Source of the DNA: Bigelowiella natans CCMP2755
Lineage: Eukaryota > Protista > Cercozoa
Length of the DNA stretch: 64,000 nucleotides
NCBI GenBank assembly: GCA_000320545.1
Contig: ADNK01000875.1
Location: forward strand, 1 to 64,000
Reading direction: 5' to 3'
Shown: positions 1-64,000 of the stretch, in pieces
How the letters are laid out: each line of letters begins with the position of its first letter
Numbering within the stretch: the first letter of the stretch is position 1
Notes under the pieces: generated by a model
Seen by the model: only the letters and a program-made list of their open reading frames with translations
Told to the model about the DNA's origin: nothing
The model's database searches: none
Position numbers and translations under genes: made by a program

Positions 1-99
1 GCTGCACTCACAGACACACCTTTGAGGTGTATTGTCCGTACTTGGTCCGGGATTTCAGAATGTCCGTCCTGGTTCTTCCAACCTTGGGGGGGGGGGGGG

Positions 100-142
<43 letters not shown>

Positions 143-1504
143 TGATTCGAAATCTTAATAGTTTTTAGAAAAACAGGTAGCACCAACAGTCATGTGGTCA
201 CTTATCGTGATCAAGTTCATGGCGCACAGTCACAGAGACAGAGGTGAGTCAAAGTATCGATTGTATGCTATAATAGCAGCTGCTGGTACGTACTACCGGA
301 AAAGAGCTTCACCCGTACGCACGGCCTTCATTGTGGAGGAGGAGTCAAAAGAAGAAAATGAGGAGGAGGAGGGGGAGGAAGCTACAATTACATCCACTAC
401 AACACCCAACAAGGAAGAAGAAAGACAAGAACTGATAGCATCGAATCGCTTTATGCGAGCAATTTGACGCTCCTCAAGTATGCAGATACCAGATATATTT
501 ATTGACAGCAATGACTGCATCCACTAGGGTACCACACCAACAATCATACAATCATACAAGCGCTGCCACTACCTGGATGAGCAATACAGGAGTGCCCTTC
601 GCCGCCAAACCAAACAATTTATCTAAAACTGCCCTGAACAAAGGTAGTTAATGCTGAGTCAAGATTGACCCCCCCCCCATCCCACCACCACCCCACCACG
701 CACACTCACACAGAGGCAATGAGAGGCAGTAGACGACACGTAGTACACTAAAGCAACACCGTGCTGTTTTTGGAGGTATTTTGTGGATGATCTTCTGCAG
801 GAGGCCACAGGTAAGCATGGCTGCCTGGCAATCCTAGATGGATGGAAGAGAGAAGAAGAAGAAGAAGAAGGAGGAGGAGGTCGTTTGTTACTAAGACGGA
901 CGGAGAGGAGGAGTCTGCTATCGATCATCCTCTTGTTGGATTGGTACTACCTTCGGGGAGCACTGATCCAATTCACTTGAGATTGTGCTTTTAATGGTTA
1001 CCCAGACAGGCTTCAGTGAAGATAGTGACGATGACTTTCCATTCTCATCGTTCTTACGATTATAGATAGAAAGGAGATGAAGAGTACGGGGGAGGGGGAA
1101 GAGAGCAGATCGGAAGGGGGGATAGGGGGGGGGGGGGCAAAGTTGTGAAGATGATGATGACATATTTGAACTACTCAACTATCTGCATACAGCAGCTAGT
1201 CGGCTCCTATGGGAGAAAGAAAGGAGATTGTCACTTCATCGCACTTGACAGTGTTGTACACAATCTATCTATTTTCCCCTCTTCTGTAACAAATGACGAA
1301 TTCCTAGCACTATCAAGGTCACTACTTGGTCCTCCCAGAAAGCGCTCAAAAGACTTTCAACAGCATTCTGAGAAATCTTACGAATTTCTGCCAGATATTG
1401 AACAACAAAACAACCGTCGTCAATAACAAATGGCGGGTCGCTTCTATAGGCAGTTTGTGATATCTACTATTAACTCACAATGTAATCTCATCTTCAAGAT
1501 GAAT

Positions 1505-1555
<51 letters not shown>

Positions 1556-1664
1556 AATGATCGTTTGTTGTTATCATTACTTGGCCTTAGATCGGTAGAG
1601 AACATTAAGAGACCCTAAGTGGGAGAGATTATCGAAGAAATTTAATGGGTGTACATTAATAACG

Positions 1665-1697
<33 letters not shown>

Positions 1698-3376
1698 TAT
1701 TACAAAATATAACGCGCACGCGTTTGTGTATGTGTTGGAAGGAGAACAAACAAAACCAGCTCTGAAGACACGAATGATCCAACACATGGTTGATGCAAGG
1801 AAGGTCTATTAGTCTCTTCTTCTTCCTCTTCTTCTTGATATTCATAATCATTGTTGCAAATGTACACAAACACACGAATAACAACCCTTAGTGCCATTAT
1901 AGCAGGGTGAAATCCAATTCCTCCTGGGCCGATCTGCATCATGGACAAAATCAGAACTTGGAAGATTGAGCAGCTATAATGATTGTTGTAAGGCTCCAGA
2001 CCCAATTTTTAATCTTCAGCGCGGAGAGAGTTATGCGTGTGCATTCGATACTCCATCTACAAGCGACGGGATCTTCATTGTGGCTAATGGGGCCAGAAGA
2101 AACGAGTCAATTTAAGTAGAATAAACTTTTAAACAAAATATTCAGGTTCAGACACTCAGAATCGTTCATTCAGAATCCTCCAACGAGTTTTGTTCAGGAT
2201 TACAACTAGGTATCATGCATATGACTTTGTAAGGGCGCGCGTAAGGAGAGTCAGTATTTCCTCGGAGCGAGAGCGTAACACTGCTTCTGTAAGATACATG
2301 CGACAAGTTAGCCCTTCAGAATCTTCTGCCCAAGGTTTCATAGATTGGATTTTCAAGGATTTGCAAAGATTATGCACAAAACCGATTTGTGACACCACCA
2401 CGATGTGAAACGTACCGTCTATGCTCTTGAACACCGCACCTAAGTAGTATGATGACAAATGATGACTTCCAGCGCAACAAACCAACCACTCAGATGACTT
2501 AAAAGTACCGAGAAGAAACATAATAGCCGCCACGTATGAGCTGTCAGCTTCTCTCTAAATGTTGGCATATATTGAAGAGATCATACCATGGGTTTTCCCC
2601 TACCACAAAATGATTCATATGAAGCTACCTCGCGCTCAAGAAATGACATAAGAGCAGCAAAATATGCCGTCGCCGGATAGATACCTTTCAATTCCAAAAT
2701 GAGATATATAGTATGTAGATATATGATGTTTGATATACCATTGGGATCCTTGCTCTTTCCATATTGCTGTGCGATGACCTAACGGGCGAGCATACAGTGA
2801 ATACTACTGATGGTGCAGTAAAGATTTTGCGGAGACTGAGTTTTGGACTGACCTCTGAAACCGCTTCTAATACAATATTTGCCTGCCATTGATAGTATGA
2901 AAATGATTCAGAAATTTGAAACAAGTGCGCCCACTAAATTCACATTCACACCTTCTTCATCCGAGGTTCTTTCGAATTTCGACGAGAACGAATCTTGAAG
3001 AATGACATTTTGCAAATAGTAAGTGACAGCCAGGTTGTGAGCATAGCCTCACAAATTCTCTTTCCACGGATAACGCTGTTGCCTCTCGCATACCTGTGCA
3101 AAGGGGTCCATGGTTTCCTTTTTTGCAGTTCGAACCAGATCGATCGACGAAGGGTGCAAGCACTGGCCTTGTTCAGACAAATGAATTATACGAGTTACAT
3201 ACAGAAGGAAGCGGTAAACAATCACATTCATCCCTTGCGACATCAAAATATTGGATGAGATACAACTTATCAACGGGATCTTCATTTTCCGTTGACAACC
3301 AGAACCAGCGGACATTATTAACAGGAAATTCTCCGACAAATGAAGAACTTAACGGCATCCATGCGAGCAACACCAT
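1..3376 (-). CDS. Hypothetical multi-exon protein, running off the left edge of the window
   Basis: Chain of short GT-AG bounded open exons on the minus strand (MVLLAWMPLSS..., SDPPFVIDDGCFVVQYLAEIRKISQNAVESLLSAFWEDQ, DCQAAMLTCGLLQKIIHKIPPK, AVLDKLFGLAAKGTPVLLIQ, WMQSLLSINISGICILEERQIARIKRF). No family recognised; could be two genes. Confidence 0.5.
85..139. repeat. Intronic poly-G plus (GA)n microsatellite
   Basis: Directly visible. Confidence 0.95.
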
Positions 3377-3542
3377 AATAAAATATTCGCTGCGTAAACT
3401 AGCTCGGCAGAAAGTGTTGTATGTGTTGTGGTGATCGAAAGTGTTGTGTGTGTTGTTGTTTCCATCAGTGGGGTACCACCCACCACCAACTGTACGTGCA
3501 CACCTTCGGAAGGAGGAAGAGCATCGAATTAACAGCCCCACG

Positions 3543-4896
3543 ATGCTGTGGCGCATTGCTCTCTTCGCTATTCTTTCTAATGCGGGCGGGCTCACTGTCC
3601 AAGCTTTAGTTCTCGCGTTTAGTCTCACATCCCCTGTAGCGCAAGGAATGTGGGAGCACCTTGTCCAAAGATATTCCATAAACGCTTTTTCAATGGTAGT
3701 TGGATTTATTATTTTTTTCCCTCAATGGCACCTGAGTGTAAATTATATTCCAGTCAGTACTCTATATCCCACTTTGGGCTCTTCTCGTGTACACCATAAA
3801 CGGGTTATACCTCGTCCTCCAGAACATGCTCTTCGGAGGAAATTTCAAAATTCAAAGCAGCAAACACATCCACTGGGATTATAAACTCATCATGAAGGTC
3901 GATATTTTTGAAGATACACCTATACGCTTGAAAACCAATTTTATTTCTACTTTATAAAAGGTATTTTACAATCTCTCATTCAATATGACGGTGGTAAACG
4001 TTGCATCATCCTTTATCATTTATTACCTTCAATCAACTATCCATCCTAACTGGGGATTGCGAGTGGAGGGATTCCCTTCAACCCAAGAAATGATGAGAGA
4101 TATTTTAATATGCTCTCTTGTTGCAGAGGTCCTAACCTTGATCGCATCATCCTTTTCGTTCGCTAATACGATATTTAATAAAACGCTGATGATGGTTCTC
4201 AATGCTGATTGTAATGATAGATGCACTCACTAATACAGCTATAACAATCCAATATCTCCCATGTTTATAATTAATGAATCGATGCATTTATAGGTATTAT
4301 TCTATCATAGTCACCGCATGCTCCATTCCAATTTCTGGTTCGGCATACACAAGATACATCACGAATTTCATGCCCCGATTGGGCTATTGGCTGCATATTG
4401 CCATCCTGTGGAGGTAGACCCTGAGTATTCTGTATATAACATTAATGTTCTAACATTACTGTGGATCATATGTAGATGGTGTTGTCAAACATCATTCCGC
4501 TGTTCATCTACATGTTCCTGGCAAGTGCTCATGCGTACACTATGGCTGTCTGGGTTTGCTTCGCCCTTCTCTCGACCCAGCACTCACACAACGGGTACCT
4601 TTTATAAATGACATAAGCCTGAAGATCAATGCATAAAACTTTGTGATGTCTGGAAAAGTGAATATGAAACTATGAGCCTGCAGGCACATGAAACTAGTCA
4701 CGATGTATACAGGTATCATTTCCCCTTTTGGAACATGAAGGCTTCTCTACACGATTATCACCATGAGAACACGGTTGGGGGCAATTTTGGAACCTTGGGA
4801 CTGTGTGACTGGCTATACGGAACTGATGTAAAGTGGAGGGCACGTCTGGCCTCGGATCGAGCTGGAGCTAAAGGGTTGAAAGCAAAAAATAGCTAA
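3543..4896 (+). CDS. Sterol desaturase / fatty acid hydroxylase superfamily protein (FAXDC2/ERG25-like), multi-exon
   Basis: His boxes FYHSHRMLH, IHKIHH and HDYHH, plus AAYCHPVE and NFGTLGLCDWLYGTD; hydrophobic N-terminus. Confidence 0.88.
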
Positions 4897-5537
4897 GAAT
4901 CCGATACATGACGACGATTGGGCATTATCTTTATTGCACAGCTCATTATGATTTCAATTTTTGGTGGATGTTCAAAGAATTGTATTGGCCATCAATAAAG
5001 CATTGAATTTGCATCATAGCAAAAAGCGCGCACCGTCGGGAGCTGACAGAAGATCTCGCTCTAGCAAAATCTAGCACTTAAGAACATGAGTAGTTTCGTG
5101 CGATGGCGGCAGCTCTATGTCACTACATGATGTTCATAACTTCCGTTTTACCTAGCTTGGTTATATAAAGTAAGAAGCTGTGGGGCACACAGCCGCTGTG
5201 TAACGACAACTACACACATGCATGCATGCACAACTAGACACAAATGACATGAGCACTAGACGTAGAGTTCGTACTGCGTGTCAAGTACGTTGGACGCTGT
5301 GCACATGCAGCATGCGAAAAATGGCAGCATAAACAAGTTCTGCATTAGTGCAATTCCAGTACGCACTGCTAGATTTAGAACAAGATCGACGGCTATGTAG
5401 CTCTAGAGCTACCGAGATTGCCGAATGCTCATCGTGGCGTACCAAGAAAAAAAATGAGAAATGACACTGCATGCTAAAGCAGCTAGACAATCTACATACT
5501 ACTCCGTAATCTATGAAATATTTTGAACATTTACATT

Positions 5538-6622
5538 TTATTTTCTCGCGACAGGGGGTTTCCACAGCATTATCGCATTGGAGGCAGGGATGACCAGGAA
5601 AGCAATCCAACGATGGGCTTCGAAAACCAAATCTATCCAGTATGCGAAAGAGTAGAATACTGTGACCGCTATGAAAAGCCCGAGGTATCCTAAAATTGCA
5701 TATGGCCTCGTGTAATCCAGAAAGAAATAGTAGAAGATTCCAACGCCCCACTGCTCATTCGCCCAAGCAAAGAGTACGTATGCGACGCCGTAGACTAGAA
5801 CAGCCGGGAAGTGATATGCATGGATATCAAACCTATTCAAAACCAACTCGAGCAGCATGAATAGGGTATTCAAGTTGTGCATTGCCAGGACAGTCCATTT
5901 GAATAGAAAGTCCATGGGGTATCCTCTCGACTGCGACATCGGCACTAGCACAAACGTGACTACGATCGTTACGAGCAACGCCATGGCCAGCGACAGCTCA
6001 AATAAAATCCATTGCAAGGGAATCATAGAGACTGGAAGAAGATGGAGGGAAGCCATCGTTGCCAGGAAAAAATAAACACCTTGTAGGAGCCAACACCACA
6101 CCGTGAAAGTTGTCAGCCGGGTCATTCCGCGCAAAAGCACCTTGTTCTCGGGTTTCCGCGTCGATCTTCCTATTACTTGGGTCGGATTGGGATCCGTGCA
6201 TATGTTGAATATCACAGTTAAAACCACAGCAAGGGCAACAGCTCGTAGAGAAAGCAATAATGTCCAGGATACATCTGAATCCCCCTATGAAATGAATGCA
6301 TTCATTAGAAGTATTTTGTTCGACGAGGTAGATGAATGGAATGATAGTATGATGAAGTTTGAGGAAAAGTTAGGATGCACAATTATTTACACAAAATGTA
6401 CATTCGAGTTAAGTATTTGACAACAACTCAAAGTATCAACATGGTACCCTATGCTTTCCCAAAGCGAAACACACAGAACAACTTTTGTAGATGCATCATT
6501 ACCGCGTGGTTTGGGGTCGCTCGCTCCCATTGCAGGGTCCCTTCATAATGCCACGTGACAGTTTTGTAAACACACATGCCAAGTACACCGCAGACTAGAG
6601 CTGCGCAGTCCAGAAACCCCAT
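5538..6622 (-). CDS. FAR-17a/AIG1/rolling-stone-like polytopic membrane protein, 2 exons (6622-6503, 6284-5538)
   Basis: In-phase GT..AG intron; several TM helices; TTFTVW, MHNLN and FYYFFLD resemble the conserved Thr, His and YxFL motifs of the family. Confidence 0.68.
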
Positions 6623-6874
6623 GGCTATCTGATGTATTCGCACCACTGCTGCCAGAGGAGCAGACAGCAATCGGCTGTGTTATTCTGGAAAGAAATCCTT
6701 GCGATTTTTAACCTACGACATGCATCGAAACATTGTCGTAAGATAACACTCGGAAGGGGAGCACACCCTGCTGTCGATACTGCCCCGAAGTCGAATCGAC
6801 GAGCCGGAACGACGACGAAAGTGCTGCAAATCTGTCCCCCGGAACCACGCCGTGCGTCTGCTCTGCGCACGGCG

Positions 6875-8452
6875 ATGATTGGATTCACCCTCATTATTCA
6901 GCTTGTTGCTGTTTCTATTATGGCCCGACACACAACAGCGTCGGACGCAGTAGGGAATGCCGCCGCCATCAGGAAAACTGTCAAGATTGGGTACGTCTCC
7001 TCGACTCTCTATCCTTCCGGTGAGCCAGCACCATGGGGTGAGGACATGTTAATTGCTACGAAGATGGCAATTCATCACTTTAATAGCATACAGCACAGGG
7101 AGGACGGTGAGTTTCGTATTATGCTCCCAGAAAGTTGTTTATTTGAAGCCCGAGGCATGCCGGGCCGCGAGCTTGAAAATGCTCTCGGAAAAATGGCGGA
7201 CAAGGGCGTTACCGCGGTGTGCCAATGAAAAACTGTCATTATTTCTAATCATTTACTTAAATTATGTGTGGACTAGGTTCTTGGAGGCGATTGGACGCGT
7301 GTGGCGGCACAAATGTCTGCAGAAAATGGAACACTTTGGAGTGCGGGTCGAATTCCAGTCATCTCTGCTGGGGCGACCTCGTCGAGTTTGGACTCCCGCA
7401 CAACATATCCTGGACTTTTCCGAACGTGCTATAGTGATTCTACAATCCAATCGACATTCTCCAAAGCCTTCATACCATTTAGTTCGAACGTTGTAGCCGT
7501 GATCGGGACCACGGATGATTTTGGTTATGGGGGGTTGAGGGCATACAATACCAGCCTTAAATCCATGGGAGTGCTAATTGGAGGCTATGGTGAATTTATT
7601 TCCTCAAATCCCGAGACTGGAGAGGCAAAGGGGGACGACTGTGCGAACGATGTGGATAATTTCGGCTATGTTTGCGACGTAGTTCATTCAGTCGTTCGAG
7701 CAGCGGAACGCTACCGGGGTGAACATTCATTCCCACTGTTCATATCTGCGACAGGTCCATCAACTCAATGCGTCCTTGGCTGCCTCTCTGTTCTTAATGT
7801 CACCAGCAAAATCTCAGTTATAGCGGTCTGTTTCTGTAGATTTCTATTACTTTATTTGCTGATGGTGGCCTTTGATTTCCAGGCGACAGAGGTAGTGCAT
7901 CCACAAAATAGCACTTCTAATCCATCTCAACAGAAGTTCTTTGAACTTGTGGTAAACTCTGCGCGAGGATACTTTACCTATTTAGCATCTCCTTACAAGG
8001 AGACGAAAGAGTATTCGAGATTCGTGACCGATTTTGTTGACAAAACCGGTCACTCACCGAGCGTCTGGGCTATATATGCTTATGATGCTGTCTTTGTTGC
8101 TGCGACGGCGATTCTCAAGGCTGCACCACGTTCGATATCACTCGTTGAGGCATTACAGGATTCATATTTTTTTGGACTGTCTGGTTTGACGAAGTATAAT
8201 CACGGTAGCCGTATTTTTTTAAAGATTATTGGAAGACATATAAAATTTATCCAATTTGTTTATTCAGGGTATACAGCACCTTTATCGAGACGAAAGGTTA
8301 TTCTACGTATGTCTACGTCAGGGGCTACAAAAACTGACCAGAATGGATTTTTAACTTTCGAAAATTTTCACGAATGCGGCATCAGTGGTGCTGACGGGCA
8401 GTCTCAGCAGACCCACCTTTATTACGATTCGATAAGAGATTTGTTAATATAG
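6875..8452 (+). CDS. Secreted type-1 periplasmic-binding (Venus flytrap / ANF-receptor-like) protein
   Basis: Signal peptide, VKIG, MAIHHFN, IPVISAGATSSSL, YPGLFRT, DDFGYGG, YAYDAV, FFGLSG; intron about 7217-7277 and probably two more short in-frame introns. Confidence 0.8.
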
Positions 8453-9189
8453 AAGCTTGACTGACTTAGATTGTTATCTTAAATGTAACCGTTTGCCAGA
8501 AATATCATTAAACAAGGACCGTGCGTCAAGGGCCTATTTTGATCTACTGACGTACTCTTTCTATTAGTAATGCTTGCGCATGCAGCACATGTGTCACAAC
8601 GCTAAGATCAACGGCGTAGTTCCGCATTGCATTGCTACGACGAAGTGATCGTGAAAGTCAAATAAATTTTCACGTTCCACATAGCTACAGCTACGCGATG
8701 CATCGATATTGTGAAATTGGGCGCTAGCTAGCTAGTATGTAAATTTAGATAGACATTCAATTTTGAGCTATGATATTTTTGCTACTAAATGCTACTTGAA
8801 ATGCTAATTACGCCGCGGGTTCTGCAACCATTTACCATTATACTATCTAGCCATGCTTTGCTAATCGAAATGCAAGCGAGCTATAAGGTAGTTGAAATGG
8901 CTATCAGCACCAGTGACTCGTATAGCAACGTGAACAATACAAATTGTTAAAGACATGCGAATACATAATCAAAGCTGCTAAAAAGTGCAGTGTAAATTGT
9001 GTGCTCGCAACATTCTATGCATCGTGCAATTGTCAAGTCGTGTAGCTGTGCACTTCAACGGAACAATTAAAACATTACCGTTCGTCTGACTCTCGATGGT
9101 AATCACGCTTTATCAAAAGCCAAATGCAATTTTACATAGAGTAGTGCTTGATATTTTTCATGATTACTCGTAGCATACTAATTTCACGT

Positions 9190-9845
9190 TCAGTCATCCT
9201 CATGTAAAATGTATTTGATCTCTTCTAAGGTATCGTTAATCTTTTCAATAATAGTCGCCATCTGGCGTTGATATGATCTAAGTGTTGAAGTATATTCTGG
9301 GGCGTCTTTATCTTGCCTAAAATTGGACAGTTGTAAAAACTCTTTTCTAACGAAAGGTAGCATTTTTAAACCTGTCTAAAAGATATTTCGTCTTTAAAAC
9401 TTGGATTTTCACGGTCTGTTTGATAAGGGGCCATCATCATAAAAGAATTAAGCATGGTTGAAATCGTCACCAGCTGGAGCTTTGCCTTCTCGTTGTCCTG
9501 GATTTGCCGTATATGTGCTGCCCATTCATTTCTTTTAAGCTCGATGAGCTCCTTCTCTATTTTGAGGATATCGTCGCCAATCGCCTTAAATTTTTTTGTG
9601 ATGCTTTTGCAAGAGGATTGGTATGTCTTGACATCCCGGTCCCCTAGATACCTGAATTAATACAAATTCGATTCGAACTTCCGATGAATGGAAGAAGCTT
9701 CTTTTCAAACACCGCCCTCTGTTCTTCCTGCGCCATATTACTTTACAAACCTCTTGAAAAAGAATCTAAGTTCACTGTAGGAGTTGGCACGTTGTTCCTG
9801 ACGTTTGGTGAATTCTTTCAGTAGGGCTTTGGCGTTGGACGCCAT
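9190..9845 (-). CDS. REX1BD: REX1-B domain protein (DNA-repair-associated coiled coil), 3 exons
   Basis: Spliced product MASNAKALLKEFTKRQEQRANSYSELRFFFKRYL...YQSSCKSITKKFKAIGDDILKIEKEL...IRQIQDNEKAKLQL...IIEKINDTLEEIKY matches the REX1-B pattern as I recall it. Confidence 0.78.
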
Positions 9846-10240
9846 CAAAAAGGGTGGGCGACGAGCCGCGAACTGCTGATGCCTTCTGTAGTCTTGTCAG
9901 GAGTACATGATGGTGTGATATACTTCCAGAATTAAATACTACACACATGCACGTATTCCATCCTTGATATCGCCGATATTCGCCGATGTTACTCAATCGA
10001 TTCGTCCTCTTGCGACGAGAGTATTTCCTTGTCGCTTTTTGAAATATCACTCGTTGCAGGTGCATATTCGATCGGGCGGTGTTCCGAAGCCGGTTGGATA
10101 GCAATGTGTTATATACCTGCGACATGAGCAGATGGATGTCGTAATATTGATACTCCATTCTTTTTCTGCACATTTTCTCCGTCTCTCGGAATCGTTCTCC
10201 CCCCACAAGGAACGCCACCAACAGCGGCAATTGGAAAAAA

Positions 10241-10702
10241 ATGGGGCGGAAGTCAAAAACAACAGGAAAGAGGATCACAAAATCCTCGAAGTTAGGACGA
10301 ACACTTATGAAAGCGAAGTAAGAATTTGAAGAGATTAGATTTATTTCATTCGACGAGTTCGTTGACGTGGAAATGACAATCCTTCTGGTTGCAGGAGGCA
10401 ACAGAGGCTGGTGAAAGTTGGTAACGCGATGTGTAATGAAATGCACGTCACTGATGTTCAGGTTGATCTTTCTTCCTTTCCCTCTCCCCTTTCCTTCTAC
10501 CCATCCGCCATTTTCAAATAGCAAGTAAAACATGCCTCCGGAATAGCACAACAATGTTGCCTAGCGATTCCTCACATACTGGTTTACTATTATATAGGAG
10601 GGTGATGAAGGGAAGCTACAAAGTATTCTCGAGCGAAATGCGCTCGATGAGTTTCTGGACAATGCAGTGATGGTACATGTCGATGCCTACCAACAGTAGA
10701 AG

Positions 10703-10738
<36 letters not shown>

Positions 10739-11117
10739 ATTCATGAAAATACAGCAAGAACCATCATGTTGATAGGCGGATAGGGAGTTTACAGCGGAGA
10801 GAATTGTTCGTGTTCTACCGGGTACCACTGGAGGAGGAGATGAGGACGAGGATGAGGACGATGAGGCGGGTGATGAAAAGGAGGGAGACTCTTCGTCAAC
10901 ATCCCAACCATCAAAGAGGTGATTCTTCGTCGTTGTCGTCGTCGTAGCAATGACTGAAAAACAGAGGAAACGATAGTATAGTCTGAATTGCAGTTTTTCA
11001 ACTGCCTAAGCATTACATATTAAATCAATTGTCTCTGCTCATGCAGCTGGACGGCATCGACATTCGAACAAGTGCGAATTCCCAAGCGGCCTCGGTGGGA
11101 GCACATAAAGGTTGTAA

Positions 11118-11157
<40 letters not shown>

Positions 11158-12295
11158 TTCATAAAAGAAGTACACCCAAGATAGGACAGCATCAGCCCAT
11201 ATATTAGCAGTCATAGTAGTAGTAATAAAGTGTAGCGTCATACTCTTGAAGACACATCATGTGTATTGGTATTGCTAAAGCTACTGCTTCTCTCCTTTTG
11301 TTGTTGATAGGATCTTACTGGCGAACAACTGGACAGGATGGAAAAGGACGCATTTCTGGAGTGGTGGGGATTCTGCAAAACAAATTACCACGTTACCTTC
11401 TCCTGAACTTCTCCATTTCTTGCAACTGGATGCATATTTGATGCTGCTTTTATTGTTTGTTATAATTTGTTGTGCTACAAACCACCCTCCTGATCATCTT
11501 TAGGCGTAGAGCTCTTGCCCAAAAGGAAGAACGTGAGTGCCTTTGCATACTGCTATGTTGATGATGCTTTCAAAGGGATGTGGAACAATATATATTGGTT
11601 GATTAGTAGGGATAATTCTGCTAGCGAGGCACCCCTCCTTTCCCAATAATACCCAAGAAGCATCATCATTGCGTCGTCATCTCCAAAACATATTGATACG
11701 ACAATATTTGTATTTTCAAAACATACTGATACAACAACATACGTAGATTCCTCGCGTGCCATTACACCGTTTGAGAAAAATCTTCAAGTTTGGCGGCAAC
11801 TATGGCGTGTCGTCGAGCGATCAGATGTAATGCAACTATGAAGAAGAAGAAGAAGAAGAAGAAGAAGAGGAGGAGGAGGAGAGGAGAGGAAGGAGAGCAC
11901 ATGAGTGATAACACGATACATCCGAGTGTTCCTGAAACCGTGTTGAACTACCAGAGAATATGTATTCTCGTCGATAGATCAGATGAAGGAGGAAATCTTA
12001 CTCCTCCCTCCCCACCGATGATGCAAATTAGGTCGTCGTCCAAATTGTAGATGCCCGGAATCCTCTCTTGTTTCGATGTGAAGGTAGCACCTAGTCATAA
12101 ATTCAAAAATACTCTATGAGCAGAGCAGTAGTGGTAGTAATAGCATTACATTCTGGTAATCGGAAAGGCTGGGGAGCTTTTGCTTGCCCCCCTCCCCCTC
12201 TTCTTTCCCGCGCCACTACTACTACTACTACTACTACTATACTGCTACTGCTACTACCACTACTAATAACTTCAATAATGCTTCTACTACTACTG

Positions 12296-12326
<31 letters not shown>

Positions 12327-12440
12327 AACTTCAATGCAGACCTAGGGGGGTACGTGGCAGAAATGGCTGTCCGCCAGGGAACTGCGAAAGCTCACATCCT
12401 CGTCATCAACAAGGTAGTATACACGATGCATCTATACACG

Positions 12441-12481
<41 letters not shown>

Positions 12482-12926
12482 ACGTACGCACACACATGTC
12501 ACATACATCATCTTGCAGCGGAAGAGGTTTCACGTTCATCGATGACACCATCACGTGGCCAAATTTTTGATTGATGTGCGAATATTAGGCCGATTTCCTT
12601 CCCCTAACGGCACGCAAGTTATGGAAGAGCTATCTAGATGATCGTGGCATTCCGTTTGTCTTCTGGTGGGCTGCTTGTTTAGAACTAATGCCTGCATCCT
12701 ACTCATAATAGGTAACAGATCTTGAGTATTCTTATTCTCTTCCACCGATTAGGTCGGCAAGGTTAGCCGAGAAAGAACTGAATCTCCAGTACAAGAGCAA
12801 GCACAATACCAACGAGGATGACAGGGACAAAGAGCGTCGTAGAATTCTCTCGGTGCTTGTTTCTGCTCCCCCCTTGCGCGCACACTCGATGATATTTACT
12901 TTAATCTTTACACATAGTAAAATGAT

Positions 12927-12964
<38 letters not shown>

Positions 12965-14432
12965 ATACAGCTATATTTTTAGTGCATCATCATTTTAATG
13001 TGATGTCATAATGATGCATGCATGAAATTGATTTTCTCGAAATTTCTCAGCTGGGCCGTGAAATGAAAGGAAGTAATAACGAATCTGCTGAAGCAGGGAT
13101 AGAACTCGATGACGAGCGAGACGCAGACGTTTCTGGAAGGTGACATGCGATATTGGAGCAATCTCTCTTCTCTCTCTCTCTCTCTATTTATCTACCTCAA
13201 CCTCCTTCCGACCTCCCCTCTCCTTTTCACTCTTCCCCTTGCTCCTCCTTTAGTACGATTCTACCATATGATACACAATGATCAACTGTGCTCGTTATTA
13301 TTCCATTCCATCATTCCACAGCACCACTCGCATTTTGTCGCGCACGGAGATCCTCCGCTACTTCGAGAATCTTGGCCGCAATCAGCAAAAGCAGAAGCAG
13401 GGACAAGGAAAAAAGGGGAGAAAAGCGGATAATGATGATGATGATAAGGAATCATCGACGGCAGTGACAGTTGGTATGATTGGATATCCGAACGTGGGAA
13501 AGAGTAGCACCGTTAACGTACTGATGGGAGAGAAGAAGGTCAGCGTCTCTGCTACCCCCGGAAAGACAAAGCACTTCCAAACGCTGGAGGTAGTATGGAT
13601 AGTAGTAATAGTAGTAGTATTAGTACTAGCGGTAGAAGTCGCAGCAGCAGTAACTCAGTAGTACCAAAGCATGAGGGTCTCCTGCGACAAGATATAAGAC
13701 AGAAAAACACAAGAATAGCAATTGTATTAATAATAATACGACAACAACAAAAATCAATCAACAACTCGCACACATGTAAGGTTCACAAGGGATTGCGATT
13801 GTGCGACTGCCCGGGTCTCGTATTTCCAATCTTCATGAGGTTATCATTTATTACTGTCATCCATAGTGGAAGAAGCAGCAGGGAGTGGCGAAGAGAAAGA
13901 GAGTTAGATTTAGAAGAGAATGGAGGAGAATAGCCGTCGTAGTGATGACCGTTGATCTGTGGCACCCCTTCTTGGTTGGTTGCGTTAAATTACGTCTGTA
14001 GATCGAAAGCTGCACTCGTCGTAAGCGGCATCTTCCCAATCGCTCAGCTGCGGGACCATATCTCCCCTGTCCACGAAGTGGTGATATCAAACCAAAAACA
14101 ATAAACTTAACAACTGCTAATGGTAGAGGAACATAAGAAGAACGGTATGATCTTGATGTGAACGCTGTATCAATATTGATAAGTCCATACATAATCTATC
14201 TATCTATCTACCACCCATGATCATAGGTTTCAAGGGTAACACGACAGCAGCTGCATCATCTCTATGCTCTCACATTTCCCGTCTCAAAACCTGTCACTGC
14301 GGAGCTTCTGCTCTCTACACATGCGCGCATGAGGGGATTCATGAAGGTGGGCAGCGGATAAGAATGGAGAGCTGTTGTTGTTGTTGTTTGCAGCATATAG
14401 ATCATCGTAGCAAGAATAACATATGCAAGTAC

Positions 14433-14463
<31 letters not shown>

Positions 14464-16361
14464 CGTGTTGTGTACCTCTCTAATGTGTCCTCTCCACCAT
14501 TTTTATCGTCTGCTTTTCCTTCTTGTTTTTGTTCATTCTTCTCCCTCCAGGATCATGGAAGGCCTGATACTGCGCGCTCAGCACGAATCATCCTTAGTGA
14601 GTGAAAGCATTAAGAAGCAAGAGTGTAGCAATCGTCGTAGTAAAATGCATCACTATGATCCTATCGTCTTCGTCATCATTCCTTTGTCATAATCGCACAC
14701 TCTTTTCCTGACGATAACCTCTATTCTCCCGATGTTCCACCAGGTGATTTTGTCAACGGAAAGCTTGTTTTTGCCCATCCCCCCCCAAACCTGTCGCGAC
14801 CAGAATTACGAGCTTTTCTTATCGCAGTAGAGCGAGAAAAAATGGGAGGGGTAGCTGTTTTTTCATCATCATCGTCGTCGTCATCTGTGGCACCAACAGC
14901 ATCCTCCTCATCATTATCATCATCATCGTCCTTCATGCGTCATCGTGATGGATCATCCTCCTCGCAGCTTTCTTTTCCTAAGGGCAAAGAGGTATTATTG
15001 AAGACCGGATGGTGGTGCAACGAGACTTGTTTCTTTCTTGTTTTTTTCATATTTCCATTAGTAGGCCATTCATGATCGTATTGTTGTGCTATATCCTTAT
15101 CACTTAAATTGTTTCTTTGCTATTCGCCCCTTGAGTTGGTCGGTTTGAAGGGGGGTGCATTGATACCTTGAACGACAACGGGAATGATGATGATGATGAT
15201 GATATGACAAAAAATGCTTTATCAATAATGATGCTGTCACTCCTCCGGCTATTCTAACGATTCTGAGATGAACAACACCACAGCACTTATTTTAAATGAT
15301 TTTGCAAAACACACATCATAGGTGTGGGGAAACGCTGCCTCAGCGCAAGGTGATGGTGATACGAAGAAGTCGATGGCAGCTCGAAGAGGCGGAGCAGCAG
15401 CATCATCATCAGATTCTAGTAATAATAGTAGGGTGGAGAATGCTGCAGAGGACTACGACATACCTCTAGCTGCAGGCCAGGCTACCTCGAAAGTAGTATT
15501 GAGTCAAACATTCCACATCATCATCATAATTATCATCATCACCACCACCACCACCACCACTGTTATATATCATCACCTCCTCCACAACTATCACCATGTA
15601 CCTAGCACGCTACTCCTGCGGTTCTTACTTGACTACTCACGCGTTTTCCTAATCTTTGCCGTCGATTGTTGTCGACTTGTCCATTCCTTACTAACAGGGA
15701 AAGACCGAGATCGCCGCTGCCGCGTTAGAGGAGGACGGTGGGCTGCTGAACCAGATTTTGGATGATGACGTCGCTTTCAATCCCTATGAATCAGGGAAAT
15801 TGAAGCCTAACACCAACAAGAAGATGAGCAAGCGTGAGCGCAGGCGACTCCGGAAACTTAACAAGGTAGAGTTGGACACCACTAAGATAACAAGAGTATG
15901 GAAATTATGACTCTGATATTGATGATAATATTGGCGGCAAATTGAAATGGGAGCCAGTGGTGATGAAAAACAATTGAATTGGCTTCTAATGAAAGTATTT
16001 CTGGCAATAATCTAATTTCATAGATGTCGAATCAAGCCAGACGGGAAGTTGGTTTTACAAGTAAAAAAATCGGAGGTATTGAGACTAATGTAGTTGGCGA
16101 AGTGCATGATGCTCCTATGCACTTAGGAACTATGGTAGTAGTATCACTATAATTAGCAGCGATCCAAAGTGCCATATGCAGCACATTAAGAATTATCTTC
16201 ACTACAGTAGAGTTTACTCAAGAAGTCTCACTATCACTTTACTCCTCTCTATTGTGGCATTGTTGATCACATTTGTACTTTTACATCTGTATTCATTAGA
16301 AATTCCTGGGAGCAGCATATCGCGGAATGGAAATGTTGTTGCAGTACCGTCTTTTCAGTGA
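10241..16361 (+). CDS. LSG1: Large subunit GTPase 1 (circularly permuted GTPase, 60S maturation), about 20 exons; 3' end approximate
   Basis: [90 protein letters not shown]. Confidence 0.95.
12214..12326. repeat. Intronic (CTA/CTG)n microsatellite in LSG1
   Basis: Directly visible; one of many (CA)n, (TA)n, (GA)n, (GGA)n and (GAA)n tracts in introns. Confidence 0.9.
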
Positions 16362-16564
16362 TGACGTTGTGAAATTTTGTAATTAAACATGCAAAATGAC
16401 AGTGCTAGAGTGTACGTGGTGATGCGTTGATGCCCGCACTAGAACATTTGCATTTAACGAAAGCATTGGCTCCAGGACTAGAGTAGCTGTGCGCGGCGTA
16501 GGGGCAAGCAACATGCATGCAAACAAGATGCGAGACATCACATTGTGTGATTGCCTGTGTCGTA

Positions 16565-17600
16565 CGTGCTTTTGATTCGCATTTGCAGACAATCACACAA
16601 CTCAGGATGCTGACAGCAACACTTTCTGTTTCTGATGGCTTTGTTTGACATGTGACATGACGTCTAGACGTGCGAGCTTTTTCCGGCTAGCCGGCTGGCT
16701 AGCAGCAAGTAGTCACAAACTCTGCAGAACTGGAAGACAAGAGTTGCGCCATGCGTCGTTGCAGTGTCAACAAGGAGCGTGCAGGCGAGCGCATGGGATG
16801 CCAACACAGCCAGCCCTAGCCAGCCAGAGCCATAGCCAGGAAGCGATGCACAATGCAGACGAAGTTGGAAAAGAACGTGGGCAGTTCTCAATTTGTTTGC
16901 TGGATCTCATGATCGCATGTGATCGTGCATGCAATGACAACACCAGAACAGCTAGAAAAGCAGCGAAGCACGCTGGCACGTGTGGCGACTGGTTGACGAT
17001 GATGAAAAGGCTTTGAGTCTGCGCTGACAAGCTAGCAAGGCTGCGTGCACCGGCATCGCTGATCTTTGCTTCGTTTGACACATTGTGCAACCAACACAAC
17101 ACGCACGCAGTGCACTGTGTGACTGCCATCTAGCCATGCACGCACATCGCAGACTGGTGCAAGCAGGCCAGCACTGGCAGCAGGCAGTCGCAGGACTGTC
17201 GTTCATCGTTCACTCTCAATCAGTCACATGGCGCGTGAAACCACACCTGTTGAGACGTCACAGATGGCACGTGTGTGAGCCTTTTCTGTTGGCACCTTTT
17301 TCATCGACGCGGAGCGTGAAAACGTGAACGAGGCCCACACAACACGCACTCTTGATCGACACGGTCTCAATCGTGTTGATGCCTCGCTAGCTCGCCACAG
17401 GCTAGCAGGCAGCACAGACCTCCTCAACCGAGAACTGAGCAGTGTTCGAACAACGCCCGGAGTTGTTTCAAGAAAGAAGGAAAGCTCAATGATCGACTGC
17501 ACGGAGTCAACAATGACAAACTACATGGACGCACGATCAATGAAGTTGGGCAGTGCACATCAGCGACATACAAATGATGAACATTCGGCGATTTTTTGAT
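16565..17600. other. TpA-depleted island, possibly a decayed mobile element or pseudogene
   Basis: Hand count over 16621-17520: 11 TpA in 900 bp, 9 of them in CTAG; no credible ORF or splice chain. Confidence 0.6.
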
Positions 17601-18037
17601 TCAATAATTCCAAAAAGTGCGATTTCTTCTCCTTACCTGTTAAATTTTGATAAATCCATCGAAATTGACTGACTTTTGACTAGAAAATGGACAAGATTCA
17701 ATGAAAAGAAAAAGTCGGTCCAAGGCGTAGCTCAATACGTTTGGGTGAGGATTTTGTTTGAAGATTACCTTCAAATAGTCACTACGACAAAGAGAAAATG
17801 TGAAAATAGTTTGATTTTGGACACTTGTGGATTCGTCCGGTCAGAGTAAAAAGGCGTGAGATTTTCAAGATAGCTCTAATTTGTATGCATCCTAATTGCC
17901 GTTATATATTCAAAGAAAGTATATTATTTTGATGTCGTAGAATATTATAGCATTGTTTTTCATAGTAAAGGCCTGTTTTCCTGTATTAAGCAACTGTCTG
18001 AGGTTCTTCGACACTGCATTCCCCCCACCCTACTACA

Positions 18038-18484
18038 ATGCTGTCCCGTGGACTGAACAAGATTGCCCGCAGGTCGCAGCGAACTAAAACACTCCTATCT
18101 TTAGATTCATTGCTTTTTTTTTAAATCTGTTGAAAGCTTGGATTAATACGTGTATATTCTCAGGATGAGGGTCACACCTGTGATTTCACGATCTCTGGCA
18201 ATGCAAACTATTGCTCCATACCCAGATGCGCCAGACGTAAAAATTCAAGTTGATATTACCAAATACGATGATGCAACTGAGAAAAGAATGGCTGCATTGG
18301 GTAAAATCTCATTCGTCTTCCCAGTGTTTTGCAAGCAATGATTTTCTTTTTTCCTGCAGCTGCTTCTGAGTCTGAGGTCTCGCCATACCATCCTTCCAAG
18401 CTTTACAGCACAGGAAACCAGAGTGAGGTTCCAAAATGGACCACTGATTTCTGGAAGATCACTCAACATGATTGTGCTCACTAA
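18038..18484 (+). CDS. Small (~98 aa) putative mitochondrial protein, 3 exons (18038-18072, 18164-18300, 18360-18484)
   Basis: Phase-compatible GT-AG introns; N-terminus MLSRGLNKIARRMRVTPVISRSL is Arg-rich with no acidic residues, like a presequence. Confidence 0.72.
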
Positions 18485-18749
18485 ATGATGTGTTGATGAA
18501 TGCTGCGATTCCAAGGAATTGAGACCACTTGAGACAATACCACCGCTTATAGTGATACCAAAAACATTGGGAAGTCATGGTCGATTATTGCCTGTCGATT
18601 CCAGTATCATCCCACTTAGTGTTGCGATCGATCCATAAATCTAATCAGATCATCATGCTAGAAAAAAAGAACGACGATGTTTATGTGCATGTAATGTGCA
18701 TACCCACACACATCCACACACGCTTTATGTGTGTGTGTACACGTATATA

Positions 18750-18751
<2 letters not shown>

Positions 18752-18804
<53 letters not shown>
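18752..18804. repeat. (TA)n microsatellite
   Basis: Directly visible. Confidence 0.95.
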
Positions 18805-18807
<3 letters not shown>

Positions 18808-18822
18808 TAATTTATATAATTA

Positions 18823-18872
18823 TTTTCAATGGTCATCCTAATGTAGCTATGCAAAGCAGCGGCCGCCAGCGC
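18823..18872 (+). repeat. Dispersed ~80 bp two-hairpin repeat, partial copy
   Basis: ttttcaatggtcatcctaatgtagctatgcaaagcagcggc is identical to the core of the 49905-49984 copy. Confidence 0.9.
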
Positions 18873-19519
18873 GTGCATTTATTATCGCCTTGTTAATCGA
18901 TTCATGCGCTAGCAGCTAGCTAGCTAGGCAGAAGGTGTAGCTAGCCGCTTTTGTATGTCTAGCTAGATGTGCACACCATGCTAGCATGCACTAGAACATA
19001 CCAGTAGCTACGTCATTTTTCATACACGCGATGTGTTAATTTGAATGCTTTATCCTATATAGCAAGCAGTATTGCAGGTACGTCTAGACGTGCGTAGCGT
19101 ACGTTATTATATGACCGTAGCAGCGCGTTGACAACTCAACATTACTTTCACATTGCACGCTAGCATGTCTATGTATAGTCGGCTAGCTAGCTAGATGTTT
19201 TCGTCATGATCATGCATGCTGCACATCCTGCTAGCTAGCTCATATGTGTGGCGTCTCTAGCTGTGCGAAGTGTGCATGCAATAACAACAGATGGATAGCC
19301 ATTGCAACACATGCGATGCGCAATCAAAATAACATCGTACAAAAATGACCATAATGATGACGATGCATGCACTTTCACCAACGGTGTGGCCCGCATCGCG
19401 AGATCGGAATATATAACTCTCAGGATCCACTAACCTTTCCATACCACACCTCCTGAGGAAAAATTCGAAGATGAAAGCAAAATCTTTGCTGCATGAAGTC
19501 TTAGATTTATCATGGCGTA

Positions 19520-21666
19520 TTATCTAGTTGTACGTTTCTGAGAACCTTGTTTCTTTTTCTGCGAAGCAAGTTGTCTCTTCAAATTCAGGATATCGACATT
19601 GGCCTCATTTAATCTAGGAGAAGTGAAATTATACTAACTTAAGACTCCAATGGATGCTGTATCGTGAAATCAATGAAATTGGAAAACTGAGAAGATACCT
19701 TTGTTGAGAGGCCCTGACGTGATACCTGTAAGAAGAAGATGTGAGAGGCCGGCACATTAAATAGAAATAAACTGCAAATGATACTTTTGTTTGAAAAGCT
19801 CTGCTTCCAATTCGCCAATGCGCTTATTTTTAGTTTGAAGAGTCGTCTCTGTTTATGATATATGGTCTTAATTTTTTTAATACTCTTCAGTTAAGATATC
19901 ACATTAAGATATGTTCACCTAGATCTCGAACCATAGTTTTATCAGAAGCCCTATTAGTGATTAAATACATCAGCTTCGCACATTTATATTACTTCATCCA
20001 ACGTGTAGAATAAGGAGGGAATGGTAGCGAGTATATTTTCAAATAATTGGGTATTTATTCGCAAATTTGTGAGTGTGCACGTGTTGATAGCTACTCTTAC
20101 CTATCTATGCCATCATCAGTCCTTCTCCGAACCTGTGAAGCAAAAATCAAAGTTCTTTGCTTGCGTATTGATACGTACTAATCATCGATGCAAACCGGAG
20201 AATGTGCCCTGGATCGTGCAGGAGTCACAGCCGGTGAAGGGCCTGGGGTAAGACCTGTATGGAATCAAAGAAACTAAATAACAATACGGGTCATTACTGT
20301 TGTGCAACATGTTAACATACTACCTGTGTGGAATTTGACCTCCTTTTCGGCCGATGCTTCATTTGATGAAGGATCTGACGGGTAAGCACACTTTTGATGT
20401 TGGTTTCATGCGAATAATTCACATGTGGATCGTGTACCGGATGTCGATAGTGTAGCTCCATCAGCGGCGGACCCATCGGCAGGCACTTTCGCATCAGCCT
20501 CATTTTTTTGCGTTCCTGTGTCCGTTGAGAGTTTTAGGAATCACACTTTAACGGTGATGCAAAAAATGAAAAATGCTTTCAGTTACCGCAATTTGTCTTC
20601 CACCACTTCACCCGTTCTTGGAGCTCTTTATTCTGCAATAAAAACCACATTACTACTATTTTTCTCTTTTTCTAAGACAGAATTTCTATTTCAAATGCAT
20701 TGCTGAATCACCTCTTTAAGCAGTCTCTGCGACACGATATTTGCCTCAGCGGTCTCTGTATATTGTGTTGTAAGTTAGTTTGCCCTTCCTCTTATCAGAT
20801 GTTAATGAAATTACCATTCTTCGCTTCCTCAAGTTGGAGCTGGACTTCTCGGAGTTCCTTCTTCTTTCTGTAAATTTCGATCAAGTATTTTTCAGCTACT
20901 ACTATCTATCAATCTATCTCTATTGTAGTGATTCTTTCCAACTTCTAGAAGCACGTAATTCCGCCAAGTGAAACACCACGTGGAATACTACTACTTTGAT
21001 AGCTGCCTGTTGAACTTCGTCTCAAGATGCGCATATATGAGCTTCGGGACAGTCTCAGCTTCCGCCTTGGATGGAGGTGATTCATCGTAAAGTTAGAGGT
21101 TGCAATTAAAATCATCGTTCATCTCATAGACGAGCACCTCCTGAGCTGCTTTGTTCAATATGTCTAGTGCAGTGGAATCCATGGAAGGGCCTAAGACCGT
21201 GTGGATCAAAATTAGATCAAGAGGATGATCATATCGACTTCCAGGATTGACTTCACGGTAAGCTATCAACATTCCATACTATAGGAATTATTTGCAACCT
21301 TCTCTCTTGATCTTACGAAGTCTCTCCTTTGCGTTGGGGCCTGCCACCTATTTACGATACAATTATGTTCAGACTGTAGAATTAGCGAGCAAATCCCGAA
21401 ACTGTGTTGCAAAATGATTGGGTACCTCCATCAGCGTTTTCACAGTATTGATGTATTCTGTCTCTCTATATGTCAGGTACATCCGGACAATGGTGACTAC
21501 CTGCATAATATTCACAACATCAAACGACACGAACACAGAACGCACAGTTAGTAGGACAACACGCTTTACCACACGCATGTAAATGAAATATCCATGCTAT
21601 ATATCATTAATGTACTCGTCATGCTTCAGAGGTTGATTGTCTGTCTGCACACACAAACACACACAC

Positions 21667-21715
<49 letters not shown>

Positions 21716-23355
21716 GTGCGAATGTGTAAGCTAACATGCGATCGACAAGACCCACCTCGCTAGCTAGAGCATGGAGAGACAACGAACCCAAATATTGCCT
21801 TTTTGGATGATCTCAATAAGCATTTTCACAAAGTATCATAGAAATAAACCCCGAGATTCACTCGAACGAAAAGGTGCAAGCGTTAACGTGTAAGTTTCAA
21901 TTTGCCTCTGAATGAGAGAATCCAACGCAGCCCGTATTTTAGCTTTGTTTTCGGGGGTAATCTTCCGAACCCTTTAGATTGTTTGTGAGTAATGAATGAG
22001 GGAACAAAGTACTTAACCTATGAGACGTTACCGTTTCGAGAATAACGTTTCAATGTTGATGTTCTCATCATCTGGTTTCTTTTTCCTGAAGCGCCCTGTA
22101 TCATACACAATCAGCCTCCGCATAGTGACATCCTCAGACGAATACACATTCGTCTTCAGATTAGAGCAGGTGCATGATATTGATTACTTTTCCTTTTCTC
22201 TTTTTCCTTATTTGAGCCCCCTCCTTCCCGGAACTCAGATTAAAAAAAGAATTTAGAAGTAAATGCATCGATCGAGTATGTCAAAGTTTCCTATCATGCC
22301 ACCTGGCTATCCTCTTCATATTCTTCATTCCTAATGATAGGTAATTTTGAGATAGAGCCTCTTCAATTAGAAACAGATAAATTTATTACGTTGGGGTGTT
22401 GAATCGGGTGATGCACTCGATGTAAAACCTCGTCAGTGCCTCTCTTAAGATGATAATTTGGTTCAGTTGAAGTGAAGAATTTCTGAGACTATTTGGTAGG
22501 AACAGGGGGCACAATGAGATGACCACCTGCATTGTTCTGCATCTCGTAGTCCAAGTTGTTGCAAGCTGAGAAAACATTACGAGCAGTCATTCAACTTGCA
22601 ATGAATGAAAATTTTTGAATTGACCCGTCTTTGTCTTTCACTTCCTCTTCATCTGTTCGAGCAGGTGTTGCTGAAGAGTTCATGTGTAAAACCCAAAAAT
22701 AATAGGCGGCCGAACAATTCCCAGAACTAGCCGCCCTGGATGTGCATGCAATGATCCAAGCGAATTATGATGAGGATGTGGGCGCTGACACCATCACCGA
22801 TCATGCTTCTGCGACCCTAAAATATCCTTGTCGTCTTTGTTTTTCCCCATGGAATTTCATTTGAATCCAGCCATATCACTGATCATAGCGTTGTACAGGA
22901 TGTTTTTGGTAGATCTCTAGATCTAGGTCTAAGGAGGTTTTTCCTGTTCCTGCAACAAGAACGAGTAGAATTGTTGTTGTTTGTTCATCACATTTTGTCG
23001 CATAAATGTACGATACAAATCACAGTCTTTTGAGATCTAGAGTTTGCATCCATCATCAACTCCAAAGGTTCGCCGAGGTACACAGAGTAGTAAGTACCCC
23101 CTATAAATATTGATAGAAAATAACAACGCAATTTTCTACACGCGACTTACTTTGGTAGGAAGTTTTCGCGGTAGGAGGGAGTCCAGTCCCATGCTCGATG
23201 GAGCTAGATTTTTCCAAGGAATACTTGAAAATTGTGCTGTCGCTTTTGAAATATCGAGGGGAAATTGTATCAATTCTGCGATTTTTCGTCGGAAAGCAGC
23301 TTTGGTCTCCACTTCTATCTGTTTTGAGTGGCCGAAGGACCAAGCATCGAGGCAC
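19520..23355 (-). CDS. Hypothetical multi-exon protein with C-terminal coiled coil; 5' end uncertain
   Basis: Many short GT-AG exons (NSSATPARTDEEEVKDKD, LIVPLFLPNSLRNSSLQLNQIIILREALTRFYIECI, MDSTALDILNKAAQEVLVYEM, LNEANVDILNLKRQLASQKKKQGSQKRTTR*). Confidence 0.55.
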
Positions 23356-23741
23356 GGCGCTGTGTACATTAGGAGGTGTGGTATTGCTACTCCGTTCATA
23401 GAGCTGATTGTAATACTTTTATTTAAATGCATGCGTCATGTTGGATATTGAAGATTGCATGTCATAGTTCTCTTCGTAACTAATACATCCAAACTAGATA
23501 TATGTGTACATAAATGTACATATACATATTTACGCGTTGATCTCCAAACAAGAGCGCATGCGATGACATATCAACTACTGTAGTGGGAGTCGACCCACCT
23601 CCATCACTCAAATTGTTTTCCACCAACAGTAGGACATTTATTCAATTTTGATCCAAATCTGAGCATGGGAGGGGGAATCCCTCGATCGCAGCCTATCTCG
23701 TAAGTCTAGATCAAACATCTATTCTGGAACGCTTTATCGGG

Positions 23742-25529
23742 ATGCTTTCTCCGCCAGCAGCAACAAGCAGCAGCATTGAAGTGACGTCTACAGCAAAATT
23801 GCTCAAAGTACCCGATGTAAAAGATCATGATCACCAGATCCACAACGATGATCCTCTGTTCTCATCCGAATTTGACGATGCACAAAGCTCTGATGATTCA
23901 GAGGACCCTCAAGAGTATCGTCGAGGCGGATATCATTGGGTGCGCGTCGGGGATGTTTATAATGACCGTTATCTCATCCACCGGAAGCTAGGGTGGGGAC
24001 AGTTTTCGACTGTGTGGCTGGCGACGGATCTCTCGGTGGCTTATGATAGCCCCAACAAAGTTGTCGCACTAAAAATAATGAAAAGCGCAGCAGAATACAT
24101 CGAAGCGGCGCAGGACGAAATGGACCTCTTACGTGTAATAGCAAAGGCAGAAGATGGACCAGGAAAACGAAACATCGTACAAATGTTAGACACTTTTGAC
24201 TTGTATGGTCCTCACGGAACGCATTTGTGCATCTCTTTGGAATTGATGGGACGCTCTCTGCTCAGTTACCTACGTTCGACAGATAAGGGATTACCACTAA
24301 AGACTGTCAAACGACTCTCCTATCAAATGGCTATGGGAATCCATTATTTACACACCGTGTGCCACATCGTGCATACCGATATTAAACCGGAGAATTTCTT
24401 GCTCACTCGTCGTCATCCAGCTGATGCTAAGGCTCTGGAAAAGGCCACGTTAAAGCATCTCGAAACTCTGAAAGGCAAGCGCGTCCGTTACGACAAGAGA
24501 CCATCCGTTACTTCGCTCAAACCCAGGCTAAACGTGGAGAAGAAGGGGGAGGACAGAAGCATTGCTGGAAGCAGCACAAGTATGTTATCATGCGTTGGAA
24601 GGGGGGAGTCACAACACGAATTCATTTTACATAACTATTGAAATCTTATTCAATACACCATTGTAGTATCACTTTATTGTAACAAGCAAACTAATTTTAA
24701 AAACCGCTATAATGTGTAAGCCGATGAGAAGTCACGATCGGCTTCCGCTGAAGATTTGATCCTTGGATCGGGGGGAATGCCGTTACGTTTGCCCTCTCTG
24801 GAGAAACAAACGTCCACATCGACGGTCAAGTCCACCTTAACAGTCAACTGCGAGGAGGCAGAAATTAAAATATGCGACTTCGGCAACTCATGTATAGAGG
24901 ACCAAATGTAATAATCTCTCACAAAATCTGAGCACACCCAGCACATTTTCCATCACCTCAACTCCCGCTTCTTATCTTGTACTCCTTTTGAATCTAGGTA
25001 TAGCAGGGTTATATCCACTCGTCAATACCGTTCCCCCGAGGTGATTTTGGGATGCGACATTTGTGCTAAGACGGATATGTGGTCTTTGGGCTGTCTTATT
25101 TACGAGCTACTCACCGGCGACTATCTCTTCGATCCCGAGCACGAGGAAACTTCACGTGTACCGCGTGATGAGAGCCACCTGCAACTGATGATGGAATCAC
25201 TTGGTGAAATACCCCAGTCGATGCTCGACGAGGGAAAGAGCACCAATGAGTTCTTCGACAAAGGCGGCCAGCTCCGCCACACCAAAGTGAATGGATTTTG
25301 GGGCATTGAGCTCATGTTGCATCGGCGATATGGCATGGAAGAGAACGATGCAAAGGCGTCAGCTGAGGTCTTGCATGGGCTGCTTAAATACAATCCTAGA
25401 GAGAGGTGGTCTGCAGCAAATCTCATTAAGTCGGAATGGCTACAGCAACTACACTGCGCAACTACATGTCAGTGGGGCGGGATATCGACTATTCATGACG
25501 AGGCCAACGACTTCGGGAGCAAGGCTTAG
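23742..25529 (+). CDS. SRPK: SR-protein kinase (SRPK1/Sky1 family), multi-exon
   Basis: EDPQEYRRGGYH, RKLGWGQFSTVWLA, HTDIKPEN, spacer insert, IKICDFGN, STRQYRSPEVILG, DMWSLGC, TGDYLFDP. Confidence 0.93.
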
Positions 25530-26175
25530 CTTCCTTGCGTGTGCCCGTAGTGCTACACCAGCATAGCTTTCCTATTTTTGACCAATCCAAATGATTTACA
25601 AGCTTTATGCACACAATTCTTTTCTAAATAAAACAAATAAATAGCGGCAGCACTGGGTTATGTTGGCATCGCATGGAGAATATAGATAGAGTAAGTCAAT
25701 AACTGCTAGTATTACACAGTATTACGCATGCTACCATATATGCATATCTCTGTGATGACATGACATCTATCGACATCTTGCAGGTCGATCTAGAGGTGCA
25801 CAGCACCGCGCACACTGTAGTAGCACGGTCAGAACGTAGATTTTATCTTGCTGTACGTGTGCCATTTACGCCATAGCATAGCTAATAGATAGCTAAGAAT
25901 ATCTCAGATATGGCGGTGTCGTGGTGCGTCATTGCATTGCGTTCGCTGCATACTGTCGCTAGATCGCTAAATAACAACAAGCACACGTACATGCTACTTT
26001 GTTGTCTAGCTAGTTGTGTGCATACTGATATACTGATCGATCCGGCTGGATAGACGACGGCCACGCGCAACGTACGTCCATCCGAGAATATTACGGCGTT
26101 ACACAATTGGATGTACCATTCAATCGAAACCCAACCGAAAGCAAAAGAGGCATATTAGATTAGATAATAATGACA

Positions 26176-26254
26176 CGCTGTAGCTTCAGCATTGCACAGC
26201 TAAATTAGGATTACAACTGAAAAAATGTAATGACTTCATTACATCCGTCTCATA
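26176..26254 (-). repeat. Dispersed two-hairpin repeat, diverged copy
   Basis: cgctgtagc..ttgcacagcta.attagga..tgaaaaaatgtaat..ttcattacatccgtctcata aligns to the reverse complement of 49905-49984. Confidence 0.8.
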
Positions 26255-26437
26255 ACGACACGTACTGCGCACTAGAAGACGAATGAAAAAGCAAAATCAA
26301 AGACCCGGAGAAAATTGGCTAAAAGCAAGGCACTCGTTCAAAGTGTAATGAGATTGCTCATATGACTAAAAGTAACTGAATATATTACACATTTCTTCAA
26401 ACTGTGGGTCTGATACATTGGAAAAACTCTTTGAGAT

Positions 26438-28666
26438 CTACAACTTCACAATCTTTTTCTTTCCTTTGATAGAGATTGTGCGGCCTCCCGCTCCTCCACC
26501 TTTATCATTATCTGCCCTATCAGCTCTGTCGCGACGATCGCGATCTTTCTCTCTTCGTCTAGAGTCTCTTGCTCCACCTCTTTCCCCCCTACTAGATGTG
26601 CCACCATCCCTACTGCTCTTGTTAGTGCTACTATCTCTGTCTCGATTGTCACGGTCGCGTCCCCCTTTGTCGCCTCTCCGGGCCTTCTTGTCGACATCCC
26701 TGTCACGATGGTCTCGATGATCACGATCACGATGATCTCTATCTCTATCTCTGTCTCTATCTCTACGTGCTGTAGATGACGAATCCCGGTGGTCACGGTC
26801 GCGTTCCCTCTCTCTTGGAGCATCTCGATTGTCGCGGTTTCGAGATGATTTCTCGGTTCGTCTACCACGATTTGAATGAGAAACTGGTCTTCGTCGGCGC
26901 CCGCGATTGCGACTGCGGGAGCGAGACGCGCTGCTAGAAGAAGGGCTTCTGCTACGTTTGCGACGCTTCCTCCTCCGCCTTCTGTCAGGACTATGTTGGT
27001 ATCAGATTTGGAACCACGAGGAAAATTTTAAAAAATTAGTGTACCTTGAAGAAGATGACGAATTTTCAGAGCTTGGTGATCGACTTTTGTCTTTCTTGCG
27101 TTCCTTCCTTGAGTTGCCATTTCCTGATAAAAAGAGGAACAACAACGCTATTATTTGAACACGATTCTTAAAAAGCTGCAACATTGTGTTATGGTGTCAC
27201 CGGAGGTGGTAGTTTGCAATCGCTCTTCCTTCTTTTCCTCTTTTGCCTTTACAACCGGATTTTCAACATTTTTTTTCTTCGAAGTGTCCCTCTGTTTTGC
27301 AAAATCAGTGAATAAATAATGCATGCAGATATTTTATTTTTTCGAAACTATGAAATGCCGCCTTTATATAATAATCAAATCTCTCCATGTAAACAAATAT
27401 ATCCATTGCTCTCTCGCCAATTATCTTCATTAATAATTTTTTCCTACAATTTTTATTTTAGGTCCTATTTTCATGATATTATTAAAAAATATAGTTAGTA
27501 ATGATTGGTTTTGATTTTAATTGGAATTATTTATGTGATTAATTTTATTATACATGTTTTTTAAAAAATAAAACTATTAAAACTTTCATCCTATAACTTA
27601 CTATTTACCATCTTGCAGATGATGTTGTACTTTTTGTCCTTTTCACTCACAGGAATGTACTCAGCTTTATCTCTTGTATATAATTCTGCTATTATCGAGC
27701 TAATTTCTTCAAGCTCCAACTTGGTGGCTCCAAATAAACGATACCAAGGGGGGTTGGATGGTAGACTTATTTGCATCATCCTCACTGTCAAGTAAATAGC
27801 CGCAGTGGCAATTATTTCTGGACGATAACGCAGGCAAACATCCGTGCGCATCCTGGATATACAAACAATTTCATTCACAACCTTTATTGTATGAAATATA
27901 CAAAATACTCACGCGTCGTTTAGATAGTTCCAAGCCTTTTGCGCAAGCTGTTTGCTTGTATCACTCAAAGCACCGTTCCCAAAGAGAGTCCTCACGTAGA
28001 ACAAGATGAAGCGATGCGGATGGTCCACATAAACTGTGTATCCCAATTCTCTAAGCATCACAAGCTCTACCTTACGCACTTCGTTTGACCATCTGGCGTA
28101 CCGCTAATAATTAGGGTGAAAACAAAGGTCACATTTAAGTCGCGCTTGGGCAGCGAAACATGTGCATAAGTGATCAAATATCTCAGAACCTTAGATGTTC
28201 GGTCTAGAACTTTCTCAGCCTCCTCTGCTTCCAAGTATCTACGCTTGAGTACGCGGTCAAATACATTAAGCACGTCCCTCAAGTTTCGATTTGACTCCTC
28301 AACTTTGGTGCCAAGAAATAAGGCTGCCATTGCCACTTGCTGATAAAGAATGGATTTATAAGCACTTGGCATTTTTACAGTAGAAAAGGAGTAGAATAAA
28401 ACATGGAAATTAATTTTTAAATTACGCAAAAATCATCATTTCCCTACCAGAACTTTGTAATCGATCATAGACTTGCGGTAGTAAAATCGGTGGAAAAGGA
28501 TTTGCGCGGTGGAAATGTTTGCCTGGGACAGTCTGAGCATAATACCAGCCTGGGATATAAGCTCACACGCGTAAATTCTGTTGACGATTTCGTGTTCCTT
28601 GGAGATGCCTGCACATCTCGATGGGGAAGTAGAGATGAGATCGTCAGGAATAAGGTAGGTGGGCAT
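26438..28666 (-). CDS. CCNL: Cyclin L (cyclin boxes plus C-terminal RS/RD-rich domain), multi-exon
   Basis: SPSR..GIS..E..R..ACELI..AGIMLRL.Q..TAQILFHRFYY, AALFLGTKVEE, LRELGY..YVDHPHRFI, AWNYLND.MRTDVC, followed by an Arg/Ser/Asp-rich tail. Confidence 0.93.
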
Positions 28667-28768
28667 GATGCTTTCTTTGCGTTGAAAAACAACTGTGTCT
28701 GTCTTAGAGATAGGCCAAGAGTAGTAGGGCCACGCCACTATAAGCAGGGCCTCGCCGCAATTCTTGGT

Positions 28769-28809
<41 letters not shown>

Positions 28810-29150
28810 GCAAGAAGAAAGATGGGCGGGAAGGCTTGTGTGAAGGAGGGTTAAGTGCGTGGAGGTTATTATGTAAGGAGGTCTTAGGTTAAATCTCCTG
28901 TATTTCTTATCTGCGACATCGTCCTGATAAATACTGCGATTGAGGAATAAGTTAGAGAGATAGTTCTGGTAGGATATATTCCGATTGATTGGAAATAAAA
29001 GTTTGAGGGAAAGCTCGAATATCATACAGTAGTCCTTAATTATTTTAAAAGAGAGTAGTCCAATATTTATACCAGAAACTTCTAAATAAATTAGACTAAT
29101 ATTACCTCTGCCTTCTCTAAATATAAAAGAAAATCAAAGGAGAGAGGAAG

Positions 29151-29667
29151 ATGGCGGTTGCCTCTTCGTCCGTGGTGACCTCACAGACGAAGACGGAAAT
29201 ATCAGAATCAACCCGTTCCAAGATCATCATATTCATTGCTATTACAAGTGTCTGCTTGCTTGTATCATTTCGATTATCTTCAAAGCTGATGAAATCAGCA
29301 ACTATTCTTGCAACGAGGATACGTCATGAGCAATCCCGCCAGCATTTGCTTATGACAAAGCTTGTTGCCAACTACTCAGCGCGACTGGATGCAGAGAGAT
29401 GGAAGGTAATGAGATTTTATAGGGAAAATTTGAAGTAATCTAATTTGGATATTCTCTCAGGGATCAAGTCATACTGGCGATTCTGCTGCAAGGATCAAAG
29501 AGTTGGAAATAGAGGTAAATCGGGAGCTATTATGACCTATCTATAGAATTTAATTCATTTTTCGTTGGCCATAGGTTGAACACTTGAAAAGAGATAATAT
29601 GGATAAGGAGCGTCAGCTTATCGAGCTTACCAATCTTTACGGTGCAGTTCGGAATCACAAAGGATGA
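29151..29667 (+). CDS. Small single-TM coiled-coil protein, 3 exons
   Basis: TM segment IIIFIAITSVCLLVSF; in-frame splices to ...ARIKELEIE/VEHLKRDNMDKERQLIELTNLYGAVRNHKG*. Confidence 0.6.
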
Positions 29668-29895
29668 TTTTATTTGCTTCGCGTCGAAAATGGTTTATTA
29701 CGTTGAACAAGAAAGGTTCATCCTGGAAAATCCATGGAACACGTAAATTTAATCCTTCGAAAGCGTGGATCCATGTACAAGTTACTAAACGCGTCGTAAT
29801 TCAATCGATAACACACTGTTTATTCAATGGCCAAGTTTGTAATGCCCATACAGAAGCATATAAGATTTATTAGAAAGAGTGTCAAGAAGATGCAA

Positions 29896-30025
<130 letters not shown>

Positions 30026-30521
30026 TAAATATGTTAATATGTATTTACATAGCTACACATAGCATAAAAACGCTATTTGTGTTACAATTTGGTCTGCCGA
30101 ACGTACGACGACTGTAACTAGCTGCTACTACATGCACGTATTCTGTTAGATTGTGGCATACAGCCAACCACTTGCATGAGCTGACATGCTGCCGTCTGGA
30201 TCGATGTGCGCAGCCGCGTCATCTAGTCACGTGTCTGGCTAGCTGGACTAGCATCAAATAACAACGTACCATAGTACATGCGCGGCAACATGGATGAGAG
30301 ACTTCATGTCTAGAATACGTGCACACGCGTAAACACACATGTCTAGCTAGATGTAGCAATTGTCTCTCAAGGTCTTCATGTAGCATGTGTGCTTGAAAAA
30401 AGACGTCCGGAATTATCTTCATGTATGTCGGCACATGAACCCCAATGATTTCAGCGAAATGAATAATGTACTACACTTGTACATGAAAACCATCATAGCG
30501 GAAACCAGCAGGCTCAACATT

Positions 30522-30743
30522 AGCGCTGTAGCCGCTGCTTTGCATAGCTACATAAGGATGACCATTTGTGATCAAATTTAATTGATCAATTACACATGGT
30601 CTTGCATTAGCGCTGTAGCCGCGCTGCTTTGACGCTTTGACTAGTTGAGTATAGTGCATGTCTACATCGTATGCATATAGCTTTTAATGAGGATGACCAT
30701 GCATTGAACAAATGTAATTGATTAATTACACCCGTCTCACATA
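30522..30743 (-). repeat. Two tandem copies of the dispersed two-hairpin repeat (30522-30605 and 30609-30743, the second with insertions)
   Basis: agcgctgtagccgctgctttgcatagctacataaggatgaccatt, then agcgctgtagccgcgctgctttg...ggatgaccat..attacacccgtctcac. Confidence 0.85.
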
Positions 30744-31210
30744 AATACACCAAAGGCGAGGGCACACGCATTGGAGATGCTCACGTCTGTGATGTGGACA
30801 TGCAAGGAATGGTCTGCTATGACATGCTACATGTGTTACTGTGCACACAGTCATGGTAGATTCCATGTCTATTAGTCGAATCATTGTCACAAATGCGTAC
30901 ATTACTAGATCACTTGCATTATGCACACCTGCGCGTGTGTGCTATGGCAAAATGCTACGTCACATCGTTATATAAATATGTTATCTCCGTGCATAGTACA
31001 TATGAACGAAATCTTTCGAGATTAACAAAACTGTGTTATAGCTTTAATTTTTTGGTCATCTTGTTTTCCATGGAAACTTTTAAAGTAGAATGCATATATC
31101 CTATGCTAACGCTGCTACGGATTATGGTGCAACACAACGAATGCATTGCCTTGATGATCAACGCTAAGCGTCCTACTAGTGAATGCTCATTTCACGTTCC
31201 ACACGTAGCT

Positions 31211-33109
31211 TCACTCGACATCAAATGTGAAGAACCTGAGGATATTTTTCGATGAGATCTTGATCTTTGAAATTTTCACTTCTCCAGAACTAATTTTCGC
31301 CTTAGCGTCACTAGGCTTGATAGTTTTGCCGTCGGCAACTTCGGCGAAAGAGCTGAGCTTTACAGGAAGGTCCTTCAGTGTTATTGAATCAATGGCTAGG
31401 TCATCGAAATTCCAGTGCTTGGAGACATCCACGTGGCATAGAGTATTACTATACCCAGAGGCACGTGTATTGATAGCAATTACGATGACTTTCTTAGGGG
31501 AACGAATGACCTGAGAGAGAAAAATATACAATTATCAATCAATCAATCGTTACACTGATTGATGTCCCACGTTAAGAGAATGGCATATTTCTTCACTCAC
31601 CTCAATCATAGCTTCTTTGCCTAGCTTTGCAGTGGTGTCAAACTTGAGTCCTCCGACATCCCCTGTCCGAAGGCTTTCCCGCAAAGCCGCTATAGACCTG
31701 AGCTGCTTTTTGATCGGGGAAAAATCATGCTCTTTGAAGTCCTTGTGCGATGACTGAAACAGTGTCAGTCCTTTCGCTCCAGCGATTATCGCCTCCCCTA
31801 TTTGGGCAATAATTTCATTTTCATTTGCTTGATACGACCAGGCTTCAGAATACAACTGAGAGTAGAGATAAGTAGGGAGGGGGGCGTGATTGTCGCGGGC
31901 ATTTCTCAGGTATTGATAAGGATACTGCAGCGGCAGAGTCTTGATTACAGGAATAATCGTCGGTGCACAGGCAGCACAGTACGCATCCATCCCTTGAATA
32001 TCTGTGATCCCAGAGTAAGATCCAATGTGGGCGCTGGTTTTGGCACCTTGGTAAGTAGGAATATGTGGCCATTGCTCATTCGCTTGCTTACCGTCTTCGG
32101 TACGCAAGTTTGAGTCCATTTTACCATCCACTTCATCGCCTAAGAATACCACGTCGACATTGGAAGTGTCTGTGACGTCTTTAAGAATTTTTGGAGTAAC
32201 GAATGCGTTCATTGGCGACTTCGTAGAGCCCATCTTAGAAATGGTTCCCGGCATGTCACCACACTTCTTCACACTGCTGGAAGCCAGAACACTGTCGATT
32301 CCCGCATCAAGGAGCTCATTGGCATTTCCATCATTTAGGCCAGGAAAGGGGCAATCGTCGCTTAACGGCCAGGCCTGGATTGGAAATCTCTCCGGGACCA
32401 CCCTGCCGCCCCAACCTTGAGATTCCCCGTTCTCGCCGAGTGAAACTGTCCAAATATCCCCTTTCGAGATCGGGGGGGATAAGCTCCAGGTTGAAATGTA
32501 AGTTTGACCAGAGCCGATGGAAATTTTGGAAGCATCATGACGGATGCCGTTCACTTCGATCCATTCGAGCTGTACGGATTTCTTGTCATTGTTGTGAGTG
32601 TGAACCACCAGTTCCTTGCCGTTGGATTGTGTGGTGACATACGTAACAAGGACCTTGCGATCTGGCTTCACACTTAGCTCGCCAATATAGCAAGTAGCGT
32701 CATTGTCGACAAAGGTGACATTCAGCTTAGATGGAGAAGACCCTAGCCAGTCATTGTTTCGACTGTGGAACGAAAACCAAATCCTGCTGCCATCGAGTGA
32801 TTGGTGTAAGCGAGTCCAGTCGAAATATTTAAAGTCAGGATTGTCTACTGGAAGGTTCAAGGCTTCCTGTCCGTTAACAAGTACAGATGTTACATTACGA
32901 CAATTGCTCCCAGCGACGGTCACATGAACCCTGCCGCCATCTGTTGGTTTGTTGTAATCAATTGCCTCCGTGTATTGCTCGAGATAAATGTCTTTTCGGA
33001 AAGAGCCAGTAAGCGATACCGATTCATGGGCCCTAAATGTATACGCGGATGTGCATACCGCAGCGCCAACGAGACACAGCAACGGAGACAGTTGTATTCC
33101 GTTCAACAT
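31211..33109 (-). CDS. Secreted protein with a putative glycoside-hydrolase-like TIM barrel, 2 exons (intron about 31511-31600)
   Basis: Signal peptide, beta-rich N-terminal domains, motifs VFLGDEVDG, DIQGMDAY and AIIAGAKGLTLF. The gene is well supported; the function is an inference. Confidence 0.6.
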
Positions 33110-33900
33110 CAGATGGATGGGATGGCTCTCTCCTCTGATTAATGTACACTATATCTTAGTGTCGGTTGGTCAAAATAAAATGGAAAACATATAATGCGAC
33201 AACCATACTTACGCACTTCACAGGTGTAATCCGCGTAACACTCAACATGAACAACAACCCATGTCGTCTTCATGCTGCTGTCCGCCGTCGAAATCAGGTC
33301 CTATTTTGAACGAGACGACATAACAGAATGGCGCCGTTGTTGTTATTGTTGTAAAGAGAAGAAGGAGGAGTATGTGTTGTTTCCCGTGTTATTTTTAAAA
33401 TTTTCGGTGTGACTAAAACAAAGCGCGCACCGAAAAAATGAAACTTACCGCCGATCGCTCCGGGAATTGGGAATGCGTAACGCCTTTGATTTTTAAGGAG
33501 CGACAATTGTTTCAAAGTGACGCACTGTCACAGTCCTCTTGATAGGTTCCGTTGGATGCAGGTGAATGGGGGGGGGGAAGGGGAACAACCTGCACAGAGA
33601 TGTGTGGTATTATGTGATTGAATGAAGTTTCCATTATCAAGAATGTTAAAGTATTCTACAAAATCATTGCAAGATACAGTTCGATCGCTTGTGCTTGATT
33701 ACCTCTTGCCCGCTGAGCTGGATTTGTCCTCCTCCATGTTTGAAATTCAGGGAAATGTTGCGCTGACCCTTACTTTTCCTCCATTTTAGAACCATCCCCG
33801 GCATCTCTGGCCGTAATATCCATCTTCTTCGTGCTGTGAGACTAACACCAGTACGTAGTATTGCAAGGAGGGCAGCTATTACAAAGGCAGTGGGAGGAGG

Positions 33901-35646
33901 ATGAGGCCAATTCACAGGGAGCCTCGGGGTTTGTGGCGACCCCCCCTCCTCATTATATTGACGCTTGCCACGCTCTGTGCTATGGCTGGCATTGAGCGGG
34001 TACAACATCAAACCTCCAACCTGGAGATCGTTTCTGGCGCTTTAGGCGCGACAGAACAAGCTGCATCGCTGCCCGATTCCTCGACAAATAATGTTGTAGT
34101 GGCGCCCGTCGCTAGGACGAGAAATCAATTATATGATGATGAAATTAGGGAATCCACTAGGCAAAAAGTACAGGTCTTAAAGAGATCGTCCAAGGCTTAC
34201 AGTCACAGCGTCGCATCCCTGCGGGGTGGGGGCGGAACAGAGGTTGCTGAGGAGAGGTATAAACAACAGCAGCGCAAGGAAAAAGAGTCTGAGAGATTCG
34301 AAAAGGAAATGAAAGAAAAAGTAGCGGCTGCGAAAAAGGACATCGACCTTCGCAAAGCTGGAAAGTGGTTGGCTGAAACAGAGAAGAAGGGAAGGGAGGT
34401 TATCGATACCACCAGCTTTAAGGGAGCAGCTCGCAAAGCACTTAAGATCGACATGAAGGCAAAACGTAGAGAACGACTACAGAGAGACAAGGAGATCAAA
34501 GCGTCAGGAGCGGATAAAGCCACAATAAACGTCGAGATCCTAGCGGAGAAGAAACGCCAGAAGGAGAGAGAAAAGGCGGAATTGATCCAGCAACACGAGA
34601 AGCTACTAACTGAGCGGGGAGAGCATGTGGCCAACGCAAGCGCACGTGCCAAATACAAGAAGCTGCAGGCTTCTATTACATACCAGGAAAAGATGATAAA
34701 GGAGAAGCAGGAGGATCTCGAAGAGGATCTTGCCGACGCAATACGAGGGGCGTCCTTAAAAGATCGCACACGATACAACGACAGTTTTAGGATGTCGGTG
34801 TTGAGACCAAATATTCTCCACGACGGCGAGGTCTTAATGGGAACCAAAGAGTACAAAAAGACCGTCAAACGCGAGATACGGGAGCGAGGCTTGACGCAGG
34901 AGGAGAAACAAGCTCTGCACACAAGGAGGACATGGTGGGCATGGGCGGAAAAGCATAGACAGAAGAAGCGCTTTAGAGCTATTCGTGAGCTTGCAACTAG
35001 GAGCGCTGGGGGTTATGATCCGAGGGAAGAGGCTGCCAAGCAGTATCATTTCGTAGAGAAAGATAGAAAGCCCAGGAGAACCGTGCGCTACTGGGAGCGT
35101 TGGTTCACTGATTGGGACAAGCTCGGTCCTTCTCAAAGAAGATCTCTCCTTCGAATTCCCTCGCAACCATGGATATATGATGAGCTGCGCCTGCGTGAGA
35201 TTGCCAACCACAACTGGACACGAGTAGGCGAAGCGCGGCCTCACGTACTTAAACGCATGCGCCTTAGATTGAAGCAGATCAAGAACGCCGTAGAGTCGCT
35301 GTGGACTGAATGGTCGGAGCCGCAGTTGGCTTACTTCCTCAATAGGCGTCACAGGGATGGTTTGTTTGACCTGGGCTCGGTCCAGCGAATGCTCCTCAAG
35401 ACCAAATTCGATCAACTAGAAATGGATGAGACGCAGAAAGTTTTGCGTTACTTTGCCACCACGAAGGATGGAACCAAGTTGTTGGAGGTTGGAGTTGACA
35501 GCTACGTGGAGACATCTCCGAACTTAATAGACCGGCAAGACTACCAAGCTATCATAGGTACGGGGGGAGGAGGAGGAGGTGTAGGTAATAAAGAAGACGG
35601 AAAACCACCTCGATTGAATGATAATAATGATCTCCAAGAGGAATAA
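33901..35646 (+). CDS. Intronless 581-aa Lys/Arg/Glu-rich protein with signal peptide and LRGG motif
   Basis: Long ORF; hydrophobic LLIILTLATLCAMAG; leader ends SLRGGGG; coiled-coil character. Confidence 0.8.
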   Translation: MRPIHREPRGLWRPPLLIILTLATLCAMAGIERVQHQTSNLEIVSGALGATEQAASLPDSSTNNVVVAPVARTRNQLYDDEIRESTRQKVQVLKRSSKAYSHSVASLRGGGGTEVAEERYKQQQRKEKESERFEKEMKEKVAAAKKDIDLRKAGKWLAETEKKGREVIDTTSFKGAARKALKIDMKAKRRERLQRDKEIKASGADKATINVEILAEKKRQKEREKAELIQQHEKLLTERGEHVANASARAKYKKLQASITYQEKMIKEKQEDLEEDLADAIRGASLKDRTRYNDSFRMSVLRPNILHDGEVLMGTKEYKKTVKREIRERGLTQEEKQALHTRRTWWAWAEKHRQKKRFRAIRELATRSAGGYDPREEAAKQYHFVEKDRKPRRTVRYWERWFTDWDKLGPSQRRSLLRIPSQPWIYDELRLREIANHNWTRVGEARPHVLKRMRLRLKQIKNAVESLWTEWSEPQLAYFLNRRHRDGLFDLGSVQRMLLKTKFDQLEMDETQKVLRYFATTKDGTKLLEVGVDSYVETSPNLIDRQDYQAIIGTGGGGGGVGNKEDGKPPRLNDNNDLQEE

Positions 35647-36523
35647 CGAATTGGCTGCGGAGCAGCGTCCTCAAGGGCCAAGGGAGTAGGAAGAGAGGCG
35701 AAGGGAAATGGGATGATATATAAAATGAGAGCGACGGGGATGCTTCAAACAGTAGTCAGTATTTTTTGAATGATACTGTTTTAAATGAGTCGTTAAATCA
35801 GAATTTGTGTACGAAAGTCGCACCTAGCTAGTGTGACGACGACTCCCAATACCAACTGCAAAATGAGTGATCAACGATCGCTATGCTGTAAAAAAATAAA
35901 TAAAATAATCTGATTTAATGCTACACAGTATGATATAATAGCTACTATTGGCAAGAGGATCATGCACCGTGCGCCTGCGTGCACTCGCCTCGCACATGCA
36001 TCTCATCGCCGCACTCCATCTGATACATAATATGACGCGGCGTCTGTGAACGAACACTCAGCAGTCGCTAACGTAGCAAATGCATAATTATGTAGAAATG
36101 ACATCGAGACCTTGCTGCTCGCAATAATAAATTTATATCCTACCAATATACAAGTGAACAAAGCTTGCGAGCGCGAAGCAACGTACGTACGTATATATTG
36201 GTGCGTGTAACAATTATTGTGTTCTTTATTGCATAATGCTGTGTGTGTGTATACTAGTACATATCGCTGCGCATGCCATGTTAGATGCTGACGGCACGCA
36301 TTCACATACGTGCGCGTGCGATGCGACAGCGCACATCCATGCGGCAATGGAAAGGTGATGGAGCAATGTTATTTGACCCGATGACAATAACTTATCGGCG
36401 GGTTGCGTAATGGTCGCACGTGATTATTACTAATGAACTAGATCGTAGGGAGGCAGACTACGTTATCAGCATATGCAATAATTTCGTGGTACCGAGGTCG
36501 CTCCATACCTGCGCTAAGAGATA

Positions 36524-38085
36524 TTAGCTTACGACTAACGTTTGGATGCTGTGAGGCGGGATCTTCAGAGTGGCAAATTCCCCTCCCAATTCAACCTGAT
36601 ACTCTTGTGTGTTTGAGCCGTCTGTATTCAGCACCACGATTGTGACTTTTTCATCACCATCTACTTCGCCTTTAGTAACCACAGCTGTGGCTTTTACTGA
36701 ATCCGCAAATTTGTCCGCGACATCCACACCAATGCGAACTGAGCCACGGGAAATGAATCGGGAAAAATGAGCCATATGCCAATAAGAATCACGTAGTTCA
36801 ATCGTTTGGTCGTTTGCATTGGCAAGAATGGGTGCATCACAGTGACCCACAAGCGGTGTGCACACACTCGTAGCACTAGGGCCGATGCAAGTTGGCCCCC
36901 CTGACGAATCGAGGAGCACATTCCATTCTATCCATCCTGAGGTCCAAGCGTTCAAATCGCCAATGATGTCAATGGCGTATTTCATCGCTTCCTTCCAAGG
37001 AGTTGACCCGATGTGTTGGGTGGTAGGAGCTTCGAGGGTTGCCTCCGTTGCTAGGAGGGGGAGCGACGGGAACATCTTGTGAAGTTGCTCAAGATACTGA
37101 TAGTTCTTCAAATTTGCGCCGTACCAATGAAAAGCAACACCATCAACGTACTGCGCAGTCTTATTATCGCTCATGACCGTGCTGACAAAATCTACCATAA
37201 TGTCTTTCTGGTCATCGTGTATGTAAATCTCAACATCAGGATGATCGGCTCTCATCTTGGGACCAAGGTAATCACGCAAGAAATCTCTCTCTTGTTCCGC
37301 AGTAAATCCACAGCATGGGTACCTACCAATCACAAATTTCAATTCCAGTTGGAAGAGTACAAACATGGATCGCATAACGAAAGTTCTTACGTTGCTGCAA
37401 ATTGCCCTTTGACGTGAGGTTCGTTCTGGACAGTTAAGCGAGAAATGGTGATATTCTCCGCTGCCATTGCAGACAAGTACTCGCTCAAATAAAGAGCATA
37501 CGCTTTCTGTGATTTGGAATCCTGGTTCAGACCTGGCGATTTGCTATTCCGCATCTTACCGTTACTCTTGAGCCAAGCGGGTGGGGACCACGGTGTGGCG
37601 AGAAACTCCATCTCTGGATTGGAGTTCTGAGCCCGTTTTATCATAGGAATAATGTACTTTTCATCATGTGCCATTGAGAAATCTTTCATTTTATAGTCGC
37701 CCTTGGTTTCAGCGTAGTTATACAGCGAAGTGGAGAAATCGGTTGCTCCGATGGTGAGACGCATGAGATTGTACTGCTGCCCGGTCGGCCCCCACAGTGC
37801 TTCAATTACTTGACTCTGCAACGATGAGTTTAGGCTGGCGAAGACCTGGGCAGTGGAATCGGTGATTGCGCCGCCGAATCCCTCGATTTTTTGGTACAGC
37901 TTCGTGGAGTCTACTTTAATCGAATGAACCCCAGACGCCTTCTTTGGCGTGAAATCCACACTTGGCTTATGAGCTAGACGGTCTGATGATTTCTCCGTTG
38001 TTTGATAAACTTCCATCGTCTTTCCAAGCACAACAGCCCTAGGGCTGAAGCTGCAGAACAGCAAGATCGCAGCTCCCAAATGCAT
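36524..38085 (-). CDS. GBA: Glycoside hydrolase family 30 (glucosylceramidase-like), 2 exons
   Basis: YQKIEGFGGAITD, IGATDFS, TPWSPPAWLK, TVQNEP (acid/base), VDGVAFHWY, LLATEA (nucleophile), HFSRFI..GSVRI; signal peptide. Confidence 0.92.
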
Positions 38086-38637
38086 CCTGTTACTGGGGGG
38101 GGTGCGCGAGTTGCTTTGTGCTGATTGGGTTTGGCTGATCGGAATGATGATTTGGGCATAAATCTATGCGGAAAACATCTATCACTGGTTCAAGCCTCTA
38201 CCGGGGCAGTCAACGATATGCGACTTGTAAACTATTTTATTTAACTCTGTACATGTAGATCTACTACTCCGTGATTCATTGTCGCGACACACCGCCGACC
38301 ATTTCGTTAACATTATGGCGAATTGACATGGAAGATATGTTAGGATCTTTGTCGCATCTTAGATTTCCCATGCAAATAGCTTCGATGGGCTCTTCTGTGC
38401 CGTTTTCCCGTTAACTCTTCCGTGACCACTGTGGCAGCATCATGACTTTTACATGTTGGAACTTGCTTCTTCTTCTTCTTCTTCATGTGCACGCTGCTAG
38501 ATCTAGACTATATAACTAGACTACTACTGCTGCTGCTGCTGCTAAGGAAATACATGCACCAACGCAACACAGCTGCTTCCCGGAGAACTGACGAACTAGT
38601 AAAGTACCCCTCTTGCAAGCACCACAGCACCACAACG

Positions 38638-39042
38638 ATGAGGCATGGGAGAGCCCCTTTCATCCTCGTTGCCGCTTCTGTACTTACGCTCACGTTGATT
38701 CTTCCTGCCCAAGATCGCCGGCTGCAACGCGCAGCCCCCGGGGTCTGCTCGCGGCGGGGAAAGGTGGTAGCACCGAAAGGCCTTCGATGCAGTGCGCAAC
38801 AATACTCGTGGCTCAGGCGAAGGATAGGGACTAGCACCTTTGCGAAAGAGATCAATCCAAGCGAGCTGCCGATCAACCTTCACGCTAACCCAAATGAAAT
38901 GGGTGAAGAAGAAAATTTCACTTTCGGAACTGACGAAGATGGAACTTTTGATGAACCGATGATGATGGAAGAGAATCACTGGGGAGAAGACGACGATAGC
39001 GACGACAATTTGGAAGAAGTTGACGACGACGAAATGATGCGG

Positions 39043-39097
<55 letters not shown>

Positions 39098-39262
39098 CGT
39101 TCTTCTAATTTGTAAAGAGACCCAATGTAACTCCTGATGATTATCGTTTATATACTACTACAGATATGAGAGCATTGAGTTGCTGGATGGTAGTACATCA
39201 ATATTTCTATGATGCATGTAGATATGTGTATAACTAACGCAACATCAAAGTTGAAAAACGCG

Positions 39263-39296
<34 letters not shown>

Positions 39297-40768
39297 CACA
39301 CATAATATATGTGTATATACATATAGATATATATTACATTTATATGTTGTATATGTGCACAGCTATATTGCGAGTAGGTGTTGGATTGGGGCCTCCTCAC
39401 TTACTTACATTATTGCTTCGGTGCTAACCCTTGCATCAAAAAACTATCAGGACCAGCTCAACAAGGAGAACTGCAAGGGAAAATCGCAGAAGCGGATCTT
39501 GTGGACATTGTACTCTCCCTTCCTCCCCTCGCTTCTCTGCCCTCCCCCTGCCCCTTCTCTCCTTCTTCCTCTTCCTCTCTTTTTTCATTCATTGCTACAT
39601 TGCTACATCCTAGGGGGTGACGATCCACATCGCGTCCTCGATTGCTGGAGATGGGCTCGGAATGTTCGTATCAACCATACCAGGAGTGATGATGGCTGTG
39701 CTACCAAGCTGGTCCATTCTATGCGGATATGCTCTTGGAGAACTATCGAACAGAGCTGTTGGAGACAAGGCCGTAGCATTCAGTTTCAATAGCCCAGAAA
39801 ACGTCGTTCTATGGGAAGGCAAGCCGCATACTCTTGGACAAGTCCTGGACAAGGTAGTGGTAGTAGTAGTAGTAGTTGTAGTAGTAGTAGCGACCTATTC
39901 AACTTGTCAGAGTTCATAAAGCAGCTAATGTAATTGCTTGTTGGCTACTCGTTCCCTAACACCTGTCGTATTAGTTATTGTGTCGATTCTAAGCCCCTTT
40001 CGCACGCCTTCTTTTCCATGGAGAAAAGGCTATCCTTATTTTAAATCATTACTTCTTTGAATCTCTCCCCCCTTCCTCAACCTCCATCTCTACTGATCGA
40101 ATACAAATAAGATTAAAGCAAATAGCTCTGACGACGAGATTTCGATGCTCGGGCACGATGTGTCCATTAGCAGTGAGCAAGGGGAGGTTGTGGATGATGA
40201 TGATGATGATGATGGACAGCCGACGACATGGGTGATAAAGCCTGACAAGAAGCGACCATGGGTTATTTTTGCCATGTCCTTGTATCAAAATCTATTAGAA
40301 TATGATAGAGATACACACTTTGACGATCATCATCACCATCCTCATTTTCGTTATTACCATCATTATCTCCGATAAATGCATCATCAAAATGACCGCTTTT
40401 TGTTTTCCGGCAATTAATGTTTATGTTCAGATATTCGTCCCCCAGTCGTCGTCCTCTTCCGTATTACCTCCTAACGACGATGCAAGAGGAGAAGGAGAGG
40501 ACAATGACAATAATGATGTAGACGAAGACATATCGTGGCAAACCTTGGGTCAGTACTGTAATGATCTGGCCCTCCCAGCTGACACGAAAGCAGAGTATAT
40601 GGAGGGAGCAAAACGGAATTCTCTAAATGTAAGTGCGACGCCATTCTCCGTTGTTGTTGTTATTATGTTCGCCATCGGTATTATAAAGTGATTTCTTTTT
40701 TCTCACTTAAACACCCTCATATGTCCTCCCATCGTCAATGGAGGGGGTAGAAAATTACCCCCCCCCCC

Positions 40769-40817
<49 letters not shown>

Positions 40818-41211
40818 TGTGTGTGCTGAGTGCTTGCTTATTTGACTTCTCTCCTCTTTCTTTACATTTTGTCCTCGTGTCTCCAATCGCAAGTTACTAT
40901 ACAACGTTAAGCTTATCGATGGACAACTGACACCCGTCCAATTAGTTTGCGTAACAACCAGGGATCTCAGGTATTAACAGTGTGGTAGCAGTAGCAGTAG
41001 AACAGAAGGGTTGGTCCCGCAGATGGTGACAAAATTGCATCAAGCGGCTCCTGGCTGCCTTGAGTGATAATAGCCTAAGATTCCCAACTCATTTTCCTGC
41101 TCTGTGCTTCACTATGTGATCAAATCCAGGGTTGAGAATACTGATCCGATCGAGATAGGCTGTACCTACGGATGGGGGTACTGGCAAGCACAGCGACTGA
41201 ATGCTATGTAG
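38638..41211 (+). CDS. Putative plastid-targeted divergent SET-domain protein, multi-exon
   Basis: Signal peptide plus Arg/Ser-rich transit-like leader; SET-like motifs IASSIAGDGLGMFV...CGYALGEL, LGQYCND, LVCVTTRDL...EIGCTYGWGYW. Confidence 0.62.
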
Positions 41212-41436
41212 GCTTCCCTTGTTATTCGCTTCCCACCGTTTTCTCGTAGAGACTTATCTCTACATGCGTGCATACGCGTAAATGCACATGCACCAATGTC
41301 TTCACTCCACATGTGTCTTTTTTGTGCACACATTGTCTCCATGCTCGTTGTAGCTCCGAACAATTTGTTGCAATCTCAAGGTTACCAATAATAATTCATT
41401 TTGAGATTGTCGCCGATGCCACGGCATCCAGTCGAA

Positions 41437-41510
41437 TAGCCGCAGCTTTATACAGCTACATTGAGATGACTTTTGAAAAAATGTAATCATTTCATTATGC
41501 GTCCGTCTCA
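41437..41510 (-). repeat. Dispersed two-hairpin repeat, diverged copy
   Basis: tagccgcagctttatacagctacattgagatgacttttgaaaaaatgtaatcatttcatt..tccgtctca. Confidence 0.8.
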
Positions 41511-41921
41511 GGTAGACTTGCTAGCTTGTGCATACATGTCTAGATGTGTGCCTATACTAGCTATAGCCCTTTAGTGCATGTGACGAAACGAGCTATAGTC
41601 AGCGCATGAGCATGGGTGCAGGTAAGTTCATGGCCTGCTGCCACGTAGCGTGTATATATAGCACGAAGCCGAATTTTGCTGAAGTGTAGTGCCAGGAATT
41701 ACAGCACACATCTGCTCCATATATAGCGCTTACTTTCACAATATGCCAAAGGTTTTGCATGTTACATTTACGAGGTACAAGCAGGGGGCTTCGCACATCA
41801 CTGGATCATTAAATCAAGTTGCCTGCTTGCTCGGCGCATATGCATAGAGACATATTAGAGCGTTATAGAACAAATCCTCCGGCAACTTGATACAGTATGA
41901 TGGCCATGCAGTCTAGTCATG

Positions 41922-43091
41922 CTAGTCCAATGTTGACTCAAGGAATCTCCATTCAAGGTCCTTCTGCAATCAATTTAGATACGATTATCGAACAAATAAG
42001 ATGGTTGTGCAAGTTGTATATTTTAGTACCCGTATCCAGTTCAGCAATCGGTCCAACACCTATGAAAGAAGATTCAAAGTAAAACTTCCAGCCAGTCAAA
42101 ATGGGATTGGCCGTGTGGTTAACATAATAACAACTGACATGCGTGGCCTCAGGCTCCACGAACATATTATGCCACCCTAGCAAAATACCACATAATAAAA
42201 TTATATCACCGACAGCAAGTAATAAGGCATCGAATAATCGTGCAATGCTTCATGGCTAAATACTGCTGCTATATATCCCTTGTCCACCCCCCCACTGTAT
42301 AGAATAGTCCCCACCGTTTTTAAGGAGCATGATCGTCTTTAGGCGGCCTGGGAGAGATGTTGTTGAACCGTGCCAAGCCACGTAACCGCTAGGGTCTGAT
42401 ATCATGTCTTGAAGGCCCTGAATAACAGCGTGCAGTACCGTGGTATTGTTGTAACCATTAGCCGAGAAAAGATTGCTTTGATGATAAAACCATAACGTTG
42501 ATGGGATGAGTGTTCCTTACTTGGATGTAAAGAAGAGGTACTTTGAGCTGAGAGATTAGAGGTTATAATTCGTTCAGCGAACCATATCGAGGTGGGGGTG
42601 GGGGGGGGGCGCGTTCTTATTAAGATATTAAATCGTGCCTCTTGTGTTTGTTTTCTTATTCTTCTTCTTGTTATTCTGTTGATTAACCACCTTTGGTATT
42701 ATCGCTGACACCTTCCGAGTCAAGAGTTGCCGCTCCTTGCAAAGCCATATAAAAAACAAACACTGATGATGATGATGGTGATGATGATGGTAGCGATGAA
42801 GATTGACCGGGAGAGGCAGTAGCGATCACGAAAATGTGTCAGTAATGATATTCAATAACGCCGCAATGATGGTAAAAGAAAACCATTATTTACTTTTGAA
42901 GTGTTATCATGATCGTTATTCTCACCCTCATCGTGCTCCAAGTGAGATATCTGCAAGTCACTCTAAGCCCAAAAACATGGTATTTGTGATTTAACCACTA
43001 GGTGACACTGTGCAGCAACTATGCAACCACAAATCTGAAGATGCTCTCGCGTGCGCATTCACTCTATTGTGTATGTGTGTCATAATATATA

Positions 43092-43135
<44 letters not shown>

Positions 43136-44447
43136 CATTACATATCTATGTGTGGTTGGTGTTTTCATCAAATTATGTACTTACAACGGGTCGTTCTTGT
43201 GAGCTCGGATTACGGCAATATTACTGTAACACAACCCAGAAAACAACACAGCGACGACACGACAACACGTTGTACAGACGCAACATGTTCATATCTCACG
43301 CCATAAGCATTCCAATCGTCATCGTAAATTAATTACCGCGATTGCTTATTCATTGCATCAGAGGATCCCCACATACTAAAAAAGACAACGTGTATATAAT
43401 TTATATGTGTATATATATGTATATAATATTATCGTTTCTAGTCATTGTTGACTCGTGGTGGGGTTGCTTGCTACTACAACAATGTTTTCGATAATACCGC
43501 AAGTACGGCAGTAACGTCGAGAAAACTGGGATGAGAACTGAGTAAGACCCAAAAACGTCCTTCTGTAGAGAATAAATAGGTATATTAACACTGATATTGC
43601 CGTCGCCTTCGTTTGAAGAACAGCTTCCTCCTCCTCTTCTCTTCTTCTTCTTCTTCTTCTTCTTCTTCTGCAAATCGGTGATATAACGGATAACAACGAC
43701 GAATTCCGAAAAGAAACAAGCTTTACCAACCTACCTCTGAGTGGGGTGAGAAGACAGCAACACCCTTGAATATCTAAGAATCATGCACAACGATGGGTCA
43801 GGAGAATAATGCATACGGAGATCATACGGAAATCAGCAAATAAAAAGAAGTGCCTGGTACTCTCTACTGTGGAACATGCGCGAAACGTGTTGCTGCTGTA
43901 CTCATGAATTGATTTGTGATGGGATGATGACCTCTGGGTGTCTGTGTGCGCACATCGTCGATACGAGAGCTCCAAAACCTACCACCACCAAGCGCCGCAA
44001 CGTACTCACAGTCAACTCAAAACACATGATGTGCGAATCTGCCCCCCCCCCACGCCCCCCCAAATCTGGCTGAGTATTGGATGAATGAGGTTATATTACC
44101 GAGTCCCCCGATATAAACGGGAATGCCCTCATCAGTTTCAGTATTATCAGCCTTTGCCTCCTCCTCCCCGCCCTTCCCGTTCAAATCTACGTCAACATCC
44201 AAACGCAATGAAATCATTTCAAGTGCCAAGGGAGGAGGAGGAGGAGGAGGAGGAGGAGGAGGAGGAGGAGGAGGAGGGACGTTTCTTTCCATTACGTTAC
44301 GTTAGGAATACCATCTTGCCTTCGTCTTATTTTTTGTAGCGTTGTCCTGGCCAAGGAAGTGGCAGCCTCTATTATTCTCTAATCGTGGAGGGAATGAGGG
44401 ACAAAACCAAGGAATGAAGCAGCAATGCACCATCGCGTTTGACGTGT

Positions 44448-44490
<43 letters not shown>

Positions 44491-45385
44491 GTGACTCAAT
44501 TTAAGTTGGTATACGCTATACAGAGTGAGCCGGATGATGTGCGTAATGTGCGTGACAAATATATACTTATGCATATCGCTTGCATGTAATGTGTCTGGGA
44601 CTTACTACCTCATGGCTGCCTATATGCCCTCGCCATCCCCCACTTTTACCTAATTTAAGGGCATCATTCTAATAATGTACTTGGGGAAATCAAGCGCTTG
44701 ATCTGCATGCATGTAAAAAGCACACACCATGTCCTGGCAAATCGAAACCGACGGTAAGAATATCGTGGTTCGCCAAGGATTCCCCGATGTGAGCAAAGTA
44801 GTCCATCCACCTGTGTCAGTATGTATTTTTCTCGTTGACGACTAAGTGTCAATGGTACCATGATTGGTCACTATGTTGGATATTGAATCTATTCCAGACG
44901 TACGTTCCCAGGTTATGCACGAATATGAAGATCGCCTTAGCTTTCCTCTCTGACATGTATTACAATACCAAAAGTTAGTCGTCGTCGTTACACAGCTAGC
45001 CAGCACGCTTCATTTCTGAATATCACGTAGTACCAGGAGGGTGGGAATATACGTGTAACGCCGTTCCATCGATTTTTGCTTCCTATTGACATAGTAGTCT
45101 CGCATTGGTTTAAATGATTCGCAAGTGAACGAAAATCTCTCTCGATTACTTTCGGCCATTTGGCCTGCTGCCCTGGGAATGGAGCCGTGTATCCTCCATA
45201 CGGAAACTTGTACGCTTTGAATTGCCTGCGATGGCCTCTGTAGTACCAGCTACACCACCAACAACAGCCACTATGTAATTCAGAATGTCGATATACTATG
45301 CGTTAACGTGATTTGTGCTTACTCGTGGAGCCACGTCAGCGCTAGAGACAGGAACAGTCCGACCACAATGCATGCAACAACTAAA
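41922..45385 (-). CDS. Monoglyceride-lipase/lysophospholipase-like alpha/beta hydrolase with N-terminal TM; nucleophile appears to be Gly; many small exons, start uncertain (may extend to about 45620)
   Basis: Spliced motifs DGTALHVYSHPPERKAKAIFIFVHNLG, GFDLPGHG, YIGGLGFGA, FKGVAVFSP, NDPL, LKVPLLYIQGLQDMISDP, GWHNMFVEPE, VLDRLLNWI. Confidence 0.8.
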
Positions 45386-45935
45386 TTTTCGTGGGAAGAG
45401 GCATAGCACAAGAGCAAAGATTTAAAAAAAAGCAGCCACCACCTCAAATACTCGCGATGGAACATGAAAATGTACTTGAATACGACACGTCACAGCATTA
45501 TGAGTTTGGAATTTGCAACAGCTTCAGATCATGCATCGTCCAGCTCGAACACCTGTAAGGAATTGTGACGAATGGGCCAGGGAAAACGGAGGCTTCTCTG
45601 CCAGCGAGCCGTCGTCCATCGCTGCTATACGACGCAGACTGTGCGACTGTTGCAAATGTTGCAATTATTCTCTTATCCTAGGCTATATTAGATAGGGAAA
45701 TATACTAATAAAAGAGATCATTTAGCCTTTGGATCAATGTAGTAGATATTTTCCGTATGATATTTGAACCAGATAGAGGTCGTACAGACAGACAGACAGC
45801 AGCACCTTGACTACCACAAAGGAAGAAAGAAGAGGACAACCCAAACAGCTTCCCGGAATAAATTACATTGCCTCCTCCTCCTCCTCCTCCTCCTCCTCCT
45901 CCTCCTCCTCCTCCTCCTTCTCCCAATAATCTTGC

Positions 45936-46920
45936 ATGGACAGAGTTGTGGATCTTGACAAAGCGCTACCACATGAATTGGGGAACAGACTTCTCAAATT
46001 TCAGCGTGAGGGTGTGACATTTGCCCTTAAATGTGGGGGGCGATGCATGATTGCAGACGAAATGGGCTTGGGAAAAACCGTGCAAGCAATTGCAACAGCG
46101 TGGGTCCTACGGCAACAATGGCCGCTATTAATTGTAGTTCCCTCGTCAATGCGATTTAGCTGGGCAGATGAGTTGGAAAAGTGGTTGCCTGCAATTCAAC
46201 CCTCCGACATCTCCATCCTACGAAATGGCAAGGAACTTCATCTTATTGGAAGCGGAAAGATTACCATCGTCACCTACGGTACTGTTTGGGCCCTTAAGAT
46301 TATAATCCAACAAAATGATAAGTATATTCCATGTAGCATAAGTTTTGGTTCCTCTCTTTGATCGTGATTGCGAGCTCACAGAGATGTTTACAGGATTATT
46401 AATCCAGAAGAATGTAGTTGAGAGCATTAAAACAGCGAATTTTCGCATGGTGATCGCCGACGAGTCTCACTATCTCAAGGTACCACCTTTTGTAAAAGCG
46501 TAGAGTCAGTTGAGGGGTATGCAGAAATTAACTCGTCATCCCGTGTACTTGCTAGAACTCGAAATCAAAGAGGACTCTGGCTTTACTTCCTATTCTTAAA
46601 AGAGCGGAGCATGTGATCTTACTTACCGGGACCCCAGCACTGGCACGTCCAGAAGGTGATTCAGCGTTACGAATGAGTCATAGTGCGTGCTCGATAGCTT
46701 ACGATGGCATATGTTCTTGTCGTAGAACTGTACAGTCAACTTGTTGCCCTGCAGTCAAAGGAGTGGGGTTCTTTCAACAACTTTGCGAAGCGTTACTGCG
46801 GGGCCTTTTTCGACAAAAGGCTTAGAATCTGGAATACAAGTTGTATCAACTAACAATGTCGACTGATATTGTGTTTAACTCAAACCCTATTGCTTCATCT
46901 CACACATATATGCATATGCA

Positions 46921-46957
<37 letters not shown>

Positions 46958-49899
46958 GTATGTGTGTGTGTGTGTGTGTGTGTAAACATATGATATTTTA
47001 TGCATAAAACATTGACGTTCTGTGCCGATGTAGGTGGGGCATCCAACCTCGATGAGCTGAATCAGCGGTTGAGGAAGGTGATGATTCGCAGGCTCAAGAT
47101 GAAAGTGCTTACGCAACTGCCAGAGAAGCGCCGCCAGCGAGTACATTTCGAACTCCCAGAAAGTCAGATTAAGGAGCTGAAAGCACAGCTCAAAGATCTT
47201 TACAAACTCTGCCGCGACATACCCGAAGGGAAATCACCATGGGAGTGCAAGGGCGAGGTCAACTCAATGGTCACAAAGCTCTACAATCAATCGGGAATGG
47301 CCAAAATACCCGCGACACGAAAATTCGTCGTCGATATGATACGAGGAGGTGCAAAGTTCCTCGTTTTCGCTCATCATTTGGATGTGATCTCTAGCATTGA
47401 AGGCTGTGTAGCTGCTGAGAAAGTAAGGTACATTAAGATAACAGGGGAAACCCCTCCCCACGAACGCCACAGGCAGGTGAAAATGTTCCAAGCAGACGAT
47501 TCTGTGCGAGTGGCAGTGCTAAGCATGACGGCTGCTGGACAGGGCATCACACTCACTGCGGCAACAAGCGTCGTTTTCGCAGAGTTGCATTGGACTCCTG
47601 GTGTGCTGCAACAAGCTGAGGACCGAGCTCATCGAATAGGGCAAAAAAATGCGATTAACGTCCAGTATCTCGTCGCTAAAAACACACTAGATGAAATGCT
47701 ATGGAGAATGCTCAGTAGGAAAGTTTCAGTGATTTCGCAGACACTTGATGGCGAACGAACAACTCTGAAAGCTGGAAATGTAAAAGACACAGAGAATTCA
47801 TGCAGTCAATCTGTATTCTCGGAATGGGTGCGAGAAACTCTTTCGGATGAACTGAATGACACTCAGGATATCCGCTCCTTCTTCAATCCAAAAGGTCGTT
47901 TTTTTGTAAAAAGAAAGCGAAACAGCTCTTCTCCTGGCGCCGGAAAAAAAATGTCAGATTCGAAGTGGAGCTGTCCTAGATGCACGCTTCTTAATGTGGC
48001 CAATCGAATTAGCTGTGCGGCATGTGGTAACAGGAGAGAGGAATGTACTTCCAGCTCTAAGAGCAAAAGCGAAGGAGATGTGCTCCAAAATGAAGAAGGA
48101 CTATCGACCCCATCATCGAAGAAAAAGAAGATGAGAAGAAAGATCACGAACCCTACATTTAAGTTCAGCGTGTCGCGGAACACCGGCCGCGTATACTTGT
48201 ATACCCTTGACGACAAGCCCATGAATCTCAACTTCACAATCGCTGATCTGGAAAGCAGTCATTTTGAGAAACTGCCGCAGTTCCTAGCTAATTCTCCATG
48301 CAACATATCGGAGGCTCGCAGATTTGTAAGTTTTCGCCGTATCTTTGCCTTGTGTAGCTATTAGCCATGCATCCTGATTTTTCTGCACTGTCCTTCTCTT
48401 CCAATCATTGTGTTGTTGTTGTTGTAGGTGAAGTTATGGAGTGAACTTAGAGGGGTAGAAAAGAACCTTTTGTACAATACGCCGTGCCATACGCCGCGGA
48501 TTGATGCTCAGCGACTTAAAATGAAGAGGAAGCTCGACAAGTCAACCACTCCCAACGGTATTGATTTAGTACCGTATCTTTCTCTCCCTCTTTTTCCCTT
48601 CCCCCCGTTAGCATTGACGGCGGTGGCTGTATTGTGAGTATTATTGTTGATAATGCTGAAAGTAGGTCCAAGCACCATTCGCTTCACGCCAAGAGAGAGC
48701 TTCGAAATGAAGTCCAGTTCAAAAGGGTCCTTTTCAAAGCAAGTAGTTTGCAGACCAGGAAATCACGCCAAGTTTACTTACACACAACACTTCTCGGAGG
48801 ATGGAAGGCCAATATGTCTCTATTGTGCAAACCCATTTTATAGGAAAGGTACTCGCAACATATCAATTCAATCAAACTATAAACATATTATTCTGTGATG
48901 AATTTCGTTGATAGGCGCCACTCTGGAAAATGTGATGATAGAACAAATTCCCGGAAATACAGCTAGAAAGAGAAAAAGCTCTGTCGATGTTATCGATAAT
49001 CGCTTCTGCAGTGCTAAATGCGCTAAAGAATATCAGGTACTATTCAAAGCAACCGCAGAATGTGAAAAGTTGATTTCATAATGCTGTCGAAATACGTGGC
49101 CTGTGTCTATGTTTCTGGCAGGTTAGAGTCTGTGGAAATACTGTTCGCCGCCAACTGTTCGAATTGGAGCATGGGCAATGTCAACTCTGCAACTTAGATT
49201 GTCACGTTTTGTATCAACGACTCAAAGTAATGGCTACGACACACAGTGCAGCTGCGACTCCATTTGTAATAATCTAATAAAATTTTCCGCAGGTGCTAAT
49301 GCCTTCACAAAGACGCAAGGAAATTGAACAAAGCCCGTTCAAATATTTGTCGTGGAAACAGAAAGAAAACATAGTTCGAGATCCCCAAGAAGGACAATTG
49401 TGGCAAGCTGATCATATCCATGCTGTTGCTGAGGTGAGCTCCCTGCTTGTATTTGTTTTTGGTATAATTTTCTATCTGGTCGAATGTTCTTTCTTTATAT
49501 TCCCTCGTTGCGAATAACCCTACAGGGTGGTGGAGAATGTGGCATTGAGAACTATCGGTAGGCTTTTTGTTTTCCTTCAGTACATACTGCTGCTGAACAT
49601 CTAACATGATTTGAAAATGTAGAACTCTGTGCACCCCTTGCCACAAGAAAGAGACAAGCAAGCTCAAGCATAGGCTTAAGCTTTCGAGCGGCAGTACCGG
49701 TTCATCCGATATAAGAAGTTTTTTTGGTAAAAAGCGAGAAGGTAGTGATAACTCTACAGCAGTGGTGGCACCGCCAAGAGCTGCGGTCAAACCCAGCAGT
49801 AATAAGGTCGTCAAAGTCGGCCAATTGAGCTGTAAGGACGTAAGCGATGGGACTAATAAGGGTCATAATTCCAGCTCCAAAATAATTGATTTGACATAG
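45936..49899 (+). CDS. ZRANB3: ZRANB3-type annealing helicase/endonuclease (SNF2 ATPase, PIP box, RanBP2 Zn finger, HNH)
   Basis: IADEMGLGKT, DESH, LTGTP, QAEDRAHRIGQ, QDIRSFF, WSCPRCTLLN..CAAC, CQLC, WQADHI..VAEGGGECG..N.RTLCTPCH. Confidence 0.92.
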
Positions 49900-49904
49900 T
49901 ACGA

Positions 49905-49984
49905 TATAAGACGGATGTAATGAAATGTTTAAATTTTTCAATGGTCATCCTAATGTAGCTATGCAAAGCAGCGGCTACAGCGCT
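49905..49984 (+). repeat. Dispersed two-hairpin repeat, most intact copy, 6 bp after the ZRANB3 stop
   Basis: tataagacggatgtaatgaaatgtttaaatttttcaatggtcatcctaatgtagctatgcaaagcagcggctacagcgct; stems GGATG/CATCC and TGTAGC/GCTACA. Confidence 0.9.
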
Positions 49985-50310
49985 CAAGTTGTGTCTATTT
50001 GTTTCCAGTGTCACGTGTTGCATGCATGAGAAAGCATTGCAATTTGGTCGGTCATGCCGTTCTTTGCGCGCAGCAGTGCGAGATTGTCTCTAGTGTTCAT
50101 GCACAACCATCTAGACTATGATACAACAGTCTATTGGGCAGGTATCCTAGACGAATCTTGAACACACATGCTAGCATGCAATGTTTGTAATGTCTAGTAC
50201 GATCACATGCCATGCTATTCAGTATGATGTGCGTGTCGTGACGATGATCGAGTGACAGCAAGTTGCATGCATCGTCATGTACGTCAGCCGCCTCTAATCG
50301 CAGCATGACG

Positions 50311-50425
50311 ATGCGAGACGGATGTAATGAAGTTGTTAAATGTCTTCGATTTAATGGTCATCGTATCCTAACAATAATGTATATCGTAGCTGTACAATGT
50401 AGCAATGCGCAGCGGCTACATCGCT
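50311..50425 (+). repeat. Dispersed two-hairpin repeat, copy expanded by short insertions
   Basis: gagacggatgtaatgaa...aatggtcatc..cctaa..tgta..gtagct..gcagcggctacatcgct. Confidence 0.8.
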
Positions 50426-50912
50426 TAATTAAGTTGATATTACATTATTCGCTTGACATTGCCACTGCTGTGACAGCTAGCTGCTAGCGACCGCCGCAGT
50501 CGCTGGCGAGCGCGCACGTCGCATCGTCGCACACACGTCTAGACGTAGCTACGTACGATACGTGCATGCTTCGGCGACGGTACACATCGATCATGCTAGC
50601 ATGCGTGTTCATATTGGTATCGGTACACTTATCACACACACACACACACGCACAATGCTAGCATGCACGCATACACGCGCGTGGCCCGGAATGCCGCTTC
50701 ACTTCAGTGAAGTCGTCAATCGGCAATACAGTCTGAGATCGAACACACAAGACGTCGATCATTCTAGCTAGCAGTGTGCGCATCCATCATCAAATACATA
50801 CATCGCATCACATAGGCACATGCGTGCCCGAGTTCCATCGCTTGCGTACAAAAATGTGTCAACGAACACACACTCACACGCCTCTGGACTCAAGCAAGAA
50901 TGAGAGGGAGAG

Positions 50913-50965
<53 letters not shown>

Positions 50966-51146
50966 ACGAGAAGAGGAGTAGGGGGAAAGGAAAAGGATAC
51001 TGTCGTAGTAGAACTTCGGACAATTTATACGTTTGTAAATCAAAAGTTTGTTTTACTATGTAAGTTAGTAACGTAATAATTTGTGCATCATCTCAGAACA
51101 TGATATGACTGGCACAGTTCTAATGTCCACAATGTAAGTAGCCAAA

Positions 51147-51706
51147 CTACTCCAGGTAAATTCCAAATACCATGCAGACACAAAAAAGCGAATCCTGTAT
51201 AGAACATCCCAAATATGTTTCAACATATTGAATCAACTGAATGAATGAAAATGATACTTACGTTCTTAAACCACCATGAGGCATAGTTATCCTTTTGGTG
51301 ATCCCATAAGCATCTCGACGTAACGTATGCTCCTTGGTCCTTAACTTGACCCATCACCGTCTGTACAATGATTTTGTACCTTGTGTATCCAAATTCTAAA
51401 ATACATCACACAACAATGAGATGTGCGTATCACCTGAAATTGGCATTTATAATCTCGAAAATGTGCAAGTAAATTCTTCTCTCTAATCAAGGAGTGGATA
51501 CCTTTTATCTTATCTTTAACATCCCTGCTTAATTCCACACTCATATCTTTAACTTTCGCATCATCGTAAACCATATCTTTCAGCTTTGAATCCATTACGC
51601 TTTGCACAAGCTGTTTGACTTTGTGAGGCATAAATTTTTCCTCCTTTGAAGGTTCCAACTCATAGGTGGGTTGTGCAAAACCCTCGTCTTCTTCGTCAAA
51701 ATCCAT
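51147..51706 (-). CDS. Tctex-1 domain dynein light chain (TCTEX1D2-like), 3 exons
   Basis: PTYELEP..KF, RYKIIVQ..GQVKDQG....SRCLWD..DNYAS..FKNDSLFCV..VFGIY. Confidence 0.9.
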
Positions 51707-52370
51707 TTTGTCTTTGTTCTCTGCACGGATCTACTCTGTTTCACAGAAGAGAGCGCGTCGGGGGGGGGAACTCGGTTTGGATTCCTACGAAGAGTGAAAT
51801 ACCCTGAATATTCTTCCCGCGGCATGACTTTATTCAAGTCGTATCATGTAATTCCTTCACGTTCAGCACCGTTTTTGCAACCTTCTGTTTCCCACAAACC
51901 GGTTTGCACATTGGGTTCAGACCTATATTCTTCAAGATCGCAGTGATTCCCTTCGCATTTCTATGCATAAATTGGCAATATAGTTCATAATGATGATCTT
52001 TATGATCCTTTTTCAGAAATATATTATTTTACGGGATTAGTATCGGACTGGTAATTTCTTCAACTCTGGACCGAATGCATAGGTGTTGTCGCAGTCATAT
52101 ATTCCTCGACAATCTTCGAAGATGTACACAAGCAGTGAGAAAGAATAATATTTCTGGTTGTCGTAATAGATGACTCCTTCATATTTATTGTTATTGTCTC
52201 ATTAAAATGATGTCGTATTGATAAATTAACCGATAACATCATATAGATATGACATTCAGGGAGAGAGCATTGTGCTGAAACTAAACCTCTTCGGCGGCGG
52301 TGGCGCACACCCTCCGTGACTTGATCCTTACTAGTTGACGTCTCGGGGAGCTCCACCAACTGTTATCCAG

Positions 52371-55300
52371 ATGTCGGGGCTGAAAAAACTGCAGCACCTT
52401 TCATTGGTGCAGAAGGTGTGTGAAGAGCTGGAAAACCACCTCGGTATTAATAATAAGGATCTCGCTGAGTTCATTATACACCTCGCATCGAAAGCAAAAA
52501 ATGGCCAGGATTTTCAGAAGAAGGTTTCTGAGAATGGTGCCGAACTCAAAAGCGCCTTTGCAGAGAGTCTCTACAGGATCATCAGTGTCATGAAGCCAAA
52601 GAGTAACGTCGAATCGGGGAAGAAGAAGGCGAAAAGGGGAATGGATAATGAAAAATATATATCAGATCATAAGAATAAAAAGGCCCATGCATTTCCTGGT
52701 CTCGCAATGCCAAACCGGTCAACAGATCACCTTTTGAAAGAAGACGAACCAGTGAGCAGCCGCGATAATGGCGACCGATATGATTCAAAAAATTACAAAG
52801 ATGAATATGGCCGTGATAAGAATCGTAAAAGCAGGTTTGACAGGGATGATGAAGATGATCGAGGAGGGGGGAAACGCTATCGACGCGGTCGACACGGTGA
52901 TGATTCCCCGCCGAGCAAAAGGAGGCGTCCGAAGTCAAACGTTCCAGAGAAATACGAGATATATGATGGAACCATCTCGAAGGTCATGGACTTTGGTGCG
53001 TTTGTGTCTCTCGATGGGTTTCCCGGTCGGGTTGAAGGTTTGGTCCACGTTTCTGCAATACGGCCAGGAGGGCGTATCATGGATCTCAAGGGTGAGATCA
53101 AACGCGGGCAAAAAGTCAAGGTTAAGGTTCTTTCAATGATAGGCTCCAAAATCTCGCTTTCCATGCGCGATGTAAACCAAAAAACCGGCGAAGATCTCCG
53201 ACCGAACACGAGAAGAAACATGGAAAGAGCCCGTGAGCAAAAGCCAAGGGTTCAACGCAAATTTGAGGATGACCATGTTCGCCCAACCAAGACCCTATCG
53301 GAACAGGAAAGGTGGGAACTTAACCAGCTAATAGCAGCTGGTGCCATCCCAAGATCAGAGGGTGTAATGAGCACCGAAGATTCTGAAGGCAAGAAAGTCA
53401 TGGTGGTAGAAGACGCAGAGGAAGAACTTGAAATTGAGCTGCGCGAGGAAGAACCTTCATTCTTAAGGGGACAAACAGAGCTTTCAACAGATCTTTCCCC
53501 GGTGAAAGTAGTCAAGAATCCTGAGGGGAGTCTTAACCGTGCTGCATTGACTCAAAGCGCCCTGGCGAAGGAGCGTCGAGAGCTTCGTGAGCAACAACGA
53601 ACGCAGATGTTAGATAAAATCCCTCAGGACATCTCAAAGTCATGGGAGGACCCAACAGCAAAAGCTCAAGATAGGCACCTTGCAGCCAGCCTGAGAGATA
53701 TCGGTCAGGGTGTAGGGTATGAGATCCCAGAGTGGAAGCGCGAGACCGTGAATAAGAACCTTTCCTATGGTATCATCACGAATAAGTCCATTAAAGAGCA
53801 GCGGGAAGGGCTGCCGATATATAAGCTACGCAATCAGCTGTTACAAGCTGTTGCTGATAACCAAGTCCTTGTCGTCATTGGAGAAACGGGGTCTGGAAAG
53901 ACAACCCAAATGACGCAGTATCTCGCTGAGGCAGGATATACGTCCAAGGGGAAAATGATTGGTTGCACCCAGCCTCGTCGTGTGGCAGCCATGTCTGTCG
54001 CCAAGCGTGTAGCTGAGGAGTTTGGATGTCGCCTTGGCCAAGAGATTGGTTATTGCATCCGTTTTGAAGATTGCACTGGACCCGAAACACAGATCAAATA
54101 CATGACCGACGGTATGCTTTTAAGGGAGATTCTTGTCAACCAAGATCTGAAGCGCTACTGTTGCATCATGCTGGATGAGGCACACGAGCGCACGATTCAC
54201 ACCGACGTTCTGTTTGGGTTGCTCAAATCACTTGTCAAGCGTAGGAAGGATTTGAAGCTAATCGTTACCTCTGCTACCTTAGATGCTGAGAAGTTCTCCA
54301 ACTACTTCTTCGACTGCCCTATCTTCACCATCCCGGGGCGCACGCACCCTGTCACCATTCTCTACAAGGAAGAGCCAGAGCAAGATTATCTAGATGCAGC
54401 ATTGATCACCGTGATGCAGATCCATTTGTCGCAGCCCGCAGGGGACATTCTCCTCTTCCTCACGGGAAAGGAAGAAATCGATACGGCATGTGAGATTCTA
54501 TACGATCGCATGAAAGCTCTGGGCCCTGATGCCCCTGTGCTGCACGCTCTTCCGGTGTACTCAGCACTGCCTTCGGAACTCCAAACACGAATCTTTGAGC
54601 CTGCTCCGCGAGGGACACGCAAATGTGTCGTTGCTACCAACATTGCAGAGGCCTCGCTTACTATTGACGGCATCTATTACGTCGTAGACCCTGGCTTTTG
54701 CAAACAGAACGTCTACAACCCAAAGCTAGGAATGGATTCCCTGGTCGTCACCCCGATTTCGCAGGCATCAGCAAATCAGCGAAGTGGCCGTGCAGGACGT
54801 ACAGGCCCTGGGAAGTGCTTTCGGCTTTACACAGAGACGGCTTTCAAAAACGAGATGCTCCCATGTAATACCCCGGAGATCCAACGTGCGAATCTTGGGA
54901 ACATTGTCCTAACGTTGAAGGCGATGGGTATCAACGACATGCTTGGCTTTGACTTCATGGACCCCCCTCCAGTACAAACTATGGTAACGGCTCTGGAAAC
55001 GTTGTACACGTTGGGGGCCCTCGACGAGGAAGGCTTGCTTACTCGTCTCGGAAGAAAAATGGCCGAGTTCCCGCTGGAACCATCCCTCTCCAAGATTCTC
55101 ATCACGTCGGCAGATCTTGGTTGCTCCGAAGAAATCCTCTCCATCGTTGGCATGCTCAGCGTCGAGGATATCTTCTACCGACCAAAGGAGAAGCAAGCGC
55201 AGGCTGATATGAAAAAAGCCAAGTTCTTCCAGCCCGAGGGCGATCACCTGACGTTTCTCACCGTGTACCAGAGCTGGGCACACAACAAATTCTCCAACCC

Positions 55301-55778
55301 GTGGTGCTACGAGAACTATCTGCAAGCGAGAGCTCTTCGCCGGGCACAGGACGTGAGAAAGCAGTTAGTGCAGCTCATGGATCGATACCGTCTGCCGATC
55401 GAATCGTGTGGCAAAAACTGGAATCGGTTACGGAAGGCCATCACCAGTGGATACTTCATGAATGCCGCCAAGAAGGATCCGCAAGAAGGCTACAAAACTA
55501 TCGTCGAGGGCCAACCCGTGTACGTGCATCCTGGCTCTGCCCTGTTCAACCGCCAACCTGACTGGCTTATCTACCACCAGCTTGTCCTCACCTCGAAGGA
55601 ATACATGCGCAGTTGCATGACAATTGAGCCCAAGTGGTTGGTGGAGCTAGCACCCAACTTCTACAAGAAATGTGATCCTAACGTGCTCAGTAAGCGTAAG
55701 AGAAGGGAGAAGATTGAACCCCTCTATGATCGATACCATCCTCCAAACGAATGGCGTCTCAGTCGTCGTCGTGGTTAA
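52371..55778 (+). CDS. DHX8: Pre-mRNA splicing DEAH helicase PRP22/DHX8, intronless
   Basis: S1 domain, [35 protein letters not shown]-terminal [16 protein letters not shown]. Confidence 0.97.
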
Positions 55779-56589
55779 GCGCATTATACGCTACGCTACA
55801 CGACAAAATCCGTATGGATGCAACGACTCAAAGGCAGATGAGGAGATATCGTTATCCGCCTACTATCCGTTGTACAATTATTGTAGTTGTTTGTATCTTT
55901 AGTGCAGCGTAGTATCTGAGCTATCAAATGATGTAAAAAAAAATGCATTTTTATTATATAAAGTGACAACAGACATATGTATATTTTCATCTTTATGTCA
56001 AGTGTGCATTGACAAACACAAAAATACATGATCTAGATGATGTATTAATGTAGGCGACGTATGAAAGCGCAGTAGCTTTTGGGCAATAATCTACCATACG
56101 AGCATGCCATCTAGGCATGCTGCAGCTCGGTGTTAACGCTGCTAGTGTCATGACAACGACGGTATCGGTCTCCATGACGTTTACATGTGCGTAGCCATAC
56201 AGGTTACTGTGGCCATTCATCGCAGTGCATTGTTAACATTGATCAGCTAGCTATGAGCACACGCAGTAAAGCAACAAGCGCAATGCAAGAGCCTAGCTAG
56301 CTAGATAGGCTGATCTGAACTCTGAATCAACATGAATCTCACTGATGTGTACCAAAATCGCGCGGTGTTTTGCCCAAGTGCATGTATGGCACAGTTTGCC
56401 ATCTTGCATGCTAGGCCGCCTCCTCATACAATTGATCACAACAAGGTTAAGAGCCTACTATGCATGTTAGCTATGCACAATGCGACATCAGGATTAGAGG
56501 AACTAACGAAACATGCCGCTGTTTAGCACTGACACATGCACTCATGTTGGAGGCAGTTCTTGTAAACTAGAAGCTTCATGTTCAATTCA

Positions 56590-56651
56590 TTGCACAGCTA
56601 CATCAGGATGACCATTGAAAAAATTTAATTCTTCATTGCATCCGTCTCATG
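56590..56651 (-). repeat. Dispersed two-hairpin repeat, partial copy with several TA->CA/TG differences
   Basis: ttgcacagctacatcaggatgaccattgaaaaaatttaattcttcattgcatccgtctcatg. Confidence 0.88.
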
Positions 56652-56925
56652 TTCAATTCAAAATATTCACACATCATTGCACATAGCTAGATAGATTACA
56701 GTATCTGCGGCACATACACCGCATCTAGACAAGTCGGCAAGTTGCCAAGTGACTGAGTGTTACTTTACTCGTTGCTACCACGCACAAACTAAATCTATAC
56801 ATGCAATTATGTGCATAAAAATAGATGAGAGCCAGATTACTCTCTGCACGATGAATGGTGACGTTTTCATGATCAACATTCTATCTGAGTTATCTAGTTT
56901 TAGGGCCCAGCACAAGTTTGCATCC

Positions 56926-59900
56926 TCAGCTCTGCGGGTACCGGAACCATCCCCATCCAGACCTAAAAAAAACAGCAAAGAATGTAGCGGATAAATAGCT
57001 GCACAAATTGTTGCGGTTAATCTGCCCCCAGAATTAAGATATATTTGCAAAGCTAGAAGAAGAGTATCAGCCTACTTGTCTCCTCCTCCCTCCCTCGATT
57101 GCTTCTCGATCTGGGCAGTGACAAATGTATCGATAGCGATGCTTCCTGACAACAGATGAAAATAAATATGTTGTGAGGAGACACCGCTTTTCTCCGTCAA
57201 GAGCTGATAGACTAGTTATTGGCCAGACCTCTTCTTTCTCTGTCCACGCTTTGGAAAAACTGCTGAAACTCTTTCCATTGAGGGATCCGCTTGTATCCAA
57301 AGTACCTGTGTCGTTCGTGTACGAGTGTTTACCATATGTTTTCGATGCAGAAGTATCATTTGCCTATTTATGTGCGTATCAGCTCTAAATCTACAATCTA
57401 TTGCTAGTAATGTTGTTATTGGTTCTGCTGCTGCTCCGCTACTTTCGAATCCCCGGGTCCTTCTTCATAGCGTTGAAGAGTTCCTTCGGTTTTACGCCGC
57501 CTTTTCGGTCCGTGTAAGGCTTGAACATCGTGAAAAAACTGAGAAGAAAAGAACAAAGATAATGGAGAGAGGAACGAGAGAGTAAGACTCACAGTCACCA
57601 AGGAGTTTATTGAGGAGGGGTAAGATTGATTGAGAGGAATAGCAAGAAACCTTGCTATCATATGCTTTAGAGCCGCCGAGAAGGATATGAAGTCTCTAGG
57701 TGTCATAGTTCCTTCCCTCGAGGGCGACGATGCAAACTTGAACATCCCTGCAGAGCAGTAGATAAGGAAGGAATAACACGTGTAATGTGCATAGATCAGC
57801 GGGTAGTAGGCGTTGCAGAAATGCAGATTCAAAAGGAGGGATGCATACGTTTGAATGCGGAGAAATTCAGCGTCTTCTTAAAGCCATAGAACCTGATTTA
57901 AAAATAAAAAGTGTCGGTTTTGAAAAAAAATAGGCGGCAGAGATGTTGGAAAGCCTCCTTTATTACCTCCTAACCCTGGGATCCGAGCGGATCGCATCAA
58001 ATGCCAGTACCCGCTCTACCCGCTTGGTTACAAACGATCCTGGAGTTTTTATATTATTATTATTATTACTATTATTATTATATCATCAATTAACGTCTCC
58101 TCCTCCTCCTCCTCCTCCTCCTCCTCCTCCTCCCTCCTGGATTTAGTTTATTTGGCGCAAAGCAACCCACCTTCCCACACTAGAGCTCTGCGGAAGAGGG
58201 AGAAGATCCTGGCCTCCTCTCTAGCGTACACTTTACGATGGAGAATCCGAAAGATTTGCAAAACCTAATATCCAAGCCGTACATGCAATGTCAGCTGCAA
58301 TGATGTAAGAAGAAGAAGAAGAAGAAGAACGGGAAGAAGCACATTTTGTAAACACAGTGACACACATTACCATCATCAATTTGGGTTCGAAGGAATCCTT
58401 CTTCCTGCGTAGGATTGTAGAAAGTGATAAGATAAAAGGACAGCACGAGGACGGGGGGGGCATCGTAACTAATTGATCAACTATTGCCATGAATAAAATC
58501 TAGTCAGACGGCAAATCTCACATTCATTCCTTAATACAGGGAAGGACTTTGTGTATGGGTACACCACCTGGCCTCAAGCTTCCACGTTCCTTTCTTGGCG
58601 ATGTGCTCCCAGCCGCAGATATGAAGAATACTATTCACAAACGCCGTCCGTGGTGGGTCTGGAAACATCGAACCGATACCCATTAGATCACGCTTGTTTG
58701 CATACACCACCACCAATCACACCAATGCAGATCTAAATCGAAGTGTTATCGAAGCTGGGAAAATTGCTAAATTCCTCTCTTACGATAACAAAGCTATATT
58801 AGATGCGAAAAACGTCACCACCTCCAGACTGTTTCTTCTCTCTCTTTAGGGATTTCTCGTTCAAGCGCTTAAGAATCTTTCTAGACTCTAATTTCCGGAA
58901 TTTGTCGTTCCGTGGATGGTCTATGATGCGAGTGAAGTAGTGTGAGAAAAAGGCGGAGAGGCAAGCAATGGAGTCAACGTTGCCCAGGTCCTCATCTCGC
59001 CTAACCATTGAGAGTTTTCGCTCCAGCTCAGAATGAGCGTCTAGATTGTGAATACAACGCTTATCAATTCGCTGCAGCAAGTGATCAGAGACGTAGTTGT
59101 CCTGCATGTCGACAGAGTGTAGCGTCTCGTTGCCTCCAAAGGAAAGCGCCGCCATAATCTCTGCGGCCCCATCATCCGTGATGTCGCAGGACCATAGCAC
59201 TAGCTCGCTAATGCTTGTGTTTTCTGGCGACGAGAGGAGGAGGAGGAGGAGGAGGAGGAGGAGGAGGAGGAGAGAATTATGAGAAGAGCAATATATTGAA
59301 GATCAGAGAAGAGGAGATAGGTGTATATAAATAAATATATATCATGATCGTGGATGTTATTCACATGCCTCTTAGAGCATCTGCCAGGCTCGCAATGCCT
59401 GCATCTCCGATGGGATTTCCACTCACGTCAAGTCTGCGTATCTGACACCCGGGTCTTGAGAGGAACGCCGCAAGCGCCCGGCATCCACGAGCACCGAAGT
59501 TGTTACAATTGAGCCTTAGCTCTCGGACCTCGAAGGAGTGACTACGGAGCTCTTCTGCTAAATGCTGTACAAGCGTGTCGTCGATGCCAAGAAAGCTTAA
59601 GTCCAACATCGCATCCATCGTCCTTGTCGCTCTCCGGATACGATCTGGCAACGACATCGCAAGCGAGACTCTAAGCGCATCTAGCTGGATCTTGTGCTCT
59701 GCCCACGACTGCCAATTCTCGACGTGAATCGCTTCTTTTTCCGCAATCTCGTACATCTCCACCGGACTGTAGCGCCGCCAGTCGAGCCCTGAGTGCCAGA
59801 ACCACTCCTGCGTCTTAGCGAACTTGAGGCAGTATACAAGCTTCGATACGAAAGCCTGGGCCTTACGCGTGATCTCCTTGACCTCCTCCACCGTCCTCGC

Positions 59901-62900
59901 TTTCTCAGCTGGAGGCACCACCTCCTTAATTCGATACGACCAGGCATCGCGATTTAGTCGTGAATTAAAACGGAGGAAGAGAGTGCCCTCCTCCTGGTTC
60001 GTTGGCGAGGTAGTTGGGCTATGCACGTTGCCGAGGTCCTCCTTCATCTTGGGGCTGATGAATATCCCCGGCTGAAACCCTGTGTCCTTCATGGTAATCT
60101 GCGTGCCTGGGTAGTGCCAACACGTCGGGGAGATGATCAACATTGCAAGAAATATTGGAATAATGAGGAATAATAGATTGTAGCTTTTTGCTAATAATTT
60201 ACTGAATCAAACAACTCTCCCTCCTAGACAACAGCAGTTAGTACTAGTAATCCTACTGCTACTTACAACTGACTATAGGTGGTGTACTATATAATGCTGA
60301 CTGACCAGCTGGTAGTGTCACGGAAATGAGCGGGGGTGAGCCTTCTACCCTCGAGAGTACAATCTCTGGTTCTTCTCCCGAGAAAACGAGTTTGCACCAT
60401 CTTTTCTCGAACCCGGAACCTCCTTCCTGGCCTCCCTCCCTGGCATAACAAAGACCCTCCTTTATGCAGCTCTTGCCATACATCCTTGTCAAAAAAACAC
60501 GATGAGCAGCCCATATCACGTCCGATGGAATACCCGAGTTAAGGGGTGCCTCTAGTATGAACGACATGTTCTCAAGGAAAGATCTGAACTTGGCCAGAGT
60601 ATGCGTGCTCCGCTTCTTCTCGTTGAGGTCCTTTGGATGCGGCAGCTCCGTCAACTCTCGCCCAGGAACCCACCCGATGTCCTGCGCCTCCTCTATCTTT
60701 CTCGATATTATGCGAAGGTCGCCTACCTTTCTTACGATCTGCCATTTCCTCACGTCAGCTGGTTCTTGGCCCTCACCAGCATCTTGCGGCGGTGCCTTGG
60801 TAGCCACTACATTTATTATATAGCTTGTACTGTTGTCTCCTTCTTTTCCCGGGTTTATTTCTGCTGTGAGCTCATACGCACGCTCCTGGGGGTGGGCAGT
60901 AAACTCAGCAGGTCTCTCACCCTTTGGCAGCATGGGTGAACGCGTTGGGAACTTTCGAATAGGATTTTGGGCCTGAAATGCATTCAACGTCACCCTAGGC
61001 TCCGTCCATCCTCCATCCACATCTCGCCGCTCCTTAATGTCCTTTTCGCCGCCAGTTGGAGAGCGAACCATCGGGGAGCTTCGGGAGAGTACATGCCCCC
61101 CCTTCCTCTTTTGTGTGTCTTTCTTTTGAGCAAGCTGTTTTGTGCTGCCTGCTATGGATGGTGATGCGTCCTCCGCATTGTTGATCACAGCAGTAGTCTC
61201 CAATTGGTGTTCTGGCTGCCTATTCTTCTGCGCGTTCGAGCCATCTCTAATGACAACTTTATCTGCTCCTTTCACTAGTGGCAACGTAGGTATATTACCT
61301 TCCGCGGCTATCATCGATTCTTGCGCATTGCTGTTATCGTCCTTTGTGTTGTCGCCCTCTGTGCTGATTTTGGTCATCTCTGCAGCATTGGCAGTATCTT
61401 CTTCCCTTCTTATTTCTTGTCTCAGTCGTTTCTCCTCTTCGGCCTGTTGCTGTTCCTTTCTCTGCATCTCCTCCGACTCTTCGATTGCAGCTCTCTTCTT
61501 TTCCCTCTCCCTCTTCTCGATCTCCATCTCTTCCATCTTCTTTCTCTCCATCTCCTTTATCTTCTTCTCCTCGCGCTCTCGTTTGGCCTTCTGAAGCGCT
61601 TGTTGCCGTTCGCGCAAGCGATCTTCTTCCCGCTCTTTCTGCCGCTGCGCGGCCTCTTCCTTACGCCTTTTGGTTACGCTTCCAGGTGAACGAAGCTCCA
61701 TAGCAAGATCTTCTGTCAGGATGTCTAAGATGCCTTGGCCAAGTTGTCTTTCGTTGTGAGAATTGTCTTCATCACCACCACCATCATCATCATCATCATC
61801 ATCATAATCATCATCATCATCTCTATGGGCATTCTCGTCGTCGTCATCATCCTTTTTGTCGATTGAAGAGTCCAGCCGGGGGGCGGCTTGATTGCGGGTG
61901 CTTCCAAAGAGAAGAACGCTCTTCTGAGACACGCCCGTCTCCTCGGAGTGAAAGGTGAGAATAGGCAGCGACTTCAGTACTGATTCTGGAGTCATCGCGG
62001 AAAGTCTCGCTAGAGCATTCGAGAGCTTTTCGGGTGAGCGCACGTACGAGATGTCCTCAGGATCCAATGGCCGGCTACCAAGTCCCAAGGAAAGATCGGC
62101 GAACATCTCAGTGATTGCCCTGGCATTTACTTCGGCTGCCCAGCTTCCAGGCGCTGCTGGTTCCATGATTTGGACGTCATCAACCTTCAACACATCTTTC
62201 AGAAGCATCAGGATATGGGTTCCGGATGCAAGCGCCACGAACACCTCTCGCCCTTCCGGTAGAGATGACGACGCAGGATTGAAGGACGGCAACACTGCCA
62301 ACTTGTAGATGTTGAAACAACTCAAAGTTAGTCGTCGTTTGCTCAGGGAACGAAGGGGAAGGGAGGGGAGGGAGGGAAGTAAAGAAAGATAGATAGATAG
62401 AGAGAGAGAGAAATGTATTGAATACGAACATACGTGATGTGCCATCCAACGAGAGATTTGGGTCCCGATGAGCATGATTGCATCGTACTTTCCCGTAGTA
62501 ACAACAGCGCCATCTTTCATCATCACTGGCTTGGACGAGGAGGAAGAGGAGGAGGAGGAGTCCGCATTGCAGGGAGGGGAAGAGGAGACTCCTGCAGCTC
62601 TCAACCGTTTCACTCCTGCTTCGTATTCTGATTACACATTATCATTAATTATACACAACCCTATTATTAAGAGTACATGCGAGAAGAAACAGAGACTTTA
62701 AGTTGAAAACAACAGCAGCACTATTACTACCTGTTATCCTGCTCCTTCGTTTGTGCTGAAGTTTATTTTTACTCTGAATGCCTCTCACAAATGCCTGAAA
62801 AGAGGAGGGGGTGGAGGAGGAGAGGAAGTAAAGTGAAGAGGATAGATGAAGGTGCAAAAGAAAAGGACAGGGGAGGCTGACAGAGATGGAATCAGGTAGT

Positions 62901-63257
62901 GGCAAAATAGGTAGTGGCAAAATACTATATCTTTCCTTCTCGCGGCCCCCCGCCCCCCCCCCCCCCCCCCCCCCTCTCTCTCTTTCTCACACACACACAC
63001 ACACACACACACATAAAATATAAGTCATAACACTTAATATCAAGTAAAAGACCTGGAGTGTGTAGGAGGCTACCGTTGCGTGACGAAGGGAGAAGATGTT
63101 ACGGATACGCGTGTAAGCCTTTTTATACACAACAACAGACAAGTGAAGTGTGCTCAGAGAGAAGGGATATTATGAGCGAGGAGAACAAGCACATAATGAA
63201 TGAAGAAAAGAAGGATTATGTGATATTTCTTTCTTCAATTCCTGGGACAACATATTA

Positions 63258-63300
<43 letters not shown>

Positions 63301-63428
63301 ATGCGACATACATGATACTTCGTAAATATTTAGTATCTGTCCCTATATTATTACCTTGACGACTGCCATACAACGAACGAGCTTCTTATGAACGAGATGC
63401 CTGCGTGTGTGTGTATGTGTGTCTGTCT

Positions 63429-63471
<43 letters not shown>

Positions 63472-63489
63472 CTGGTCTTGCAATGACAA

Positions 63490-63529
<40 letters not shown>

Positions 63530-64000
63530 CACATCGATGATCGTAGTTTCCTTTTCTACTATTTGCTTTCAATTCATGAACATTCTGCTGTACAGTGCAG
63601 ATGCTCTACCGTTTGATGGCATGTCGCGCCTCGGTGTTGCCGACGATCTTCTTCGCCTCCATCGGGTTAAGGAGCCTCGAAACAACATCTTGCATGTTCT
63701 CCCGGAAGAAAATCTTAGTGAGTCCAATCTTGATGTCAGGTGCGGAAAGACCGAAGAAGAGGAATAAAACCGCCTCGCAAACATCACGGGGGTTTGCCTG
63801 CTTTAAATCGCTGCTGTCATCTCCAAAGCAGCAGCTGTTTTTGTATAATGCGTAGATTTTCTTGATTTCGATGCGGGTGGGAAATCCAAGCTTTATGATT
63901 TTCAACGCCTGGATGAGCCCCCCTGATTCCAGCTGATCTTCCACAAGCCTTGCAGCCTATTAACGGTGAACGATCGAACAACATGAGGAACAAAACACAT
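56926..64000 (-). CDS. Unconventional myosin, 3' part: end of motor, IQ, CH-like, coiled coil, PX-like, PH, RNI-type LRR, PUB-like, EF-hand-like; starts beyond the right edge, stop approximate
   Basis: Motor end QLESGGLIQALKIIKLGFPTR...IGLTKIFFR. Phase-compatible exons lead through TLQAFVRGIQSK into the 60259-62613 ORF. LRR motifs LRLNCNNFGARG, LDVSGNPIGDAG, LWSCDITDDG. Confidence 0.8.

Follow-up and report, generated by a model that had tools for sequence, protein, structure and literature searches.

The window analysed here, the 64,000 nt at positions 1 to 64,000 of a contig of Bigelowiella natans CCMP2755 (ADNK01000875.1), contains two arms at 49906–49966 and 56590–56650 that form an inverted match of 61 nt with 85% complementarity. 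A 17-mer taken from this match occurs five times in the window, far more than the 0.34 occurrences expected by chance. Both arms are 3′ tail sequence from a non-LTR retrotransposon (LINE) of B. natans, and the repeated component of the spacers consists of such tails (Table 1). With up to one mismatch allowed, the 18-nt terminal motif has 1,306 occurrences in the genome and none in a reversed control. Copies have a common 3′ end and a variable 5′ truncation that leaves between 28 nt and more than 1,500 nt, their target-site duplications vary from 8 to 13 nt, and roughly 12 long copies are found in the genome. The 498-aa open reading frame of the element shares 69% identity across its full length with a protein carrying the reverse transcriptase domain RVT_1 (P0001; PF00078) and aligns with the YCDD motif of that protein, while proteins in jgi/Bigna1 match it at up to 96% identity. 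Pfam searches with the reading frames of the LINE itself gave no hits because the coding sequence has been erased, such that the reverse transcriptase was identified from the homologue search instead; one long copy (L126) has broken frames and likewise no Pfam hits.

Stringent-type LINEs (for example those of the CR1, L2 or RTE style) end in a 3′ stem-loop tail with no poly(A). The B. natans element resembles them in the fixed 3′ terminal motif and small predicted hairpin of its tail, in its heavy 5′ truncation and variable target-site duplications, and in a C-terminal Cys/His motif that follows the reverse transcriptase. It differs in that the tail often adjoins (AT)n and in that the body of the most recently amplified lineage is TpA-erased and its catalytic motif altered.

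Table 1. LINE tail copies and other features of the window (positions numbered from the first nucleotide of the window).
Feature	Position	Strand	Remarks
Strongly TpA-erased island	16501–17800		Sole such island in the window; minimum rho(TA) 0.15, maximum rho(CA+TG) 1.85
LINE tail fragment adjoining an (AT)n microsatellite	18806–18882	-	
LINE tail copy, diverged	26161–26253	+	
LINE tail copy, 3′ end adjoining the next copy	30482–30594	+	
Second LINE tail copy, adjoining the 30482 copy	30604–30739	+	
LINE tail copy with private TG→TA and CA→TA (TTTATACAG)	41437–41510	+	
LINE 3′ tail, about 170 nt, older lineage of the same LINE group	49906–50074	-	TA kept at three sites that are CA or TG in the young lineage
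Doubtful tail-like match, weak and degenerate	50313–50387	-	E 0.17
Left target-site duplication, 10 nt (GTTCAATTCA)	56580–56589	+	With the preceding CAT, a 13-nt direct repeat with 56648–56660
LINE 3′ tail, 5′-truncated, 61–63 nt, youngest lineage (F1)	56590–56650	+	98–100% identical to dozens of genomic copies
Right target-site duplication (GTTCAATTCA)	56651–56660	+	Contains the fifth difference discussed in the text

When the two arms are aligned using the family model, they differ outside the A/T loop by four homologous transitions (CACAG/CATAG, ATCAGG/ATTAGG, TTGCA/TTACA and CTCAT/CTTAT). All four create or destroy a TpA, as would only 26–34% of the possible transitions in the 61 nt (P about 0.005–0.014). 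An earlier reading of the sequence alone, here called the sequence-only reading, had counted five substitutions at TpA. Four of these stand, but the fifth (...ATA vs ...ATG) lies one to two bases past the 3′ end of the element (...CGTCTCAT), inside the right copy of the 10-nt target-site duplication that brackets the 56590 copy, and since this is flanking DNA the two positions are not homologous. The proposed direction, TA to CA or TG, is borne out at three of the four homologous sites: an un-erased relative described below and the older subfamilies have TA there, as does the 49906 copy, whereas the 56590 copy has CA or TG. The fourth difference is the sole change private to one member of the pair, a C→T change that hits a CpA of the terminal motif of the 49906 copy (CTCAT→CTTAT), and runs in reverse, from CA to TA. 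The three TA→CA/TG differences recur in 19 to 111 other copies. Their direction had been read correctly, but the changes did not take place in the spacers at 49.9 and 56.6 kb: they date from source elements at other places in the genome and were inherited from these.

Elsewhere in the window, the CACAG noted at about 26195 is correct. The TCTTGCA seen near 30600 as a variant of the motif is not homologous to it, being the junction between the 30482 copy and the second tail copy beside it, and an ancestral TATATAG proposed at 41447 is unsupported at two of its positions, which are G and C in 154 of 161–162 copies, such that the 41437 copy carries a private GC→AT doublet. The sequence-only reading had also supposed that one process acts, more mildly than in the island at 16.6–17.5 kb, on all convergent spacers. 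This is not supported, as TpA is at normal or high levels next to the tails: rho(TA) is 0.72–1.45 in the 400 nt on each side of eight window copies, and its median is 1.08 in the flanks of 63 truncated copies. BLASTN and TBLASTX comparisons of the 16–18 kb island with the LINE and all sampled loci found no similarity. Short tails and their host spacers are at most weak targets.

The polarity of the changes was established using the un-erased relative (L127), which comes from a metagenome and is to be read as a sister lineage rather than a proven ancestor; its best match in the B. natans assembly is 87% identical. The rho(TA) of this relative, 0.81, is close to the genome background of 0.79. 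Its 126 TpA sites appear in the young lineage as TA (6), CA (56), TG (36) or CG (5), so that 92 of the 126 have become CA or TG, and only 0–1 sites show the reverse. Counts on the sense strand are 123 for T→C and 101 for A→G. The GC content is 37.5% in the relative and 49% in the erased lineage, and the relative's 13 aligned tyrosines include seven that correspond to Cys and four that correspond to His, among them that of the catalytic YxDD motif (YCDD→HCDD), with a single tyrosine present in the 498 aa of the young lineage. The sequence-only reading had left room for CA/TG to be ancestral, or for the enrichment at TpA to fade with larger numbers; neither holds. An opposite polarity, in which CA/TG is the original state and RIP-like or other deamination-driven C→T change at CpA makes the TA of the older copies, would accommodate the private CA→TA of the 49906 copy, the two private changes toward TA in the 41437 copy and a 2.7-fold elevation of CpA→TpA change in tails. 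It is nevertheless the TA-bearing relative that has the open reading frame, RVT_1 and YCDD, and the CA/TG-rich lineage that has HCDD and almost no tyrosine; the relative's TpA level is that of the genome background; and the occurrence of CA and TG as alternatives at one site requires a TA intermediate. A RIP-like direction was rejected on polarity, is already contradicted by the present data and is very improbable.

The bodies of the LINEs are nearly free of TpA, with rho(TA) at 0.07–0.16 (about 0.08) and rho(CA+TG) at about 1.55. A pair of sister copies with 95% identity differs by 23 swaps of CA for TG; at 16 of the swapped sites the relative has TA, and the swaps cluster at distances above 740 nt from the 3′ end. 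Opposite choices at the same sites imply that separate genomic copies were erased independently. The private nearest-neighbour spectrum of the bodies was uninformative for TpA, with only 32–49 TpA opportunities left. In the young lineage 6 of 16 TpA lie within the last 86 of 3,955 nt, and relative to L127 the tail has kept 2–6 of 13 TpA and the body 0–4 of 113; the TpA surviving in the tail was presumably kept by selection for retrotransposition. One possible reading of these sequences, to which we give somewhat less than even odds, is that the youngest lineage was already TpA-stripped when it spread and, given HCDD and one tyrosine in 498 aa, was probably mobilised in trans, with the 3′ tail as the sole part under selection. 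Should this be so, the mutator would knock out coding capacity without stopping propagation, and the random outcome of CA or TG at each former TpA would form a built-in recorder of the time at which each copy was attacked.

We analysed the mutation spectrum of inserted tails in a sample of 186 aligned copies, 150 of them scorable, out of about 1,300 or more; 100 had been selected via the exact terminal 18-mer and 30 via similarity to a window copy. Columns with frequent transitions in the 186 tails are almost all within TA, CA or TG dinucleotides. Among the 150 tails, private transitions affect 38 of 723 TpA sites (5.3%) and 46 of 3154 other T/A sites (1.5%; odds ratio 3.75, p = 1.5e-8), an excess at TpA of about 3.5-fold, although each tail offers only about nine TpA and 18 CpA/TpG sites and site effects therefore cannot be averaged out. 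Transversion rates are flat across contexts (1.5–1.9%). At sites with a TA consensus the CA and TG derivatives are both present with almost no CG, and CpG decay as the cause of the CA/TG alternation was rejected, the CG states being nearly absent there. Private T→C and A→G changes are about equal in number (24 and 28), indicating that both strands are hit. This symmetry bears on the idea that the LINE RNA is edited before reverse transcription, at A following U, by an enzyme of the ADAR or ADAT type, and that new insertions carry the edited sequence. The context, A after T/U, suits known adenosine deaminases, as the preprint of Mettrop et al. discusses (bioRxiv 10.64898/2026.01.13.699255), and the three differences of the pair were indeed passed on through retrotransposition. 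RNA hyper-editing, however, is limited to A→G on the sense strand, whereas T→C is as frequent as A→G in tails and more frequent between the relative and the young lineage (123 vs 101), where TA→CA likewise exceeds TA→TG (56 vs 36). Moreover, the sister genomic copies made opposite choices after separating, and the events in the preprint occurred in viral DNA integrated as a single copy (bioRxiv 10.64898/2026.01.13.699255). An RNA-editing origin was rejected on this strand symmetry and on the swaps that followed separation, and we regard it as having next to no likelihood.

Private changes in the reverse direction, CpA/TpG→TpA, are also raised in tails (2.4% vs 0.9%, odds ratio 2.7), such that part of the tail signal could come from wrongly polarised sites or from pyrimidine-purine steps being unstable in general. 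A test for over-dispersion of TpA conversions per tail copy, as expected of bursts, found none (P = 0.13), and no link was found between tail TpA conversions and TpA depletion of the flanks. In this the conversions of the tails appear to differ from the regional, episodic behaviour described in the preprint. Ordinary context dependence, with transitions commoner genome-wide at TA, CA and TG steps both ways and no targeted mutator needed, would fit the elevation of both directions above their controls (5.3% and 2.4%), the scatter of conversion events at one per copy and spacers around the tails that are not TpA-poor. It leaves unexplained the LINE bodies, with their rho(TA) of 0.08 and 92 of 126 TpA converted against 0–1 in reverse, as well as the CA/TG swaps between sister copies. 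In addition, AT→GC transitions per site exceed GC→AT transitions in tails (2.2% vs 1.55%), yet the background spectrum of B. natans is AT-biased, by 2.65 in mutation-accumulation lines and 1.32 in SNPs (bioRxiv 10.64898/2026.01.13.699255). We consider context dependence an unlikely explanation, while giving it more weight than either of the other two alternatives.

We conclude, with a probability of roughly 80%, that the TA versus CA/TG differences among the LINE tails of the window are mainly the footprint of the TpA mutator already described in B. natans. This mutator acts at the DNA level and turns TpA into TpG, or into CpA via the other strand, and an enzyme presumably stands behind it. 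It has stripped nearly all TpA from LINE bodies, partly independently in separate genomic copies. Source elements also lost some TpA from their tails to it; all daughter copies then inherited these conversions, which are what separates the two copies in the window. Once inserted, tails lose TpA about 3.5 times faster than their other T/A sites change, and this mild private excess is probably the work of the same mutator.

The process deduced from raw sequence is real but already known: a 2026 preprint described it on the basis of mutation-accumulation lines (bioRxiv 10.64898/2026.01.13.699255), and the present finding therefore confirms it and does not discover it. What is added is the recognition of the repeats as LINE tails in about 1,300 copies, a polarity test via an un-erased relative, the independent erasure of separate LINE copies, and the limited part that short tails and host spacers play as targets. 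These additions could help to decide whether the mutator recognises intergenic DNA of any kind or long units that are foreign or repeated.

Mettrop et al. described a hypermutation in B. natans that turns TpA into TpG or CpA in integrated foreign DNA, where mutation-accumulation lines showed A→G/T→C changes only at TpA in integrated viral DNA; the de novo events, measured in a giant virus and a virophage that had integrated, were regional and episodic with an elevation of about 1000-fold, and the proposed chemistry is adenine deamination at TpA (bioRxiv 10.64898/2026.01.13.699255). The preprint also gives 71 de novo mutations for the standard genome and 4,419 T0 SNPs, and it names an ADAT2-like candidate (bioRxiv 10.64898/2026.01.13.699255). 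Clusters of the genome that are TpA-poor and CpA+TpG-rich were found to be enriched in reverse-transcriptase domains (bioRxiv 10.64898/2026.01.13.699255). The LINE presents the same features in the same organism: T→C and A→G change at TpA, both products (TpG and CpA) on two strands, bodies poor in TpA and rich in CpA+TpG, and reverse-transcriptase sequences among the targets. The preprint used de novo events and composition scans with no alignment of transposon copies, whereas we compared LINE tails and bodies and used an un-erased relative to polarise the changes, and the signal in short tails is only about 3.5-fold and apparently not regional, against about 1000-fold and regional. The likeness to RIP of fungi is that dinucleotide-specific transitions degrade repeated or foreign DNA and leave a footprint in dinucleotide ratios. 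RIP, however, consists of C→T change mostly at CpA, which makes TpA and enriches repeats in it, whereas change in the B. natans LINE runs in the opposite direction, so that the repeats are depleted of TpA and gain GC.

The repeats are 5'-truncated 3' tails of a non-LTR retrotransposon (LINE), as their fixed 3' end, variable 5' truncation, varying direct repeats and homology to a reverse transcriptase together establish. All copies share an end motif (...CATCCGTCTCAT) and begin at variable 5' positions, being 28 nt to >1,500 nt long, with bordering direct repeats of 8–13 nt whose sequence varies from copy to copy. The terminal 18-mer occurs 1,306 times in the genome at ≤1 mismatch, compared with zero occurrences when read backwards as a control. 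A Pfam search with the last ORF (498 aa) of a long copy returned no hit; the same ORF shares 69% identity across its whole length with P0001, a 553-aa protein bearing a reverse-transcriptase domain (RVT_1), whose YCDD motif it also aligns to, and its other matches include jgi/Bigna1 protein models at up to 96% identity. The tail contains a small predicted hairpin and has no poly(A). Seven clear copies and one doubtful copy are present in the window, and the 56590 copy (taken as 56588–56650) has dozens of matches at 98–100% identity in the 91.4-Mb genome. Many tails run straight into long (AT)n microsatellites or are cut off against them, both in the window and in the 3' or 5' flanks at loci L019, L025, L029, L105, L070, L095 and L040, which could reflect either an endonuclease preference for (AT)n targets or the seeding of AT repeats by tails. 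Across the window as a whole, runs of (AT)n, (CA)n, (GA)n and poly-G/C are unusually frequent.

The clearest evidence for TpA erasure, that is, near-complete conversion of TpA to CpA or TpG, comes from the LINE bodies. Their dinucleotide ratios (rho) are 0.08 for TA and 1.55 for CA+TG, compared with 0.79 and 1.16 for the window, and only 16 TpA are left in 3,955 nt of an erased element, six of them within the last 86 nt. An un-erased relative encoding the RVT_1 homologue was found on a metagenome scaffold (L127; ENA, 1,734 nt), with an open reverse-transcriptase ORF and a normal TpA level (rho 0.81). At the 126 TpA of this relative, the young lineage, which is the most recently amplified (copies 98–100% identical over the last 180–670 nt), has TA at 6, CA at 56, TG at 36 and CG at 5, and the opposite direction is seen at 0–1 sites only. 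Of the relative's 13 aligned tyrosines, seven correspond to Cys and four to His in the young lineage, including the change of YCDD to HCDD. The direction follows from this loss, since a reverse transcriptase devoid of tyrosine is implausible as an ancestor. Between two sister copies at 95% identity there are 23 CA-versus-TG swaps, 16 of them where L127 has TA; such positions account for 41 of the pair's 70 differences overall. These opposite choices imply that separate genomic copies each underwent an erasure of their own, acting on DNA and affecting both strands.

A second cluster of surviving TpA (6/16) lies in the first ~435 nt of the element, the interior 3,400 nt holding four; it may mark another constrained region, for example the promoter or the 5' UTR, or reflect an edge effect of the mutator. 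Judging from its ORF, the young lineage is probably unable to make a working reverse transcriptase, and its mobilisation would have to occur in trans. The un-erased relative with an open ORF was found only in a metagenome; the assembly's best matches to it reach 87% identity and may be less-erased or autonomous members. The genome also contains roughly 12 long copies of the LINE.

Coordinates of the repeat copies and associated features (positions in the window unless a locus or contig is named)
Feature	Position	Strand	Remark
49906 copy	49906 to about 50074	minus	older-lineage tail; extends past the 61-nt match
56590 copy	56590–56650	plus	young-lineage tail
Inverted match	49906–49966 / 56590–56650		61 nt, 85% complementary
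Target-site duplication	56580–56589 and 56651–56660		10 nt, GTTCAATTCA
(AT)n microsatellite	18727–18810		beside tail copy 18806–18882
Tail copy	18806–18882		LINE scrap closest to the island
TpA-erased island	16501–17800		lowest rho TA 0.15, highest rho CA+TG 1.85
Young-lineage ORF	L029:1523–3019	minus	HCDD versus YCDD of P0001; 1 Tyr in 498 aa
Surviving 5' TpA cluster	L029+L126 (G000:C1487:22003–27188), element positions about 72–435 from the 5' end	minus
Best L127 matches	G000:C1193:1889–3608; G000:C436:67165–68382		87% identical

That the inverted match between the 49906 and 56590 copies belongs to a repeat family is shown by one of its 17-mers, which occurs five times in the window versus 0.34 expected. 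Both copies were aligned to a family model. Outside the A/T-rich loop the pair differs by four transitions (CACAG/CATAG, ATCAGG/ATTAGG, TTGCA/TTACA and CTCAT/CTTAT), all of which create or destroy TpA; of all transitions that the 61 nt allow, 26–34% would alter a TpA, giving P = 0.005–0.014 for 4/4. The sequence-only reading had counted five such substitutions, and its fifth (ATA versus ATG) lies past the last base of the element, within the target-site duplication around the 56590 copy, and so has no homology to the flank of the other copy. The direction that it proposed, TA to CA/TG, is borne out at three sites: L127 and most older subfamilies have TA at CATAG, ATTAGG and TTACA, as does the 49906 copy, so that the CA, CA and TG of the 56590 copy are derived. 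These derived states are common to 111, 58 and 19 of 186 sampled copies, respectively; the three differences arose in source elements and were then inherited, and the pair is thus uninformative on mutation within the two spacers. The sole change private to either copy, CTCAT→CTTAT in the 49906 copy (C in all 159 other copies), is CA→TA, opposite to the proposed direction.

Counts over many copies were obtained from a tail alignment of all 186 copies from the window and loci (108 model columns; total in the genome >1,300), in which the first 100 exact-motif genome places were taken in contig order, giving an unbiased sample as regards the remaining element sequence. Columns with frequent transitions lie almost all within TA, CA or TG dinucleotides, and TA-consensus sites have both CA and TG derivatives with CG almost absent (e.g. 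TA 131, CA 17, TG 19, CG 0), so TA must be ancestral to at least one derivative. Changes private to one copy were scored in 150 copies, the ancestor being the state in at least five of the six nearest relatives, with the remaining copies required to agree. Private transitions affected 5.3% of TpA positions (38/723) against 1.5% of other T/A (46/3154; OR 3.75, p = 1.5e-8), and 2.4% of CpA/TpG (31/1287) against 0.9% of other C/G (11/1228; OR 2.7), although the raised CpA→TpA rate may partly be mis-polarisation or ordinary context dependence. Private transversions were flat across site classes (1.5–1.9%; CpG 0.8%, 3/383). TpA loss exceeded gain 2.2-fold (bootstrap range 1.3–3.7), the unbiased subset gave the same pattern, and T→C and A→G were balanced (24 versus 28). 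The tail offers only about nine TpA and 18 CpA/TpG sites, and some private changes may be differences that already existed among source elements outside the sample. Events at TpA were scattered, one per copy (over-dispersion P = 0.13), and no link to flank TpA content was found. The mild excess in these short tails could come from the mutator that erased the bodies or, alternatively, from context dependence of mutation across the genome.

At the CpG columns (32–33, 41–42 and 102–103) private transitions numbered 3/383 (0.8%), below other sites on small numbers, and methylation-driven CpG decay seems weak on these elements. Scaled to transversions, TpA conversions looked about four times commoner in copies keeping at least 100 nt (6.5% TpA conversions versus 0.9% transversions) than in shorter stumps (about 5% versus 2.6%), which hints that longer copies are better mutator targets.

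The suggestion that the process acts on all convergent spacers is not supported: rho(TA) is 0.72–1.45 in the 400 nt on each side of the eight window copies, and the flanks of 63 truncated copies (median 1.08) also count against it. Neither BLASTN nor TBLASTX linked the sole strongly TpA-erased island in the window to the LINE or to any of the loci, and about 1 kb separates it from the closest LINE scrap. Two of the copies cited in support also fall away: near 30600, TCTTGCA marks where two tail copies abut, and in TTTATACAG of the 41437 copy TpA is created by a G→A and a C→T change, both private to that copy.

The TpA process itself had been correctly recognised from sequence, as it matches one already reported in B. 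natans (bioRxiv preprint 2026, 10.64898/2026.01.13.699255). Its mutation-accumulation lines show an integrated giant virus and a virophage mutating about 1000 times as fast as the remaining genome, with changes in viral DNA almost only A→G/T→C and every one at TpA; an ADAT2-like deaminase is the enzyme proposed (10.64898/2026.01.13.699255). The same study describes 124 TpA-poor, CpA+TpG-rich clusters in the genome and an enrichment of reverse-transcriptase domains among TpA-poor coding sequences (10.64898/2026.01.13.699255). It contains no alignment of transposon copies, whereas here the LINE copies themselves are aligned.
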